A DNA stretch of 63,606 nt, counting the filler, from a bacterium (GTDB lineage Bacteria; JAMORN01), in assembly GCA_027063545.1 (NCBI GenBank). It is 15 parts of 15 records of this genome, joined end to end, with 100 filler letters (N's around TTAATTAATTAA, not from the genome) between each part and the next. Parts side by side here need not be neighbours in the genome. Positions count along the whole stretch, not along the records: positions 39,210 to 43,412 come from JAMORN010000230.1; 14 more parts are not named here. One strand, given 5' to 3'. A program made the position numbers and the translations under genes. How positions within the stretch are numbered: the stretch's first letter is position 1; each line of letters starts with the position of its first letter. Under the pieces are notes generated by a model. That model was not told the origin of the DNA. It ran no database searches and saw only the letters and a list, made by a program, of their open reading frames with translations. Shown here piece after piece: positions 1 through 63,606 of this stretch.

Positions 1-761
1 ACCCCTGCATTTAAAAACGCTCGCCCTATTCTTTTATCAAGTCCTATTCCTTCTGCTACTTGTTCAATATCTGCTCCTGTCTTTTCACATAAATCTGCTA
101 CCATATTTATATAAGATATCTTCATTGCTAAAAATGAATTAGCAGCATGTTTTATTATTTCTGCAGTAGCTATATTAACAAATACCTTTGGTACATCAAA
201 GGGTTTATATAATTCCTCAAAAATTTTTTTTGCTCTTTCTGTTTCAACTCCTATAACAATTCTATCAGGATTCATAAAATCATATACTGCTGAACCTTCT
301 CTTAAAAACTCAGGATTTGAAGCTACATCAAAATCTATATCCTTTTTTAAATATCTTCTTATTACTCTTTCTACCCATTTATGGGTATTTACAGGTACAG
401 TTGACTTTTCTATAACTAACTTATAGGATTCCATATTTTCAGCGATTTGTCTAGCTGCCTCCTCTATTTGAGAAAGATCAGCCCTACCATCCTCACCTTG
501 AGGGGTTCCTACACATAAAAATATTATATCACTAAAGTTTATCCCTTCTTTTATATTAGAAGAAAACCTTAATCTTCCATTTTCAACATTTTTCTTTAAC
601 ATTTCATCCAAACCAGGTTCATAAATTGTTGATACTCCTTTAGATAATTTATTAACTTTATTCTCATCTATTTCTATACACATTACTTCATTACCTAAAT
701 CGGCAAAACAAGTAGCTGTTACAAGACCAACATAACCTGCTCCTACAACCGTAATTCTCAT
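1..761 (-). CDS. ugd: UDP-glucose/GDP-mannose 6-dehydrogenase (3' end outside window)
   Basis: Manual translation from ATG at 761 gives MRITVVGAGYVGLVTATCFADLGN (Rossmann fold), then CVGTP, EKSTVPV, SNPEFLREG and AEIIKHAANSFLAMKISY. GGAGAG RBS upstream. Missing from the ORF track because it runs off the window edge. Confidence 0.93.
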   Translation of the reverse strand, partial: MRITVVGAGYVGLVTATCFADLGNEVMCIEIDENKVNKLSKGVSTIYEPGLDEMLKKNVENGRLRFSSNIKEGINFSDIIFLCVGTPQGEDGRADLSQIEEAARQIAENMESYKLVIEKSTVPVNTHKWVERVIRRYLKKDIDFDVASNPEFLREGSAVYDFMNPDRIVIGVETERAKKIFEELYKPFDVPKVFVNIATAEIIKHAANSFLAMKISYINMVADLCEKTGADIEQVAEGIGLDKRIGRAFLNAG

Positions 762-847
762 AGTATGCTCTCCAATTTTCGTATTTAACCATTTTACTTA
801 GAATAATAATAAAAAAAAATAAAAAAAAAAATATGAAATTAAAAGAA

Positions 848-1783
848 TTATTTTTCCTTGATAGGAATTAAATTTAAACTCTTGACCATTTCATAATCTT
901 CATCTTGAGTTCTACCAATGGTAGTTAGATAATTTCCTGTCATTATTCCATCCGCGCCTGTTAAAACTGCTAAAGACGGAGAATGTTTAAAGACTAAACT
1001 TCTACCTCCACATATTCTAATATGCTTATCCCTTAAAATTATTCTATATATCATTATAATCTTAACAGCCTCGAATGTAGATAAAGGTATCCTATCTTCT
1101 AAAGGAGTCCCCTTTATTGGATGAAGAAAATTAATAGGAACAGAATCTACTTCCAAACTTTTTAAAGTATACGCCATAGATATTCTATCTTCCCAGGTTT
1201 CTCCTAATCCAAAAATTCCACCACTACAAACCTTAAGTCCACTACTTTTAGCATTTTCAATTGTTTTTACTCTATCTTCAAAAGGGTGAGTTGTTACAAT
1301 TTTAGGATAAAATTCTTTTGATGTCTCTAAATTATGATGATATTGATATAATCCACTATCTTTTAGTAACTTTAATTGTTCAATTGTTAAACTTCCCAAG
1401 GAAGCACATATATTCTTTCTTTCTTTATTTGATAATAAAGTTATATATCTAGCTATTTCTTGTATTAAACTATCTGGCTGTTTATGGCCACTTATTACTA
1501 TACTATAGTTTGAAACAAAATCAGAAAGTTTATTAAAATTTTCTTCAATTTTATAATAATCCAATAATCTATATTTATTTATAGTAGCCTTACTTACCCT
1601 AGATTGAGCACAAAAAGCGCAATCTTCACTACAATATCCACTTTTAGCATTTATTATTGTACAAAAAATTATATTATTGTTAAAAAACTTTTCTCTTATC
1701 TCTAAAACATATTTATTGTAAGATAGTAATTCCCCCCATGTTTTTGCTTTTATTATTTTTTCAATTAACTCTTTTTCTTTCAT
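848..1783 (-). CDS. bioB: Biotin synthase (radical SAM)
   Basis: NAKSGYCSEDCAFCAQS CxxxCxxC motif, YHHNLETS, VCSGGIFGLGE, SVPINFL, GNYLTT. Confidence 0.95.
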   Translation of the reverse strand: MKEKELIEKIIKAKTWGELLSYNKYVLEIREKFFNNNIIFCTIINAKSGYCSEDCAFCAQSRVSKATINKYRLLDYYKIEENFNKLSDFVSNYSIVISGHKQPDSLIQEIARYITLLSNKERKNICASLGSLTIEQLKLLKDSGLYQYHHNLETSKEFYPKIVTTHPFEDRVKTIENAKSSGLKVCSGGIFGLGETWEDRISMAYTLKSLEVDSVPINFLHPIKGTPLEDRIPLSTFEAVKIIMIYRIILRDKHIRICGGRSLVFKHSPSLAVLTGADGIMTGNYLTTIGRTQDEDYEMVKSLNLIPIKEK

Positions 1784-1950
1784 ATTATTATCACTAATTT
1801 TATTATTTTTATTATGAATTTTTGTTTAAAATAAAAAATTAAAAAAATATATCAAAGAGTTAGATATATCTCTTTTAATTACATAAAATAATTTTTTATT
1901 TTTTCATTAATAATAAAAAAATAAACTGAAAGAAAAATTGGAGGGGACAA

Positions 1951-2217
1951 ATGGAAATTGAAATAAGACAATTAACAGAAGAAGAAAAGAAAAAAATGGG
2001 TATAGATTCTTGGCCAATATGGGAAAAAGAAGTATCTAGATTTGATTGGTATTATGATGAAGATGAGTATTGTTATATATTAGAAGGTAGAGTTATTATT
2101 GAAACAGAAGATGGTAAAAAATACGAAATAAAAAAAGGTGATTTTGTAAAATTCCCTAAAGGCTTAAAATGTATTTGGGATATAAAAGAACCTATAAGAA
2201 AACATTATAATTTTTAA
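1951..2217 (+). CDS. Cupin_3/DUF861 (EutQ-like) small cupin protein
   Basis: WPIWEKEVSRFDWYYD..EYCYILEGRV..GDFVKFPKG..W pattern; strong GGAGGGG RBS. Confidence 0.85.
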   Translation: MEIEIRQLTEEEKKKMGIDSWPIWEKEVSRFDWYYDEDEYCYILEGRVIIETEDGKKYEIKKGDFVKFPKGLKCIWDIKEPIRKHYNF

Positions 2218-2229
2218 ATAATATTTTTT

Positions 2230-4363
2230 TTATATTTTTTTTATTGTTATTATATAGGTATTATGTTTGAAAATTAGCGGATATTGTTGGAGATATTTAT
2301 TTATTTTTCTTTTATTGAATGTTTTTATATTGTCTTTCCATTTTTTATAAAATAAATAACCATATATTTCATCACCAATATATATTATTATGTTCTCTTT
2401 GCCTAATAAAAGATATTTGTCAATATTATAAATACTATTTTTATCAAGAATTAAAAAAGCATTTTTATATCTTTTTTCTATAGTATTAGCAATTACTATA
2501 TTAGGATCTATATAGCCTAAGGAATAGAGAATTTTATAATATTCTTTATTATATTTTATAGTACTATCAAAATCATTATTAACAAAAAAAGGAAAATAAT
2601 AATTAAACTTAATATATAGTGTATCAAACCATAAGCCTTTATCTAATACTAGATAATATTTATTAGTGTCAATATTTTCTATTGTTTGAATAATTGACCA
2701 ACTACCATTTTCAAACTTAATAAAAGTAGGTTTTTCTTTTAAGTTTAAAACAAAAATTAAATTATAATTTAGATTTAATTTCATATACATAGAGTCTATA
2801 TTATAGTCAAAATAAAATTCTAAATTCTTATATATATAAACTAACTCTTTAAGGCTATAATTATCTAAATAATTATTTATTAACAACATAATAAATTCCC
2901 TATAAGTATCAAAGAAGTTCCAATTCCAGTATTTATTTGTATTATCATTTTTAATATCTGATGTTAACTTTTTCATATCTAAATCTAAAGTTTCTCCATT
3001 TTCTAAATAAATAAAGTTAATTCTCCAACTAAAAGTTAATTTCTTGCTTTTTAAGTTTTTTAATAATGTATTTGAGAATTTTCGATCTTTTTTATAAAAT
3101 ACTCTAAGATAATAGTAATTTATTATCCAATCAAAATATATATACTCACTTTTCCCTTGAAATAAATAGTAATATTCTCTATAATAGTCTTCTAAAAGTT
3201 TATAATCCTTTGACTTATATGCAAATACAATAATATGCTTATAATCACCAATTAAGTCTTTACTTGTATTTCTTCCTTTATCAAAATCTATTGCTTTTAT
3301 AAAATATTCTCTCGCTTTTGAATAGTTATTTTTTCTATAGTATATCCATCCTTTATTTATATAATATAGACTTTTCTTATAAGATAATTCTTTATATGAA
3401 GAAATTAAATATAGTATGCTATCATTATAATTATTACTCATTTCTATTTCATTTGTAGATAAGTAATAATAAACTTTAAGATTAAAATATGAGAGTTTAT
3501 TTTTTATATTCTCTATTTTCATAGAATCTAAAATCATTAATATATATCTAAGAGAATCTATATCACTAGAAAAAATAAAAAGTTGACCTTTATATAGATA
3601 AAAAAGTTGCTTATAATAATTAATTTGAGTTAACTTGTTATCTTTTAGGGTGTTTCTAACCTTCTCTAAAAATACTTTAGCACTATCAAAGTCGCCTATC
3701 TTTGAATATAATCCAACTAAAGAAAAATTAACCTTTATATAATCATCTATTTTTAATATAGAATCCTTTAATAAATTAAAATATATCTTTTTAGCTGGAG
3801 CTATTAGACCTAAATTATCCAAATAAATTCCTGCTTGAAAATAGTTAAGTTTAAGATATTTATTATAATCACCTATCTCTTTAGATATAGCTGTACTCTT
3901 TTCTGCATACTCTATAACTTTCTCATAATTTCCTATTAAAGAATATATCGTTGCTAAATTATAGGCGGCTAAAGCTTGTAATTTTTTATTATTTAATTTT
4001 ATACCCATATTATAAGCATCTTGATAGTAAAATATAGCTTTTGTTGGTAGAAACATCTCTTTAGCTATTTTACCTAACAAAAGAGCTATTTTTACTCTAT
4101 ATATAGTATCCTTTTTTGTCTTACATTTTGATAAAGAATCATATAACATACTTCCTATTTTTAAAGCTTTGCTGTAATCCTTATTTAAAAAATAAGACTT
4201 TGTAAGATTATATCTAATAATAAAATCATAGTCTTTTTCTTTATTTAAAAAATGCATTAAATTCTCTGCCTGTAATAATTTTCTTATAGAAATTCTATAT
4301 TCTTTTTGTTTAATCTGATAAAAAATACCTGCTTTTATCAACTTTTTTAACTTTTCTTCTCCC
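2230..4363 (-). CDS. Large tetratricopeptide-repeat protein (likely 5'-truncated)
   Basis: Repeated TPR-like helices (YNLATIYSLIGNYEKVIEYAEKS; YINKGWIYYRKNNYSKAREYFIKAI). The frame is open to the contig edge at 4363. Confidence 0.7.
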
Positions 4364-4463
4364 NNNNNNNNNNNNNNNNNNNNNNNNNNNNNNNNNNNNN
4401 NNNNNNNTTAATTAATTAANNNNNNNNNNNNNNNNNNNNNNNNNNNNNNNNNNNNNNNNNNNN
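4364..4463. other. Artificial contig-joining spacer, first of 14 (others start at 8796, 13212, 17623, 22032, 26043, 30409, 34762, 39110, 43413, 47694, 51951, 56170, 60364)
   Basis: 44 N + TTAATTAATTAA (stops in all six frames) + 44 N, identical each time; flanking genes are cut mid-frame. Confidence 0.99.
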
Positions 4464-4615
4464 AAAATCCCATACTTTTTCAAAGCCTTAGAATAAGCAA
4501 TAGAACCTATTATATCCTCTCTATAAAGCCTTCTATCAAATGAAATAGACTCATTAAATCTTTCCATTAAACTACTCTCACCCTTCTTAAACCTTCCATC
4601 CCACATTTTTCCCAT
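4464..4615 (-). CDS. argH: Argininosuccinate lyase, N-terminal fragment
   Basis: MGKMWDGRF...FNESISFDRRLYREDIIGSIAYSKAL; AGGAG RBS; cut by spacer. Confidence 0.9.
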
Positions 4616-4650
4616 AAAAATTATTCTCCTTTAATTATTTTAAAGATATA

Positions 4651-6078
4651 TTAAGAATCATCATCTCCACTATTTAAATTTTGAAGATCTTCTAGTAAAT
4701 TACTAAAAGAATCATCATCTTGATTCAACTGATTATCCACCTCTATAAACTGAGATTTTAATTTCTCTATTTTATCCTCTATCATATAACTACTTTGCTT
4801 AATCATATTTTCTCTATCATTACAAGTTTGTTCTATTTTAACAATATCCTCTTCGGTATATATTGGAATAATAAATTCAAATGTTGTACCTTTATTTTTC
4901 CCTTCACTAACAGCCCAAATTTCTCCATTCATTAAATTAACAAGATTTTTTACTAAGGTTAATCCCAAACCAATACCTTTACTTCCAAACTCTAAATCTC
5001 TTGAAGAATGGGTTGCTATAATATTTTCAGAAACCTCTGCCTCATAAAATTTATTAAATATTTTTTCCAAATATATCTTTTCTATTCCAATTCCTGTATC
5101 TTTTACATAAATATTCACAAATTCTCTATTTTTCTTTATAGTTTTTCTTATACCTACTGTTATTGTCCCTCCATCAGAAGTAAATTTAACAGCATTTGAA
5201 AGAAGTTGATGCATAATTTTTGTAAGAATAAGTTTATCAAAATAAGTTATAATACTATTTTCTTTTACTTCAAAAACTAAATTTAAATCTCTAAAATTTT
5301 TAACCTTATTAAAGAAGTTCTGAGATACCATCTTTACAAACTTTACAATATCATCTTTTTCATATTTTACATTAAAACAATCCTTTTCTAAATTATTTAT
5401 ATCAACAATCTCATCCATTACATCTTTTATTCTGTTAATAATATTTTCTATTTTTCCAATAATATCTTTCTGTAATTCTTTATATTCTTCTCCTTTATCT
5501 ATAGTTGTTTTTAAAACATCTATATAATTTATTAAACTAAAAAGAGGTGTTCTAATCTCATGAGATATTATTCCTATAATATTCTCTTTTATACGCTCTA
5601 TTCGAGTATATAAATCTCCATAATATTTCTTAACTTCCATTTGAAAACGAAGATTTGCATGAATATTAGCAAGCTTTTCTCTTGCATCTTCTAACATTGA
5701 TTCATATACCTTTATTTTATTTTTTAGTATCTTATTTTCTTGAATAATTGTTGAATTCATCTCATCCAGTTTTATTACCCTAACTTGAATATAAGAAATC
5801 AACTTTATTAATAGTTTTAAATCTATCTTATCCTGATCAATAATTGTTACACCTCTATCCTTTAGCTGTTTTAATTTATCTTCGACTTTTGAAATTAAAA
5901 TTTCATTTCTCACATAATATATTAATCCATAAATAAAAACATACACACTTATAGAAGCAGAAATTACTTGAAGAATATCATTAATTTCTGGAGATAAATA
6001 GCTAGATAATCCATAATAAACTATTTCAAAAGCAGCCAAAAATAATACAACTATTATATAACTCTTCTTAAAAAACAT
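4651..6078 (-). CDS. Membrane-anchored sensor histidine kinase (2 TM, coiled coil, HisKA, HATPase)
   Basis: H-box ISHEIRTPL, N-box QLLSNAVKFT, G1 DTGIGI, G2 GIGLGL. Confidence 0.93.
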   Translation of the reverse strand: MFFKKSYIIVVLFLAAFEIVYYGLSSYLSPEINDILQVISASISVYVFIYGLIYYVRNEILISKVEDKLKQLKDRGVTIIDQDKIDLKLLIKLISYIQVRVIKLDEMNSTIIQENKILKNKIKVYESMLEDAREKLANIHANLRFQMEVKKYYGDLYTRIERIKENIIGIISHEIRTPLFSLINYIDVLKTTIDKGEEYKELQKDIIGKIENIINRIKDVMDEIVDINNLEKDCFNVKYEKDDIVKFVKMVSQNFFNKVKNFRDLNLVFEVKENSIITYFDKLILTKIMHQLLSNAVKFTSDGGTITVGIRKTIKKNREFVNIYVKDTGIGIEKIYLEKIFNKFYEAEVSENIIATHSSRDLEFGSKGIGLGLTLVKNLVNLMNGEIWAVSEGKNKGTTFEFIIPIYTEEDIVKIEQTCNDRENMIKQSSYMIEDKIEKLKSQFIEVDNQLNQDDDSFSNLLEDLQNLNSGDDDS

Positions 6079-7816
6079 ATAAAAGTTCCAATTGTAGTCT
6101 ATATTTATCTAAATAAAAATTTTCTCCTATTGTGTAAACAATATTTATTATACTTTTTCCTTTAATTTTATCTAATAAAAAATCTTTATTAAATCCTATA
6201 CAATCAATATAATATTTTTTATTCCTAATTTTCAATTTTAAATGTCTTTCTCCAACAATTTTTGGTTCATCTTCTACTAATACATTTCTTGATAAAAAAA
6301 GAGGTTTTCTATTCCCAATTCCAAAAGGTTCAAATCTTTTATATATCTTATAAAATCTATCATCTATTTCGTCTATATTCAAATCGTAATCCACTTTTAT
6401 TTTTGATATACTAATATCATAATTTTTTAAAGAATCTTTTATAATATTCTTTAAACTTTCTTTAAATATTGGAAACAAATTCTTTTTTACTCTAACGCCT
6501 ACTGCATAGGAATGTCCTCCAAAATACTCTAAACTATTAGAAAGTTTTTTCATTATATTATATATATCAAAACCTTCTATACTTCTTCCAGAACCTATAT
6601 ACATATCATTTACAGGTGAAAATATAAAAACGGGAATATTATATTCTTCACTAAGTCTTGAAGCTATACTACTATTTATCCCTATATGTCCATAATCTAA
6701 ATTTAATATTATAAACTTTTCTTCTTCTATATTTAAATTTTCCAACTCTTTTTTTACTTTTTCATATATTTTTTTTTGTAATGATACACGCTTATTATAC
6801 ACTTTTTTTACCTCAATAAATTTCTCTTTTAATTTTTCTTCATTATTCTCCAGTAGTAAATCAACACTCTCTGATGCATGAGAAATCCTACCTGGAGCAT
6901 TTAAAAAAGGAACTATCTTAAATATTATCTCTCGTATTTGATTACCTGATATAAATATATCTTCTAATCCTCCTCTATTTATATAAGAATTTTTTCCAAA
7001 AAATTTTTCTTTTATTAATTTCAAACTCTTCTCTTCTGTTTGTTTTAATTGTTTTATCCCTTCAATTACTATCTTTCTATTCTCATCAAGCAAAGGTACA
7101 TAATCTGCTAATGTTCCTAATGCAACGTACTCTAATAAATAATTTGATTTCATTTCTTTATTCAACAGTTTATATATAACCTGTAATAACTTATAAGCAA
7201 CTATTACTCCTGAAATTTCCTTATAGGGATATTGACTCTCCTTTAATTTAGGATTTATTACAATAGTATCCTTTGGTAATTTCTTTTCATCAATATTATG
7301 ATGATCTGTTATTATTATATCTATTCCTAAAGATTTTGCATATTCTACTTCCTCTTTTGAAGAAATTCCATTATCTACTGTTAAAATTAGATCTATATTT
7401 TTTTCATTTACTAACTTAGAAATTGCTTCTTTATTTAATCCATAACCTTCCTCTATTCTGCTGGGTATATAATAATCTAAATAAAAGCCTAAATTTTCCA
7501 AACCCTTTTTTAAAACAACAATGGAGGTAATCCCATCTACATCATAGTCACCATAAATTAAAACATTCTTTCCTTGTTTTAAATAATCTATTAATTTTAA
7601 CGCCCCTTCCTTTATATTAGGTAATAAAAAAGGATTATAAAATTCAAAACTCTCTGGTACTAAAAATTTTTTTATCCTTTCTTCATCTATTAATCCCCTT
7701 TGATAAAGAAGATAACTCAAAGATAAAGGGAGCCTAAATCTTCTTGATATCTCTACAACTTTTTCATTTAATTCTAATCCTAAAATCTCAAAAATAATAT
7801 TGTCTACCTTTATCAT
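6068..7816 (-). CDS. recJ: Single-stranded-DNA-specific exonuclease RecJ
   Basis: YGDYDVDG, TVDNG, ITDHH, GSGRS, GGH, EPFGIGN motifs. Confidence 0.95.
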   Translation of the reverse strand: MIKVDNIIFEILGLELNEKVVEISRRFRLPLSLSYLLYQRGLIDEERIKKFLVPESFEFYNPFLLPNIKEGALKLIDYLKQGKNVLIYGDYDVDGITSIVVLKKGLENLGFYLDYYIPSRIEEGYGLNKEAISKLVNEKNIDLILTVDNGISSKEEVEYAKSLGIDIIITDHHNIDEKKLPKDTIVINPKLKESQYPYKEISGVIVAYKLLQVIYKLLNKEMKSNYLLEYVALGTLADYVPLLDENRKIVIEGIKQLKQTEEKSLKLIKEKFFGKNSYINRGGLEDIFISGNQIREIIFKIVPFLNAPGRISHASESVDLLLENNEEKLKEKFIEVKKVYNKRVSLQKKIYEKVKKELENLNIEEEKFIILNLDYGHIGINSSIASRLSEEYNIPVFIFSPVNDMYIGSGRSIEGFDIYNIMKKLSNSLEYFGGHSYAVGVRVKKNLFPIFKESLKNIIKDSLKNYDISISKIKVDYDLNIDEIDDRFYKIYKRFEPFGIGNRKPLFLSRNVLVEDEPKIVGERHLKLKIRNKKYYIDCIGFNKDFLLDKIKGKSIINIVYTIGENFYLDKYRLQLELLYVF

Positions 7817-7835
7817 ATTAATAAACTTAAAAATA

Positions 7836-8438
7836 TTAAAATAATTCGCTTTCTATTATCTTTTTTAAATTAATTAAAGCCCTTGCTCTATGAGAAATTG
7901 AATTTTTCTCCTCTAAACTCATCTCTGCATAAGTTTTTCCTTTTTCATCTACATAAAAAATAGGATCATATCCAAAACCTTCAGTTCCTATTTTTTCTGT
8001 GGTAATATGGCCTTCATTTGCTCCTTCTGCTACAAATTCTCTTCCATCTGGAAAAACTAAGGCTACAATAGTCTTAAAAACTGCCTTTCTTTTATCCCAT
8101 TCAACCCCTTCTAATTCTTTTAAAAGTTTATTTACATTATCTTCATAAGTAGCATTCTCTCCCGCATATCTAGCTGAATAAACACCAGGAGCCCCTCCTA
8201 AATACTCAACCTCCAAGCCTGTATCATCAGACAAAGCTGGCATATTGAAAAACTTCGATATCTCTCTTGCTTTTTTTAACGCATTTTCTAAAAGAGTCTT
8301 TCCATCTTCTATTACTTCTGGAAACCCTTTAAAATCATCTAACGTTAAAAATTCTATATCCATATCCTTAAAAACATTCTTTATCTCTTTAATCTTATCT
8401 CTATTTCTTGTTGCTAAAACTATTTTTAATTTTGCCAT
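7836..8438 (-). CDS. rdgB: dITP/XTP pyrophosphatase (Ham1 family)
   Basis: ATRNRDK, DDTGL, PGVYSARYAG, GFGYDPIF, KNSISHR. Confidence 0.95.
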   Translation of the reverse strand: MAKLKIVLATRNRDKIKEIKNVFKDMDIEFLTLDDFKGFPEVIEDGKTLLENALKKAREISKFFNMPALSDDTGLEVEYLGGAPGVYSARYAGENATYEDNVNKLLKELEGVEWDKRKAVFKTIVALVFPDGREFVAEGANEGHITTEKIGTEGFGYDPIFYVDEKGKTYAEMSLEEKNSISHRARALINLKKIIESELF

Positions 8439-8470
8439 TTTCCTACTCCTTATTTTTTCCTCAATTTAAT

Positions 8471-8795
8471 CTACTTATGATAATTTCCACCTTTTATCAT
8501 ATCTAAAACCCTATATAATTGTTCCACTAAAAGAAGTCTTGCTATTTCATGAGAAAAAGTCATTCTAGAAAGACTCAATTTTAAATCTATCCTTTTATCA
8601 TTTATATTTATAAACCTCTCAAATCCATCATGATCACCTATAAAAAATATCAATCTCTTAACTACTGTTAGTTTTCTTTCTATAAAGATTTTAAATTCTT
8701 CTGTGGAAAATTCTTTACCAAACTCAGTACATACTATTATATAGTCACCTTCCTTCTTTCCATTTAAATAATCAATAAATTTATTTTTATGTGAT
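8471..8795 (-). CDS. rlmH: 23S rRNA pseudouridine-1915 N3-methyltransferase (5'-truncated)
   Basis: FFIG..G, LSLSRMTFSHEIARLLLVEQLYR..GGNYHK C-terminus; frame open to the contig edge. Confidence 0.92.
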
Positions 8796-8895
8796 NNNNN
8801 NNNNNNNNNNNNNNNNNNNNNNNNNNNNNNNNNNNNNNNTTAATTAATTAANNNNNNNNNNNNNNNNNNNNNNNNNNNNNNNNNNNNNNNNNNNN

Positions 8896-9356
8896 ATGAT
8901 AATTCTGAAATTCCTCTATTGCTATTAGTTGATGTAGAAAAGGTTAGGGATATACATCCATATTATAATGTCAAAACTGCTCCAACTCTTTTAATCTTAG
9001 ATGGAAATAAAGCTATAACTATGATAAAAGGCTGTAATGATATAGATTTTTATAAATCTTTATTAAGGAAAAGAAAAAAAGTATTTCAAAACGAAACAGA
9101 AGATGAGAATAAAAGATTTCCTGATATAGTTGTATATACAACCACTCATTGTCCATGGTGTAAAAGATTAAAAGCTCATTTAGATAAATATGGTATTCCA
9201 TATAGAGAAATAAACTTAGATCATGAGCCTCATATGGCTGAAGAGCTTGTAAGACAAACAGGACATACGGGTACACCTCAAGCAAATATAGGCGGAGAAT
9301 GGGTAATTGGATTTGATAAACAGAAAATAAATAAACTATTAAATCTACCTGAATAA
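8896..9356 (+). CDS. Thioredoxin-fold + glutaredoxin (NrdH/YruB-like) fusion, 5'-truncated
   Basis: Second half of a Trx fold (VDVEKVRDIHPYYNVKTAPTLL) followed by a Grx domain (YTTTHCPWC, GHTGTPQ, IGFD); frame open to the contig edge. Confidence 0.85.
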
Positions 9357-9371
9357 AAAGGAGGGGTAATT

Positions 9372-9659
9372 ATGAAGGAACTTGTACCTGTTAATGGAAA
9401 TGTTATACTAAAAGTTGAAGAAGAAGCTGAGAAAAAAACAGCTGCAGGAATCATACTTCCAGATACTGCAAAGGAAAAACCTACATATGGTAAAGTAATT
9501 GCTGTTGACAAAAGTGATGACGATATTCAAGTAAGTGTAGGCGATAAAGTTATCTTTAAAAAATATTCTGGTACTGAGATAGAAATTGATGGAGAAAAAT
9601 ATTTAATTCTACCATATTCTGATATTCTTGCTAAAATTGTAGAAACAGAAGAAATATAG
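9372..9659 (+). CDS. groES: Co-chaperonin GroES (Cpn10), not followed by groEL
   Basis: KTAAGIILPDTAKEKP mobile loop, VGDKV, YSGTEI..DGEKYLI..DILA; AGGAGG RBS. Confidence 0.93.
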   Translation: MKELVPVNGNVILKVEEEAEKKTAAGIILPDTAKEKPTYGKVIAVDKSDDDIQVSVGDKVIFKKYSGTEIEIDGEKYLILPYSDILAKIVETEEI

Positions 9660-9668
9660 TCAACTTTT

Positions 9669-9708
9669 ACCCCCTCCTATTATAACTTATAACTTAATAG
9701 GAGGGGGT
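9669..9708. terminator. Probable bidirectional intrinsic terminator between convergent groES and gltX
   Basis: Perfect 14-bp inverted repeat ACCCCCTCCTATTA / TAATAGGAGGGGGT with a 12-nt loop. Confidence 0.8.
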
Positions 9709-11117
9709 TATTTTAAATAATATTCTAATCTTCTTATAATTTCATGTTTTCCTATCAAACTCATTAATGAAAAAATAGGCGGAGTAGTCTCTTTTCTTGT
9801 TAAAATCAAACGTAAATCTTTAGCTAAATCTTTTAATTTTATTCCTATATTATTAACAAAATTCCTAGTTAATTTTTCTAAAAATTTATCGTCTTTAAAT
9901 TCATCTTCAGATATTGTTTTTAATAAATTTTTATAATCTTCTAAAATATCCTCTGGTAATATACTCTCATATCTTTCATCTACTATAAAATCTGCTCTAA
10001 GATATCCAAAGTGTTCTACAAAATCATATAAATAACTAACTCTTACTTTTAACAATTCTATAAGAGTTAAAATCTTATTACGCTCTATATCACTTATATG
10101 CTCTTTAAATTCTCTTTCTATATAATAAAAAATCTTATTAGAATCTAAATTTCTAATATGCTTTTTATTAAGATAGTTCAATTTATTCCTATCAAATATA
10201 ACTGGTTTTCTTTTTATACCATCAATATCAAATTCTCTAATCAATTGCTCTATTGTAAAAAATCCATCACCACCTTTATTCCCTTTGGGAGCCCATCCCA
10301 TTAAAGAAACAAAATTAATAACAGCTTCTGGAATATATTTTTTCCTAAAATCATCTTCTATTGCAAACTTTGGATCTCTTTTAGAAAGCTTTTTCTTCTC
10401 ACTATTTAAAATCATTGGAATATGTACGAAAGTTGGATATTCCCATCCAAAAGCTTCATATAGTAATATTTGTTTAGGTGTATTTGAAATATGATCCTCA
10501 CCTCTAATAATATGAGTTATTCCCATTAGATGATCATCAATAACAGCTGTGAAGTTATATAAAAAAGATCCATCAGATCGTGTTAATGCAAAATCATCTA
10601 GTTCTTCTATGGAAAAGTTTATTCTACCATATACTAAATCATTAAACTCTATATCTTCTCTGTTTTCTGAAAGTTTAAATCTAAATATATGAGGTTCCCC
10701 ATTATTTATTCTTTTAATAGCCTCTTCCTTTGGTATATTTCTACAATAGCCCGGATATTTATAGGAAATGCCTTTCTTTAAAGCTTCTTCTCTTTCTTTT
10801 TTTAACTTTTCTTGAGAACAAAAGCAAGGGTATATTTTATTTTCTTCCCATAGTTTTATTAAATATTGTTTATATATATCAAATCTAGAACTTTGAAAAT
10901 ATATTTGATCAAAATTGATATTTAAATATTCAAAAAACTCTAATATGACATCTATATATTCTTTTTTTACCCTACTATTATCTGTATCCTCAATTCTTAA
11001 AATTAATTTTCCCTGATTTTTCTTAGTAAATAAATAGTTAAATATAGCTGTTCTTAAACTACCAAAATGAAGCTTTCCAGTAGGAGAAGGTGCAAATCTT
11101 ACAGTTATCATGAACAA
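9708..11117 (-). CDS. gltX: Glutamate--tRNA ligase
   Basis: RFAPSPTG, HIGH-like HFGS, RIEDTD, RGEDH, KLSKR. The true start may be ATG at 11111. Confidence 0.95.
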   Translation of the reverse strand: MFMITVRFAPSPTGKLHFGSLRTAIFNYLFTKKNQGKLILRIEDTDNSRVKKEYIDVILEFFEYLNINFDQIYFQSSRFDIYKQYLIKLWEENKIYPCFCSQEKLKKEREEALKKGISYKYPGYCRNIPKEEAIKRINNGEPHIFRFKLSENREDIEFNDLVYGRINFSIEELDDFALTRSDGSFLYNFTAVIDDHLMGITHIIRGEDHISNTPKQILLYEAFGWEYPTFVHIPMILNSEKKKLSKRDPKFAIEDDFRKKYIPEAVINFVSLMGWAPKGNKGGDGFFTIEQLIREFDIDGIKRKPVIFDRNKLNYLNKKHIRNLDSNKIFYYIEREFKEHISDIERNKILTLIELLKVRVSYLYDFVEHFGYLRADFIVDERYESILPEDILEDYKNLLKTISEDEFKDDKFLEKLTRNFVNNIGIKLKDLAKDLRLILTRKETTPPIFSLMSLIGKHEIIRRLEYYLK

Positions 11118-11151
11118 AAAATAATATTTTTATATAAATAAATCTAATCAA

Positions 11152-11184
11152 TCCCCGGATATTCTTAAATAGAATATCCGGGGA
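11152..11184. terminator. GC-rich hairpin after the hypothetical lipoprotein, probable terminator
   Basis: Perfect 14-bp inverted repeat TCCCCGGATATTCT / AGAATATCCGGGGA with a 5-nt loop, 7 nt past the stop at 11192. Confidence 0.7.
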
Positions 11185-11191
11185 AGGTTTT

Positions 11192-11422
11192 TTAATTTAG
11201 ATTACAACTTTCAATTTCTGCTTCTATCTTAATATTATCCTTAGAAAATGTTATTTTTAATTTATCTTCTGGATAATCTACACCTTCAAGTTCTGCTACT
11301 ATTATTACATCTGTAGTTCCATCATAATATGCTTCATTTCTATATGAATCCCCTGGATAAACTTTATCGCCTATTGTAACCTGAATTACTTTAAAATTAT
11401 TTTCTTCTATTCTTTCTAACAC
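11192..11422 (-). CDS. Hypothetical protein, probably the frameshifted C-terminal part of 11416..12141
   Basis: Its frame is open a few codons upstream into the previous ORF (WIWRDVLERIEE); similar acidic composition. Confidence 0.5.
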   Translation of the reverse strand: MLERIEENNFKVIQVTIGDKVYPGDSYRNEAYYDGTTDVIIVAELEGVDYPEDKLKITFSKDNIKIEAEIESCNLN

Positions 11423-12141
11423 ATCTCTCCAAATCCACCTCTTTGATCATCCCATGTTTTTAATTTATATGTAGCAATCCATTTGTGAGAACCTTCTAAA
11501 TTATCAAATTTTTCCAATGTTCCTACAAAATTATCATCTGGATAAAGTATCCAGTCTATTGTATGTAAAAAAGCATTAACACTATTATCTATATTAGGAT
11601 ATCTCACAAAAACAGGACTTAATGAATCTGATTTTCTTGAATCATCAGGGTCATCTACATATGTAATAGCAAATACTATTGTATCATGTCCTAAGCCATC
11701 TTTAATATAAACAGATAAAGAAGAATAATCTTTTCCTAATAAGGCCCCTAATGTAGATGCATCTGCTAATGTTAAAAAACCTTGTACACCAATATCATTA
11801 GAATATCCTTTCTCTTTTAATTTTTCCATTAACTGATTGAATTTATCCTCTGTCAACATATCATAGTAATTTGTTCCTGTTACTATATACCATTCATCAT
11901 GATAATACCCATCTTTTTTTTGAACAAAACTTGATATCTTTGTTGGCTGAAAAACTTCTTCTACTATATTATTAAAAATTAAATTTTGTGTAGAGGAATT
12001 ACTTTGGTCATCAGAAGTTGAATTTGAATTTTCTGTATCATTTGAGTTTAAAGAAGAATCATTAGTTTTAAAAGTACAATTTGACATTAAACCTATTGAA
12101 ATAAATAAAATTAAAAAAATATAAAATATTCGGTTCGCCAT
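11416..12141 (-). CDS. Hypothetical lipoprotein
   Basis: Signal peptide ending ...GLMSNC (Cys22), Ser/Asn-rich tether, AAGGAGG RBS. Confidence 0.7.
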   Translation of the reverse strand: MANRIFYIFLILFISIGLMSNCTFKTNDSSLNSNDTENSNSTSDDQSNSSTQNLIFNNIVEEVFQPTKISSFVQKKDGYYHDEWYIVTGTNYYDMLTEDKFNQLMEKLKEKGYSNDIGVQGFLTLADASTLGALLGKDYSSLSVYIKDGLGHDTIVFAITYVDDPDDSRKSDSLSPVFVRYPNIDNSVNAFLHTIDWILYPDDNFVGTLEKFDNLEGSHKWIATYKLKTWDDQRGGFGEMC

Positions 12142-12240
12142 ATTATACCTCCTTGTTTTATAAATTAGTAACTATAATTACAAAAATTGTTTTTTTTAAT
12201 TTACAAAAATTTCAGATTTTTTGTCAAGACTAAAAAAGAA

Positions 12241-12270
12241 TTTTTTGTATTCAATTCGAAATACAAAAAA
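12241..12270 (-). terminator. Possible terminator downstream of tRNA-Ser
   Basis: Inverted repeat TTTTTTGTATT / AATACAAAAAA; AT-rich and weak. Confidence 0.35.
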
Positions 12271-12298
12271 TCATATTAATATTAAAAAATCAATAGAA

Positions 12299-12391
12299 CG
12301 GAGAGGGCGGGATTCGAACCCGCGGTACGGGCTTTTAACCCGTACAACGCCTTAGCAGGGCGCCGCCTTCAGCCAGCTCGGCCACCTCTCC
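12299..12391 (-). tRNA. tRNA-Ser(GCT)
   Basis: Reverse complement GGAGAGGTGGCCGAGCTGGCTGAAGGC-GGCGCC CT GCT AA GGCGT-long variable arm-GGGTTCGAATCCCGCCCTCTCCG; CCA not encoded. Confidence 0.96.
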
Positions 12392-12537
12392 TTTTGTATT
12401 ATCTTCTAGGATTAAAAAATAATATTTTTTTCCTTTGTTAACAAATTTTATTAGTTGATGTTAAATCTTAATAAATCCCCTTATATTTTTTATGTCCCCT
12501 CCATAATCCTTCTTCATTCTTTAATAAACTTACTTTA

Positions 12538-13211
12538 CTATTTTAACAATACCATTCTTTTTATTATATTAAAGCCATTACCAGCAAACTTTATAAAATA
12601 TACCCCACTTGATAATCCCTTTGCATTGAATTTATATTTATAAACTCCTGATTTTAATACTTTGTCATTTACTAACTCTTTTACCAATTTACCATTTATA
12701 TCATAAATTCCTAAATGAATTTTTGCATCTCTAGGTATATAAATTTCTATAGTTGTAATAGGATTAAATGGATTTGGATAATTTTTTACATATAATTTGC
12801 CTTTACCTAACCTTACTCTTTTTACTCCTGTCATGATTTTATCAGGCTCTACAACAATAAAATTAGCACTATATTTTTTTATAGGAACTACAATATCTCC
12901 AGATCCTATTTCTATTTCATAAGGAGGTATACTATCATAATCTCTAGGTCCATATAATTCTCCATTAGGAGAAGTTAGGCCATTTATATAGATTTTTCTA
13001 GACTTTAAAGAATCATAATAAACTTCGTACATATAAAGTTTTGTCCCTGGATTAAAATTAGTAAAATCAAGTTTTACATTTTTATCAACACCATCTTCAT
13101 TTACTATTACTAAAGATAAATACCCATTTGAAAATCTACTTGCATAAGTAAATACCTTACTATCTGATGAACTACTAGAAACCATCACATCTCCAAAGGT
13201 TTGCCTATAGT
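12538..13211 (-). CDS. Secreted protein C-terminus: glycoside-hydrolase-like beta-sandwich plus T9SS/FlgD-type C-terminal sorting domain (5'-truncated)
   Basis: NYPNPFNPITTIEIYIP..IYDINGKLVKEL..LSSGVYF..KRMVLLK C-terminal domain; upstream VFTYASRFSNGYLSLVIVN resembles GH C-terminal domains. Confidence 0.8.
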
Positions 13212-13311
13212 NNNNNNNNNNNNNNNNNNNNNNNNNNNNNNNNNNNNNNNNNNNNTTAATTAATTAANNNNNNNNNNNNNNNNNNNNNNNNNNNNNNNNN
13301 NNNNNNNNNNN

Positions 13312-13360
13312 CACCTGCAAATTTACTATGATAGTGTAATTGAATAATTATCCCTTTCAT
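13312..13360 (-). CDS. N-terminal stub of the next operon gene (possible PHP-domain HxHS start)
   Basis: ATGA overlap with the previous stop; MKGIIIQLHYHSKFAG, cut by spacer. Confidence 0.35.
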
Positions 13361-14058
13361 ATAAAATTCTCTTTTTTCAATTTTATTATAAAGTCCTTAG
13401 AATTTAAATAATTTTCTATATTCTCAAATGATATATTCTTTGCTTCTATTTGTTTTTTCACACTCTCAAGCATTTGAATAATTTCAGACAATTTTTCCAC
13501 AGTTTGTCCTATTTGTTCTATTTTTTTATCTTTTTGTTCAATATTCTTTATAGATTTAGCTATTGTAATATAATTTTTTATAGTAAAAAGAGGGGAATTA
13601 ACGTAATGATGAATAGAATTAACAAAAGCATTTAATAGTAGTAAGTAATTCTTTTTTTCTTTTTTTTCCTGAGTAAATAATGAAAGTAATTGAAATTTCT
13701 TTTTTAAACTTTCTTCAATTAAATTAAATATATCATTGACTAATTCATCAGATATATTATTATTATATGCAATTCCTATAACTCCTACAATATCTTTAAT
13801 TATTACTACTTTATACTTATAAATTTCATTTTTTCTAACAATTTCTAAATCTTTTTTTAAAGATATAACATACCCAAGAATTCCATTATAACTTTCAGAA
13901 AAACTCAAATTATCTTTAGATAGATTAACATCTATACCCTTTTTGATATTTAATATTAGTTTATCATTAGAATCATATAAGGATATTTCAAGTCCTAAAA
14001 TATTAAAATACTTAAATAAAAAATCTATTAATATTTTTATATCTTTATTCATAACCAA
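13357..14058 (-). CDS. GAF-like + HisKA/DHp-like protein without a HATPase domain
   Basis: H-box-like SIHHYVNSPLFTI followed only by helices; no N/G1/G2 boxes. Confidence 0.5.
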   Translation of the reverse strand: MVMNKDIKILIDFLFKYFNILGLEISLYDSNDKLILNIKKGIDVNLSKDNLSFSESYNGILGYVISLKKDLEIVRKNEIYKYKVVIIKDIVGVIGIAYNNNISDELVNDIFNLIEESLKKKFQLLSLFTQEKKEKKNYLLLLNAFVNSIHHYVNSPLFTIKNYITIAKSIKNIEQKDKKIEQIGQTVEKLSEIIQMLESVKKQIEAKNISFENIENYLNSKDFIIKLKKENFI

Positions 14059-14063
14059 TTTAT

Positions 14064-14429
14064 TTATAATATTTCTTTTAATGCATCTTCTATACTATCA
14101 TGGATATCTAATACTGTAGAAGCTCCGATAATACTTATTATATCATATATATTATCATTAACATTAATTAGAGCAAAATTTTTTTGTTGTTCTTTTACAA
14201 AATTATTAAAATGAAGTAGTACTCCTATTCCTGTAGAATTTAAATAACTTAAATTTTCAAAATCAGCAATAATAATATCTTGTTCTTTATAATCTTCATT
14301 TACCATTTTTTCCAATAATTCTAAAACGTCAGTAGCATTGGTTGTATCTAACTCTCCATTAAATTTTATAATTAATACTTTATTATTCTTTTCATAAATC
14401 TCTGGTGTGATTTCAATGTTTGATAACAT
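14064..14429 (-). CDS. STAS-domain anti-sigma-factor antagonist (RsbV/SpoIIAA-like)
   Basis: GELDTTNA, DFENLSYLNSTGIGVL with the phospho-acceptor Ser. Confidence 0.9.
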   Translation of the reverse strand: MLSNIEITPEIYEKNNKVLIIKFNGELDTTNATDVLELLEKMVNEDYKEQDIIIADFENLSYLNSTGIGVLLHFNNFVKEQQKNFALINVNDNIYDIISIIGASTVLDIHDSIEDALKEIL

Positions 14430-14431
14430 TT

Positions 14432-15244
14432 TTATCCTCCTTCTTTTTCTTTATATTTAACAACCCTAATAATAGTTCTATCTTCTAAAGTTTTTACATT
14501 AATTTTATCGGATAACATTTTTACAATAGTTAATCCTCTTCCTCTTATACTGTTAGAGTTTATGTTTAATAGTTGTTCGGGAGAAGCGTTTTTTATATAT
14601 TCTTGTATAGTTTTAGCTTCTTTTATAGTAGTAATTTTATTATGAACAAAAAATTCTATTTTTTTAGAAGATAATAAAAGAGTAAGTCTTATGGTATCCT
14701 CATATGTGTTATCCCAATTTCCATGTTCTACAGCATTTGTACACAATTCATCTGCTATTGTTTTTATTCTATTTATAGTTTTTTGATCAAATTGTTTTAT
14801 TTTAGCAATATTCCCAATAAAATTTCTTATAGCAGGAATAAATTTTAAATGAGGAGAAAATTTTAATTTTATTTTTTCAGCTATTAAGGGATTTTCCCAT
14901 TTAATTTTTTGAACACACTCTTCTATAGAAGTACAGATGCTAATTATTTTATATAATCCTATTTTTATGAGTTTAGATTTTAGATGAGAGTTATCTTTAA
15001 CTAGAATAATTAAAGTACTATCTATATCAATTATTTGACTTTTTAGGATTAAAAGATATCCCAATACTTCTTCAGATACATCTTCTATGTTTCTAAAATC
15101 TAAAATTATATTTCTATTTGATACCTCCAATAGTGGTAAAAAAATATACTCTAATTCTTTCTTTTTTTTAATGAATGTAGTTTCGTAAATTTTTACTATA
15201 TATATATGTTTTGAGTTGCTATGTTCTATAATTTCATATTTCAT
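14432..15244 (-). CDS. STAS + RsbW-like HATPase fusion
   Basis: N-terminal STAS-like IILDFRNIEDVSEEVLGYL; C-terminal DELCTNAVEHG ... RGRGLTIVKMLSD. Confidence 0.8.
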   Translation of the reverse strand: MKYEIIEHSNSKHIYIVKIYETTFIKKKKELEYIFLPLLEVSNRNIILDFRNIEDVSEEVLGYLLILKSQIIDIDSTLIILVKDNSHLKSKLIKIGLYKIISICTSIEECVQKIKWENPLIAEKIKLKFSPHLKFIPAIRNFIGNIAKIKQFDQKTINRIKTIADELCTNAVEHGNWDNTYEDTIRLTLLLSSKKIEFFVHNKITTIKEAKTIQEYIKNASPEQLLNINSNSIRGRGLTIVKMLSDKINVKTLEDRTIIRVVKYKEKEGG

Positions 15245-15246
15245 AT

Positions 15247-15717
15247 CTATGACTCTTTTTTATTATTTTTATCTTTATATTTAACAACATGAATAGTTGT
15301 ATCTCCAAATTCATTTATTTTTACCTCTATTTCATCAGATATGAGTTTTACTAAAAATAATCCTTTACCTTCATTTTTTACTTTGTCTACTTTTTTATTT
15401 AATCTATCAATAATAGTTAATAGTCTTTCTTTATGTATCTTATTATTTCCTTTGTCTTCAATATTTATCATATATAATCTTTCATTAAATTCCATTTTTA
15501 TATTTATATAAGCACTCATTTTATTGGAACCATATATAATTGCATTTGTGTCTAACTCATCAACAACAACTTCAGCATGAAAGCTTTCTTTTTCTTCATA
15601 TCCAAATGCTTGTAGTATTTCTTTAAATAACTCTCTAATAGGAGGTACATATTTTAATATAGGTGGATGTGTTATTTCTATGGAAAGTAAATTTTTATCT
15701 CCTTTATCATCCATCAT
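15247..15717 (-). CDS. RsbW/SpoIIAB-like anti-sigma factor Ser kinase
   Basis: DELDTNAIIYG, IEDKG, EGKGLFLVKLISD. Confidence 0.85.
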   Translation of the reverse strand: MMDDKGDKNLLSIEITHPPILKYVPPIRELFKEILQAFGYEEKESFHAEVVVDELDTNAIIYGSNKMSAYINIKMEFNERLYMINIEDKGNNKIHKERLLTIIDRLNKKVDKVKNEGKGLFLVKLISDEIEVKINEFGDTTIHVVKYKDKNNKKES

Positions 15718-17622
15718 TAACTTTCCTTTTTATAATTACTAGCGTAATATCATCATGTTGAGGGAATCCTTTGCTGAAGTTTTTTATTTCTTCTATAATA
15801 TAATTTTTTAATTTGTTTATATCAGGATTATTATTGCACTCTTTAATCTTTCTAAAAAATACATCTTGTAAGTTTTCTAAACCAAAGAATTCTTCTTTAT
15901 TGGTTTCTGGATTAAGACCTTTTGCTTCAGTAACTCCATCAGTATAAAGTAACATTATATCACCCTCATTTAATTCTATAGTAGTTTCCTTAACTTTTTG
16001 GGCATATAATTCATTGACTGGTAAAATTCCAAAAGCAATACCTCTTTCTTTAACAATGTCAATTCTATTACTTTTATGTCTATAAATTAAAATTTTTTCA
16101 TGTCCACAATCAGTATAATAGAATTTTTTTTCCTTAGGATCCCATAATAAATATAGAAATGTAATAAATTTTCCTAGGTCTAAATACTGACTTATTAAGT
16201 TATTCAGATTTATAACAAATTCTTTAGGTTTATAAGTTTTATATATAATAGCATGAATAAGTGTACGTAAAATTAACATTAAGATTCCTGCCACAAGTCC
16301 TTTTCCAGAAATATCACCAATCATAAATGCTATTTTTTCATCTTCAAGTTTTATTATATCATAATAATCTCCTCCAATTTCTTGAGCAGGAATACTAATG
16401 CCAACAAATTCTAGCTCATCACTTTTAGGAATTTTATTAATATCAGGTAAAGCTCTAAGTTGTATTTGTCTAGCAATATCCATTTCTCTTTTTATAGCTT
16501 CTGATCTAGCATATTCTTTAGATAAGTTAATAGAAGAAATAAAGTTGTCTATAATAAGAGATATTAAAGAGGCTAAGTGTACATAATCATCAATTTTTAT
16601 TATATCATTTTTATTATTTTCCAAAACAATAAAACCAAACATTTGGTTGTTATTATATAGAGGAATAATCATTATATTTTTTATATATGAAGATATATCC
16701 ATATGTTTGTGTAAAAAATGTTTTATTGGAGAGGATATATATAATATTTCTCCTGCTTCTTCTATAGTTTTTATAAAGATATCATCACTACTAAAATATT
16801 TATTCTCAGCCATGCTTTTAAGTTGATTTCTTGGAAGACTATTTATATATACATCGTCAAAATCTAAAGGTATATATCCCCCTTCTGTAATTTTAAGAAC
16901 AAATATTTTTTTATCTTCCTTTTTGCTATTTAAATATATAGCTCCTCCTTGCCATTTTAGTTCTGTTATTATGATAGTTAAAATTCTTCTTAATATAGGT
17001 ATAAAAGCTTTATTAAAGGAGGTTAAGTTAGTTGAATGAAACTCTTTTGTCACAGTTACAAGTTTTAAAAATACCTCTATTATTTTTATTCTTTGGGTAA
17101 GTAAGATATTAGTTTTTTTATATTCTTCTATAGTCCTTTTAAGATCCTTCAGAAATAGGGTAGCAAATAAAATAGAGGTTATTATATTGGTAACATTTAT
17201 CATATTTTTATGAATAGTAAAAAGGAAGTAGTTATGAAGAATGATTGTAATGGTTAAAAAAAACAGAGTTTCTCGGTATTTTTTGTCATTAATTAGAAAG
17301 AGGTTTAGTCCTAAAAGAGCAATACTATTAAAAAAAATAGAAATATTTATAAATGTATCATATTTTAATAAGTCAAGTAGTAAAAAACTTAGTCCATTAA
17401 ATATGAAAATAAAAATTGGATATAAAAAGTATTTTTTATTAAGTTTTTTGATGTATTTTATAAATGAGAATAGTAAAAAGAAAGAAATAGAAAAATCTAC
17501 AATACTATAGTAAATAATTTTTAGAAAACTTCCATGAAAAAAAAGGTATTTATTAATTAGATAGACTATCCATAAAAAAGAAAAAAAATAGTAAAATAAC
17601 TTCTTTCGTTTATTTGTTTCTG
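15707..17622 (-). CDS. Membrane-bound GAF + PP2C (SpoIIE/RsbU-like) phosphatase, 5'-truncated
   Basis: IARQIQ, IGGDYYD, IGDISGKG, YTDGVTE, DDIT. I read the frame upstream of 17203 codon by codon: it is open to the contig edge and encodes several hydrophobic segments. Confidence 0.9.
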
Positions 17623-17722
17623 NNNNNNNNNNNNNNNNNNNNNNNNNNNNNNNNNNNNNNNNNNNNTTAATTAATTAANNNNNNNNNNNNNNNNNNNNNN
17701 NNNNNNNNNNNNNNNNNNNNNN

Positions 17723-18332
17723 ATTAATAGAAGAAAATATAAAATTATTAGGGGGAGATATTACATTAAGTCAAAAAATATTTTTCTCAGCAACTCTTAT
17801 AGGTAGATTGCTTACATCAGAGTCTATTTTAAGATATAAAGCAAATATAGGAGATGTAGTTTTTATAACAGGATATACAGGAATTTCTGCTTTAGGATTA
17901 TGGGCCTTAAAAAATAATGTAAAAATAGATAATAGAGTTTTAAATATTCATAAACGGGCAACTCACAGAAGAGATTTATTAGAAATAATTTCCAAAATAG
18001 ATATAACTTCAATGACAGATATATCTGATTCTTTATATATAGCATTAAAGTTGTTAATAGATGAAAATAAAGATATCGTAATTGATACTCTTCCAATAGC
18101 AGATGAGTTTGACTTTTTGAGTGATATGAGTATGATAGAAGATTTTATATTATATGGAGGAGAAGATTTTGAACTTGTTTTTACGGCACCTAAAAGTGAA
18201 GAAAGCAATATAATAGACTTATTTAAAAAATATAAAAAGAATATTTTTAAAATAGGATATGTGAAGGAAGGTAGGAGAAGAATTATATATAAAGACAAAA
18301 TATTAAAAGATAAAGGATTTAGACATTTTTAA
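17723..18332 (+). CDS. thiL: Thiamine-monophosphate kinase (5'-truncated)
   Basis: LLGGDI, GDVVFITG..G, MTDISDSL, GGEDFELVFT, GFRHF end. Confidence 0.9.
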
Positions 18333-18377
18333 TTTTTATTTAAAAAATTTATTTTTTATAAATAATATAAAAAATAA

Positions 18378-18449
18378 GCGGGCGTAGCTCAGTGGTAGAG
18401 CATCTGCTTCCCAAGCAGATGGTCGCGGGTTCAAGTCCCGTCGCCCGCT
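18378..18449 (+). tRNA. tRNA-Gly(CCC)
   Basis: GCGGGCGTAGCTCAGTGGTAGAGCA-TCTGC TT CCC AA GCAGA-TGGTCGCGGGTTCAAGTCCCGTCGCCCGCT; CCA not encoded. Confidence 0.96.
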
Positions 18450-18477
18450 TTTGTTTTAAGATTTATAAGGTTTAGAT

Positions 18478-19224
18478 ATGTCCAATATAAAATTAACTCT
18501 TTCTTTTATTGGAACTAATTTTTCAGGTTGGCAATATCAGCCCAATTATAGAACAGTAGAGGGGGAAATAAGAAAAGTACTTGATAGATTATATAAAAAC
18601 TATTGTATAGCTGGTTGCTCAAGAACTGATAGAGGTGTTCATGCTCGAGAGTATATTGCTAATTTTAAAGTAAAGGAAAACAGAATCCCTTTGAATAAAT
18701 TAAAGGATATTTTAAACAATTCTCTACCTGATGATATTAGTATCCTAAATGTAGAAGAAGCAAATGAGACTTTTCATTCTACTAAGGATAGTAAAGAAAA
18801 AGTTTATATTTATAGAATAACTTCAGAAAAAAATCCTTTTTTAGTTAATGTTTTATATTATCCAAAGTTTAATAAAATTAATATAGATTATCTTAAAGAA
18901 GCTATTTCTTATTTTATAGGCGAGTATGATTTTTATACATTTTCTAAAAAAGATGAGCATAGAGATAATAATGAGAATTATAGTTATATATGTAAAATAA
19001 CAGAAGCAGATATTACTCTAAATAAAAATATTTTAGAAATAAAATTTAGAGGTAATAGATTTTTATATAATATGGTTAGAAAAATGGTTGGAACATTAAT
19101 TTATATAGGAGAAAATAAATTATCACCAGATTATATAAAATATGCTCTAAAGAAAAGAGATAGATCTTCATCTAAACAAACATTTCCAGCAAGGGGGCTA
19201 ACATTAGAAAAAGTAATATATTAA
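18478..19224 (+). CDS. truA: tRNA pseudouridine(38-40) synthase
   Basis: GTNFSGWQ, SRTDRGVHA, FLYNMVRKMVG, PARGLTL. Confidence 0.95.
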   Translation: MSNIKLTLSFIGTNFSGWQYQPNYRTVEGEIRKVLDRLYKNYCIAGCSRTDRGVHAREYIANFKVKENRIPLNKLKDILNNSLPDDISILNVEEANETFHSTKDSKEKVYIYRITSEKNPFLVNVLYYPKFNKINIDYLKEAISYFIGEYDFYTFSKKDEHRDNNENYSYICKITEADITLNKNILEIKFRGNRFLYNMVRKMVGTLIYIGENKLSPDYIKYALKKRDRSSSKQTFPARGLTLEKVIY

Positions 19225-20270
19225 TAATAATATTATCATTATTTTTTTATACAAGAGATTTATTAGCATTACCTATAAACTATAATTTAGTAGATCTGAT
19301 TGATAAAGTAAAATCCTCAATAGTTTCTATTAGTGTTACCTCATATAAGGTTGTTAAAAAGAGTCCTTTTGAAGATCCTTTTTTTAGGGAATTGTTTCCT
19401 TATTTTTCAATGAATTATTTAGAAAAGGTTAAGTATATAGGAACAGGAGTAATAATCTCGGAAAATGGTTATATAATAACCAATTATCATGTAATAGAAA
19501 ATGCAAAAGATATTATAGTTACTTTATATAATAAAAAAAATTATAGGGCAAAAGTGGTTGGTTATGATAAAATAAATGATTTGGCTTTATTAAAGATTAA
19601 TGTTAAAGGGTTAAAATCTATAAAATTTTCCAATAAATTACCCAAGGTAGGGGAATGGGTAATTGCTTTAGGCTACCCTTTAGGGTATATAAATATAAAC
19701 TCATCTCCATCAGCTAGTATAGGGATAATATCAGCTATTAATTTGGATTTTAATTTTATAGAGGAAGGTCATATATATAGAAATATGATACAGACCGATG
19801 CTTCTATAAATCCGGGGAATTCTGGAGGTCCTTTAATAAACTTAAGAGGTAGTATAGTGGGAATAAATACATTTATAATAACCAGAAGTGGTGGAAACGA
19901 AGGAATAGCATTTGCTATTCCTTCTTATAGAGTAAAACTTTTTATAAGTGAGATATTAAAATATGGAAAAGTTAGAGATTTATATTTAGGATTAAAGGTA
20001 AAAAAAGTACAGGGTGAGGTATTAAGAGTTTTAGGATTAAATATTAATCAAGCAGTAGTAATATCTAATATAGACAAGAATTCTCCAGCAGAGAAATCAG
20101 GATTAAAGGTAGGTGATATTATTTTAAAAATAAATGGTATGGAGATAAATAAATTAGTTGATATAGGAATAGCTTTAGTAGGGTTATATCCAGGAGAGAA
20201 AGTTAACTTTTTAGTATATAGAAAGGGTAAGTATATAAATAAGTTATTAAAGTTATCAGGAAAGTTATAA
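19203..20270 (+). CDS. htrA: HtrA/DegP-family serine protease with one PDZ domain; proposed start ATT at 19203 (ORF track uses TTG 19392)
   Basis: TNYHV, DLALL, IQTDASINPGNSGGPL and PDZ. The in-frame upstream extension has a signal peptide and the conserved VKSSIVSI..PFEDPFF segment. Confidence 0.9.
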   Translation: MRKSNILIIILSLFFYTRDLLALPINYNLVDLIDKVKSSIVSISVTSYKVVKKSPFEDPFFRELFPYFSMNYLEKVKYIGTGVIISENGYIITNYHVIENAKDIIVTLYNKKNYRAKVVGYDKINDLALLKINVKGLKSIKFSNKLPKVGEWVIALGYPLGYININSSPSASIGIISAINLDFNFIEEGHIYRNMIQTDASINPGNSGGPLINLRGSIVGINTFIITRSGGNEGIAFAIPSYRVKLFISEILKYGKVRDLYLGLKVKKVQGEVLRVLGLNINQAVVISNIDKNSPAEKSGLKVGDIILKINGMEINKLVDIGIALVGLYPGEKVNFLVYRKGKYINKLLKLSGKL

Positions 20271-20291
20271 TTATACTAAAGGAGAAAAAAT

Positions 20292-20942
20292 ATGAAATTT
20301 GCTGAATGGGGATATTCCACAATAATAATTAGTATAATTTTTTTATTAATACTTGAGTTAATAAATATCTTTGTTTTTAATAATAACAAGATAATCTTTA
20401 TAATTGTTTTCCTTTTAGCTGCTGAGGTACTTTATTTTTTTAGAGATCCGGAAAGAAGTCCTGATATTAACAAAGATACTATTATTATTTCACCAGCAGA
20501 TGGTAAGGTTATTGAAATTATGGAAGGAAAAGATAAGATAATAGGAGAATATATAAAAATTGGTGTATTTATGAATATCTTTAATGTGCATGTAAATAGA
20601 ATTCCCTATGATGGAGAGGTTATTGCTAAAGAATATATAAAAGGAAAATTTTTATCTGCTTTTAATCCAAAGGCTTCTCTTGAAAATGAAAGAAATATAA
20701 TATATATTAAAACTAAGTATGGCAATATAAAAGTTGTCCAAATAGCAGGATTAATAGCAAGAAGGATTATAGATACATTAAAAATTGGCGATAACGTATA
20801 TAAAGGTCAAAGATTTGGAATGATAAAGTTTGGTTCTAAGGTTGATATTTATTTGCCCAAGTATAAGGTAAAAATATTAGTAGAAATAGATGATAAAGTT
20901 TATGCAGGTAAGACTCCTATAGCAGAATTTAAAGGAGAGTAA
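20292..20942 (+). CDS. psd: Phosphatidylserine decarboxylase proenzyme (short type)
   Basis: FFRDPER, SPADGKV, FNVHVNR, QIAGLIARRI, GMIKFGSKVD cleavage motif. Confidence 0.95.
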   Translation: MKFAEWGYSTIIISIIFLLILELINIFVFNNNKIIFIIVFLLAAEVLYFFRDPERSPDINKDTIIISPADGKVIEIMEGKDKIIGEYIKIGVFMNIFNVHVNRIPYDGEVIAKEYIKGKFLSAFNPKASLENERNIIYIKTKYGNIKVVQIAGLIARRIIDTLKIGDNVYKGQRFGMIKFGSKVDIYLPKYKVKILVEIDDKVYAGKTPIAEFKGE

Positions 20943-20944
20943 AG

Positions 20945-21703
20945 ATGCAATTTAAATATTTAATTCCTAATTCATTTACCACCATAAATTTACTTCTAGG
21001 TGTTTTAAGTATATTTAATATTTTAAATATACAGCAAGATGATATTACAGGAATCATAAAATCTTTATGGATAATAGTGATAGCAGGCTTTTTTGATGGT
21101 TTTGATGGTAAATTGGCAAGAATGACAAATACACAATCTAAATTTGGAGTAGAATATGATTCTTTAGCAGATTTAGTTACTTTTGTTTTAGCACCTGCTT
21201 TTATAGTATATAAAATAATACCTCAAAATAATCTTTTTTTTATGTCAACTGTACTTATTTATATAGTAGCAGGAGCGTTAAGATTGGCAAGATTTAATGT
21301 TGTTCAGGGTAGTGAAAAGAAAAAAGGAAAGTTTTTAGGCTTACCTACTCCTGGGGCTTCAGGGACTATTATAGGTTATATGCTTTTTTATATTTATTGG
21401 AAGGATTGTAATATTAATTATAGTTTCTTTATAACAACTTTATCTGTTATTACAATGGTATCAGGATTTTTGATGATAAGTAATATTTATTATGATAATG
21501 TTTATACTATGTTTAAGGTGGAGAGTAGATTATTTAAAATAGGGAAATTTTCAATACCATTTATTGTATTTTTAGGATTATTAATATTTCTATTATTAAC
21601 CAATAGATTATATTATTTCTTTTTTCCACTATCTGTATATTATCATTTAAGAGCCTTTTACAATATGATAAAAGAAAAGGAAAGGGCAAATCAATACGTA
21701 TGA
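20945..21703 (+). CDS. pssA: CDP-diacylglycerol--serine O-phosphatidyltransferase
   Basis: DGFDGKLAR..SKFGVEYDSLAD CDP-alcohol motif, LRLARFN, FLGLPTP; adjacent to psd. Confidence 0.93.
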   Translation: MQFKYLIPNSFTTINLLLGVLSIFNILNIQQDDITGIIKSLWIIVIAGFFDGFDGKLARMTNTQSKFGVEYDSLADLVTFVLAPAFIVYKIIPQNNLFFMSTVLIYIVAGALRLARFNVVQGSEKKKGKFLGLPTPGASGTIIGYMLFYIYWKDCNINYSFFITTLSVITMVSGFLMISNIYYDNVYTMFKVESRLFKIGKFSIPFIVFLGLLIFLLLTNRLYYFFFPLSVYYHLRAFYNMIKEKERANQYV

Positions 21704-22020
21704 AAGAGAGAAAAAAGCTATCGCATCTTTTATTTATAATATTTTTAGCAATAATATTTTCAGGAATATTAGGAGAAATCATAAAGCTATTACCTGATAG
21801 TCCTTTTAGAAGGGCTTTTTTAAATAGTATATTTGAAATTTCTATAGGAATGAAGCCAATAAATAATCTAGATACTATAGTAGATTTAACAACAGCTCAA
21901 CCAGTTATTGTCAATTTAGGTTTTTTTGCTTTTAAATTTGGCTTTATATTTCAGTTTAATTTTATTACATTTTTAAGTATTTTATTAGCTGTATATTTAT
22001 ATAAACTTTATAGACACTAA
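21700..22020 (+). CDS. Small membrane protein (DUF4321-like)
   Basis: Two TM helices flanking NLGFFAFKFGFIFQFNFITFL; ATGA coupling to pssA. Confidence 0.6.
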   Translation: MKERKKLSHLLFIIFLAIIFSGILGEIIKLLPDSPFRRAFLNSIFEISIGMKPINNLDTIVDLTTAQPVIVNLGFFAFKFGFIFQFNFITFLSILLAVYLYKLYRH

Positions 22021-22131
22021 AATAAAAAAGGNNNNNNNNNNNNNNNNNNNNNNNNNNNNNNNNNNNNNNNNNNNNTTAATTAATTAANNNNNNNNNNNNN
22101 NNNNNNNNNNNNNNNNNNNNNNNNNNNNNNN

Positions 22132-22523
22132 ATACCTAATACATCAGGATCATGTTCCTTATCATAAGAAAGTACCCATACATGAATAAAAACATCTCTA
22201 TAAAAATTTTCAGGGAATAAAGGTCTAAAAGTCCTATCTATAAGTCTTGCTGACAATATTTCATTAGGTAAAGCCTTACCTTCTCTCTTAGTAAAACCTC
22301 CTGGTATCTTACCAGCAGCATAAGCCTTTTCTCTATAATCAACAACTAAAGGCAAAAAATCTATATCCTGCCTTTCATCTCCTACAACAACCGCTGCTAA
22401 AACAGTTGTTTCTCCATAAGTTAAAAGACAAGAACTTGTAGCCTGTTTAGCTACTTTACCAATCTCTACAACTAATTTAGTCCCATTAATTTCTTTTTCT
22501 TTTTTTATATATCCCTTAATCAT
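22132..22523 (-). CDS. pnp: Polyribonucleotide nucleotidyltransferase, N-terminal fragment
   Basis: GKVAKQA, DFLPLVVDYREKAYAAGKIPGGF.KREG, RLIDR..RPLFP. Confidence 0.96.
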
Positions 22524-22594
22524 AATAATCTCCTTGTAAACTCATCAAAAAAGAGCTCAACAACCTGAAAGATAATATAATAAATTTTTTTCTT

Positions 22595-22864
22595 TTATTT
22601 TCTTAAACCTAATCTCTTTATAATATCATAATATCTATTTATATCTTTCTTTATTAAATAATTCAAAAGTCTTCTTCTTTTTGAAATCATTTTCATTAAA
22701 CCAACTCTTGAATGATAATCTTTTTTATGAATTTTAAAATGTTCTGTTAATCTCTTTATTCTTTCTGTTAAAATAGCTATTTGAACCTCTGGTGATCCAG
22801 TATCTTTATCATGTAAAGCATACTTTTTTATAATTTCTTGCTTTTCTTCTTTTGTTAAATTCAT
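22595..22864 (-). CDS. rpsO: 30S ribosomal protein S15
   Basis: [29 protein letters not shown]. Confidence 0.98.
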
Positions 22865-22869
22865 ACCCT

Positions 22870-23814
22870 TTATACCTCCTTAACAATTTTTTTTATTTTA
22901 TTTATATCTCTGTTTATTTGTTGTTTCAACTCTTCTATATTATTAAACTTTTGTTCTTCTCTTATCTTTTCCACAAATTCTACCATAACCTCTTCATTCT
23001 CTTCTACTTCTATTTTTTTATCAACAACAAATACTTCTATTGTTATATTATTCTCATTAAACGTTGGTTTTCTTCCTATATTACAGGCACCTATATATTT
23101 ATTCCCTTTAATATATATATAAACAAAGTAAACACCTTTGTTTAATATAAACTTCTCTTTGCAGATAGGCTCTATATTTATTGTAGGAAATCCTATATTT
23201 CTTCCTCTACCTCTACCTTTTCTTCTCACACCTAAAATAAAGTAATTATATCCTAATAGAATATTTGCTTTTTTTAAATTGTCCCTTTCTAGTAAATTTC
23301 TTATCAGAGAAGAAGAAATAATATTGTCTTTATCTGTAATTAAATTCTCTATTCTAATGTTTATTCCAACATTTCTAGAAATCTCTTTTATATCTGTATT
23401 CTGTAAATTATACTTCCCCAATCTATGGTTATTGCCTATAACAAAGATCTCTACATTAAAATTTTTCTTTAACAAAAATAAAAAATTTTTAGCATCAATG
23501 TCTTTAATATTTTCAAAATTTAAAACAAATAAATAATCAACAGAAAATTCTTTTTCTAAAAATAAAATTTTTTCATCCAAACACATTAAAACTTTATCTA
23601 TTTTTTTAAAATAAATCTTAGGTAAAATATCAAATGTAAAAATAGCTGTTTTATAGTCTTTATTAATTTTTTTTTCTAATTCTAATTTATTTAACAAATT
23701 ACGATGTCCTCTATGAATTCCATCAAAGCTACCTAAAGTTGATATTAATTTTTGTTCTTTTATACTAAAAGAATAAATATCATCTATTTTTACTATTTCC
23801 ATAAAGTTAATCAC
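22870..23814 (-). CDS. ribF: Bifunctional riboflavin kinase/FAD synthetase
   Basis: [42 protein letters not shown]. Confidence 0.94.
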
Positions 23815-24704
23815 ATAAATTTCAAATAATTATAATTCTTATCAATAATAGCTAAAAGTTCTCCTGTATATTCATCAAATACAGGATAAAAATTCGCCTT
23901 ATATATTCCTTTATTAATTGGATATCCCCTTAGAGGTAATTTTATTCCATTTTTTAATTTTCTTATTACATTTATATTTGAGACATAGATTCTATCAAAA
24001 AGTTTTAAAAAATTATTTATATCTATAGAAAATCTATCAAGGTCATCTATAGAATTAATATCATCTAATCTAACACAATCTTTTAATTTAAAAATCCAGT
24101 TTTTAAGTCGTATAAGAGAATTTACTACTGCCCCAGTTCCTAAAAATTCTCCAATATCATTAACTAGTGACCGGATATATGTTCCTTTAGAAACTTTTGA
24201 AATAAAACAAAACTCATTATTATTAAATTCTAATAATCTAGACTTTATATAAACCTTTTTAGATTTTAGTTTAGGCTTTTGATTATATTCTCTAACCCAT
24301 TTATAAGATGGTAAACCTTTCCATTTTTTTGAAGAATATAAAGGTGGTTGTTGAATTATATATCCTGAAAATTTTTTTAAAGCTTTCTTTATTTCCTCCT
24401 CTGATATAGGTCTTGTTATATCTTGCTTTATTAATTCTCCCTCAATATCATACGTATCACTTTTATAACCTAAAATAGCTTTTACCAAATATAATTTATA
24501 ATTATCACAGAAAATATCCTGAAACTTAGTGGCTCGATTAAATAAAAGTATAACAACCCCCTCAGCAATAGGATCAAGAGTCCCTGTATGCCCAATTTTT
24601 ATTTTATTTAACTCTTTTAACTTTCTTCTTAAATTCCTTATAATATCAAACGTAGATAATCCTTTGGGTTTATTTATACATAAAATAGCATCTTTATTAA
24701 ACAT
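23811..24704 (-). CDS. truB: tRNA pseudouridine(55) synthase
   Basis: KIGHTGTLDP, QQPPLYS, SKGTYIRSL. Confidence 0.95.
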   Translation of the reverse strand: MFNKDAILCINKPKGLSTFDIIRNLRRKLKELNKIKIGHTGTLDPIAEGVVILLFNRATKFQDIFCDNYKLYLVKAILGYKSDTYDIEGELIKQDITRPISEEEIKKALKKFSGYIIQQPPLYSSKKWKGLPSYKWVREYNQKPKLKSKKVYIKSRLLEFNNNEFCFISKVSKGTYIRSLVNDIGEFLGTGAVVNSLIRLKNWIFKLKDCVRLDDINSIDDLDRFSIDINNFLKLFDRIYVSNINVIRKLKNGIKLPLRGYPINKGIYKANFYPVFDEYTGELLAIIDKNYNYLKFM

Positions 24705-25695
24705 ATTTTTTTATCTCTTTTAACAACTTTTCCCAAGTTTCTTCAAAAGCTCCATTTATTCTACATCCTGCAGCCTGAGGATGACCTCCCCCCCCAAAAA
24801 CTTTTACTATATCTCTTAAATTTATTCCTTTAACAGCTCTTAATGAATATTTTACTTCATTTTTATCTTCGTATATATAAGCCATAACACCTATTTTAAC
24901 GCCTCTTAACTTTAATGTGTAATCAACAAATCCTTCTGTATCAGATTTTGATGCATTATACTTTTCTACAATAGATTGAGGTAATTTAAAAAGACACAGT
25001 TTCCCATCTAATAAAAGTTCCATATTATCTAACACATAAGACAATAATTTATATTTTATAGGAGATTCATTGGAAAATAATACCCTATAAATTTCTGAAC
25101 AATCAATACCTGTTTCACATAATTCAGATACAATATCAAATACCTCTTTTGTTGTATTTGAATAAGCAAATCTTCCTGTATCTCCGAGGATTGTTATATA
25201 TATAAGTTCTGCAAAAACTTTATCTATATTATAATCAATAAATTTTGCAAAATTATATACAATAACACCTGTAGCAGCAGCTCCTGGTATTATTATATTT
25301 AAATCTCCAAATCTTTCATTATCTCCATGATGATCTATAACCAATTTAGGTAAATTTTTCGTATAATCTCTTAAAAATTCTGGAACTCTTTTCCAATCAC
25401 TTGTATCCAAAGTAACAAGAAGATCAAAAGAATTAAAATCAATATTAGAATCTTCTGTTATTACATTTATAGAAGCCCTTTCTGTTACTTTTTGAAAAAC
25501 ATAATCATAAACATTTCTTTCTAAAAATACATACGTATCTTTTTTATAAAATTCCTTTAAAATTTTATAAAAGCTTAAAATACTTCCTAAGCAATCAAAA
25601 TCCGTATTTATATGACCAGAAATAATAATCCTTTTCCCACTAAAATTCTTTAAAAAATTATCTATTTGAGAAAACAATTCCTTATTATTCTCCAT
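24697..25695 (-). CDS. nrnA: DHH-family oligoribonuclease/pAp phosphatase
   Basis: GHINTDFDC, IDHH, GDTGRF, SLRA, GGGGHPQAAG; rbfA-nrnA-truB context. Confidence 0.88.
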   Translation of the reverse strand: MENNKELFSQIDNFLKNFSGKRIIISGHINTDFDCLGSILSFYKILKEFYKKDTYVFLERNVYDYVFQKVTERASINVITEDSNIDFNSFDLLVTLDTSDWKRVPEFLRDYTKNLPKLVIDHHGDNERFGDLNIIIPGAAATGVIVYNFAKFIDYNIDKVFAELIYITILGDTGRFAYSNTTKEVFDIVSELCETGIDCSEIYRVLFSNESPIKYKLLSYVLDNMELLLDGKLCLFKLPQSIVEKYNASKSDTEGFVDYTLKLRGVKIGVMAYIYEDKNEVKYSLRAVKGINLRDIVKVFGGGGHPQAAGCRINGAFEETWEKLLKEIKKYV

Positions 25696-26042
25696 TTCTC
25701 TCTTCCTTTTTTATTTCTCTAAAAATATCTTCAATCCTCATATAAGAAATAAATTCCTTATCATACTCAAAATATAATTTAGGAGTAAAACGCAATATAG
25801 AAAGTCTTTTTAATATATTTTGTAAATCTATTCTTATTTCTTCTAACTTCTCTTTTATTATATCTTGCTTGTCTTGATTTAATAATGTCGCAAAAAATAC
25901 CTTAGCACTTCTCTCGTCTTTTGATAATTTTACTCTTGTAATAGTAATATTTTTTAAATCTATATCATCTATATTCTGAGTAATATAACTAAAAATAGTT
26001 TCTTTTATTGCCTTTTCTTTTCTTTCTTTTTTAAAACTTCTA
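25685..26042 (-). CDS. rbfA: Ribosome-binding factor A (5'-truncated)
   Basis: Manual translation RSFKKERKEKAIKE..ITITRVKLSKDERSAKVFF..LRFTPKLYFEYD..MRIEDIF; canonical position upstream of truB. Confidence 0.88.
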
Positions 26043-26142
26043 NNNNNNNNNNNNNNNNNNNNNNNNNNNNNNNNNNNNNNNNNNNNTTAATTAATTAANN
26101 NNNNNNNNNNNNNNNNNNNNNNNNNNNNNNNNNNNNNNNNNN

Positions 26143-26319
26143 CAAATAACAAGTTGTGTTATGTGGACAGAAGAGATTTTAAATATGAAAAGTAATGGTT
26201 TAGAAAAAGGATTTGAAGTAGGGCCGGGAAAGGTTTTAAAAGGCCTTATAAGGCAGATTGATAGAACAATAAATGTAGTAGTTACAGATAATTTATATAA
26301 TGTAGAAAAAATAGAATAA
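26143..26319 (+). CDS. fabD: Malonyl-CoA-ACP transacylase, C-terminal fragment
   Basis: QITSCVMW..FEVGPGKVLKGLIRQI, directly upstream of fabG. Confidence 0.88.
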   Translation, partial: QITSCVMWTEEILNMKSNGLEKGFEVGPGKVLKGLIRQIDRTINVVVTDNLYNVEKIE

Positions 26320-26334
26320 CAGGAGAGTATACTT

Positions 26335-27081
26335 ATGGGATTGGTAGATGGAAAAATAGCACTTATAACAGGTTCTGCTAGAGGAATAGGGTTTGCCATA
26401 GCCACAAAATTGGCAGAGAATGGAGCAAAAGTTATAATTACAGATATAAATCAAGAAGGTGTGGATAATGCTGTAGCTGAGTTAAAATCAAAAGGTTATG
26501 AAGCATATGGATATATTTTAAATGTAGCAGATTTTGAAAATGTAAAGGAAACATTAGAAAAAATATTGAAAGAGGTTGGAGATATTGATATTTTAGTAAA
26601 TAATGCAGGAATTACAAAGGATAATTTATTATTAAAAATGAGTAAAGAAGATTGGGATGCAGTAATTGGTGTTAATTTAACAGGAACATTTAATACTATT
26701 AAAGTTTTATACAGACATTTTATGAAGAAAAGAAGTGGAAAGATTATAAATATAGCTTCTGTTATAGGATTGATGGGAAATGTTGGGCAGACAAATTATG
26801 CTGCTAGTAAAGCTGGAGTTATAGGTATAACAAAGTCTGTGGCTAGGGAAATGGCTTCAAGAGGCGTTAATGTAAATGCGGTTGCTCCTGGATTTATAAA
26901 AACAGCTATGACTGATAAACTGCCAGAAAATGAAAAGAAGAAGATTTTAGATCAGATTCCTATGGGTAAGATGGGACTTCCAGAAGATGTAGCTAATGTG
27001 GTTTTATTTTTAGCAAGTCCTTTATCAGATTATATAACAGGACAAGTTATAGTTGTTGATGGAGGAATGGTAACATATTAA
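26335..27081 (+). CDS. fabG: 3-oxoacyl-ACP reductase
   Basis: TGSARGIG, NNAGITKD, NYAASKAG, PGFIKT. Confidence 0.96.
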   Translation: MGLVDGKIALITGSARGIGFAIATKLAENGAKVIITDINQEGVDNAVAELKSKGYEAYGYILNVADFENVKETLEKILKEVGDIDILVNNAGITKDNLLLKMSKEDWDAVIGVNLTGTFNTIKVLYRHFMKKRSGKIINIASVIGLMGNVGQTNYAASKAGVIGITKSVAREMASRGVNVNAVAPGFIKTAMTDKLPENEKKKILDQIPMGKMGLPEDVANVVLFLASPLSDYITGQVIVVDGGMVTY

Positions 27082-27125
27082 TCAATAAAAAATAAAAAAA
27101 TTACTAAAAAAAGGGAGGAAAAAAA

Positions 27126-27362
27126 ATGGCAGACATAGCAGAAAGAGTGAAAAAGGTAGTAGCAGAACAATTAGGAGTAGAATTAGAAAAAGTAACAGAA
27201 GAAGCTTCATTTACAGAAGATTTAGGAGCAGATTCTTTAGATATAGTTGAGCTTGCTATGGCTTTAGAAGAGGAATTTGAGATTGAAATTCCAGATGAAG
27301 ATGCTCAAGCCATTAAAACTGTAGGTGATGCTATTGAATATATTAAAAATAAGTTATCATAA
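27126..27362 (+). CDS. acpP: Acyl carrier protein
   Basis: [12 protein letters not shown]. Confidence 0.98.
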
Positions 27363-27406
27363 TATAATACACTTGGTTATAAAAAGTTTTGGTATAATAT
27401 AATTTT

Positions 27407-27444
27407 AAAGGGAGGCTCTTTTTATAAAGAGCGTCCCTTTTTTT
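27407..27444 (+). terminator. Intrinsic terminator after acpP
   Basis: AAAGGGAGGCTCTTT / AAAGAGCGTCCCTTT stem (one mismatch) followed by a T-tract. Confidence 0.8.
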
Positions 27445-27494
27445 ATATATCTTTTCTAGGGGTAAATAATAAATCTAAACAAGGAGTCTATAGA

Positions 27495-28739
27495 ATGTCT
27501 GAGAATAAGGTGGTAGTTACAGGAATGGGGGTTGTTTCACCTGTAGGTAATAATTTAGAAGAGTTATGGAACAATTTGATAAATGGAGTTTCTGGAGTTG
27601 ATTATATTAAAAATTTTGATGCTTCTAATTTTAGTGTAAAAATAGCGGGGGAGGTAAAAGATTTTGATGAAAGTAAATATTTAGATAAAAAAGAACAAAA
27701 GAAACTTGATAGATTTTTAAAGTTTGCTATCTATGCTGCAATGGAAGCACTTCAGGATGCTAATTTAAATTTAGAGGATGGAAGTGTTGATCCTACAAGA
27801 GTAGCTGTAATAATTGGTTCTGGGATGGGAGGATTAAAAACAATAGAGGATAATCATAGACTTTTGGTTGAGGTAGGATATCATAAAATAAGTCCATTCT
27901 TTGTACCATATTCAATAATAGATATGACTTCAGGAATTGTTTCAATAAAAACAAAGGCAAAGGGAGCAAATTATTCAATAGTATCAGCATGTGCTTCTGG
28001 TGCTAATGCTATTGGTACTGCTTATCTTTTATTAAAGACAGGAAAAGCAGATGTTGTGATTACTGGAGGTACAGAGGCTGCAGTAACTCCTTTAGGCTTA
28101 GGGGGATTTATAGCAGCAAGGGCATTGACAGAGAATAATGATCCTCCACAAAAGGCATCACGACCTTTTGATAAAAATAGAAGTGGTTTTGTTATGGGAG
28201 AGGGAGCAGGTATTTTAATATTAGAAACAGAAGAACATGCTAAAAAAAGAGGTGTAAGAATTTATGCTGAACTTGCTGGGGTTGGAATGACAGGAGATGC
28301 TTATCATATAACAGCACCTGCACCCGAGGGAGAAGGAGCAGCAAGAGCAATAAAAGAAGCTATAAAGGATCTTCCTAAAGAAAAAATAGGATATATAAAT
28401 GCTCATGGGACATCAACAAAATTAAACGATAAAAATGAAACAGCAGCTATAAAGGCTGCATTAGGCGAGGAGTTGGCTAGAAGTATTAATATATCTTCAA
28501 CAAAATCTATGACAGGACATTTACTTGGAGCTGCAGGAGCGGTTGAAGCAATAGTTACAGTTTTGACTTTAGTTAATGGAAAGATTCATCCAACTATTAA
28601 TTATGAAGAGCCGGATCCAGAGTGTGATTTAAACTATACACCTAATGAAGCTGTAGAAAGAGATGTGGAGATAGCATTATCTAACTCTTTAGGATTTGGT
28701 GGGCATAATGTTACATTGGCTTTTAGAAAGGTTAAGTAA
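27495..28739 (+). CDS. fabF: 3-oxoacyl-ACP synthase II
   Basis: SACASG, NAHGTST, KSMTGHLLGAAG, SNSLGFGGHN. Confidence 0.97.
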   Translation: MSENKVVVTGMGVVSPVGNNLEELWNNLINGVSGVDYIKNFDASNFSVKIAGEVKDFDESKYLDKKEQKKLDRFLKFAIYAAMEALQDANLNLEDGSVDPTRVAVIIGSGMGGLKTIEDNHRLLVEVGYHKISPFFVPYSIIDMTSGIVSIKTKAKGANYSIVSACASGANAIGTAYLLLKTGKADVVITGGTEAAVTPLGLGGFIAARALTENNDPPQKASRPFDKNRSGFVMGEGAGILILETEEHAKKRGVRIYAELAGVGMTGDAYHITAPAPEGEGAARAIKEAIKDLPKEKIGYINAHGTSTKLNDKNETAAIKAALGEELARSINISSTKSMTGHLLGAAGAVEAIVTVLTLVNGKIHPTINYEEPDPECDLNYTPNEAVERDVEIALSNSLGFGGHNVTLAFRKVK

Positions 28740-29445
28740 AAATAGAGATGATAAATTAAAAGAATTAGAGAAGTTTTTAAAGGTTAATTTTAAAGATAAA
28801 AAGTTATTGAAGAAAGCATTAAGTCATAGATCTTTTGTTTACTATAAAAAGGGAAATTATTTAGATTCTAATGAAAGATTAGAATTTCTAGGAGATTCTC
28901 TTTTAAATTTTATAATAGTAAATTATCTATATCAAAAATTCCCCCTCAAAAAGGAGGGGGAATTGTCAAAATTGAAATCAGTTATAGTCTCAGAAGAGTT
29001 ATTAGCCAGAACGGTTGAATATTTTAATTTGAATAAATATCTACTTCTAGGACCTTCTGAAGAAAAAATAAATGGAAGAAATAAGCCATCTTTACTGGCA
29101 GATATGTATGAAGCAATAATAGCAGCAATTTATTTAGATAAGAATGGAGGTATTAATAAGGCGAGGGAATTTGTTTATTCTACCCTTATATATATGGTTG
29201 AGAATACCAATATAGTAAAGGAGTTTTATAATTATAAAGGCGAGTTAATAAAATGGTCTAAGAAGCAAAATGTTAAGGTTGAATTTAAGGTTATTTCAAC
29301 TGAAGGAGAAGAACATAATAAGACCTTTACAGTAGAATTATATATAGATAACAAAAAGTTTTCTCAAACACAAGCAAATACTATAAAAAAAGCTCAACAG
29401 AAATTATCTAAAGAAGCATTAAGTATAATAAAAAGAAAATTCTAA
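28708..29445 (+). CDS. rnc: Ribonuclease III (start probably ATG 28708, overlapping the fabF end)
   Basis: NERLEFLGDS, EGELSK, ADMYEAIIAAIYLD, C-terminal dsRBD. Confidence 0.95.
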   Translation: MLHWLLERLSKNRDDKLKELEKFLKVNFKDKKLLKKALSHRSFVYYKKGNYLDSNERLEFLGDSLLNFIIVNYLYQKFPLKKEGELSKLKSVIVSEELLARTVEYFNLNKYLLLGPSEEKINGRNKPSLLADMYEAIIAAIYLDKNGGINKAREFVYSTLIYMVENTNIVKEFYNYKGELIKWSKKQNVKVEFKVISTEGEEHNKTFTVELYIDNKKFSQTQANTIKKAQQKLSKEALSIIKRKF

Positions 29446-30408
29446 TAATTTTCCTGATTAAAATATTTTTCTATAATATCTCTATCTATCAAAGGATTTA
29501 TTTTAATAATATTTTTTATGCTCTCCATATTATAAACCTTTACTTTAAATGTTAATGATAAATTTTTAACTTCAAAGTCTGTAAGTTCATCATTGTTATT
29601 TTTAGAAGAATCTTGATCTTTTAGTTGATAAAAAACTTCTAATATATCATTTAATTTTTTAATAAAAATATCTACTAAATAAGGATCAAATTGAGTACCT
29701 TTGTTTTCTTTGAAATATGTAATTGTTTCATCTAAGCTCCAAGCATTTTTATAAACCCTTTTACTCATTAAAGCATCAAAAACATCTGCAATAGCAACAA
29801 TTCTTCCTTGAATAGGAATATCTTTTTCTTTTAAACCAATAGGATAACCTTTACCATCCCATCTTTCATGGTGCGTTAAAGCAACTATTTGAGCATAGAA
29901 ATCAAGTTCATTATTACCTCTTGCAAATATTTCAGCTCCTATTATTGTATGTAATTGCATTACAGCTCTTTCCTCATCAGTTAATCTTCCAGGTTTTAAC
30001 AGGATTGTATCACTAATTCCAACTTTCCCAATATCATGCATAGGTGCTGTAATATAAAGATACTCAAGCTCTCTTTTATCTAACCCAAAGTTTTCCCCTA
30101 TAATTTTAGAATATTCCCCAACACGTCTTATATGATTAAATGTTTCGTTATCTCTAAATTCAGCAATTGTCCCCAATCTATATAAAGATTCTATGTATGA
30201 CTTCATTAATCTTTCATGGAGCATAGAATTTTCTATATTAATAGCGATTATAGTTGATATAGTATCTAATAAACTTAAATCTTCAACATTGTATTTTTTA
30301 AATGTTCCATCATGATTTTTAACATTTATAAGCTGAATAACTCCTATTATGATTCCTTTTCTATCTTTTAGAGGAATCACTATTGTATTAACAGTCTTAT
30401 ACCCATAT
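29442..30408 (-). CDS. GAF + HD-GYP phosphodiesterase (5'-truncated)
   Basis: GAF tail IIGVIQLIN; MHDIGK, HHERWDGKGYP, ADVFDAL, GTQFDP. Confidence 0.92.
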
Positions 30409-30508
30409 NNNNNNNNNNNNNNNNNNNNNNNNNNNNNNNNNNNNNNNNNNNNTTAATTAATTAANNNNNNNNNNNNNNNNNNNNNNNNNNNNNNNNNNNN
30501 NNNNNNNN

Positions 30509-31614
30509 TCATCTTTATTGAGAGCACCAGGTTTATTTAAAATATATCCTGGAATTCCGATTTTACCTATATCATGTAAAAGAGCAGCATTTTTTATTGA
30601 TTCTGTTTCTTGAGGATTAAGACCTATTATTTTACATAATTTTTCAGCATATCTAGATACGTTTTCACTATGGGTATGAGTATATTCATCTTTTGCATCA
30701 ACTGCAATAGCTAAAGCCTTAACGGTTTTTAAATAATTTTCTTTGATATTTTCATACATTAATATAAGATTAATATGAGAATATAATGTATATGTGCTTT
30801 GTTCTAAATATTTTTTTTCATGACTTTTTAGTTTTGTATTTGTATATAAAGCTAGAAAAGTGAATTGTTGAACAAAGAAGTCTTCTATAATTGTATAAAT
30901 ATTTTTAATATTTCCAGATATAATATTATCATGAAATAGAGGAAAAAACTTTATAGATTTTCTTATTAATTTGATATTTTTATTTTCAAATTGTTTTACA
31001 ATTTCGTTTTTAATTTTTTGTTTAATTTCTTCATCTATATTAAAATAGGTTCCTATATATATATTTAATTTTCTTCTAGAATCATTATATGCTATTGCTA
31101 TTATAGGAATATTATATGTTTCATAAAAAAAATGTGTGGAAAATTTTATTATCTGTTCTATATTATTTTTAGTTTTTATCTCTTTTGAATAGTCTAAAAT
31201 TTTTTCTAATATTTCCCTTTTTTGTTTTTCTTTTTTATACTTATAATAATAAAAAAATATTTTTTCACAATTTTCTTTAATAAATTTTAGATGTTTTTTG
31301 TACACTTTACCTTTAGAAATAAAAATAATACCACCGATTTTTTTGTTATTTATAGAAAAAATAAAGATAATAACTTTATGAGAATTATCTATTCTATGAA
31401 TATATATATCTTCATCTTTTTCAATAATTCTCTTTATAAACTCTTTATCTATTTTTAAATTATCCAATAAACTATTGGTATTTTTATAGGTTTTTGAAAA
31501 CTTATAACACTTAATACTGTTATCTACCATTAAAAAACCTTTACCTTCTAAAATAGGTAAACTCTCTTGAATATAAGGAAGAATTATGCTATATACTTTT
31601 TTAACATTTTCCAT
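30509..31614 (-). CDS. GAF-like + HD-GYP protein (3'-truncated)
   Basis: AVDAKDEYTHTHSENV, LLHDIGKIGIP..ILNKPG before the spacer. Confidence 0.85.
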
Positions 31615-31663
31615 ATCTAATATTTAATTATAATTTTTTTTCTCTAAACAACCAAAAAAAATA

Positions 31664-31691
31664 TTGACAAAGTAGTAAAACTTTATATAAT
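31664..31691 (+). promoter_or_regulatory. Sigma70-type promoter for hup
   Basis: TTGACA (31664-69), 16 bp, TATAAT (31686-91); both hexamers match consensus exactly. Confidence 0.75.
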
Positions 31692-31756
31692 TTTTTTAAG
31701 AAGCTTTAAATAACAGGAAAAGTTTAAAAAAATAACCTTAAAAGGAGGATAGAAAA

Positions 31757-32053
31757 ATGTCAAAGGTAGTATCAAAAAGCCAATTAATTGATCAAGTAGC
31801 TAAGGCTTTAAAGGATGATAAGATTAAAAAAGTACAAGTAGAAAAGGTTGTAAATGTTTTATTAGATGAAATTAAAGAAGCTTTAAAAGCTGGTAATGAT
31901 GTAAGAATTTTAGGATTTGGTTCTTTTAAAGTAGTTGAAAGAAAAGAAAGAAAAGGTAGAATTCCAGGGAAACCAGGTTCTGAAATTATAATACCAGCAA
32001 GAAAAGTTGTTAAATTTACACCAGGAAGTGCTTTAAAAGAAGAAATTAAATAA
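31757..32053 (+). CDS. hup: DNA-binding protein HU
   Basis: SKSQLIDQVA, GFGSFKVVERKERKGR.PG, VKFTPGSALK; AGGAGG RBS. Confidence 0.93.
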   Translation: MSKVVSKSQLIDQVAKALKDDKIKKVQVEKVVNVLLDEIKEALKAGNDVRILGFGSFKVVERKERKGRIPGKPGSEIIIPARKVVKFTPGSALKEEIK

Positions 32054-32113
32054 TAACTTATTGATTTAGTTTATCTAAAAAATTATTTTTCCTTAGGGTT
32101 TGTAAGATTGGTT

Positions 32114-32150
32114 AAGGATAGCCTCGTGTAAAAGGAGGCTATCCTTTTTT
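32114..32150 (+). terminator. Intrinsic terminator after hup
   Basis: 12-bp inverted repeat AAGGATAGCCTC / GAGGCTATCCTT plus a T-tract. Confidence 0.85.
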
Positions 32151-32187
32151 ATTTTTTATAATAACCTGTAATAAATGGGAGTCAGAA

Positions 32188-33456
32188 TTGGGTGTAAAAG
32201 TAGCTCTAGGTATTCAATGGGGAGATGAAGGTAAGGCAAAGATAGTAGATTATTTAAGTTCAGAAAGTGATTTGGTAGTTAGATTTCAGGGTGGGGCTAA
32301 TGCTGGTCATACGGTAATAGTTGGAGATGAAAAGTTTATTCTGCATCTTATTCCTTCAGGTATTATTTACAATAAAGATGTTTTAATAGGTTCAGGGGTT
32401 GTTGCCGATTTAAAGTCTTTGACAGAAGAGATGGAATATTTAAAAAATAAAGGTATTGATATATCAAAAATTTATATAGATAAAAGGGTTCATCTAGTAT
32501 TACCTTATCATAAAATTTTAGATGGATTAAAGGAAAGTAAGAATAAAAATTCTAGCATAGGTACTACAAAACGAGGAATAGGCCCAGCTTATAGTGATAA
32601 GGCTTCTCGAGTAGGAATAAGATTATATGATTTATTTGATAGAACTTATGTTGAAGAAAAGGTAAAGGAGATATTAGAGGAAAAGAATTTTATAATAAAA
32701 AATTTTTACAATTTTCAACCTTTAGATTTTAATGAATTAATGGATGAGTTATATTATTATTTTGATATAATAAAAGAGCATATTGTTGATGAGATTGAGA
32801 TAATAGATAGATATTTATATGATAATAAGAATATTCTTTTAGAAGGTGCTCAAGGTACAATGTTGGATATAGATTTTGGAACATATCCTTTTGTAACTTC
32901 TTCTAATACAATTTCAGGTTATACCACTATAGGAGCTGCTATTCCTTTGAAGAGTATTAATGAAATAATAGGTATTATGAAAGCTTATACAACAAGAGTG
33001 GGTAATGGGCCTTTCCCAACAGAAGATACAGAGGAAATAGGTGAGTTTTTAAGGAATAAAGGTAATGAATATGGAGCTACAACAGGTAGGCCTAGAAGAT
33101 GTGGATGGCTTGATTTAAAGGCTGTAAAATATGCAGTGAGATTAAATAATATAACATCTATAGCACTTACAAAGATAGATGTTCTTACTGGATTAGATAA
33201 AATAAAAATAGCAGTTGATTATAAAATAGATGGAGAGTCTGTATATTCATATCCTGTATCTGAATTAGAATATAGAAAAATTGAATTAGAGTATATAGAA
33301 TTAGATGGATGGAATGAAGATATTTCTTATATAAAAAGTTTTGATGATTTGCCCAAAAATACACAAAAATTTATTAAATTTATAGAAGATTATTTAAATG
33401 TACCGATAAATATAATTTCTGTTGGGCCGTTGAGACGCCAAACTTTTATAAAATGA
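32188..33456 (+). CDS. purA: Adenylosuccinate synthetase
   Basis: QWGDEGKAK, GGANAGHT, GTTKRGIGPAY, EGAQG, EYGATTGRPRRCGW. Confidence 0.97.
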   Translation: MGVKVALGIQWGDEGKAKIVDYLSSESDLVVRFQGGANAGHTVIVGDEKFILHLIPSGIIYNKDVLIGSGVVADLKSLTEEMEYLKNKGIDISKIYIDKRVHLVLPYHKILDGLKESKNKNSSIGTTKRGIGPAYSDKASRVGIRLYDLFDRTYVEEKVKEILEEKNFIIKNFYNFQPLDFNELMDELYYYFDIIKEHIVDEIEIIDRYLYDNKNILLEGAQGTMLDIDFGTYPFVTSSNTISGYTTIGAAIPLKSINEIIGIMKAYTTRVGNGPFPTEDTEEIGEFLRNKGNEYGATTGRPRRCGWLDLKAVKYAVRLNNITSIALTKIDVLTGLDKIKIAVDYKIDGESVYSYPVSELEYRKIELEYIELDGWNEDISYIKSFDDLPKNTQKFIKFIEDYLNVPINIISVGPLRRQTFIK

Positions 33457-34173
33457 AAAATTTACTATCTTACTATTTTTTTGTTATATAATATCATATA
33501 TTCTAGAGAAATCTGGTATTTTGATAATATCATATCTCCTTAGTTATCAAAGGGATTTTCAAATCCAATGGTTGGTATAAAGTATAATTTACTTTATGAT
33601 TCTACAGAAGCATATCAAATATATTTAACATTATATTCTAATCTATATCACAGGTGATATTCAAGTTTCTACAAGACATAATGATTATGATATAGGGGCT
33701 TTTTTCTCTATTTTTTGCTTGTTAATAAATGCAGGATATGAGATAAATATAGGAGGATACTATTGGGATGATAATGATTCTTTAAATACAATGATATATA
33801 ATTCTAATTGGTACGATTTATCTAAAGAAGATCAATATGTATTAGGAACAAAGTATTTATGGGATCACCATAAAGATGAATATGATGATCGATTTGATAG
33901 AATAGATTATTATTATATAAGAATTATTATTATATAAGAATAGCTTTTTTTAAAGTAGGTACAGGAACCAGAAATGGATGTTTTTATAGTTATTTAGATT
34001 TAACTTCTTCTGGGAAAAATATATAGAAGGTTGGAGTTAATTCAATAAATATTCCACTGGAGAGTAAGGAAAGAACATCTGTATTAATCAATTTTTACGG
34101 TGGAATAGGATTTAGCTCTCAAGCAAGTCCTTATTCTTTAATGGGAATAAAATTTGTTTTCTTAAATCTATAG
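33453..34173 (+). pseudogene. Multiply disrupted gene for a secreted/outer-membrane protein, paralog of 34297
   Basis: ATGA-coupled to purA. Frameshift in the A-run at 33456-60, TAG at 33541, frameshift near 33650, 17-bp duplication at 33906-39, TAG at 34024. GFSNPMVGIKYNL resembles GLYNPILGVKWDI of the neighbour. Confidence 0.65.
33906..33939 (+). repeat. Perfect 17-bp tandem duplication (ATTATTATTATATAAGA x2)
   Basis: Read directly; removing one unit joins the 33719 frame to the downstream frame. Confidence 0.9.
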
Positions 34174-34296
34174 TGTAAACTTCTCAATAATTAACTATCT
34201 CCTTGATTTATATGTATTTTTATTTTATTTTTATCATAGCTAAACGCTTAAATAATTCTAAATTACAGGATAAATCTCATAAACGGAGGAAGAAGA

Positions 34297-34761
34297 ATGA
34301 AATTCAAAAGATTTTATTTATTTCTTTTTTTATTTATATTAAATTCTTCAATTTTTTCATCTTATATAGGTTCATATGACTTTTTAGTTGATCCTAAATC
34401 ATTGCCCCAAGGTGCATGGCAACTGGAAGGTTTAGCAAGATATAGTACTGCTGTTGTTCCATTAAATCAGGATGAATGGGATAATTTTAAGAAAGCTCAA
34501 CTTATAGATCTATGGGGTACATACAGAATTGGTTTGAAAAATGGTGTAGAATTTAATGCAACTCTTCCACTCAGGTATTATTGGCAGAGATACTATTTTG
34601 ACAACGGAGAAGGTGATCCAGAGAAAAATAGAATATCTTTTGGTTTATATAATCCTATTTTAGGGGTAAAATGGGATATTGGCCAGAAAATATCATCTCC
34701 AGATATAGGAATGGCATTATTTTTTGATTTGTATTTATTTATGGGAAGCTATCAGTTATCA
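34297..34761 (+). CDS. Secreted, probable outer-membrane beta-barrel protein (3'-truncated)
   Basis: Signal peptide MKFKRFYLFLFLFILNSSIFS; alternating strands YRIGLKNGVEFNATLP and GLYNPILGVKW; GGAGGA RBS. Confidence 0.6.
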
Positions 34762-34861
34762 NNNNNNNNNNNNNNNNNNNNNNNNNNNNNNNNNNNNNNN
34801 NNNNNTTAATTAATTAANNNNNNNNNNNNNNNNNNNNNNNNNNNNNNNNNNNNNNNNNNNN

Positions 34862-35594
34862 CATAATTATAGGAGCCTACAACTACCGAATCATTTACTG
34901 TTGAATCTATAAATTCATGGCCTATCATAAGATAAGGAGAAGTTAATACATAAGGAATAAATGAAATAACAGAGCTATAAAAGTAAATAAAATTGGAATC
35001 ATAAGAAGAAAATATAAAACTTAAAGTATCTATTGTATTAAAATTATTCAAAATCGTACTATCTTCCACTTTATATTCCACTTTATAAATATAAGGTAAA
35101 GAATCAAAATAAGAAAGTCTTATTATAGATAAGATAGAATCAGATAAACTATCTGGAAGTATATAAGGGTCATTTAAATTAATAGAATCTACTATAAACT
35201 TTCTTGCTTTTAAATTAATATTTGTATTTTCTTCATATACATTAATAGAATCTGGTAAATTATTCAAAAACTTTCTGTCAAAATAAAAAACAAAACCCAT
35301 ATCTTTTATGTTATATATGCTATCTTTTATTACAATCATTTTAAAACTATAACTAACATCCTGCCTTTTACCTAAAACTAATATATAACTATTTATTGTT
35401 GTATCACTATGCTTTGTATATAAAATAAAATCTTTATTTTGAATTAAATACACTGATGTATCTCTAAAGTAAGATATATAAGAGGTATTTAAAGAGTTTA
35501 TAGATGTATTTATATAATTATCATCCGCGCAACTTGTGAGTAGTAAAAACAATAAGAATATTAATAATAAATATTTAACTTTATCTACTATCAT
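34862..35594 (-). CDS. Hypothetical lipoprotein (3'-truncated)
   Basis: Lipobox LTSC after a hydrophobic stretch. Confidence 0.65.
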
Positions 35595-35703
35595 AACTAA
35601 TATAATTTTTAAATATTTAAAAAAATTCTTGATTTTATTTAGATTATAAAATAATTTTTTTTCAACTATAAAAAAAATTTTTCTTATTTTATTAGGTGAG
35701 CCA

Positions 35704-37149
35704 ATGTTAAATATTGCTATAATAGATGATGAAATTGGTATTTTAGAGGTCTTAAAAGAATTTATTCAACATGAATATCCTGAGATTAATGTTTATACTT
35801 TTGATCATCCTGAAAAATTTTATGAGATAGCTTCTCAGGTAAAATTTGATCTAGTTTTTCTTGATATAAGATTTGGAAAAGAAGAAAATTTAGGTATAAA
35901 AGTTTTAAAAACAATAAAAAATAAAAATCCTGATATTCAAGTTGTTATAATGACAGCTTATCCTAATTTAGAAACAGCAATACAATCAATAGAATTTAAT
36001 GCATTAGGTTATCTAAAAAAACCTATAGATTTAAATGTTATAAAAGAATATATAGATAAAGTAAAAAGTTATAAAAAAGTGATAAGTTTAATAAATATTA
36101 ATACCATAAATTTAGATTATATTCTTGAAAAAGAAGAAAACTTACCTATGGCGTTATTTGCTTTTTTAGCTTCCTTGAGAGAATATATAACTATTGAAGA
36201 TCTAGTAATAAAAATCTTTGATTTTATCCAAAAAATAACCAAAAATTCTGTTCTATCATTAATAATCCATTGGGAAAATATAAATTATATGTTTCTTTAT
36301 GGAATAAAAAAACAAAAATTTTCTATAATTAAAAAGAAAATAGATGAAGTTATTGACACATGGAGTAAAAATTCTAACGATAATTCCATAAAAGATGTAT
36401 TAAAAGAAAAAATATTCCTAGAATCACCGATATATGTAGGAGATCTTTCTTCAGATAAAATTCATAATATAAATATTCCTCTTATTACCCCCAATAATAA
36501 CGGAGCTCTAGGATATCTTGTTGTATTTTCTGGAAAACCTATTGCTTCAAAACATAAAGATATATTATTTATGATTGGTGAACTTATAACCCCTATAATC
36601 CTAAATGCTCTCTTATATAAAAAACTACAGATAATTTCTTTAACTGATCCTCTTACAAAAATATATAATCACACTGCTATTTTAAACATACTGGAAAGGG
36701 AATTGGAAAGATTAGAAAGGTATAATGGTGCCATAGCTGTAGCTATGATTGATATAGATAACTTTAAAAAATTAAATGACACATATGGACATTTATTCGG
36801 TGATCAAGTTTTAATAGAAGTAGCAAATACACTAAAGGCTAGCATTAGAAAAACAGATCATGTTGGAAGATATGGTGGGGAAGAATTTTTAGTTATATTA
36901 TATGGAAAGAAAAACTCATTTACCAGAGATGTTGCTCATAAAGTTTTAGAGAGACTAAGAGAAAACGTTGCCAATCTCAAATTTTACACCTTTCATCAAG
37001 TAAAAGTTACTATATCTGTAGGGTATACATTTATAGATAATAAAACAAAAACAAACAATATCTCTCAAATAATTAAAACAGCCGACAAAGCTCTATATGA
37101 AGCAAAAAATACAGGAAAAAATAAGGTTATTTATTATAAATTTTCTTAA
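35704..37149 (+). CDS. Response-regulator diguanylate cyclase (REC-GAF-like-GGDEF)
   Basis: REC (IIDDE, FLDIR, TAY, KP), TDPLT, DIDNFK..ND.YGH..GD, I-site RKTD, intact GGEEF. Confidence 0.94.
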   Translation: MLNIAIIDDEIGILEVLKEFIQHEYPEINVYTFDHPEKFYEIASQVKFDLVFLDIRFGKEENLGIKVLKTIKNKNPDIQVVIMTAYPNLETAIQSIEFNALGYLKKPIDLNVIKEYIDKVKSYKKVISLININTINLDYILEKEENLPMALFAFLASLREYITIEDLVIKIFDFIQKITKNSVLSLIIHWENINYMFLYGIKKQKFSIIKKKIDEVIDTWSKNSNDNSIKDVLKEKIFLESPIYVGDLSSDKIHNINIPLITPNNNGALGYLVVFSGKPIASKHKDILFMIGELITPIILNALLYKKLQIISLTDPLTKIYNHTAILNILERELERLERYNGAIAVAMIDIDNFKKLNDTYGHLFGDQVLIEVANTLKASIRKTDHVGRYGGEEFLVILYGKKNSFTRDVAHKVLERLRENVANLKFYTFHQVKVTISVGYTFIDNKTKTNNISQIIKTADKALYEAKNTGKNKVIYYKFS

Positions 37150-39109
37150 ACTCTTCAGCTATATTCTCATGGGTAAATCCATAAATACCGGCCATTTTCT
37201 TATAATTTGCACTAACACCAAATCTATCAACACCAATAATCTTACCATCAAGACCTACATACTTATACCACATAATACTTCTAGATGCCTCTACAGCTAA
37301 TCTTACTCTTATGTTAGAAGGTAAAACAGATTCTTTATATTCCTCACATTGTTCATCAAAAACTTCCATAGATACCATGTTAACAACCCTAACATTTATT
37401 CCTTCTTCTTTTAATTTTAATGCGGCCATTATAGAAGGATATACCTCAGAACCTGATGCTATTATTATACCATCTAAAGTCTTTCCTTCATCCTCTTTTA
37501 AAATTATATAACCTCCCTTTAAAGCCTCTTTATATGAGGCTAAATTATATTTTTCCCTATTTAATATAGGTACATTCTGTCTTGTTGTAATAATTAATGT
37601 AGGTCTATTTCTTGTTTTTATCCCATAATACATACAAACTAAAGTTTCATTATAATCTGCGGGTCTAAATACCTGAATATTAGGTATTAATCTAAACTGA
37701 TGAATATGTTCTACTGGTTGATGACTTGGCCCATCCTCACCAACATAAACAGAGTCATGGGAAAAATAAAACTGAACTCCTAAATTCATCATTGATGTCA
37801 TTCTAACTGCTGGTATTAGATAATTAGTAAAAACAAAAAATGTTCCTCCAAATGTTAAAAAGCCTCCATAAAGCTCTATCCCATTTAATATGGCAGCCAT
37901 TGCATGCTCTCTTATCCCAAACTGAATATATCTTGCTCTAAAATTATCTTTTGCTAATATTGGTTCATTATCAAAAATAGCTCCTGAAGAAGATCCTAAA
38001 TCTGCCGCTCCGCCTACTAAATTTTTTATCTTTTCTTTAAAGATTGATAACCCATATTTTATAGCCCTTCTCGTTGCTATTTCTTTTTCTTCTTTTATAT
38101 ACTCAAAATCATCAAGGCTTATATCGTCTAAATATTTATTAGAGTAAAAATCATTCCATAATCTCCTTAACTCTGGATATTTCTCCGACCATTCATTAAA
38201 CATCTTTTCCCATTTTTTATATTCCTCATCCCAAATATTTCTTCTCTCCTCAAAAAAATCATAAGCCTCTTTAGCTATATAAAAATCCTCTTTTATACCA
38301 AGCTTTTCTTTGGTTAATTTTATATCCTCCTCTCCTAAAGGAGCTCCATGGGAAGCTGGAGATCCCTCTTTAGAAGCAGAATATTTTCCTATTGTTGTAT
38401 GAAGTATTATTAAATGAGGCTTACCTTTTACTTCTAAAGCTTTATTATAAGTCTCTATAATAGCATCATAATTATATCCGTCTGCTTCATCCACATACCA
38501 CCCCTGAGATTCAAACCTCTTTTTTATATCTTCTGTAAAAGTTATATCTGTAGACCCTTCTATAGTAATTCTATTTGAATCATAAAAAACAAATAAATTA
38601 TCTAGTCCTAAATGCCCAGCTAAAGAAGAAGCTTCATATACAACTCCTTCCATCATATCGCCATCACCAGCTATAACAAAAATTTTATTATCTACAATTT
38701 TATAATCATCTCTATTAAATATCTCTGCTTGCATTTTTGAGGCTATAGCCATACCGACAGCATTAGCAAAACCCTGTCCCAATGGACCTGTAGAAGACTC
38801 TATTCCAAGCTTTTGATCTACTTCTGGATGTCCCGGTGTCTTTGAACCTAGTTGCCTAAAATTTATTAATTCTTCCTTGGATAAATTATAACCAGAAAGA
38901 TGAAGAAGAGTATATAAAAGCATAGAACCATGTCCTGCAGATAATATAAATCTATCTCTATTAGGCCATAAAGGTTGTTTAGGATTTATCTTTATTATTT
39001 TTCCATATAATAATGCTCCAAACTCTGCCAAACCTAACACCATTCCAGGATGTCCAGACTTAGCTCTTTCTATAGCATCCATAGCCATTGTTCTTATAGA
39101 TAATGCTAT
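37127..39109 (-). CDS. tkt: Transketolase (few N-terminal residues missing)
   Basis: SGHPG, NRDRFILSAGHGS, TGPLGQG, GDGDMMEG, FGIREHAM, GEDGPSHQP. Confidence 0.97.
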   Translation of the reverse strand: MALSIRTMAMDAIERAKSGHPGMVLGLAEFGALLYGKIIKINPKQPLWPNRDRFILSAGHGSMLLYTLLHLSGYNLSKEELINFRQLGSKTPGHPEVDQKLGIESSTGPLGQGFANAVGMAIASKMQAEIFNRDDYKIVDNKIFVIAGDGDMMEGVVYEASSLAGHLGLDNLFVFYDSNRITIEGSTDITFTEDIKKRFESQGWYVDEADGYNYDAIIETYNKALEVKGKPHLIILHTTIGKYSASKEGSPASHGAPLGEEDIKLTKEKLGIKEDFYIAKEAYDFFEERRNIWDEEYKKWEKMFNEWSEKYPELRRLWNDFYSNKYLDDISLDDFEYIKEEKEIATRRAIKYGLSIFKEKIKNLVGGAADLGSSSGAIFDNEPILAKDNFRARYIQFGIREHAMAAILNGIELYGGFLTFGGTFFVFTNYLIPAVRMTSMMNLGVQFYFSHDSVYVGEDGPSHQPVEHIHQFRLIPNIQVFRPADYNETLVCMYYGIKTRNRPTLIITTRQNVPILNREKYNLASYKEALKGGYIILKEDEGKTLDGIIIASGSEVYPSIMAALKLKEEGINVRVVNMVSMEVFDEQCEEYKESVLPSNIRVRLAVEASRSIMWYKYVGLDGKIIGVDRFGVSANYKKMAGIYGFTHENIAEEFKKIYNK

Positions 39110-39209
39110 NNNNNNNNNNNNNNNNNNNNNNNNNNNNNNNNNNNNNNNNNNNNTTAATTAATTAANNNNNNNNNNNNNNNNNNNNNNNNNNNNNNNNNNN
39201 NNNNNNNNN

Positions 39210-39728
39210 TTAACAGATTTTTTTAGCCTCTTCTATATGAATTATTTTTATGTAGCAGTTAGTGTTGTGTTATATTTATTAATAAAAAAAGATAAAAAGC
39301 ACCTTAGAGAGGTTCTTTTAGGAACAATTTTAATGTATTATATAGGATATTTTTTATATATTTTATTCCCTGCAGCACCTCCTAGATTAGTACTTCATGA
39401 TAAATTTACCCGAGATTTAACAGGAGGTGTGATAACTCATATTCAAAATAAGATAATAATAGATATGGCATCTTCTCGGGGATCTTTTCCAAGTTTACAT
39501 TGCGGAGTAAGTTTGCTCTCGTTAATTTATTCATATAAATATGCAAGGAAACTTTTTTATTTTTTAATTCTGCCTGTAATAATTTTAGTAATTGCTACAA
39601 TTTATTTAAGACATCATTATACTGTAGATATTATAGCAGGATTTATTTTAGCAATTATTGTTTATAAAATAACTCCTATTATTGACAGAAAATATAAAGA
39701 GTTTCAAAAGAAAATTGAAAACTTATAA
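39210..39728 (+). CDS. PAP2-superfamily Aur1/Ipt1-like lipid phosphotransferase (5'-truncated)
   Basis: FPAAPPR, FPSLHCG and LRHHYTVD motifs with TM helices. Confidence 0.8.
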   Translation, partial: LTDFFSLFYMNYFYVAVSVVLYLLIKKDKKHLREVLLGTILMYYIGYFLYILFPAAPPRLVLHDKFTRDLTGGVITHIQNKIIIDMASSRGSFPSLHCGVSLLSLIYSYKYARKLFYFLILPVIILVIATIYLRHHYTVDIIAGFILAIIVYKITPIIDRKYKEFQKKIENL

Positions 39729-39761
39729 AAAAGTTTATTAATTAAAAATATAAAAAATCAA

Positions 39762-39787
39762 CCTCCTCCCTTAAAAAAGAGAGGAGG
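39762..39787. terminator. Hairpin terminator between convergent PAP2 gene and pfk
   Basis: CCTCCTC-C-CTT / AAG-A-GAGGAGG stem with flanking A/T tracts. Confidence 0.7.
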
Positions 39788-39801
39788 CCTTTTAATTTAT
39801 A

Positions 39802-41016
39802 TTAATAGATTCTAATAATCTTATCCTTAACTTCTACTGCTTTTGCTTCAAATTTTTGTGGTTCTCTACCAAAGCAGATACCAACTTGTTCAAATAAAGC
39901 TACTTCTCCGAGCTCAACATATCTTTGTTCAATTTCTTTTTCAACAGGTATATATTTTATTTCTCCACCCACTACATCAACAACACTTACACCATCAATT
40001 CCTTGAAGTAATAAATTAACAGCAGCAGAACCGACCTTAACTCCAAAATTAACATCATAAGCAGATGTGAAACCACTTCTTACTAAGTGAGTTGGTCTAA
40101 TATCTCTTACTTCAGGAGCTTCATATATTCCTTCAACATACATTCCATATTTTTTCATTAATTCTTTTGTTTCAGGATCTTCTTTAAATCTTTTTTGAAT
40201 TTCTTGAGCAACATATTTACCAGCACCTGCTAATTTTTTGTGTCCAAAAGCATCAACTCCAGCAGATTCATCATATAATGGTTCTCCATCAGCCTTTTTC
40301 ATTCCTTCAGCAACTACAATTGTATATGTTCCTGCTCTTACATCACTTTCAGCAATTCTTCTCCAGTATGTTTCTTTAGCATGTTTGTATAATACATCAA
40401 AATCAACAGGTATTTCAGGAATTAATATTGCATCAGCTCCTCCAGCAACACCACCTCTAAAAGCTGTGTGTCCCACATATCTTCCAAATACTTCAATTAC
40501 CATAATTCTATTATGAGTCCTTCCTGTTGTTTGAATATCTCTTACAAATTCAGCAATTCTATTTATAGCAGAATCACCACCTACAGAATAACTTTGTAAA
40601 TCTAAATCCATTGTTTTTGGAGCATGAATTACTCTAAAACCATGATGCTTTAAGTCTGCAACAACACTTCCTGTATCATCACCACCAGAAATTACTAAAG
40701 CATCAATATTGTGCTTTTCAAGTCCTTGTTTAATTCTTTCATATTTATTTTCATCCTTAATCTTTGCAATTTTTACTCTTGAGTGTCCTGCTTCAGAACC
40801 AGCTAAAGCAATATTTACTAAATCAGCTCTTTGTGGATTTAAAACTGTTAATTTTTCCATGTCAACTAAATTGTAAAGACCAGCATACCCATTAGGTATA
40901 ACTACTGCTTCAATCCCTAAATGATTACATGTTTGAGCAACACCATATACCACAGCATTAAGACCTCCACAATCACCACCACTTGTGATAATACCAATTC
41001 TTTTTATTCCACTCAT
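39802..41016 (-). CDS. pfp: PfkA-family phosphofructokinase, probably PPi-dependent
   Basis: TSGGDCGGLN, GGDDT (Asp at the donor-determining site), PKTMDLD, EVFGR, DAFGH. Confidence 0.85.
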   Translation of the reverse strand: MSGIKRIGIITSGGDCGGLNAVVYGVAQTCNHLGIEAVVIPNGYAGLYNLVDMEKLTVLNPQRADLVNIALAGSEAGHSRVKIAKIKDENKYERIKQGLEKHNIDALVISGGDDTGSVVADLKHHGFRVIHAPKTMDLDLQSYSVGGDSAINRIAEFVRDIQTTGRTHNRIMVIEVFGRYVGHTAFRGGVAGGADAILIPEIPVDFDVLYKHAKETYWRRIAESDVRAGTYTIVVAEGMKKADGEPLYDESAGVDAFGHKKLAGAGKYVAQEIQKRFKEDPETKELMKKYGMYVEGIYEAPEVRDIRPTHLVRSGFTSAYDVNFGVKVGSAAVNLLLQGIDGVSVVDVVGGEIKYIPVEKEIEQRYVELGEVALFEQVGICFGREPQKFEAKAVEVKDKIIRIY

Positions 41017-41222
41017 ATTTTCACTCCTTTTTGAGTTTTTAATTTTTACATTTGTTTTAAGTATTCAAAAATAATAATTTTACTTATATTTTCAAAAGAT
41101 AATATTGTTTTTATAATATAAAAGTTAGATTTGTCTAAAAAATTTGGAATTATCTAAAATTTTTATTATATTATAATATTTATAATAAATTAATTGCAAC
41201 TATCACAAAGGAGGAAGATAAA

Positions 41223-43112
41223 ATGGGTCAGAGGGAAGATTTACTTAAGGTACTAAAAGTTAATGAAGAGGTATATAATTTATTAAAAGATGCTAAAAGT
41301 ATTACTATACCAACTTCTAGAGAAGAATTAATAGAGATTGCATTAAATGGTGATTTAAATAATAAACAAGTTGAAATTGCTTATGATGTTCCTGGAAAAG
41401 GTAAGGTTGTTGAAGTAGTTTTAACTAAAGCAAAAAATGGTCTTGTTATTAATTATCCTGAAGTTTATATGAGAAGAAGAGATCCAAATGCTGCAGTTGT
41501 TGGTGATGATAAAATTACAACAAAAGCAAGATTTAAAGAAAGATTTGGAAGGGATTTTTCCGAGGTAAGAAAAGAAACTTTTGAATGGTTGAAAAAGCAA
41601 GATTTAATAGTAGTACCTTTCATTACTATAAAACCTATTGATGGAGGTTATCCTTCTATATATATTGGTCCAAAAAACACAGCAGGGTTTGCTTTAACCT
41701 TTATTGATTTTCAAAATTTTGTTAATTTAGATGAAATGAGAGAATCTTATAAACCATTTATATTTGTGTTTGTGGCTCCAGTATTTAGACATACTCACTT
41801 TGACGGAAAACAAGTAGTTGTTCATAATAGATTAGATGATAGATATGAAATATTTCCATATAATTTGTATCCGGGACCAAGTTCTAAAAAAGGAATATAT
41901 GGGGCGCTACTAGAAATTGGAGAGAGAGAAGGTTGGGTAACTCTTCATGCTGCTGCTGTTAAGGTAAGAACTCATTACGGAAATGTATCTGTTTTTATGC
42001 ATGAGGGTGCTTCTGGTGGTGGAAAAAGTGAGATGAATGAACCTATCCATTATACAGAAGATGGAAGGATTTTAGTTGGAGAGAATATAAAAACAAATGA
42101 AAAGATTTTTATTGATATACCTCAACCATCCAAACTTGTTCCTATATCAGATGATATGACCTTGGCTCATAAAAAAATACAAAAAAATAAAGGAAGACTT
42201 ACAATATATGATGCAGAACAAGCATGGTTTATTAGAATGGATCATATAAGAAGATACGGCACAGATCCATACTTAGAAAGAATGTGTATTCATCCAAAGA
42301 AACCTTTAATATTTGTCAACTTATATACAGTCCCTGATGCAACAGTGTTACCGTGGGAGCATATTGAAGATGAACCAGGAAAACCTTGTCCTAATCCAAG
42401 AGTTGTTTTACCCAAAGATCAACTAGATGACTATGTTAAAGAGCCTATAGAGGTAGATTTCAGAAGTTTTGGTATAAGAACACCCCCAACAACGAAAGAA
42501 AATCCAAATTATGGAATTATTGGATTTTTCCACGTTCTTCCGCCAGCAGTAGCATGGCTTTGGAGACTTGTTGCTCCAAGAGGATTTAACAACCCATCTA
42601 TTGTTGCAGAAGAAGGTCTTAAAAGTGAGGGAATAGGATCTTATGGACCATTTTTAATAGGTGATGAGATAAAACAGGCTGATTTACTTTTAGAACAGTT
42701 TATTAACTATAAAGATACTAAATATATATTAGTTCCAAATCAATATATAGGAGCATGGAAGGTTAGTTTTATGCCTCAATGGATAACAAGAGAATATTTA
42801 GCAAGAAGAGGAAGAGCGTGGTTTGAAAAGGATGAATTAAAACCTACAAAAGGTTCTATACTAGGTTATATACCAAAGATGGTAGAAGTGGAAGGCTTTA
42901 TTATTCCAGAATTTTTATTTGATGTAGGTCTTCAAGAGGAAGTGGGAGAAGAAGTTTATTTTGAAGGACTTGAGCAGCTTGAAAGATTCTTTGCTAAAGA
43001 GTTAAAGAGATTTAATAATCCAAGATTATCTGAGACAGGAAGAAGAATTATAGAGTGTTTTATGGATAAGGGAACTGTTGAAGAGTTTGAGTCAATTATT
43101 CCTTCAGAATAG
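41223..43112 (+). CDS. DUF4914-like protein with PEP-carboxykinase-type catalytic motifs
   Basis: [34 protein letters not shown]-loop, SDD, DAEQAWF, CPNPRV; AAGGAGG RBS. Confidence 0.75.
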
Positions 43113-43412
43113 AACCACAATATTTACAAAATATAGCATCATCATCATGACCTGTCCTTCCACAGGAAGGGCAGGTTTTTTTATTTTTTGAAATTTGCTT
43201 CTTAGTTTCTGATATAACAATTCCAGTAGGAACAGCAATAATCCCATAACCTATAATCATTATGATAGAGGCTAAAAATTGTCCTAAAGGAGTTTGAGGA
43301 GATATATCGCCATATCCAACAGTTGTTAGTGTAACTATTGCCCAGTAGATACTTTTAGGAATAGAAGTAAATCCACTCTTTTCCCCTTCTACTATATACA
43401 TAATAGATCCAA
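43096..43412 (-). CDS. Potassium-channel-type ion transporter, C-terminal part with Zn-ribbon
   Basis: [14 protein letters not shown] selectivity filter; CPSC..CKYCG. Confidence 0.9.
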
Positions 43413-43512
43413 NNNNNNNNNNNNNNNNNNNNNNNNNNNNNNNNNNNNNNNNNNNNTTAATTAATTAANNNNNNNNNNNNNNNNNNNNNNNNNNNNNNNN
43501 NNNNNNNNNNNN

Positions 43513-44338
43513 CCTTTCCTAAATTTTTACCATGATAAATTACCTCAAAAGAACTAAAGCCGTTTTCTATAGTTATATTTTTTGCATATATATCACTAGA
43601 AGATAGAGTAGTAGAATATGTGATTATAGGACTTTCAATATAAGGCAAAATTTCTTGTATTGTAGATTCATCAATACATACTGCTACCTTACCATAAAAA
43701 GGTACTTTATTTGCAAATTCAATAAAAGCCTTCTTTATATTTTCAAAGGAGCCATAACATTCTAAATGATCAGGTTCTATATTGGTTATAATCTCATAAA
43801 TAGGAGATAAATATAGAAAAGATTTATCATATTCATCAGCTTCCATTACTATATAAGGGCTTTCACCCCATCTAGCTCCAGTATTGGTATTTTTTATAAT
43901 ACCACCAACAATTATAGTAGGATCAATATTTGCATCTGTTAATATTTTTCCCAACATATAAGTAGTTGTAGTTTTCCCATGGGTACCTGCTATAGCTATA
44001 CCTTTTTTGGTTCTTGAAAGTTCAGCTAGCATTACAGAACGTTTTATAATAGGTATTCTAAGTTTTTTTGCTTTTATTATTTCTGGATTATTTTCTGGAT
44101 TAACAGCACTTGAATATACCACAACATCAATATCATTTGATATATTATTTTCATGATGACCAATATATATTTTAGCTCCCAGTTTTTCTAAATATTCTAA
44201 AATATTTGTCCTTCTTATATCACTGCCAGAAACTTTATATCCCATTTTTAAAAGAATCTGAGCTATAGGATTCATCCCAGCTCCACCAATACCAACAAAA
44301 TGGAATTTTTCAATTTTATTAAAATAGTTATCTTTCAT
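43513..44338 (-). CDS. murC: UDP-N-acetylmuramate--L-alanine ligase (3'-truncated)
   Basis: HFVGIGGAGM, AGTHGKTTTT, EADEYD, NIEPDHL. Confidence 0.96.
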
Positions 44339-45446
44339 TTTTACCCTCAGTTTTATAGTATTTTTTTATTACATTTATAATAATTTCCTGTGTATTAGGT
44401 AATTTTAATTTATTATAATAGTTCTTCATTGTTTCAATAATAGTTTTATTTTCAATAAATTCTTTTAATATATTATTAAATTTTTCTTGAGATAAATTTT
44501 TTTCCTCATATACAATAGCAACTCCTTTATCCCTGAAATATTTAGCATTATAGTATTGATGATTGTCAGTAGCATATGGATATGGGATATAAAAAGCAGG
44601 TATTTTATTAAGACTTATTTCATATACACTCATAGCCCCACTTCTTGAGATTATGAAATCAATATTTTGATAAAAAGTTTTCATGTTATCACAATAGGGT
44701 ATTACAATGACATTATTATCTACTTTATATTCTTGATAATTATTAAAGTCTCTTTTTCCGGTTATCCATATTATTAATAAATTTTTATTAATAATATATT
44801 CTTTATTTGTTATAATAAAATTTTTTATAAATTCGTTTATTTTTCTTGCCCCTGATGAGCCTCCAACAACCCCGATTCTCATATTATACAGTTTTTTGTC
44901 TATATTAGTGATATTTCCATTTTCGGTTAAAGGTTTTTTAATAATAGGTGTCCCAGTTAATATTAGTTTTTTTTCATTTATTTTAAAAAATTTTTTTGTT
45001 TCTTCAAAAGATATAAATACTATATCAGAAAATCTTGCTAGTATTTTATTTGATAATCCTGGTATATAGTTTTGTTCCAGTATAATTGTTGATTTCCCCA
45101 TTAATTTACCTAAAATAATAGGTAAAAAACTAACATAGCCTCCAGTACCAATTATTAATTTAGGGTTATACTTTTTTATAATTTTTATAGTTTGAAAAAT
45201 AGAAAGAAAAAATTTAAAAATAAATTTTAATAATTTAAGGCTTATTTTTCTAGGGAATCCTATAATATCTATAAACGCCATTTTATATCCATATTTAGGT
45301 ATAATATCTGCTTCCATTTTATTTTTATTTCCTATGAAAATAATATCATTCTTTTTTACAATATTATTATCCTCTATATATTGGGCAATAGCCAAGGCTG
45401 GATAAATATGTCCACCAGTTCCGCCACCACTAATAAATATTTTCAT
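44328..45446 (-). CDS. murG: Lipid II GlcNAc transferase
   Basis: GGGTGGHIYP, GTGGYVS, EQN, GGSSGA, SRSGA, HQYYNA. Confidence 0.96.
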   Translation of the reverse strand: MKIFISGGGTGGHIYPALAIAQYIEDNNIVKKNDIIFIGNKNKMEADIIPKYGYKMAFIDIIGFPRKISLKLLKFIFKFFLSIFQTIKIIKKYNPKLIIGTGGYVSFLPIILGKLMGKSTIILEQNYIPGLSNKILARFSDIVFISFEETKKFFKINEKKLILTGTPIIKKPLTENGNITNIDKKLYNMRIGVVGGSSGARKINEFIKNFIITNKEYIINKNLLIIWITGKRDFNNYQEYKVDNNVIVIPYCDNMKTFYQNIDFIISRSGAMSVYEISLNKIPAFYIPYPYATDNHQYYNAKYFRDKGVAIVYEEKNLSQEKFNNILKEFIENKTIIETMKNYYNKLKLPNTQEIIINVIKKYYKTEGKNER

Positions 45447-46641
45447 ATTCCAAATCCTTTTCTATTTTTTCAGTATATACAGATTTTATAGGAGTACTTT
45501 CCTCCTGATATTCTTCTATAAGCTGTTTTTCTCTATTTATAATATTAAAAACAATTCCCATAGCTATCATATTTATAATTAATGATGAACCTCCAGAGCT
45601 TATAAATGGTAAAGGAATTCCTGTGGTTGGTATAATGCTTAAAACAACAAATAAGTGTATTAATGTATAAAATGATATACTTAAAATAATACCTAATACC
45701 ACTAATTTATTAAATGTTTCTTTTAAAATAAAATAAAGTTTAAATCCGATTAAACTTAGTATCATATATAATAGTATCACAAATGTAGATAAAACAAAGC
45801 CTAATTGTTCTGCTATTAAAGCAAATATAAAGTCGTTTGATTTGGCAGGTAAGCCAATTTTATAACTCTTTTTAAAGTTAGGTTTTATAATATTACCATC
45901 AGCAATAATAATGGTTGTAAGCCATTGTTGATAGTTTGTTGCTTCTTTATTATCTCCAGAATAGAAGCTTTTTATTCTTTCCCACCTATAAGGTTCTATT
46001 TTAGCAAGAATTGATAAAAGTATAATTCCAAAAATCATCATGAGAAATATATGTTTGATTTTTAGATCTTTTATTTCTATAAATAACAAGGTAATAGGTG
46101 TTAATATAACTAAAACAGCTGTAGATAAATCTGGTTGGAACGCTATTAATCCAAATATAATAGCAAGATGAAAGAAGAATTTCTTAAAGAATAGATACCA
46201 TATTATAGATTTTTCACTTTTATTTAAATATTTCTCTATATAGTATGCAGTATATAAAATTACTACAATTTTAGCTAATTCAGAAGGCTGAAAAGAAAAA
46301 TTTATTATTGGTAAGTTTATCCATCGTTTAGCTCCGTTAATATCTTTCCCAAATATATATACGCTAACAAGAATCATAAAAGTAAAGGCCATTATCAAAG
46401 GGACATATGAGCGTATAATATTAAAGACACTATTTGATGTGCTGATAAATATTAAAAGTCCAATACCTAGTATAGCAATAAAGCTTTGTTTTATAATAAT
46501 ACTTGTATTTAGTTCTACAGGATTGGAAGGATTAAATATTGTAGAGGAAAGAATCATTATAATTCCTATTATTGTTAATATTACAATAATTGCGCCCAAA
46601 ATAAATTCATAAAATGTTAATTTTTCTTTTATATTACTCAT
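45430..46641 (-). CDS. ftsW: SEDS peptidoglycan polymerase FtsW
   Basis: NGAKRWI, FQPSELAK, QPDLST, DFIFA, GIPLPFISSGGSS; located between murD and murG. Confidence 0.93.
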   Translation of the reverse strand: MSNIKEKLTFYEFILGAIIVILTIIGIIMILSSTIFNPSNPVELNTSIIIKQSFIAILGIGLLIFISTSNSVFNIIRSYVPLIMAFTFMILVSVYIFGKDINGAKRWINLPIINFSFQPSELAKIVVILYTAYYIEKYLNKSEKSIIWYLFFKKFFFHLAIIFGLIAFQPDLSTAVLVILTPITLLFIEIKDLKIKHIFLMMIFGIILLSILAKIEPYRWERIKSFYSGDNKEATNYQQWLTTIIIADGNIIKPNFKKSYKIGLPAKSNDFIFALIAEQLGFVLSTFVILLYMILSLIGFKLYFILKETFNKLVVLGIILSISFYTLIHLFVVLSIIPTTGIPLPFISSGGSSLIINMIAMGIVFNIINREKQLIEEYQEESTPIKSVYTEKIEKDLEYENIY

Positions 46642-47693
46642 ATATCTTCCTCTCTTATATTATTAACCAATTTTTCAAAGTGTTCGCCCCTTTCTTTATA
46701 TGATTTGTACTGGTCAAAAGAGGTACAGGCAGGAGATAGGATAATATTATCACCATGTTGCGCAAATAATAAACTTTTCTTTATAGCTTCTTCTAGATTT
46801 TCAACTGTATAGCAAGGTATATCACATTTAAATTCTTCATATAGCCTCTCTTTTTCTTCACCCAAGAATATAGCAACCCTTACTTTTTCTTTTACTATAG
46901 ATTTTAATATATTGTAATTAGTATCTTTTCCTCTTCCACCCGCTATCCATATAACACTTTTATCATTAAATGTTTCTAAAGCTCTCTTTACAGAATCAGG
47001 ATTTGTTGCTTTTGAATCATTAAAAAATTTTATGCCTTTTATTTCCTTTACTAATTGCATTCTATGGGATAATGGTTTAAAATTTATAATGGTATTTTTG
47101 ATAATTTGGTCTTCTATATTATATATTTTAGCCGTAAGAATTGCAGCCATTATATTCTCTATATTATGAATTCCTTTGAGCTTTATATCATTTATATGTA
47201 TGTATGGAAGGTTATTATAATATATTATACTATCTTTATAATAGATATTAGCATATTCGGTTTGGCTTGAAAATGTTAATATTTTACTTTTTATAAAAGA
47301 GATATTATTTATTATGTTTATATCATCTTTATTTACAATTAAAAAGTCATTGTTGTCTTGATTTTTTGCTATATTTATTTTTGTTTCTATATAATCATCA
47401 AATGAATTATACCTATCTAAATGGTCTTCTGTTATATTTAATATTAGTGCAACATTGGGCTTAAATTTTGTAATACTTTCAAGTTGAAAAGATGAAATTT
47501 CCAGTATTATAATTTCATATTTTTTTGGAGAAAAAAGTACATTAATGGCTGCATTTCCAATATTACCTCCTACAAAGGTATTATATTTTTTTCTAAAGAT
47601 TTCACCTATTAATGTAGTAGTTGTTGTTTTCCCATTTGATCCAGTAATTGCTATAATATTTCTATAACCAGCTCTATAAACTAACTCTATATC
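46638..47693 (-). CDS. murD: UDP-N-acetylmuramoyl-L-alanine--D-glutamate ligase (5'-truncated; longer than in the ORF track)
   Basis: The upstream frame gives IAITGSNGKTTTT, GGNIG, EISSFQLE, DHLDRY; the C-terminus has NDSKATN and LSPACTSFDQY..RG. Confidence 0.95.
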   Translation of the reverse strand, partial: DIELVYRAGYRNIIAITGSNGKTTTTTLIGEIFRKKYNTFVGGNIGNAAINVLFSPKKYEIIILEISSFQLESITKFKPNVALILNITEDHLDRYNSFDDYIETKINIAKNQDNNDFLIVNKDDINIINNISFIKSKILTFSSQTEYANIYYKDSIIYYNNLPYIHINDIKLKGIHNIENIMAAILTAKIYNIEDQIIKNTIINFKPLSHRMQLVKEIKGIKFFNDSKATNPDSVKRALETFNDKSVIWIAGGRGKDTNYNILKSIVKEKVRVAIFLGEEKERLYEEFKCDIPCYTVENLEEAIKKSLLFAQHGDNIILSPACTSFDQYKSYKERGEHFEKLVNNIREEDI

Positions 47694-47793
47694 NNNNNNN
47701 NNNNNNNNNNNNNNNNNNNNNNNNNNNNNNNNNNNNNTTAATTAATTAANNNNNNNNNNNNNNNNNNNNNNNNNNNNNNNNNNNNNNNNNNNN

Positions 47794-48446
47794 ATCCTCT
47801 TGTTATTTTTACTGGATTAGGAGTATTAGCAACCCCTTATATTAGTGAAAATTTATATTTATATTTTTTAAAACAAAAAGAATTATTAATTGTCCAATTT
47901 AAAAATTATATAGCAACAAAAGATTATATAACAATGAGTGACTTTTTTATAGAAAAGTTGATATGTGGACTAGAGTATATGATCTTTCCATTAGAGATTC
48001 TTTTTAGGCTATTAATAGCCTTTTTAGTAATAAAGATAGTAGATAGATTAACTGATAAGGATATATATTCCCATAGTTTAGTTTATTTTCATAGAAAATA
48101 TGGAAGAATTGTAGTATATTTTTTTGTAGTAATAACATTAATGTATGTTTTGAGAATTAAAAATATATTAATCTATTCATTACCTTTGTTTGGATTATAC
48201 TTTATTTTTACAGGAATAGTAAGTTTTTTAGAATGGGAAAAGTTATATATTTTTTTTAGAAAGAGTATTTGGCCTATTATTATATTAATTGCTTGGGCAC
48301 TTTTAGTATTGGCAGGAGAGAATTATTTTATTATAGCTTTATCCATATTGGTAATATATTCTGTTTATATGGCTTTAAATGGAGATGAGGTTATAAAAAA
48401 GTTGATTATAGAAACATTAAATAAACCAAAAGGAGACGGAAAATGA
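47794..48446 (+). CDS. Multi-pass membrane protein upstream of rplI (YybS/DUF2232-like position; 5'-truncated)
   Basis: Several TM helices; frame open to the contig edge; ATGA-coupled to rplI. Confidence 0.5.
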
Positions 48447-48952
48447 AGATAATTTTGAGAGAGAGAGTTAAGAATTTAGGTGATATAGGAGATATAGTTG
48501 AAGTTAAAGATGGATATGCAAGAAACTACTTAATTCCAAAAGGATTTGCTATTCCTGCAACAAAGTCAGCGATTAAGGTAGTAGAACAAGAGAAAAAGAA
48601 GAAATTAAAACAAAGAGAAGAACAAATCAAAAAATATCAGGAAATTGCTAAGAAATATGAAGGATTAGAGATAGAAATACCAGTAAAGGTAGATGAGAAT
48701 GAACACATGTATGGGTCTGTTACAGCTAGAATTATAGCAGATAAATTAAAAGAAATGGGATATGAGCTTGATAGACATGTAATAGTATTGGATAATCCAA
48801 TAAAAGAATTGGGAATATATGAGGTTGTTTTATCTTTTATGCCAGAAGTTGAAACAAAAATAAAAGTAAAGGTAGTTAAAGATGAAACAGGAATGTTAAA
48901 AGAAGAAGAAAAGAAGGAAGCAGAAGAGGCGGGAGAAAATAAGGAGGAATAG
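48443..48952 (+). CDS. rplI: 50S ribosomal protein L9
   Basis: LGDIGDIVEVKDGYARNYLIPKG, YGSVT; acidic C-terminal tail. Confidence 0.97.
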   Translation: MKIILRERVKNLGDIGDIVEVKDGYARNYLIPKGFAIPATKSAIKVVEQEKKKKLKQREEQIKKYQEIAKKYEGLEIEIPVKVDENEHMYGSVTARIIADKLKEMGYELDRHVIVLDNPIKELGIYEVVLSFMPEVETKIKVKVVKDETGMLKEEEKKEAEEAGENKEE

Positions 48953-48953
48953 A

Positions 48954-49853
48954 ATGTCAGATTTACAAGCTTCTGATTTAAGGGGTTCTTATGTTGCTTT
49001 AATAACCCCTTTTGATGAAAAAGGGAATATAAATGAGAAAGAATTAGAGAGGATAATTGAGTTTCAGATAGAGAATGGCACAGCTGGTATTGTACCTGTT
49101 GGAACAACAGGAGAATCTCCTACACTTACATGGGAAGAGCATAAATTAATGATAAAATTAACGGTTGAGATTGTTAACAAAAGAGTGTCTGTAATAGCTG
49201 GTACTGGTTCTAATAATACTTTAGAGGCTATAGAAGCAACAGAGTATGCTCAAAAAGTAGGAGCGGATGGTGTTTTAATTGTTGCTCCTTATTATAATAA
49301 GCCTACTCAAAGGGGGATATACGAGCATTATAAAAAGATAGCAGAAGCTGTTGATATTGGAATTATAATATATAATATTCCGGGTAGAACAGGAATAAAT
49401 ATAACTCCAGAAACAATAGAAAAATTAGCAGAGATTAAAAATATTATTGGTCTAAAGGCTGCTTGTGGTGATTTAAATCAAATGAGTGATGTTATAGTAA
49501 GATGTGGTGATAAAATCACTTTACTTTCAGGTGATGATACATTAACTCTTCCGGTATTGTCTATAGGCGGTAAAGGTGTGATATCTGTTCTTGCTAATAT
49601 TGTTCCTAATAAAATGGCGAAGATGATAGACTTATTTTTAGAAGGGAATATAAGTGAAGCTATAGAAATACATAAAGAGTTATTTAAATTAGGGAGAGCT
49701 ATGTTTATCGAAACAAATCCTATTCCTATAAAAAAAGCTATGGAGATATTAGGGTGGAAAGTTGGGAAACCAAGATTACCATTGGTGGAGCTATCTAAAG
49801 AAAACGAGATTTATTTAAGAAATATTTTAAAAGAGATGGGGTTAATCCAATGA
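48954..49853 (+). CDS. dapA: 4-hydroxy-tetrahydrodipicolinate synthase
   Basis: GTTGESPTL, PYYNKP, YNIPGRTG, LSGDD, ETNPIP. Confidence 0.96.
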   Translation: MSDLQASDLRGSYVALITPFDEKGNINEKELERIIEFQIENGTAGIVPVGTTGESPTLTWEEHKLMIKLTVEIVNKRVSVIAGTGSNNTLEAIEATEYAQKVGADGVLIVAPYYNKPTQRGIYEHYKKIAEAVDIGIIIYNIPGRTGINITPETIEKLAEIKNIIGLKAACGDLNQMSDVIVRCGDKITLLSGDDTLTLPVLSIGGKGVISVLANIVPNKMAKMIDLFLEGNISEAIEIHKELFKLGRAMFIETNPIPIKKAMEILGWKVGKPRLPLVELSKENEIYLRNILKEMGLIQ

Positions 49854-50644
49854 TTAAGGTAGTAGTTAATGGAATTGGCGGGAGAATGGGAAGACTTATA
49901 GCCCAAACTATTATTGAAGATAGTCAATTGGAATTATTAGCAGGAATAGAAGGCGATAATTCTCCTTGTATAGGTAAAAGAGTTAAGGAAAGTTTGAATT
50001 TAAATAGTGAAGCCTTAATATATAAAAATATTGAAGATATTAAAGAAGATAATTTTACAATTGTTGATTTTACATTTCCTGAGGTAACTTTAAATTTATT
50101 AGAAAAGATAAAAGATAAAAATGTAAAATTAGTGATAGGAACAACAGGATTCTCTGAAGAAGAATTGGAAAAGATAAAAGAAATTTCTAAAAATATTCCT
50201 ATAGTATTAGATTATAATATGAGTTTAGGTGTTAATTTATTGGCAAAATTAGTTGAATATGCAGCTTCCAAGTTATCTCTTGATTATGAAGTAGAGATAA
50301 CAGAGATTCACCATAGATATAAAAAGGATAGTCCTTCTGGTACAGCTATAAAGCTAGCAGAAGCTGTTTTAAGAGGTAGAGGAGAAAAAGAAAAACCATT
50401 TGTTTATGGGAGATATGGAAAAGGGCTATCGAGAGATTATAAGGAGATAGGTATACATGCTATAAGAGGGGGAGATGTAGTAGGAGAGCATGATGTAATG
50501 TTTATAACAGAAGGTGAGAGGATTATTATTTCTCATAAAGCTCATTCGAGAATGGCTTTTGTAAAAGGTGTTATTGCAGCAATAAAGTTTTTAAGTGATA
50601 AGAATAACGGATTCTATAGAATGTATGATGTTTTAGGTTTATAA
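49850..50644 (+). CDS. dapB: 4-hydroxy-tetrahydrodipicolinate reductase
   Basis: GIGGRMG, IGTTG, EIHHRYKKDSPSGTA, GDVVGEH. Confidence 0.96.
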   Translation: MIKVVVNGIGGRMGRLIAQTIIEDSQLELLAGIEGDNSPCIGKRVKESLNLNSEALIYKNIEDIKEDNFTIVDFTFPEVTLNLLEKIKDKNVKLVIGTTGFSEEELEKIKEISKNIPIVLDYNMSLGVNLLAKLVEYAASKLSLDYEVEITEIHHRYKKDSPSGTAIKLAEAVLRGRGEKEKPFVYGRYGKGLSRDYKEIGIHAIRGGDVVGEHDVMFITEGERIIISHKAHSRMAFVKGVIAAIKFLSDKNNGFYRMYDVLGL

Positions 50645-50672
50645 GTCTTCCTTTTATATTAAGGAGTTTGAA

Positions 50673-51299
50673 ATGTTTTTTTCTACTTTTTTTTCAGAAT
50701 TAAAGAGAAAGTCTCTTCATATATTATCATTAATATTCCCTATTGTTTTACTATTTTTACCTTATGGAAAAGATATTGAAGAAAGGCTATATGGACTTAT
50801 ATATTTAGGAACTTTAGCAATAATTTCAATACTTATAGATATATTAAGAGTAAAAAGTATAAGATTTAAAAAGTTATATTTTAAGATTTTTGGCGATATT
50901 TTGAGACGTCATGAATTAAAAGGTAGATTTACAGGAGCTACAAATTTTTTTATATCTATTTTTTTAGTATATCTTATATTTCCTTTTTTTGATATGAAGC
51001 TTGATTATATTGTTATGGTATATGTAGGCTTTATGATTGGGGATGCTTTTGCCGCTATTATAGGTAAGAGTATGGGACGAATAAAAATAACAAAAAATAA
51101 AACTTTAGAAGGTACTATAGGTTGTATTATAGGATCTTTTTTAACTATTTCTCCATTTATTTTTAACAATTATCATAATTTATATCCAGCTATTTTTATA
51201 AGTATATTGATAGGAATATTTGAGCTAATTACATTTTATATAGATGATAATTTTTTTGTTCCAGTATCAACATTAATAGTATTAAAAATATTTTTTTAA
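50673..51299 (+). CDS. CTP-dependent prenol kinase-like membrane protein (phytol/dolichol kinase, Sec59/Vte5 family)
   Basis: ELKRKSLH, GDAFAAIIG, KTLEG, DDN motifs. Confidence 0.8.
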   Translation: MFFSTFFSELKRKSLHILSLIFPIVLLFLPYGKDIEERLYGLIYLGTLAIISILIDILRVKSIRFKKLYFKIFGDILRRHELKGRFTGATNFFISIFLVYLIFPFFDMKLDYIVMVYVGFMIGDAFAAIIGKSMGRIKITKNKTLEGTIGCIIGSFLTISPFIFNNYHNLYPAIFISILIGIFELITFYIDDNFFVPVSTLIVLKIFF

Positions 51300-51310
51300 T
51301 TTTATAAAAT

Positions 51311-51950
51311 ATGTATGATATAGTAATAGTTGGAGGTTCTGTTGCTGGTCTTTATTATGCTTATAGATTAATAGAAAATTTTCCTTTAAATCAAAAAATT
51401 TTATTAATTGAGAAAAAGTCATCTTTTGGGGATAATGTAAGGTGTGCTCAAGGGGTTTCGTTAAAGTATTTCAAAAAGTATATACCTTTTCATAAGAGAT
51501 ATGTAAAAAACTATATAAATAAAATAGAGATAAAAAGTATAAAAGAGGTTGTTTCTGATTTTATTAATTACAATGAGGGCGTAATTATAGATAGGAAAAA
51601 ACTTGAGTTTGAGTTTGGAGAATATGTAAAAGAAAATATTGACGTATGGTTAGATTCTTATGTTTTTGATGTTAAAAGAGAAGGTAATGGATTTAAGTTA
51701 AGTGTAAAAGATTTAAAAACAGAAGAGATTAAGAGTATTTACACTAAATTTTTGGTTGCAGCAGATGGGGCGGAATCAAAAGTTTTTAAATCATTAGGAA
51801 TAAGAAGAAGTTTTCCATTAAAGGATTTATATATTACTAGTTATAAACTTATTAAATTTAAAAATAAATATTCTAAAAAAGATGTATTAGAGTTTTATTT
51901 TGGAAATGAGGTTGCTCCAGGTGGTTATTTATGGATATTCCCACAAGATG
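51311..51950 (+). CDS. Geranylgeranyl-reductase-family FAD oxidoreductase (3'-truncated)
   Basis: YDIVIVGGSVAG, EKK..G..VRCAQG, AADGAES, APGGYLWIFP. Confidence 0.82.
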
Positions 51951-52050
51951 NNNNNNNNNNNNNNNNNNNNNNNNNNNNNNNNNNNNNNNNNNNNTTAATT
52001 AATTAANNNNNNNNNNNNNNNNNNNNNNNNNNNNNNNNNNNNNNNNNNNN

Positions 52051-52712
52051 TACTTATTGTTTATATAAAAAAGAACTCTCCAGCTCAAAAAGTAGGATTA
52101 AAAAAGGGAGATATTATTAAAGAAATAAATAATATACCTGTGGCTTCCACAAAACAATTTATTGATCTTATGAAAAACTTTAAGGATAGTGTTAAGCTTA
52201 CAATATTAAGAGAGGAGAAATTAATTACATATAAAATTAAACCTGATACATCAAGTGGAAGACCTATTATAGGAATAAAAATTATTGATCACTATACTCA
52301 AAAAGTAAGATATGGACCTATAAAAAGTTTTATTAAATCATTGGAGAAGAATTGGGATATTACTCTTTCTACATTTAAAATGCTAAAAATATTATTCTCA
52401 GGCCAAGTTGGAATCAAAGCAATGGCCGGACCTGTGGGTATTGCTAAAATTACAGGAGATATCGCCCACTTTGGAATCTCTGAAATATTATTCTTTTTAG
52501 CTTTAATTTCAATTAATTTAGCTTTAGTAAATCTTCTTCCTCTTGTTATAACTGATGGTGGTATAATTATGTTCTTAATAATAGAATTAATTTTAGGAAG
52601 GCCAGTAAATGAAAAGATACAAATAATACTTCAGACAATTACTACTTATATTTTGATTGGATTTTTAATACTTATAACATTTTTTGATATACAAAGACTT
52701 TTAGGTAAATAA
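52051..52712 (+). CDS. rseP: Site-2 protease RseP, C-terminal part
   Basis: PDZ SPAQKVGLKKGD, AGPVGI, SINLALVNLLP..DGG. Confidence 0.92.
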
Positions 52713-52725
52713 ATTTAATAAAAGT

Positions 52726-53685
52726 TTAGGCTGAAAAAATATACTTAAATATAACTTTTTTATCTATATAATAAATATTATTGACTATAAGAGGCTTTAG
52801 CTCTTCATCTGTTATAATTCTTTTGATGAGAGGCAAATAGTTATCATTTTTTACTACTTCTATTTTTTCTACTTTTTCCATAATATTTATAAGTCTAACA
52901 CCTTTGTCTTTTATATTACTTATTTTTTCACTAGATATATAACCTATTATATCTCCTTGTTTTTCTATAAATAAATAATCAAAGTTGTCGTTATCTAAGC
53001 TTTTAATAACCTCATTTAAAGAAAGTCTATGATTTTTTATCAAATTTTTAGGTATTTCTTTAGCTATATCTAAAATATGTATCTTATTTAATCTTAAGAT
53101 ATTATCTATTTCATTCTTTGAAATACTATATATATTAGTAAGACCAACAAAAAACTTATAAAAAGGAGATAAAAAAAATGGATCTATGTTATTGTTGTTA
53201 TCAAAAAGTTTTAACACAAGTTTTGACAACTTTTCAAAAAATACCCCAAATGGATATAAAAGATAATATATCACAATAAATAAAGGAAAAGAATATCTTA
53301 CCATTCTATAAGGATATGTCCTATAAATAGATTTTGGGAGTATCTCTCCAAAAATAAAAAATAGTGGTGATAGAAAAAGTATTGAACTTAATGTGGTTAT
53401 AAGTGTATAATAACTTTTTCCTATATTTAATGCTAAAAGTATTTTATATAAATAAATATTATAAAAAATAGTTCCTAATACAATTGTTATATTATTACCT
53501 ATTAAAACAATAGCTATAACTAATTCTTTTTTTTCATAAAGCTCCTTTATTTTCTTAAAAATTTTATCTTCTTTATAATCCGCTAAATAAAGTAATTTAA
53601 TATAATCTATAGAGATAAAACCTGTCTCAAAACCTGCAAAAAAAAAGGAAAAAACTAAACAAATAAATAATCCTATTAATTCCAT
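52726..53685 (-). CDS. CNNM/DUF21 membrane protein with degenerate CBS domains
   Basis: SFFFAGFETG, LIGNN, IFGEILPKS. Confidence 0.82.
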   Translation of the reverse strand: MELIGLFICLVFSFFFAGFETGFISIDYIKLLYLADYKEDKIFKKIKELYEKKELVIAIVLIGNNITIVLGTIFYNIYLYKILLALNIGKSYYTLITTLSSILFLSPLFFIFGEILPKSIYRTYPYRMVRYSFPLFIVIYYLLYPFGVFFEKLSKLVLKLFDNNNNIDPFFLSPFYKFFVGLTNIYSISKNEIDNILRLNKIHILDIAKEIPKNLIKNHRLSLNEVIKSLDNDNFDYLFIEKQGDIIGYISSEKISNIKDKGVRLINIMEKVEKIEVVKNDNYLPLIKRIITDEELKPLIVNNIYYIDKKVIFKYIFSA

Positions 53686-53696
53686 CTATAAACCAA

Positions 53697-55409
53697 TTAT
53701 CTTATATTTTGTAAAATATCCTCTAAAGCCTTCCAGAAATCTTCCACTTTCACCTTTACTCTCTCTTGTGTTTGTCTATTTTTTATTTCAATTAACCCCT
53801 GTTTTAAATTCTTTTTTCCTATAATAATATGAATAGGAAATCCTATTAAATCTGCATCTTTAAATTTAAATCCTGCCCTTGCATCTCTATCATCATATAT
53901 TACTTCAAAACCTTTATCTGTAAGCTCTTTGTACAAATTGTCAGCAAAATTTCTAGTCTCTTCATCTTTTAAATCAAGTAAAATTAAATCAATTAAAAAT
54001 GGTGCTAGTTCTTTTGTCCATATAATACCATTCTCATCATGATTCTGTTCTATAGCCGCTTGAATAACCCTTGTAACTCCTATACCATAACATCCCATTA
54101 TAAAAGGCTTTTCTTTACCATCTTTATCCTTATAATAGGCTTTCATACTTTCTGAATACTTAGTTCCTAACTTAAATATATGGCCTACTTCAATACCCCT
54201 TATTATCTCTAGCTCTCCTCCACATATAGGACATTTATCTGCTGGTTTTACTACATGTATATTTACCCATTCTATATTTTCCGGTAGATCTCTATCCCAA
54301 TAAAATCCTTTATAATGATAATTTTGTTTATTAGCTCCTGTTATACCATCAACAATTGTTCTTACAGAATAATCTACAAAAATCTTTACCTTATCTAAAT
54401 TGGCTCCTATTGGCCCAGCATAACCTTCTATAATATTAGCCTCTTTTAAAGCCTCAAATGTTGCCATCTTCCAAGGCTTTCCTATTATATTATTAATTTT
54501 TGCTTCATTTATTTCATAATCACCTCTTATTAAAAACATATATAAAATACCTTCTTCATCTTCAACTAAAAAAGCTTTCATAAATTTTTCTGGCGGTAAA
54601 TTTAAAAATTCCTCCAATTCATCTATTGATTTTTTATCTGGTGTTTCTATTAATTCTAAAGGTTTTTTATCTTCAACAATAACCTCGTTGAATTTAGTAT
54701 AAGCCTTTTCTACATTAGCAGCATAATCGCAACTTTTACAATTAGCAATCTTATCCTCTCCAGTATCTGCAAGCACCATAAACTCATGAGAATCACTACC
54801 TCCAATATTACCAGTATCAGCCTCAACTACTTTAAAGTATAATCCGCATCTTTTAAATATATTAGAATAAGCCTCGTACATATCATTATAAGTTTCATTT
54901 AAAGATTCCCATGAAGAATGAAAAGAGTAACCATCTTTCATTATAAACTCTCTTGCTCTCATTAACCCAAATCTAGGTCTTATCTCATCTCTTACCTTAG
55001 TCTGTATTTGATATAAATTTAAAGGTAAGTCTCTATAGGAAGATACTTCTGTTCTAACAATATGGGTTATAATCTCCTCATGTGTAGGTCCTAAAGCAAA
55101 TTCTGCATCCTTTCTATCTTTAATCCTCCATAGTTCTTTTCCATATTTATACCATCTTCCACTCTCTTTCCATAATTCTGCTGGCAAAACAACAGGCATT
55201 AACAATTCTATAGCTCCCTTTTTATCTAATTCTTCCCTTATTATTTTTTCCAGCTTTTTTAATGTTCTAAGAAATATTGGCATATAGTTATATATTCCAG
55301 AAGCTAACTTTCTTATAAACCCTGCTCTTATTAAATAAATATGGCTTATTATTTCTGCCTCTTTAGGAGTTTCCTTTAATGTATATAAAAAATACTTACT
55401 CCATCTCAT
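53697..55409 (-). CDS. proS: Proline--tRNA ligase (bacterial type with editing domain)
   Basis: GPTHEE, RDEIRPRFGLMRAREF.MKD.YSF, GIEVGHIF, MGCYGIG. Confidence 0.97.
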   Translation of the reverse strand: MRWSKYFLYTLKETPKEAEIISHIYLIRAGFIRKLASGIYNYMPIFLRTLKKLEKIIREELDKKGAIELLMPVVLPAELWKESGRWYKYGKELWRIKDRKDAEFALGPTHEEIITHIVRTEVSSYRDLPLNLYQIQTKVRDEIRPRFGLMRAREFIMKDGYSFHSSWESLNETYNDMYEAYSNIFKRCGLYFKVVEADTGNIGGSDSHEFMVLADTGEDKIANCKSCDYAANVEKAYTKFNEVIVEDKKPLELIETPDKKSIDELEEFLNLPPEKFMKAFLVEDEEGILYMFLIRGDYEINEAKINNIIGKPWKMATFEALKEANIIEGYAGPIGANLDKVKIFVDYSVRTIVDGITGANKQNYHYKGFYWDRDLPENIEWVNIHVVKPADKCPICGGELEIIRGIEVGHIFKLGTKYSESMKAYYKDKDGKEKPFIMGCYGIGVTRVIQAAIEQNHDENGIIWTKELAPFLIDLILLDLKDEETRNFADNLYKELTDKGFEVIYDDRDARAGFKFKDADLIGFPIHIIIGKKNLKQGLIEIKNRQTQERVKVKVEDFWKALEDILQNIR

Positions 55410-55978
55410 TTTTTATCCTCTCCTTTATTTAATTTTTTATCATTCTTATTTAATTTATTTTTAATATTCTGTTCTAATTCTTTAGTTTCTACCATTTTTA
55501 TTTTATTAAAATCTATATTCTTCATTACCGATAAAGTACCTCTTATATATTTATAACTAATACTATTACGATAACTTTCTTGAGCTTGTTTTGATTTAGG
55601 TATAAAATCATATACATTTAAAAGCATTGAAGTAAAAACAATCCCTAAAATAATACCTAAAAACATGCCTAAAACGTTATCTATCCATTTCAAATGAAGA
55701 AAAGATAAAAATTTTGAAAAAATAATTTGGAAAATTATAAAAGTTATATAAACAACAAAAAATATTATAAGAAAACCTACCACATTTGCAAGTACAATAT
55801 TATTTGAAAAACTATCATAATTTCTTACTAAAAAATCACCTAATATGTAAAAAAATTTAGCTCCTAAAATAATACCCAGTATAAAACCTATAGCATTAAA
55901 TACTATCTTTAATATTCCTTTTACAAGGCCAATTATTCCAAAAATACCTATTATTGAAAATATTATAACATCCAACAT
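55406..55978 (-). CDS. cvpA: CvpA-family membrane protein (start ATG 55978)
   Basis: MLD.II..GLVKG, IDNVLGMFLG; AGGAG RBS before ATG 55978. Confidence 0.85.
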   Translation of the reverse strand: MLDVIIFSIIGIFGIIGLVKGILKIVFNAIGFILGIILGAKFFYILGDFLVRNYDSFSNNIVLANVVGFLIIFFVVYITFIIFQIIFSKFLSFLHLKWIDNVLGMFLGIILGIVFTSMLLNVYDFIPKSKQAQESYRNSISYKYIRGTLSVMKNIDFNKIKMVETKELEQNIKNKLNKNDKKLNKGEDKK

Positions 55979-56001
55979 AACTTTGAAATCTCCTATCACA
56001 T

Positions 56002-56169
56002 TTAGATTAATTCCATTAATATTAAAAATAATACCGCCATTTGAATTATATTATTAAAAGTAACAATATTCGAATATATTCTATTTTCACCTATACTAAA
56101 TTTTTTACCTATTTTTAATTTTTGTAAAAATTGCTGTTCTATTATTGCATCTAAAAAAATTGTAAATCC
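56002..56169 (-). CDS. C-terminal fragment of an unknown membrane protein
   Basis: Open frame GFTIFLDAIIE...QMAVLFLILMELI* from the contig edge. Confidence 0.4.
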   Translation of the reverse strand, partial: GFTIFLDAIIEQQFLQKLKIGKKFSIGENRIYSNIVTFNNIIQMAVLFLILMELI

Positions 56170-56269
56170 NNNNNNNNNNNNNNNNNNNNNNNNNNNNNNN
56201 NNNNNNNNNNNNNTTAATTAATTAANNNNNNNNNNNNNNNNNNNNNNNNNNNNNNNNNNNNNNNNNNNN

Positions 56270-56597
56270 TATAAAACCTAATAAAAGAAATAAAAGTAGC
56301 TATAAAGAAAAAAGTGTTGTTTTAGATAAAGATCTAAAATTAAAAATAAACAACTGGGTAATAGCTAAATTAGAGATTGATAAAATGATTGAAAAAGTAG
56401 AGATATTAAAACAAAAGGGTATTAGTAAAGATTCTATAGATAAAATTATTATAAATGAAAAAAAGAATATTATAAAACACCATGGATTTAGAAATTTGGA
56501 TGAATTTGATAGTGTTTTCTATATAATAGTAAATAACAAAAAGAATAAATATATTGATTCTCTTTTAATTATAAATAAAATAAAAATAATAAAATGA
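56270..56597 (+). CDS. Hypothetical protein (5'-truncated)
   Basis: Frame open from the contig edge; ATGA-coupled to tadA. Confidence 0.45.
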
Positions 56598-57061
56598 CCT
56601 CATTTTCATCTAAAGATATAAAATTCATGAATATAGCTTTATCTTTAGCTAAAATAGCTCTAAATAATGGAGATATACCTGTAGGCGCTATAATAGTTAA
56701 GGATGATTTAATTATTGGAAAAGGATATAATCTCTCAAAACTAAAGAATGACCCAACTTTACATGCTGAAGTTGTAGCTATAAAAGATACTATAAAAAAA
56801 TATGGTATTTATACTCTTAAAGACTCTACGATATATACTACTTTAGAACCATGTATGTTTTGTTTTGGATTAATAAATCAAGTAAAAATAGGCAAAATAA
56901 TATTTGGAGCTTATGATAAAAACAATGGGGTATGTGGAGGCTGGCAGGATTTTTCTTTATTAAAGCCTTTTTATAATAAAGTAATTGTTTTAGGTGGGCT
57001 TTTATCTGAAGAGTCTCAACAATTATTAAAAAACTTTTTTAAAAGTATAAGAAAAAAATAA
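56594..57061 (+). CDS. tadA: tRNA adenosine(34) deaminase
   Basis: IPVGAII, DPTLHAE, TLEPCMFC, LLKNFF..R. Confidence 0.88.
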   Translation: MTSFSSKDIKFMNIALSLAKIALNNGDIPVGAIIVKDDLIIGKGYNLSKLKNDPTLHAEVVAIKDTIKKYGIYTLKDSTIYTTLEPCMFCFGLINQVKIGKIIFGAYDKNNGVCGGWQDFSLLKPFYNKVIVLGGLLSEESQQLLKNFFKSIRKK

Positions 57062-57062
57062 A

Positions 57063-58064
57063 TTAAGCTGTTTCTCTTTCAATAAGATTAGGTTTTAATA
57101 TTAAATTAATACGCTCTTTATTTCTGCCTTCTATTTTGTCTATTATTGAAATTAAAGCCTCTTTACCTAATTCTTGTAAAGGTTGTTTTATAGTTGTAAG
57201 AGAGGGTACTATAAGCTCGGCAGCAGGAATATCATCATAACCTATAATGGCAATATCTTCCGGTATTCTATATCCATTCTTCAGTAATACCTTCATTATC
57301 CCAATAGCTGTTAGATCATTAGCTGCTACAAATAAACTATCAAACTCAAATCCCTCCTCCACCAATTTTTCTCCTAATTTAAGTCCTGAATTTAAATCCA
57401 TAGAAGGAACCTCTATTATATACTTTTCATTAATTGGAATATCATTATTTTTTAAAACTTCCAAATATCCCTTTAATCTATCTTCTACTAATTTATTATA
57501 TATAATACCTATTTTTTTATATCCTTTTTTTAGCAAATATTCAACAGCTTTATAAGCCCCTAATCTATCATTAGAATATATACAATCATACTTGCTACTA
57601 TTAGTAGCTACCAATATAAATGGTAATTCGTTTTCTTGTAAAATTTCTAAAGCTTCTTCTTCTATAGTATGACCTATAATAATAAGCCCATCTGCCCTTC
57701 TTTCACCTATTATTCTTTGAAAAATCTCCTTTAAACTTCTACTTTTATAATAAGATATCATATCAAACAAAATAATATTATAATAAATACTATCATCTTC
57801 TGTGATTCTATCTCTAATACCTCTTAAAACTTCTAAAGCAAATAAAGATGATAAATCTGGTATAATTACAGCTATAGTATTTGTTTTATTGGTAGCGAGT
57901 CCCTTTGCTATAAAGTTAGGATAATATCCTAACTTTTTTATAACAGCCCAAACTTTTTCCTTTGTCTCTTGAGAAATATTTGGTTTATTGTTTATAACCA
58001 TAGATACTGTTGCTGGAGTAACCCCTGCTTCTCTAGCAACATCTGTTATCCTTTGTTTTTTCAT
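57063..58064 (-). CDS. LacI-family transcriptional regulator
   Basis: ITDVAREAGVTPATVS HTH, YYPN..AKGL, IPEDIAIIGYDD, PSLTTI. Confidence 0.95.
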   Translation of the reverse strand: MKKQRITDVAREAGVTPATVSMVINNKPNISQETKEKVWAVIKKLGYYPNFIAKGLATNKTNTIAVIIPDLSSLFALEVLRGIRDRITEDDSIYYNIILFDMISYYKSRSLKEIFQRIIGERRADGLIIIGHTIEEEALEILQENELPFILVATNSSKYDCIYSNDRLGAYKAVEYLLKKGYKKIGIIYNKLVEDRLKGYLEVLKNNDIPINEKYIIEVPSMDLNSGLKLGEKLVEEGFEFDSLFVAANDLTAIGIMKVLLKNGYRIPEDIAIIGYDDIPAAELIVPSLTTIKQPLQELGKEALISIIDKIEGRNKERINLILKPNLIERETA

Positions 58065-58096
58065 CTATCTTAATCCTGTTTTATGTTTAATATTAT

Positions 58097-58933
58097 TTAA
58101 AATATATTTATTAATGAAAAAATTAAAGATTTTGATTTAATATTGTATCCTAATTTGAATTCAATAGACGAAAATTCTGCTTCTACATATGCATCAAAAA
58201 TATTATATATATATAACCCTAATAAATACCACAAATATGTATTTCTTACTTTTATATATTTTACTGCTAAATCTTGGTTAAAGTACTCTATTTTTTCTTT
58301 CCTTAGATCATTTACTAATTTATTATTAAAATAAGCATGCCCTAAAAATCCTATACCTAATAAATAAATAACAGCTGCACTAGAATAACTTTGTGTATAA
58401 ATTTGCCCTAACCCCGGGAATATTGCTGAAAAAAGTATAGCTTTATTACTAGACGCTTCCCTATTTTTTTTATTTATATAACCATCCAGTCCATCTAAAA
58501 AAGAATATACCCATAATCCTGCAGCCCAATATCTATCAATAAATAACTGATAATAACTTAAAAGTCTTTTATACCTATAATAACTTATTAAATAATAATA
58601 ATCATCTGAGGTTAATGTTGCCAAATAAGATGAATCCGGTTGAAAATTTTCATATGTTATAGTGGTATCATTTAAATATTCCCTTATTTGATATGTCCAT
58701 AACATTGTGTAATATATTTGATTTTCCTTATACTTATCCATCATATTATTATAGTTATTATAATCAAATAATAACCAAGAATAACCTAATACAATCATTG
58801 AACCTCTAAAATATTTCTGTGTAGCAAATTGAGGATAAGAAGGTATTAATAATGAAATATATTTTATAGAATTGGAATAAGACATTGAAATCAAAAATAA
58901 AACCAGTATAAAACTTAATAACATCTTTTTCAT
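58097..58933 (-). CDS. Hypothetical membrane/secreted protein with two DUF5683-like units
   Basis: [18 protein letters not shown] and [23 protein letters not shown]. Confidence 0.55.
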
Positions 58934-60363
58934 AATAAATATTCTTTTAAATACTTTCCCGTATAAGAATTTTTATTTTTAACTATATCCTCAGGGGTTC
59001 CTTCTGCAACCAAATACCCCCCCTGATCACCACCTTCTGGGCCTAAATCTATTATATAATCAGCATTTTTTATAACATCTAAATTATGTTCTATCACTAT
59101 AACAGTATTTCCATTATCTACTAATTTATGTATAGTATCTAACAAATAGGTTATATCTTCAAAATGTAATCCTGTTGTTGGTTCATCCATAACATATAGT
59201 GTCTTAGAAGTCGAGGGTCTAATTAATTCGGAAGCCAACTTAACTCTTTGAGCTTCACCACCTGACAAAGTATTAGAAGCCTGTCCTAATTTTAAATATC
59301 CCAAACCTACACTTCTCACTACTTCTAATTTTTTTCTAATCTTTGGTATATCATTAAATAACTCTAAAGCTTCATTTACACTCATATTTAATACATCTGC
59401 TATGTTATAACCCTTATACTTTATCTCCAATACCTCATCTGTATATCTATTACCCCCGCATTTTTCACACTTTACAAAAATATTGGGTAAAAAATTCATC
59501 TCAATTTCAATTACTCCTAAACCTTTACAATGCTCACATCTTCCCCCTTTCACATTAAAAGAAAATCTAGAAGGCTTATATCCTCTAATTTTACTTTCTC
59601 TCAAATTGGCAAAAAAGTTTCTAATATCGTCAAACACACCCACATAAGTTGCTGGAATTGATCTTGGATTTTTGCCTATAGGAGACTGATCAATATTTAT
59701 CACTTTATCTATTTTATCATAATTTATTATTTCATCATACTCTAAAACTTCATGATTCTCATTTTTTAATTTATTATATAAAGCAGGAATTAATGTATCA
59801 TTAATTAATGTAGATTTTCCACTTCCACTAACTCCTGTTACAACAATAAATGTCCCTAATGGGAACTTTACTGTTATATTTTTAAGATTATGCCCTCTTG
59901 CCCCTTTTAATATTAAATACTCGTTTGACTTTCTTCTCTTAGAATTATATGAAATAACCTTTTTACCGGATAAATACTGCCCAGTTAAAGAAGAATCAGA
60001 CTTCTTCATCTCATCTAAAGTACCAGAAAAGACTAAATATCCTCCCTTTTCTCCGGCTAATGGCCCTAATTCTATCAAATAGTCAGCTTCTAAAATTGTT
60101 TCCTTATCGTGTTCTATTACTATAACAGAATTTCCTATGTCTCTTAATTGTTTTAGTAAACTAATAAGCCTATCGGTATCTCGAGGATGTAATCCAATAG
60201 AAGGTTCATCCAAAATGTATAAAATACCTACTAATCTACTCCCTATTTGTGTTGCCAATCTTACCCTCTGGGCTTCTCCTCCAGATAACGTACCCATTTT
60301 TCTATTTAATGTTAAATAACCTAATCCTAAATAATCTAAAAAGTATAATCTATCAATTATCTC
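58930..60363 (-). CDS. uvrA: Excinuclease ABC subunit A (5'-truncated)
   Basis: LSGGEAQRV x2, [15 protein letters not shown] zinc finger, DEPTTGLH. Confidence 0.97.
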
Positions 60364-60463
60364 NNNNNNNNNNNNNNNNNNNNNNNNNNNNNNNNNNNNN
60401 NNNNNNNTTAATTAATTAANNNNNNNNNNNNNNNNNNNNNNNNNNNNNNNNNNNNNNNNNNNN

Positions 60464-60827
60464 GTTAATAGAAATAGCATCTAAATTAAAGGAGTTAGGG
60501 TTTAGAATTATATCAACAAGAGGAACTCATGAATTTTTAAAGAGACATGGAATATCTTCAGATGTAATTAATAAGATTTATGAGGGTAGTCCAAATATTA
60601 TAGATGCTATAAAAAATAAGGAAATAGACTTAGTTATAAATACTCCTATTGGTAAAATGGCAAAGGTAGATGATAAAGCAATAAGAATAGAGGTTATAAA
60701 ATACAAAATACCTTATACAACAACATTAACAGGAGCTTTAGCAACAGTAAAAGCTATAGAATCATTAAAACGTTATGGAGATTATAGTGTAAAAAGTATT
60801 CAGGAGTATTATAAAAGCAATGGGTAA
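60464..60827 (+). CDS. carB: Carbamoyl-phosphate synthase large subunit, C-terminal MGS domain
   Basis: Manual translation LGFRIISTRGTHEFL..EGSPNIIDAIKNKEIDLVINTP..IPYTTT..VKSIQEYY. Confidence 0.9.
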
Positions 60828-60837
60828 TTAGACTTAC

Positions 60838-62640
60838 ATGAAAGGTTATTGGTATTTTTTAGTTATAACATTTTTTTTTGTAGGTTGTTTTAGCTTTAGA
60901 CATTTTTCTAAAGATGAATTTAAAGGTTATTTTAATACTGGATTTAATATAGAATACTATTTTAATAAAGCAGAAAGTGCTGTAAAAAAAGAATTTCCCT
61001 CTATTACAGAATTTGATGTTGTGGATACTACTAGATTGTCGCAATCAACAAAGCTTTATTATAGAAAGGTTATAAAAAAGCATTATAAATTAAAAAAGCG
61101 TTTTAGAAATACTTATGAATATAGGAAAAGTTTTTTATACGCTATAAGGGCAAGTTATAGGCTTAATCTATGGGATAATGTTATAAAATTGAATGATTCA
61201 TATAAGAAGGAATATAACCCTAGTATAGAAAAAGATAGAAATTATAGACTTATGTTATATTATAAAGGACTTTCATATCTAAATCAAGGCTATGAAAGGT
61301 TAGCTTTAGATATTTTTAAACAGATAAATTTGGATATAAAAGATAAGAACTATATTTATTTTTTCTATATAACATTAGCTAAGGTGTGGGAAGAAAAGCA
61401 GGCAAATAGCAAAGCTATTTATTACTATAAAAAGGCGTTAGAATTTACTCCTAATGAAGAATTTAAAGCTTTTATTTATTATAAACTTGGAGAATTATAC
61501 TATAAAATAAAGGATTATAAGAACTTTAAAACTTACTATACAAAACTTTTCTCAATAAAGAATTTATTAAAAATCTTATCAGAGGAACAGATAGTTTTTT
61601 ATTATAAAAGTTTTATCATCAAATTAATATCTATAGATGAAGTAAGATTGGCTGAAGGATATATAACTTATTTAAAAAATCATCCAATTCTATCAAAATA
61701 CAAGAAAGATATTCTATATTTGGAACAAAAATTATATTTAAAGGAAAAAAAATATAAAGAGTATAATACATTAGTGTACGATTTTCTTTCTATTTATAGT
61801 ATAAAGATTAATTCAAACAAAATATATATTGATTCAACAGTTGATACTATAAAAATAAAAGAGAATTTAAAAGATTCATTACTTTTAGATGTATTATTAA
61901 CTTTTTCAGATGTAAATTATAAAATTTTTTATAACTATCAACTTAGTTTAAGTATATATAAATTTATAAAAAGGAATTTCAAGATAGATGAGGATATAAA
62001 AAATGTAATAAATGAAAGAATAGTTTTAATAAACAAATATATGATGATGAAGAGAAAAAAGGATAATTTATTAAAAATAGGCGAATTTTTATTTACAGAT
62101 TTATCCAATTATGATTCAGCCTATTACTATTTTCTAACTTTTTATAAACAAAATAAAGATACACTAAATTTATTGGAAAAACAACGTATTTTATTTACTC
62201 TATATTATATAGAGAATAAGTATTACCATAATAAAAAAAAGGCAATGGAATATTTAAAAGAAATAAGCTCTTTGTCTAGAACTACATTTTATGGTAAAAA
62301 AGCGGATAGTTTATTAGGACGAGACATTGTATATACACCTCTTGATTCTTTAAATATACTATCAGATTCCTTACAGGAGTTTTTAATTTTATCTAATTAT
62401 AATCAAGCAAAATTGTTAGCATATGATATAATAAAAAAGTTTAAAAAAGAATATCCTGATAGTATGTATAAAATTTATTTTATATTAGGATATATATATG
62501 AAAAGCAGGGAATACCAGACTCTGCAGCATTTTTTTATTATAAAATAAAAAAGGATAGTTTTTTTGTATCGGATAAAATTAAAGGTTATGTAAATAGAAA
62601 GATTATAGTTATAGAAAAAAATAAAATATTAAACAAATGA
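60838..62640 (+). CDS. TPR-containing lipoprotein
   Basis: Lipobox FVGC; TPR helices (YYKLGELYYKIKDY; YFILGYIYEKQGIPDSAAFFY). Confidence 0.75.
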   Translation: MKGYWYFLVITFFFVGCFSFRHFSKDEFKGYFNTGFNIEYYFNKAESAVKKEFPSITEFDVVDTTRLSQSTKLYYRKVIKKHYKLKKRFRNTYEYRKSFLYAIRASYRLNLWDNVIKLNDSYKKEYNPSIEKDRNYRLMLYYKGLSYLNQGYERLALDIFKQINLDIKDKNYIYFFYITLAKVWEEKQANSKAIYYYKKALEFTPNEEFKAFIYYKLGELYYKIKDYKNFKTYYTKLFSIKNLLKILSEEQIVFYYKSFIIKLISIDEVRLAEGYITYLKNHPILSKYKKDILYLEQKLYLKEKKYKEYNTLVYDFLSIYSIKINSNKIYIDSTVDTIKIKENLKDSLLLDVLLTFSDVNYKIFYNYQLSLSIYKFIKRNFKIDEDIKNVINERIVLINKYMMMKRKKDNLLKIGEFLFTDLSNYDSAYYYFLTFYKQNKDTLNLLEKQRILFTLYYIENKYYHNKKKAMEYLKEISSLSRTTFYGKKADSLLGRDIVYTPLDSLNILSDSLQEFLILSNYNQAKLLAYDIIKKFKKEYPDSMYKIYFILGYIYEKQGIPDSAAFFYYKIKKDSFFVSDKIKGYVNRKIIVIEKNKILNK

Positions 62641-63470
62641 GAAGTGTTATGAAAAAGGACTATATACCATTTAGTATAGTATTCAACAGGGAAGTAGCAA
62701 AAGATTATTTTTGGTTAAGACTTGAAATAACAGAAAAAGAACATATAGATATTATAAATAGTATTAATGTAGGGAATTTTGCTACTATAAATATTGAAGG
62801 CTTTGAAATATTTTTTAAGAGGCCTTTTAGTATATTTGATTTTGATCCATATAATGGTACTATTGATTTTTTATATAAGGTAATAGGAAGAGCCACATTA
62901 GCTTTATCTAATTTACCTCAAGGCTATATTTTAAAAGTATTATTACCATTAGGAAATTCTTTTCCTATTATAGAAAATAAAGATGTTATAATAGTGGCAG
63001 GAGGTATTGGTATAGCAGCTTTAATAAAGTTAGCAGAGATTTTAAGATCAAAAAATAATAAAATAGAGTTTTTTTGGGGCATAAAATCAAAGGAAAATTT
63101 TTTCTTTTCAACAAGATTAGAAGAAATATCAGATAATTTATATATAACCACAGAAGATGGTTCATTAGGAGAACAGGGGTTAATTACAAATAGTTTGTAT
63201 AAATTTATTTATCAACATAGTAAAGATCTATCTAATTTTATAATATATGGATGTGGACCTACACCACTTTTAAGAGTATTGTCTGATCTATCAAGAATTC
63301 ATAGAATCCCTTCTTATCTGTCTTTTGAAAATAAAATGGCTTGTGGAATTGGGACATGTCAGGGTTGTGTTATAAAAGTAAAAGAAAAGGATAGGGATAC
63401 GATAAAATATAAACGAGTATGCTATGATGGACCTATTTTTAGAGGAGAGGATGTGGTATATGAACTATGA
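62637..63470 (+). CDS. pyrK: Dihydroorotate dehydrogenase B electron-transfer subunit
   Basis: [41 protein letters not shown] 2Fe-2S motif. Confidence 0.94.
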
Positions 63471-63606
63471 AGGTATTAAAAAGATTAATGAATTAGGAAG
63501 TTTAAGAACTAAAATAAGAGATGTAGAATTTAAAAATCCTGTATTGGTTGCTTCTGGTACATTTGGATATGGAGAGGAGGTTTCAGAGTTTTATGATATC
63601 TCTCTT
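63460..63606 (+). CDS. pyrD: Dihydroorotate dehydrogenase B catalytic subunit, N-terminus
   Basis: [21 protein letters not shown], overlapping the pyrK end; runs off the window. Confidence 0.9.

Follow-up and report, generated by a model that had tools for sequence, protein, structure and literature searches.

PEP carboxykinase (PEPCK) belongs to the textbook enzymology of the PEP-pyruvate-oxaloacetate node. Three forms, dependent on ATP, GTP or PPi, are the only ones recognized in a 2020 review (PMC8100219). These are ATP-PEPCK (PckA; EC 4.1.1.49, PF01293; structures 1AQ2/2PXZ and 1J3B/2PC9), GTP-PEPCK (EC 4.1.1.32, PF00821/PF17297; rat, M. tuberculosis, C. glutamicum) and PPi-PEPCK (EC 4.1.1.38; P. 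freudenreichii 8E1U, 6K31). Exploring a 63,606-nucleotide stretch of bacterial DNA (the window), we found at 41223..43112 on the plus strand a gene encoding a 629-aa protein typical of DUF4914 (PF16260). DUF4914 is a widespread bacterial family that spans many phyla, with 7964 or more clusters when grouped at 90% identity, and is hitherto unstudied; a literature search outside supplementary tables found no paper naming DUF4914 or PF16260. The best overall reading of the gene, to which we assign a probability of about 0.5, is that it encodes an active PEPCK-type carboxykinase with a PEP/oxaloacetate-type substrate, as a single transcription unit on its contig.

Contigs of about 4 kb, joined by artificial spacers, make up the window; inspection of the N runs and spacer letters showed that each spacer consists of 44 N, TTAATTAATTAA and another 44 N. 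The real contig carrying the DUF4914 gene spans 39210..43412 (4203 bp), is flanked by an artificial spacer on either side and is identical to a metagenome contig of the same length (L097). The two open reading frames that a first-pass annotation had described are both there as described, i.e. the DUF4914 gene and a 6-phosphofructokinase (PFK) gene of 404 codons on the minus strand (39802..41016; Pfam PFK, E 5.8e-60), and the AT-rich divergent region between them (41017..41222), read from the sequence, measures the 206 bp given for it. The placement of the genes on one contig stands for PFK and DUF4914 but not beyond 39210..43412: the transketolase gene tkt (37127..39088) and the mur genes belong to different contigs and hence are not true neighbours of DUF4914, and the spacers rule out a GGDEF regulator likewise. 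The contig carries two further genes, one for a PAP2-superfamily membrane phosphatase-like protein (39237..39728, plus strand; Pfam PAP2_3, E 9.7e-23), convergent with the PFK gene, and a convergent K+-channel-like reading frame with a pore domain and a zinc ribbon (43096..43401, minus strand; Pfam Ion_trans_2, E 2.8e-16), which shares 17 nt with the 3' end of the DUF4914 gene and probably lacks its 5' part, the contig ending at 43412.

The assignment to DUF4914 was confirmed by a full-length match to PF16260 (908.4 bits against a cut-off of 25.7; E 2.2e-273; profile positions 2-612 of 612), the sole Pfam family reported. The protein has no PF01293 match at E <= 0.01, two close relatives have a precomputed one, no NCBIfam model matches the protein, and a phmmer search of the PDB with the single sequence gave a chance match only (E 0.14). 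The first-pass annotation had paired seven motifs of this protein one-to-one with motifs of E. coli PckA. All seven of the latter are found at the expected positions in the K-12 protein (NC_000913 b3403: GRSPKDK 64, YGGEMKKG 207, MHCS 231, GLSGTGKT 248, IGDD 266, NFEGGCYAK 280 and NTRV 331), and their counterparts occur in the same order in the 629-aa protein (YMRRRDP 82, the Lys-pair motif 216, LHAA 241, the P-loop motif 262, ISDD 308, DAEQAWFIR 330 and NPRV 391). Profile-profile alignment bore out the pairing, both with E. coli Pck alone (probability 91.9%, E 7e-7) and, by hhalign, with eight ATP-PEPCKs (probability 98.1%, E 7.4e-14, 446 columns). Run against all PDB sequences, the family profile found ATP-PEPCKs only (1J3B, E 2.2e-8; 1YTM, E 4.8e-6) and no PPi-PEPCK at E <= 10. 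The insertion between P-loop and Asp pair, put earlier at 40-45 aa, proved shorter: since the P-loop Lys and the Asp pair are 42 residues apart, against 14 in E. coli, its net length is about 28 aa.

To see how strictly these residues are kept, we counted their conservation over 207 aligned DUF4914 members. R84-R85-R86 (41472..41480, this and the following on the plus strand) aligns by hhalign with E. coli G64-R65-S66, which holds the PEP/oxaloacetate-binding Arg, and R84 and R86 are each present in 207/207. Y216 and K222-K223 (41868..41891), equivalent to Y207, K212 and K213, are likewise found in 207/207, and H242 (41946..41948), equivalent to the Mn ligand H232, in 206/207. The P-loop GASGGGKSE (42006..42032) aligns with GLSGTGKTT of E. 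coli, pairing S264 with S250, K268 with K254 and S269 with T255; S264, K268 and the adjoining E270 are invariant, and position 269 is Ser in 204 members and Thr in 3. D310-D311 (42150..42155; D268-D269 in E. coli) is kept throughout, as are E332 of the segment E332...R338 (42216..42236; E282...K288) and N391 and R393 of N391-P392-R393 (42393..42401; N331-T332-R333), while R338 is found in 206/207. The PEPCK catalytic set is thus present in order in the alignment: substrate Arg, Tyr, Lys pair, Mn-binding His and Asp, P-loop Lys with Thr/Ser, and catalytic Arg. Equivalents are kept of the PEP/oxaloacetate- and CO2-binding residues of ATP-PEPCK (R65, Y207, N331, R333), of the Mn2+ ligands (K213, H232, D269) and of the phosphoryl/Mg2+ residues (S250, K254, T255, D268 and, as Arg, K288). 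The description of the protein as a compact, uncharacterized PEPCK-like enzyme is therefore upheld by the PF16260 match and by catalytic equivalents that are invariant or nearly so in the 207 relatives.

The predicted structure agrees with the alignments. The AF2 model (pLDDT 92.9, pTM 0.91) has the complete two-domain PEPCK fold, in which a substrate domain at the N terminus is followed by a P-loop nucleotide domain at the C terminus. Foldseek matched the model to E. coli PEPCK 1AQ2 (E 3.6e-23) and to PPi-PEPCK 8E1U (E 2e-22); the ESM Atlas model gave TM scores of 0.72/0.84 to a PEPCK_ATP cluster, and all 50 of the 50 best structural matches listed were PEPCKs. PPi-PEPCK ranked first by structural Z (32.4) and by aligned length (578 of 629 residues). 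From the aligned positions, the catalytic residues are predicted to cluster in one active site.

The site for the phosphoryl donor is less alike. The NTGW motif, R449 and T455, which we take to be the adenine pocket of ATP-PEPCK, are invariant in eight PckA sequences. In the hhalign alignment they face PNQ(Y/H)...W520...L526 of DUF4914, in an uncertain register that differs in the profile-versus-PDB alignment, and in either register the letters of the ATP-PEPCK pocket are not conserved in DUF4914. DUF4914 has family-specific invariants as well, namely E64, R189, E270 and R523, which make a different or larger substrate possible, and it has a conserved FRHTHF segment.

The neighbouring PFK does carry the PPi-type GGDD noted in the first-pass annotation (residues 111-114), and a second diagnostic residue as well. 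Alignment to E. coli PfkA places an Asp of SGGDD (40675..40689, minus strand) at position 104 and the Lys of APKTMDLD (40600..40623, minus strand), beside the catalytic T-x-D-x-D, at position 124; in the BLASTP alignment GGDD/T stands against GGDG/S and PKT against PGT. Asp104 and Lys124 are associated with PPi dependence of PFKs in PMC3608648, so that the protein resembles PPi-dependent PFKs at both diagnostic positions, and its closest relatives (65-70% identity, 401-439 aa) have both residues in 120/120 cases. The NCBIfam PPi-PFK models all score below cut-off (NF010675, 114 against 273 bits; NF041103, 89 against 550; TIGR02477, 37 against 588), the best NCBIfam model, that of the mixed ATP/PPi subfamily TIGR02483, reaches 206 of the 430 bits required, and among solved structures ATP-PFKs come closest (E 1e-31 to 1e-34, compared with 9e-17 for PPi-PFK 3K2Q). 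On its residue signature we predict this PFK to be PPi-dependent.

A co-regulated PPi module of the two genes had been proposed from their divergent arrangement; the features of the contig and the pairing of the genes elsewhere both speak against it. A consensus scan, the only basis for these two features, placed a terminator-like hairpin with a T run just past the PFK stop codon (39760..39789, minus strand; 13-pair stem, 6 GC pairs) and another 37 nt past the DUF4914 stop codon (43149..43177, plus strand; 13-pair stem, 7 GC pairs). Each gene thus looks monocistronic, with its own terminator-like hairpin, and DUF4914 would here form a single transcription unit divergent from the PPi-type PFK. 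GGAG stands 7 nt ahead of the PFK start and GGAGG (41210-41214) 8 nt ahead of the DUF4914 start. The 206-bp region was not enriched in promoter-like sites (19, against 22.5 +/- 4.9 in shuffles), its repeats were AT-rich low complexity only, and no operator-like shared feature stood out. An Rfam scan of the whole window at gathering scores returned two tRNAs only, with no leader or riboswitch near either gene.

To learn whether the pairing is conserved, we surveyed 80 genome loci from many phyla and counted 76, leaving out L044, L067, L069 and L078, in which a simple ORF caller plus clustering recovered no DUF4914 reading frame. PFK was near DUF4914 in 0/76 of these genome loci (up to +/-10 kb, E <= 1e-4) and in 0/22 other metagenome loci (up to +/-6 kb, E <= 1e-6); transketolase was found in 1/76 and 0/22, respectively, and the supposed recurrent linkage to sugar-phosphate genes fell away. 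Scanning metagenomes with the 629-aa protein returned the identical contig, which holds the only other copy of the pairing, and otherwise only relatives of 46-56% identity. Judged against such relatives, at most 56% identical in the metagenomes, the DUF4914-PFK adjacency is a singular arrangement of this lineage and no conserved metabolic module, and, being peculiar to the lineage, it says nothing reliable about DUF4914 function.

The genes that do recur beside DUF4914 in the 76 loci are mpsC (20), purE (15), DUF3360 (8), adenylate kinase (5), purC (4), sua5 (4) and purK (2). Among them mpsC, purE, purK, purC and sua5 are CO2/bicarbonate-handling genes; neither these nor adenylate kinase occur on the contig 39210..43412. 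No mpsC was found in the window by tblastn, and the pattern of the mpsC leader (GGAAGAC...RTWAGCC plus a terminator) occurs 0 times in the window compared with 9/120 loci; the PFK gene occupies the upstream side of DUF4914, where that leader would stand. A literature search on MpsC/DUF2294 returned unrelated mPSC papers only. The purine and t6A neighbours are compatible with any CO2-dependent reaction and do not single out PEP carboxylation. That DUF4914 replaces PurK was considered and is ruled out by the two loci in which purK adjoins it.

Of 201 genomes sampled from a single phylum, 17 carried DUF4914; among 14 control genomes it was present in Thermotoga maritima only, where an H+-PPase accompanies it and PF01293, PF00821, PF00311 and PF14010 are all absent. 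No pepck is listed for Thermotoga neapolitana in a table of PMC3561251. The notion that canonical pck is absent where DUF4914 is present did not hold: ATP- or GTP-PEPCK co-occurs in 24/47 carrier genomes, and in the 201 genomes the two are not complementary (6/17 carriers compared with 87/184 non-carriers, Fisher p 0.45). DUF4914 does not replace canonical PEPCK. A protein with a PYC_OADA domain is found in T. maritima and in all five PEPCK-less carriers examined, and an alternative route to or from oxaloacetate may hence exist in them. H+-PPase, taken as a proxy for a PPi economy, showed no positive link with DUF4914 (11/17 carriers, 155/184 non-carriers, p 0.086), a comparison of little power given that the enzyme is near-ubiquitous (166/201 genomes).

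Weighing these data, we consider the product of 41223..43112 most likely to be a catalytically active member of the PEP-carboxykinase superfamily, in the separate, uncharacterized family DUF4914, that would couple phosphoryl transfer to (de)carboxylation of a PEP/oxaloacetate-type substrate (PEP + CO2 + acceptor <-> oxaloacetate + donor). The direction is probably CO2-fixing and anaplerotic, because in other bacteria the gene lies in operons with CO2/bicarbonate-consuming enzymes. A nucleotide seems somewhat more likely than PPi as phosphoryl donor: PPi dependence, as first suggested for the protein, is disfavoured by a sequence nearest to ATP-PEPCK, by the lack of a positive H+-PPase association and by the recurrence of adenylate kinase in 5/76 loci, which hints at adenine nucleotides. 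An extended version of the carboxykinase reading can be offered tentatively, at somewhat under even odds, in which DUF4914 is a compact fourth PEPCK class with a donor pocket rebuilt perhaps for PPi or polyphosphate, a CO2-responsive anaplerotic enzyme of many anaerobes and the sole PEPCK-type enzyme of T. maritima. It is possible, if rather doubtful, that the same fold and phosphoryl-transfer machinery serve another substrate (an enol-phosphate, 2-oxo acid or carboxylate) in a CO2-dependent biosynthesis such as that of purines or t6A, canonical PEPCK handling PEP/oxaloacetate where present. Such a role would suit the co-occurrence with canonical PEPCK and the non-complementary distribution, the family-specific invariants and FRHTHF segment, the net 28-aa insertion after the P-loop and neighbours (purE, purK, purC, purM/purD, sua5) that are not TCA or gluconeogenesis genes; however, the equivalents of R65, Y207, N331 and R333 are all invariant, which argues for a substrate very similar to that of PEPCK, PurK substitution is out, and no fused form points to a candidate substrate, longer forms (1102-3145 aa) being absent at E <= 1e-5, in itself weak evidence.

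Improbable, in our view, is a compact PPi-dependent PEPCK co-regulated with the divergent PPi-PFK in a PPi-linked central-carbon module. The Asp104/Lys124 signature of the PFK, the top structural Z of PPi-PEPCK, the unconserved ATP-type adenine motif and the joint presence of DUF4914 and H+-PPase in T. maritima would all accord with it, but the pairing is missing from all 76 genome and 22 metagenome loci, the genes have separate terminator-like hairpins with no operator-like feature in common, and adenylate kinase is a recurrent operon partner; nor do the H+-PPase counts favour it, or a family profile that reaches ATP-PEPCKs at 2e-8 and PPi-PEPCK not even at E <= 10, or the lack of any 1102-3145-aa relative at E <= 1e-5. 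For this contig the useful outcome is negative, in that the "PPi module" rests on a single, non-recurrent adjacency within 4.2 kb. HPr kinase shares the C-terminal P-loop domain of PEPCK and is not known to have its Mn-site and substrate-site residues. That DUF4914 is a regulatory kinase/phosphorylase of this kind, or a catalytically silent sensor of C4 acids or CO2, is very hard to credit: its regulon-like recurrence downstream of mpsC, a small gene, and of a conserved leader that forms a terminator fits such a role, whereas the whole two-domain fold including the N-terminal substrate domain, the invariant Mn-site and substrate-site residues and the PEPCK identity of all 50 best structural matches listed do not, and a silent sensor would not be expected to keep every catalytic residue so strictly.

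If DUF4914 is an active carboxykinase, a CO2-fixing or CO2-releasing step is missing from the reconstructed metabolism of many anaerobes, among them Thermotoga, cellulolytic clostridia, spirochaetes, Anaerolineae and Verrucomicrobiota, and C4-acid production would gain a new enzyme class; if it is a fourth class, the gap in the PEP-pyruvate-oxaloacetate node of T. maritima would be filled.

Set beside the known enzymes, DUF4914 is a candidate fourth PEPCK class. GTP-PEPCK, with a P-loop of the PSACGKTN type in three sequences aligned, is a weaker match than the ATP class by both sequence and structure. The structural core of PPi-PEPCK matches DUF4914, yet that enzyme has about 1100 residues compared with 629, and neither sequence kinship (E <= 10) nor long relatives (E <= 1e-5) were found. 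ATP-PEPCK is the nearest class by sequence: DUF4914 retains equivalents of R65, Y207, K212, K213, H232, S250, K254, T255, D268, D269, E282, K288 (as Arg), N331 and R333, at 14-17% identity in structural alignments. It differs from ATP-PEPCK in being about 90 residues longer, with the net 28-aa insertion between P-loop and Asp pair, in its P-loop (GASGGGKSE in place of GLSGTGKTT) and in the adenine region, where NTGW, R449 and T455 give way to an invariant P505-N-Q...G510...R523.

The 629-aa ORF at 41223..43112 (+), which the first-pass annotation had called DUF4914-like, proved to be a full-length member of this family (PF16260, 908 bits, E 2.2e-273, profile positions 2-612 of 612), while matching none of the NCBIfam models. 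Searches recovered 558 representatives of 50%-identity clusters (E <= 1e-3), at least 7964 clusters at 90% identity and at least 592 confirmed loci in species-representative genomes, spread over Bacillota, Chloroflexota, Spirochaetota, Verrucomicrobiota, Planctomycetota, Bacteroidota, Thermotogota and others. Among the matches listed, the closest relative is at most 57% identical to the window protein, which is an ordinary DUF4914 member. A literature search for "DUF4914" and "PF16260" found no paper; subscription journals and supplements lay outside its scope. Comparison of an AlphaFold2 model (32-sequence alignment, mean pLDDT 92.9, pTM 0.91) with the PDB by Foldseek bore out the proposed PEPCK kinship: PEPCKs made up 50 of the 50 matches listed and represented all three classes, with E. 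coli 1AQ2 at E 3.6e-23, PPi-PEPCK 8E1U at E 2e-22 and GTP-type enzymes at about 1e-21 to 1e-20. The ESM Atlas model of the same protein agreed (TM 0.72/0.84 to a PEPCK_ATP cluster), and the predicted structures show a complete PEPCK fold. Searching the PDB with the single protein sequence found nothing. The family profile retrieved ATP-PEPCKs only (1J3B, E 2.2e-8; 1YTM, E 4.8e-6; 1II2, E 1.5e-4; E. coli, E 0.02) and brought up neither a GTP- nor a PPi-PEPCK at E <= 10. When profiles were aligned with each other, the probability was 98.1% (E 7.4e-14, 446 columns) for eight ATP-PEPCKs and 85.6% (E 5.6e-6, 187 columns) for three GTP-PEPCKs, the latter alignment being shallower (three sequences against eight).

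Residues of DUF4914 were paired with those of E. coli PckA from two profile-profile alignments. The pairing placed R84-R85-R86 on G64-R65-S66, Y216 on Y207, K222/K223 on K212/K213, H242 on H232, S264 on S250, K268/S269 on K254/T255, D310/D311 on D268/D269, E332 on E282, R338 on K288 and N391/R393 on N331/R333. The catalytic residues of E. coli PckA, which we take to make up the substrate and CO2 site, the Mn2+ ligands and the P-loop, are conserved in the eight ATP-PEPCKs aligned. All seven motifs that had been read in the 629-aa protein are there in the order described, and the E. coli motifs quoted beside them all occur in K-12 Pck where expected. The insertion between P-loop and DD pair had been put too high, at 40-45 aa: 42 residues separate the P-loop lysine from the DD pair in DUF4914 versus 14 in E. 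coli, which puts the net insertion at about 28 aa. Conservation was followed in 207 members, comprising the window protein, 119 near hits, 11 distant representatives and 76 ORFs from genome loci. R84, R86, Y216, K222, K223, S264, K268, D310, D311, E332, N391 and R393 were present in every member and H242 and R338 in 206; at position 269, 204 members have Ser and 3 have Thr. E64, R189, E270, P505, G510 and R523 are invariant in the same set and specific to DUF4914. DUF4914 does not keep the adenine region of the ATP type (NTGW, R449, T455), whose positions fall on PNQY...W520 in one alignment and take a different register in another. The alignments show that DUF4914 keeps predicted counterparts of every PEPCK residue class that binds Mn2+, CO2, the C4 acid or enolate, or the phosphoryl group being transferred, and by homology the mapped catalytic residues would form one pocket.

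The window is a pseudo-molecule in which contigs of about 3.9-4.3 kb each, in roughly descending length, are joined at 14 sites by an artificial linker (44 N + TTAATTAATTAA + 44 N; e.g. 39110-39209 and 43413-43512), and the order of genes on either side of a spacer is artificial. The murC ORF at 43457..44338 is an example of an ORF that runs into a spacer and is joined artefactually. DUF4914 and its phosphofructokinase (PFK) neighbor lie on a contig of 4203 bp (39210..43412) with linkers on both sides; a metagenome contig, L097, is identical and also 4203 bp long. Since the window consists of joined contigs, the true neighbors of DUF4914 are limited to a PAP2-family gene (39237..39728), the PFK gene and a K+-channel-like ORF with a pore domain and a C-terminal zinc ribbon (43096..43401, -). 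The transketolase, GGDEF regulator and mur genes were rejected as neighbors because they are located on other contigs. The K+-channel-like ORF is convergent with DUF4914, shares 17 nt with its 3' end and is cut by the contig end, where its 5' part has probably been lost. The divergent ORFs themselves, of 629 aa at 41223..43112 (+) and 404 aa at 39802..41016 (-), and the 206-bp gap between them are as first described. DUF4914 is preceded by GGAGG at 41210-41214, 8 nt 5' of its ATG, and the PFK gene by GGAG, 7 nt 5' of its start; a consensus scan found a hairpin and T run resembling a terminator after each gene, at 43149-43177 (+) and 39789-39760 (-), respectively. The former hairpin falls within the coding sequence of the K+-channel-like ORF. 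As each gene has its own good ribosome-binding site and terminator-like hairpin, the two look like separate single-gene units diverging from one AT-rich spacer.

The 404-aa neighbor is a PFK (PF00365, E 5.8e-60). Relative to E. coli PfkA it reads GGDD-T for GGDG-S and PKT for PGT, confirming the PPi-type GGDD and adding PKT, and it carries Asp at 104 and Lys at 124 in literature numbering. PMC3608648 associates Asp104 together with Lys124 with PPi dependence, and PMC6543838 illustrates both the use and the limits of residue rules of this kind. The Asp104/Lys124 features are common to all of the 120 closest relatives (65-70% identity, 401-439 aa), which, where named, are called only "6-phosphofructokinase". 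Because this signature is universal among these relatives but the protein scores below every NCBIfam cut-off and is by sequence nearer the solved ATP-PFKs than the solved PPi-PFKs, PPi dependence is a reasonable prediction rather than a result.

To follow the pairing elsewhere, ORFs up to 10 kb to either side of DUF4914 were called and clustered in 80 genome loci; the DUF4914 ORF was recovered in 76 of these and in the window, L044, L067, L069 and L078 dropping out. A homologue of the window PFK was found in 0 of the 76 loci (E <= 1e-4), and one of the window transketolase, itself off the DUF4914 contig, in a single locus (L020). Neither was present in 22 further metagenome loci (the identical L097 being left out of the 23 searched, L098-L120). 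Recurrent linkage to sugar-phosphate genes, whose absence the first-pass annotation had named as refuting its reading, was not seen in these loci, the counts being lower bounds as many loci end close to DUF4914. The neighbors that did recur in the 76 loci, by Pfam of cluster representatives, were mpsC (PF10057; 20 loci in five phyla, 14 directly upstream on the same strand), purE (15), DUF3360 (8, of which 6 directly downstream), a divergent AraC-PocR regulator (7, in Verrucomicrobiota and Planctomycetota), adenylate kinase (5), purC (4), sua5/tsaC (4) and purK (2), with a purE-purM-purD-DUF4914 arrangement at 6 loci of related Lachnospiraceae. PurK, PurE and Sua5 consume bicarbonate or CO2. 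A search of the window for homologues of mpsC, purE, DUF3360, adk and AraC-PocR found none. Directly 3' of mpsC and 5' of DUF4914, purE or DUF3360 lies a conserved leader, in which GGAAGAC is followed after about 10-40 nt by RTWAGCC and then by a hairpin and T run (e.g. L043:8541-8583, L076:484-525, L026:2728-2775, L056:3430-3471); a strict pattern for it matched 9 of 120 loci and had no match in the window. At the Lacrimispora/Hungatella-like loci L035, L046, L049, L052 and L079, a microcompartment locus, with genes for BMC-domain shell proteins and a PduV/EutP GTPase, comes after purE-purM-purD-DUF4914. In two Luteolibacter genomes (L032, L039) the adenylate kinase two genes downstream of DUF4914 measures 389 aa versus 221-237 aa elsewhere, and this ORF may be a fusion or an over-extended call.

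If DUF4914 were a stand-in PEPCK, its carriers should lack the canonical enzymes. Among 47 carrier genomes, strong matches to PF01293 were found in 9 and to PF00821 in 16, together 24, with one more a fragment; with a canonical enzyme in 24/47, the view that DUF4914 is simply the PEPCK of PEPCK-less organisms was rejected. In a sample of 201 genomes drawn evenly from the phylum of one carrier, DUF4914 occurred in 17, once as a pseudogene, and canonical PEPCK was present in 6/17 carriers versus 87/184 non-carriers (Fisher p 0.45), revealing no complementary distribution. H+-PPase, as a proxy for PPi economy, was present in 11/17 carriers versus 155/184 non-carriers (p 0.086); the two are not positively associated, and nearly every genome sampled has the pump. 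The copy in the 1.6-Mb genome G151 (C1:1076688-1078554, -) contains 16 in-frame stops over two matched pieces (9 TGA, 5 TAG, 2 TAA) and is apparently a decaying pseudogene. The 1.7-Mb genome G189 encodes two intact paralogues, C2:34586-36421 and C2:179237-181069 (1071 and 952 bits in the order listed), and additionally a PEP carboxylase of archaeal type (PF14010). Of 14 control genomes, Thermotoga maritima alone had DUF4914, and it gave no PF01293, PF00821, PF00311 or PF14010 match; a table in PMC3561251 contains no pepck for Thermotoga neapolitana. A PYC_OADA-domain protein was found in T. maritima and in 5/5 PEPCK-less carriers checked, and therefore DUF4914 need not be the sole route to oxaloacetate. 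In 9 of the 47 genomes a third PEPCK-like family, divergent and about 550-565 aa long, was seen away from DUF4914 (L090:550-2238, -; L091:398-2050, +; L092:400-2088, +; L093:528-2186, -); it reaches only 58-68 bits with PF01293 and matches ATP-PEPCK by hhalign (probability 98.4%, E 8.8e-15), with motifs including INTG.

We propose that DUF4914 would transfer a phosphoryl group between a P-loop-bound donor and the enolate from a decarboxylated oxaloacetate-like acid or, in reverse, would carboxylate the enolate released from an enol phosphate. Its operon partners in other genomes suggest a role in the carboxylating direction when inorganic carbon is limiting. We give a PEP/OAA-type carboxykinase a probability of about 0.5, a reading consistent with the retained catalytic residues; the same chemistry on another substrate, to be set beside the family-specific invariant residues, is a tentative alternative. 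A co-regulated PPi-linked module of DUF4914 and PFK, suggested by the divergent pair and the PFK signature and opposed by the non-recurrent pairing, is unlikely. DUF4914 is under strong purifying selection across phyla, and a regulatory or silent role is highly improbable. For the putative carboxykinase we lean towards a nucleotide donor, based on the ATP-class sequence kinship, the kept K288 equivalent, a conserved C-terminal motif where the adenine pocket would lie and the presence of adenylate kinase among the operon partners, and leave room for PPi on account of the rebuilt pocket and a slightly better structural match to PPi-PEPCK.

These results add to DUF4914 the finding that PFK does not recur beside it in the loci searched, the make-up of the window from separate contigs, quantitative co-occurrence tests and the T. 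maritima control pattern. As a family, DUF4914 is a new form of a known enzyme type. A 2020 review of the PEP-pyruvate-oxaloacetate node (PMC8100219) recognizes only ATP-, GTP- and PPi-dependent PEPCKs and considers the PPi type to have no relation to the ATP and GTP types, whereas the structures matched here put all three classes in one fold.
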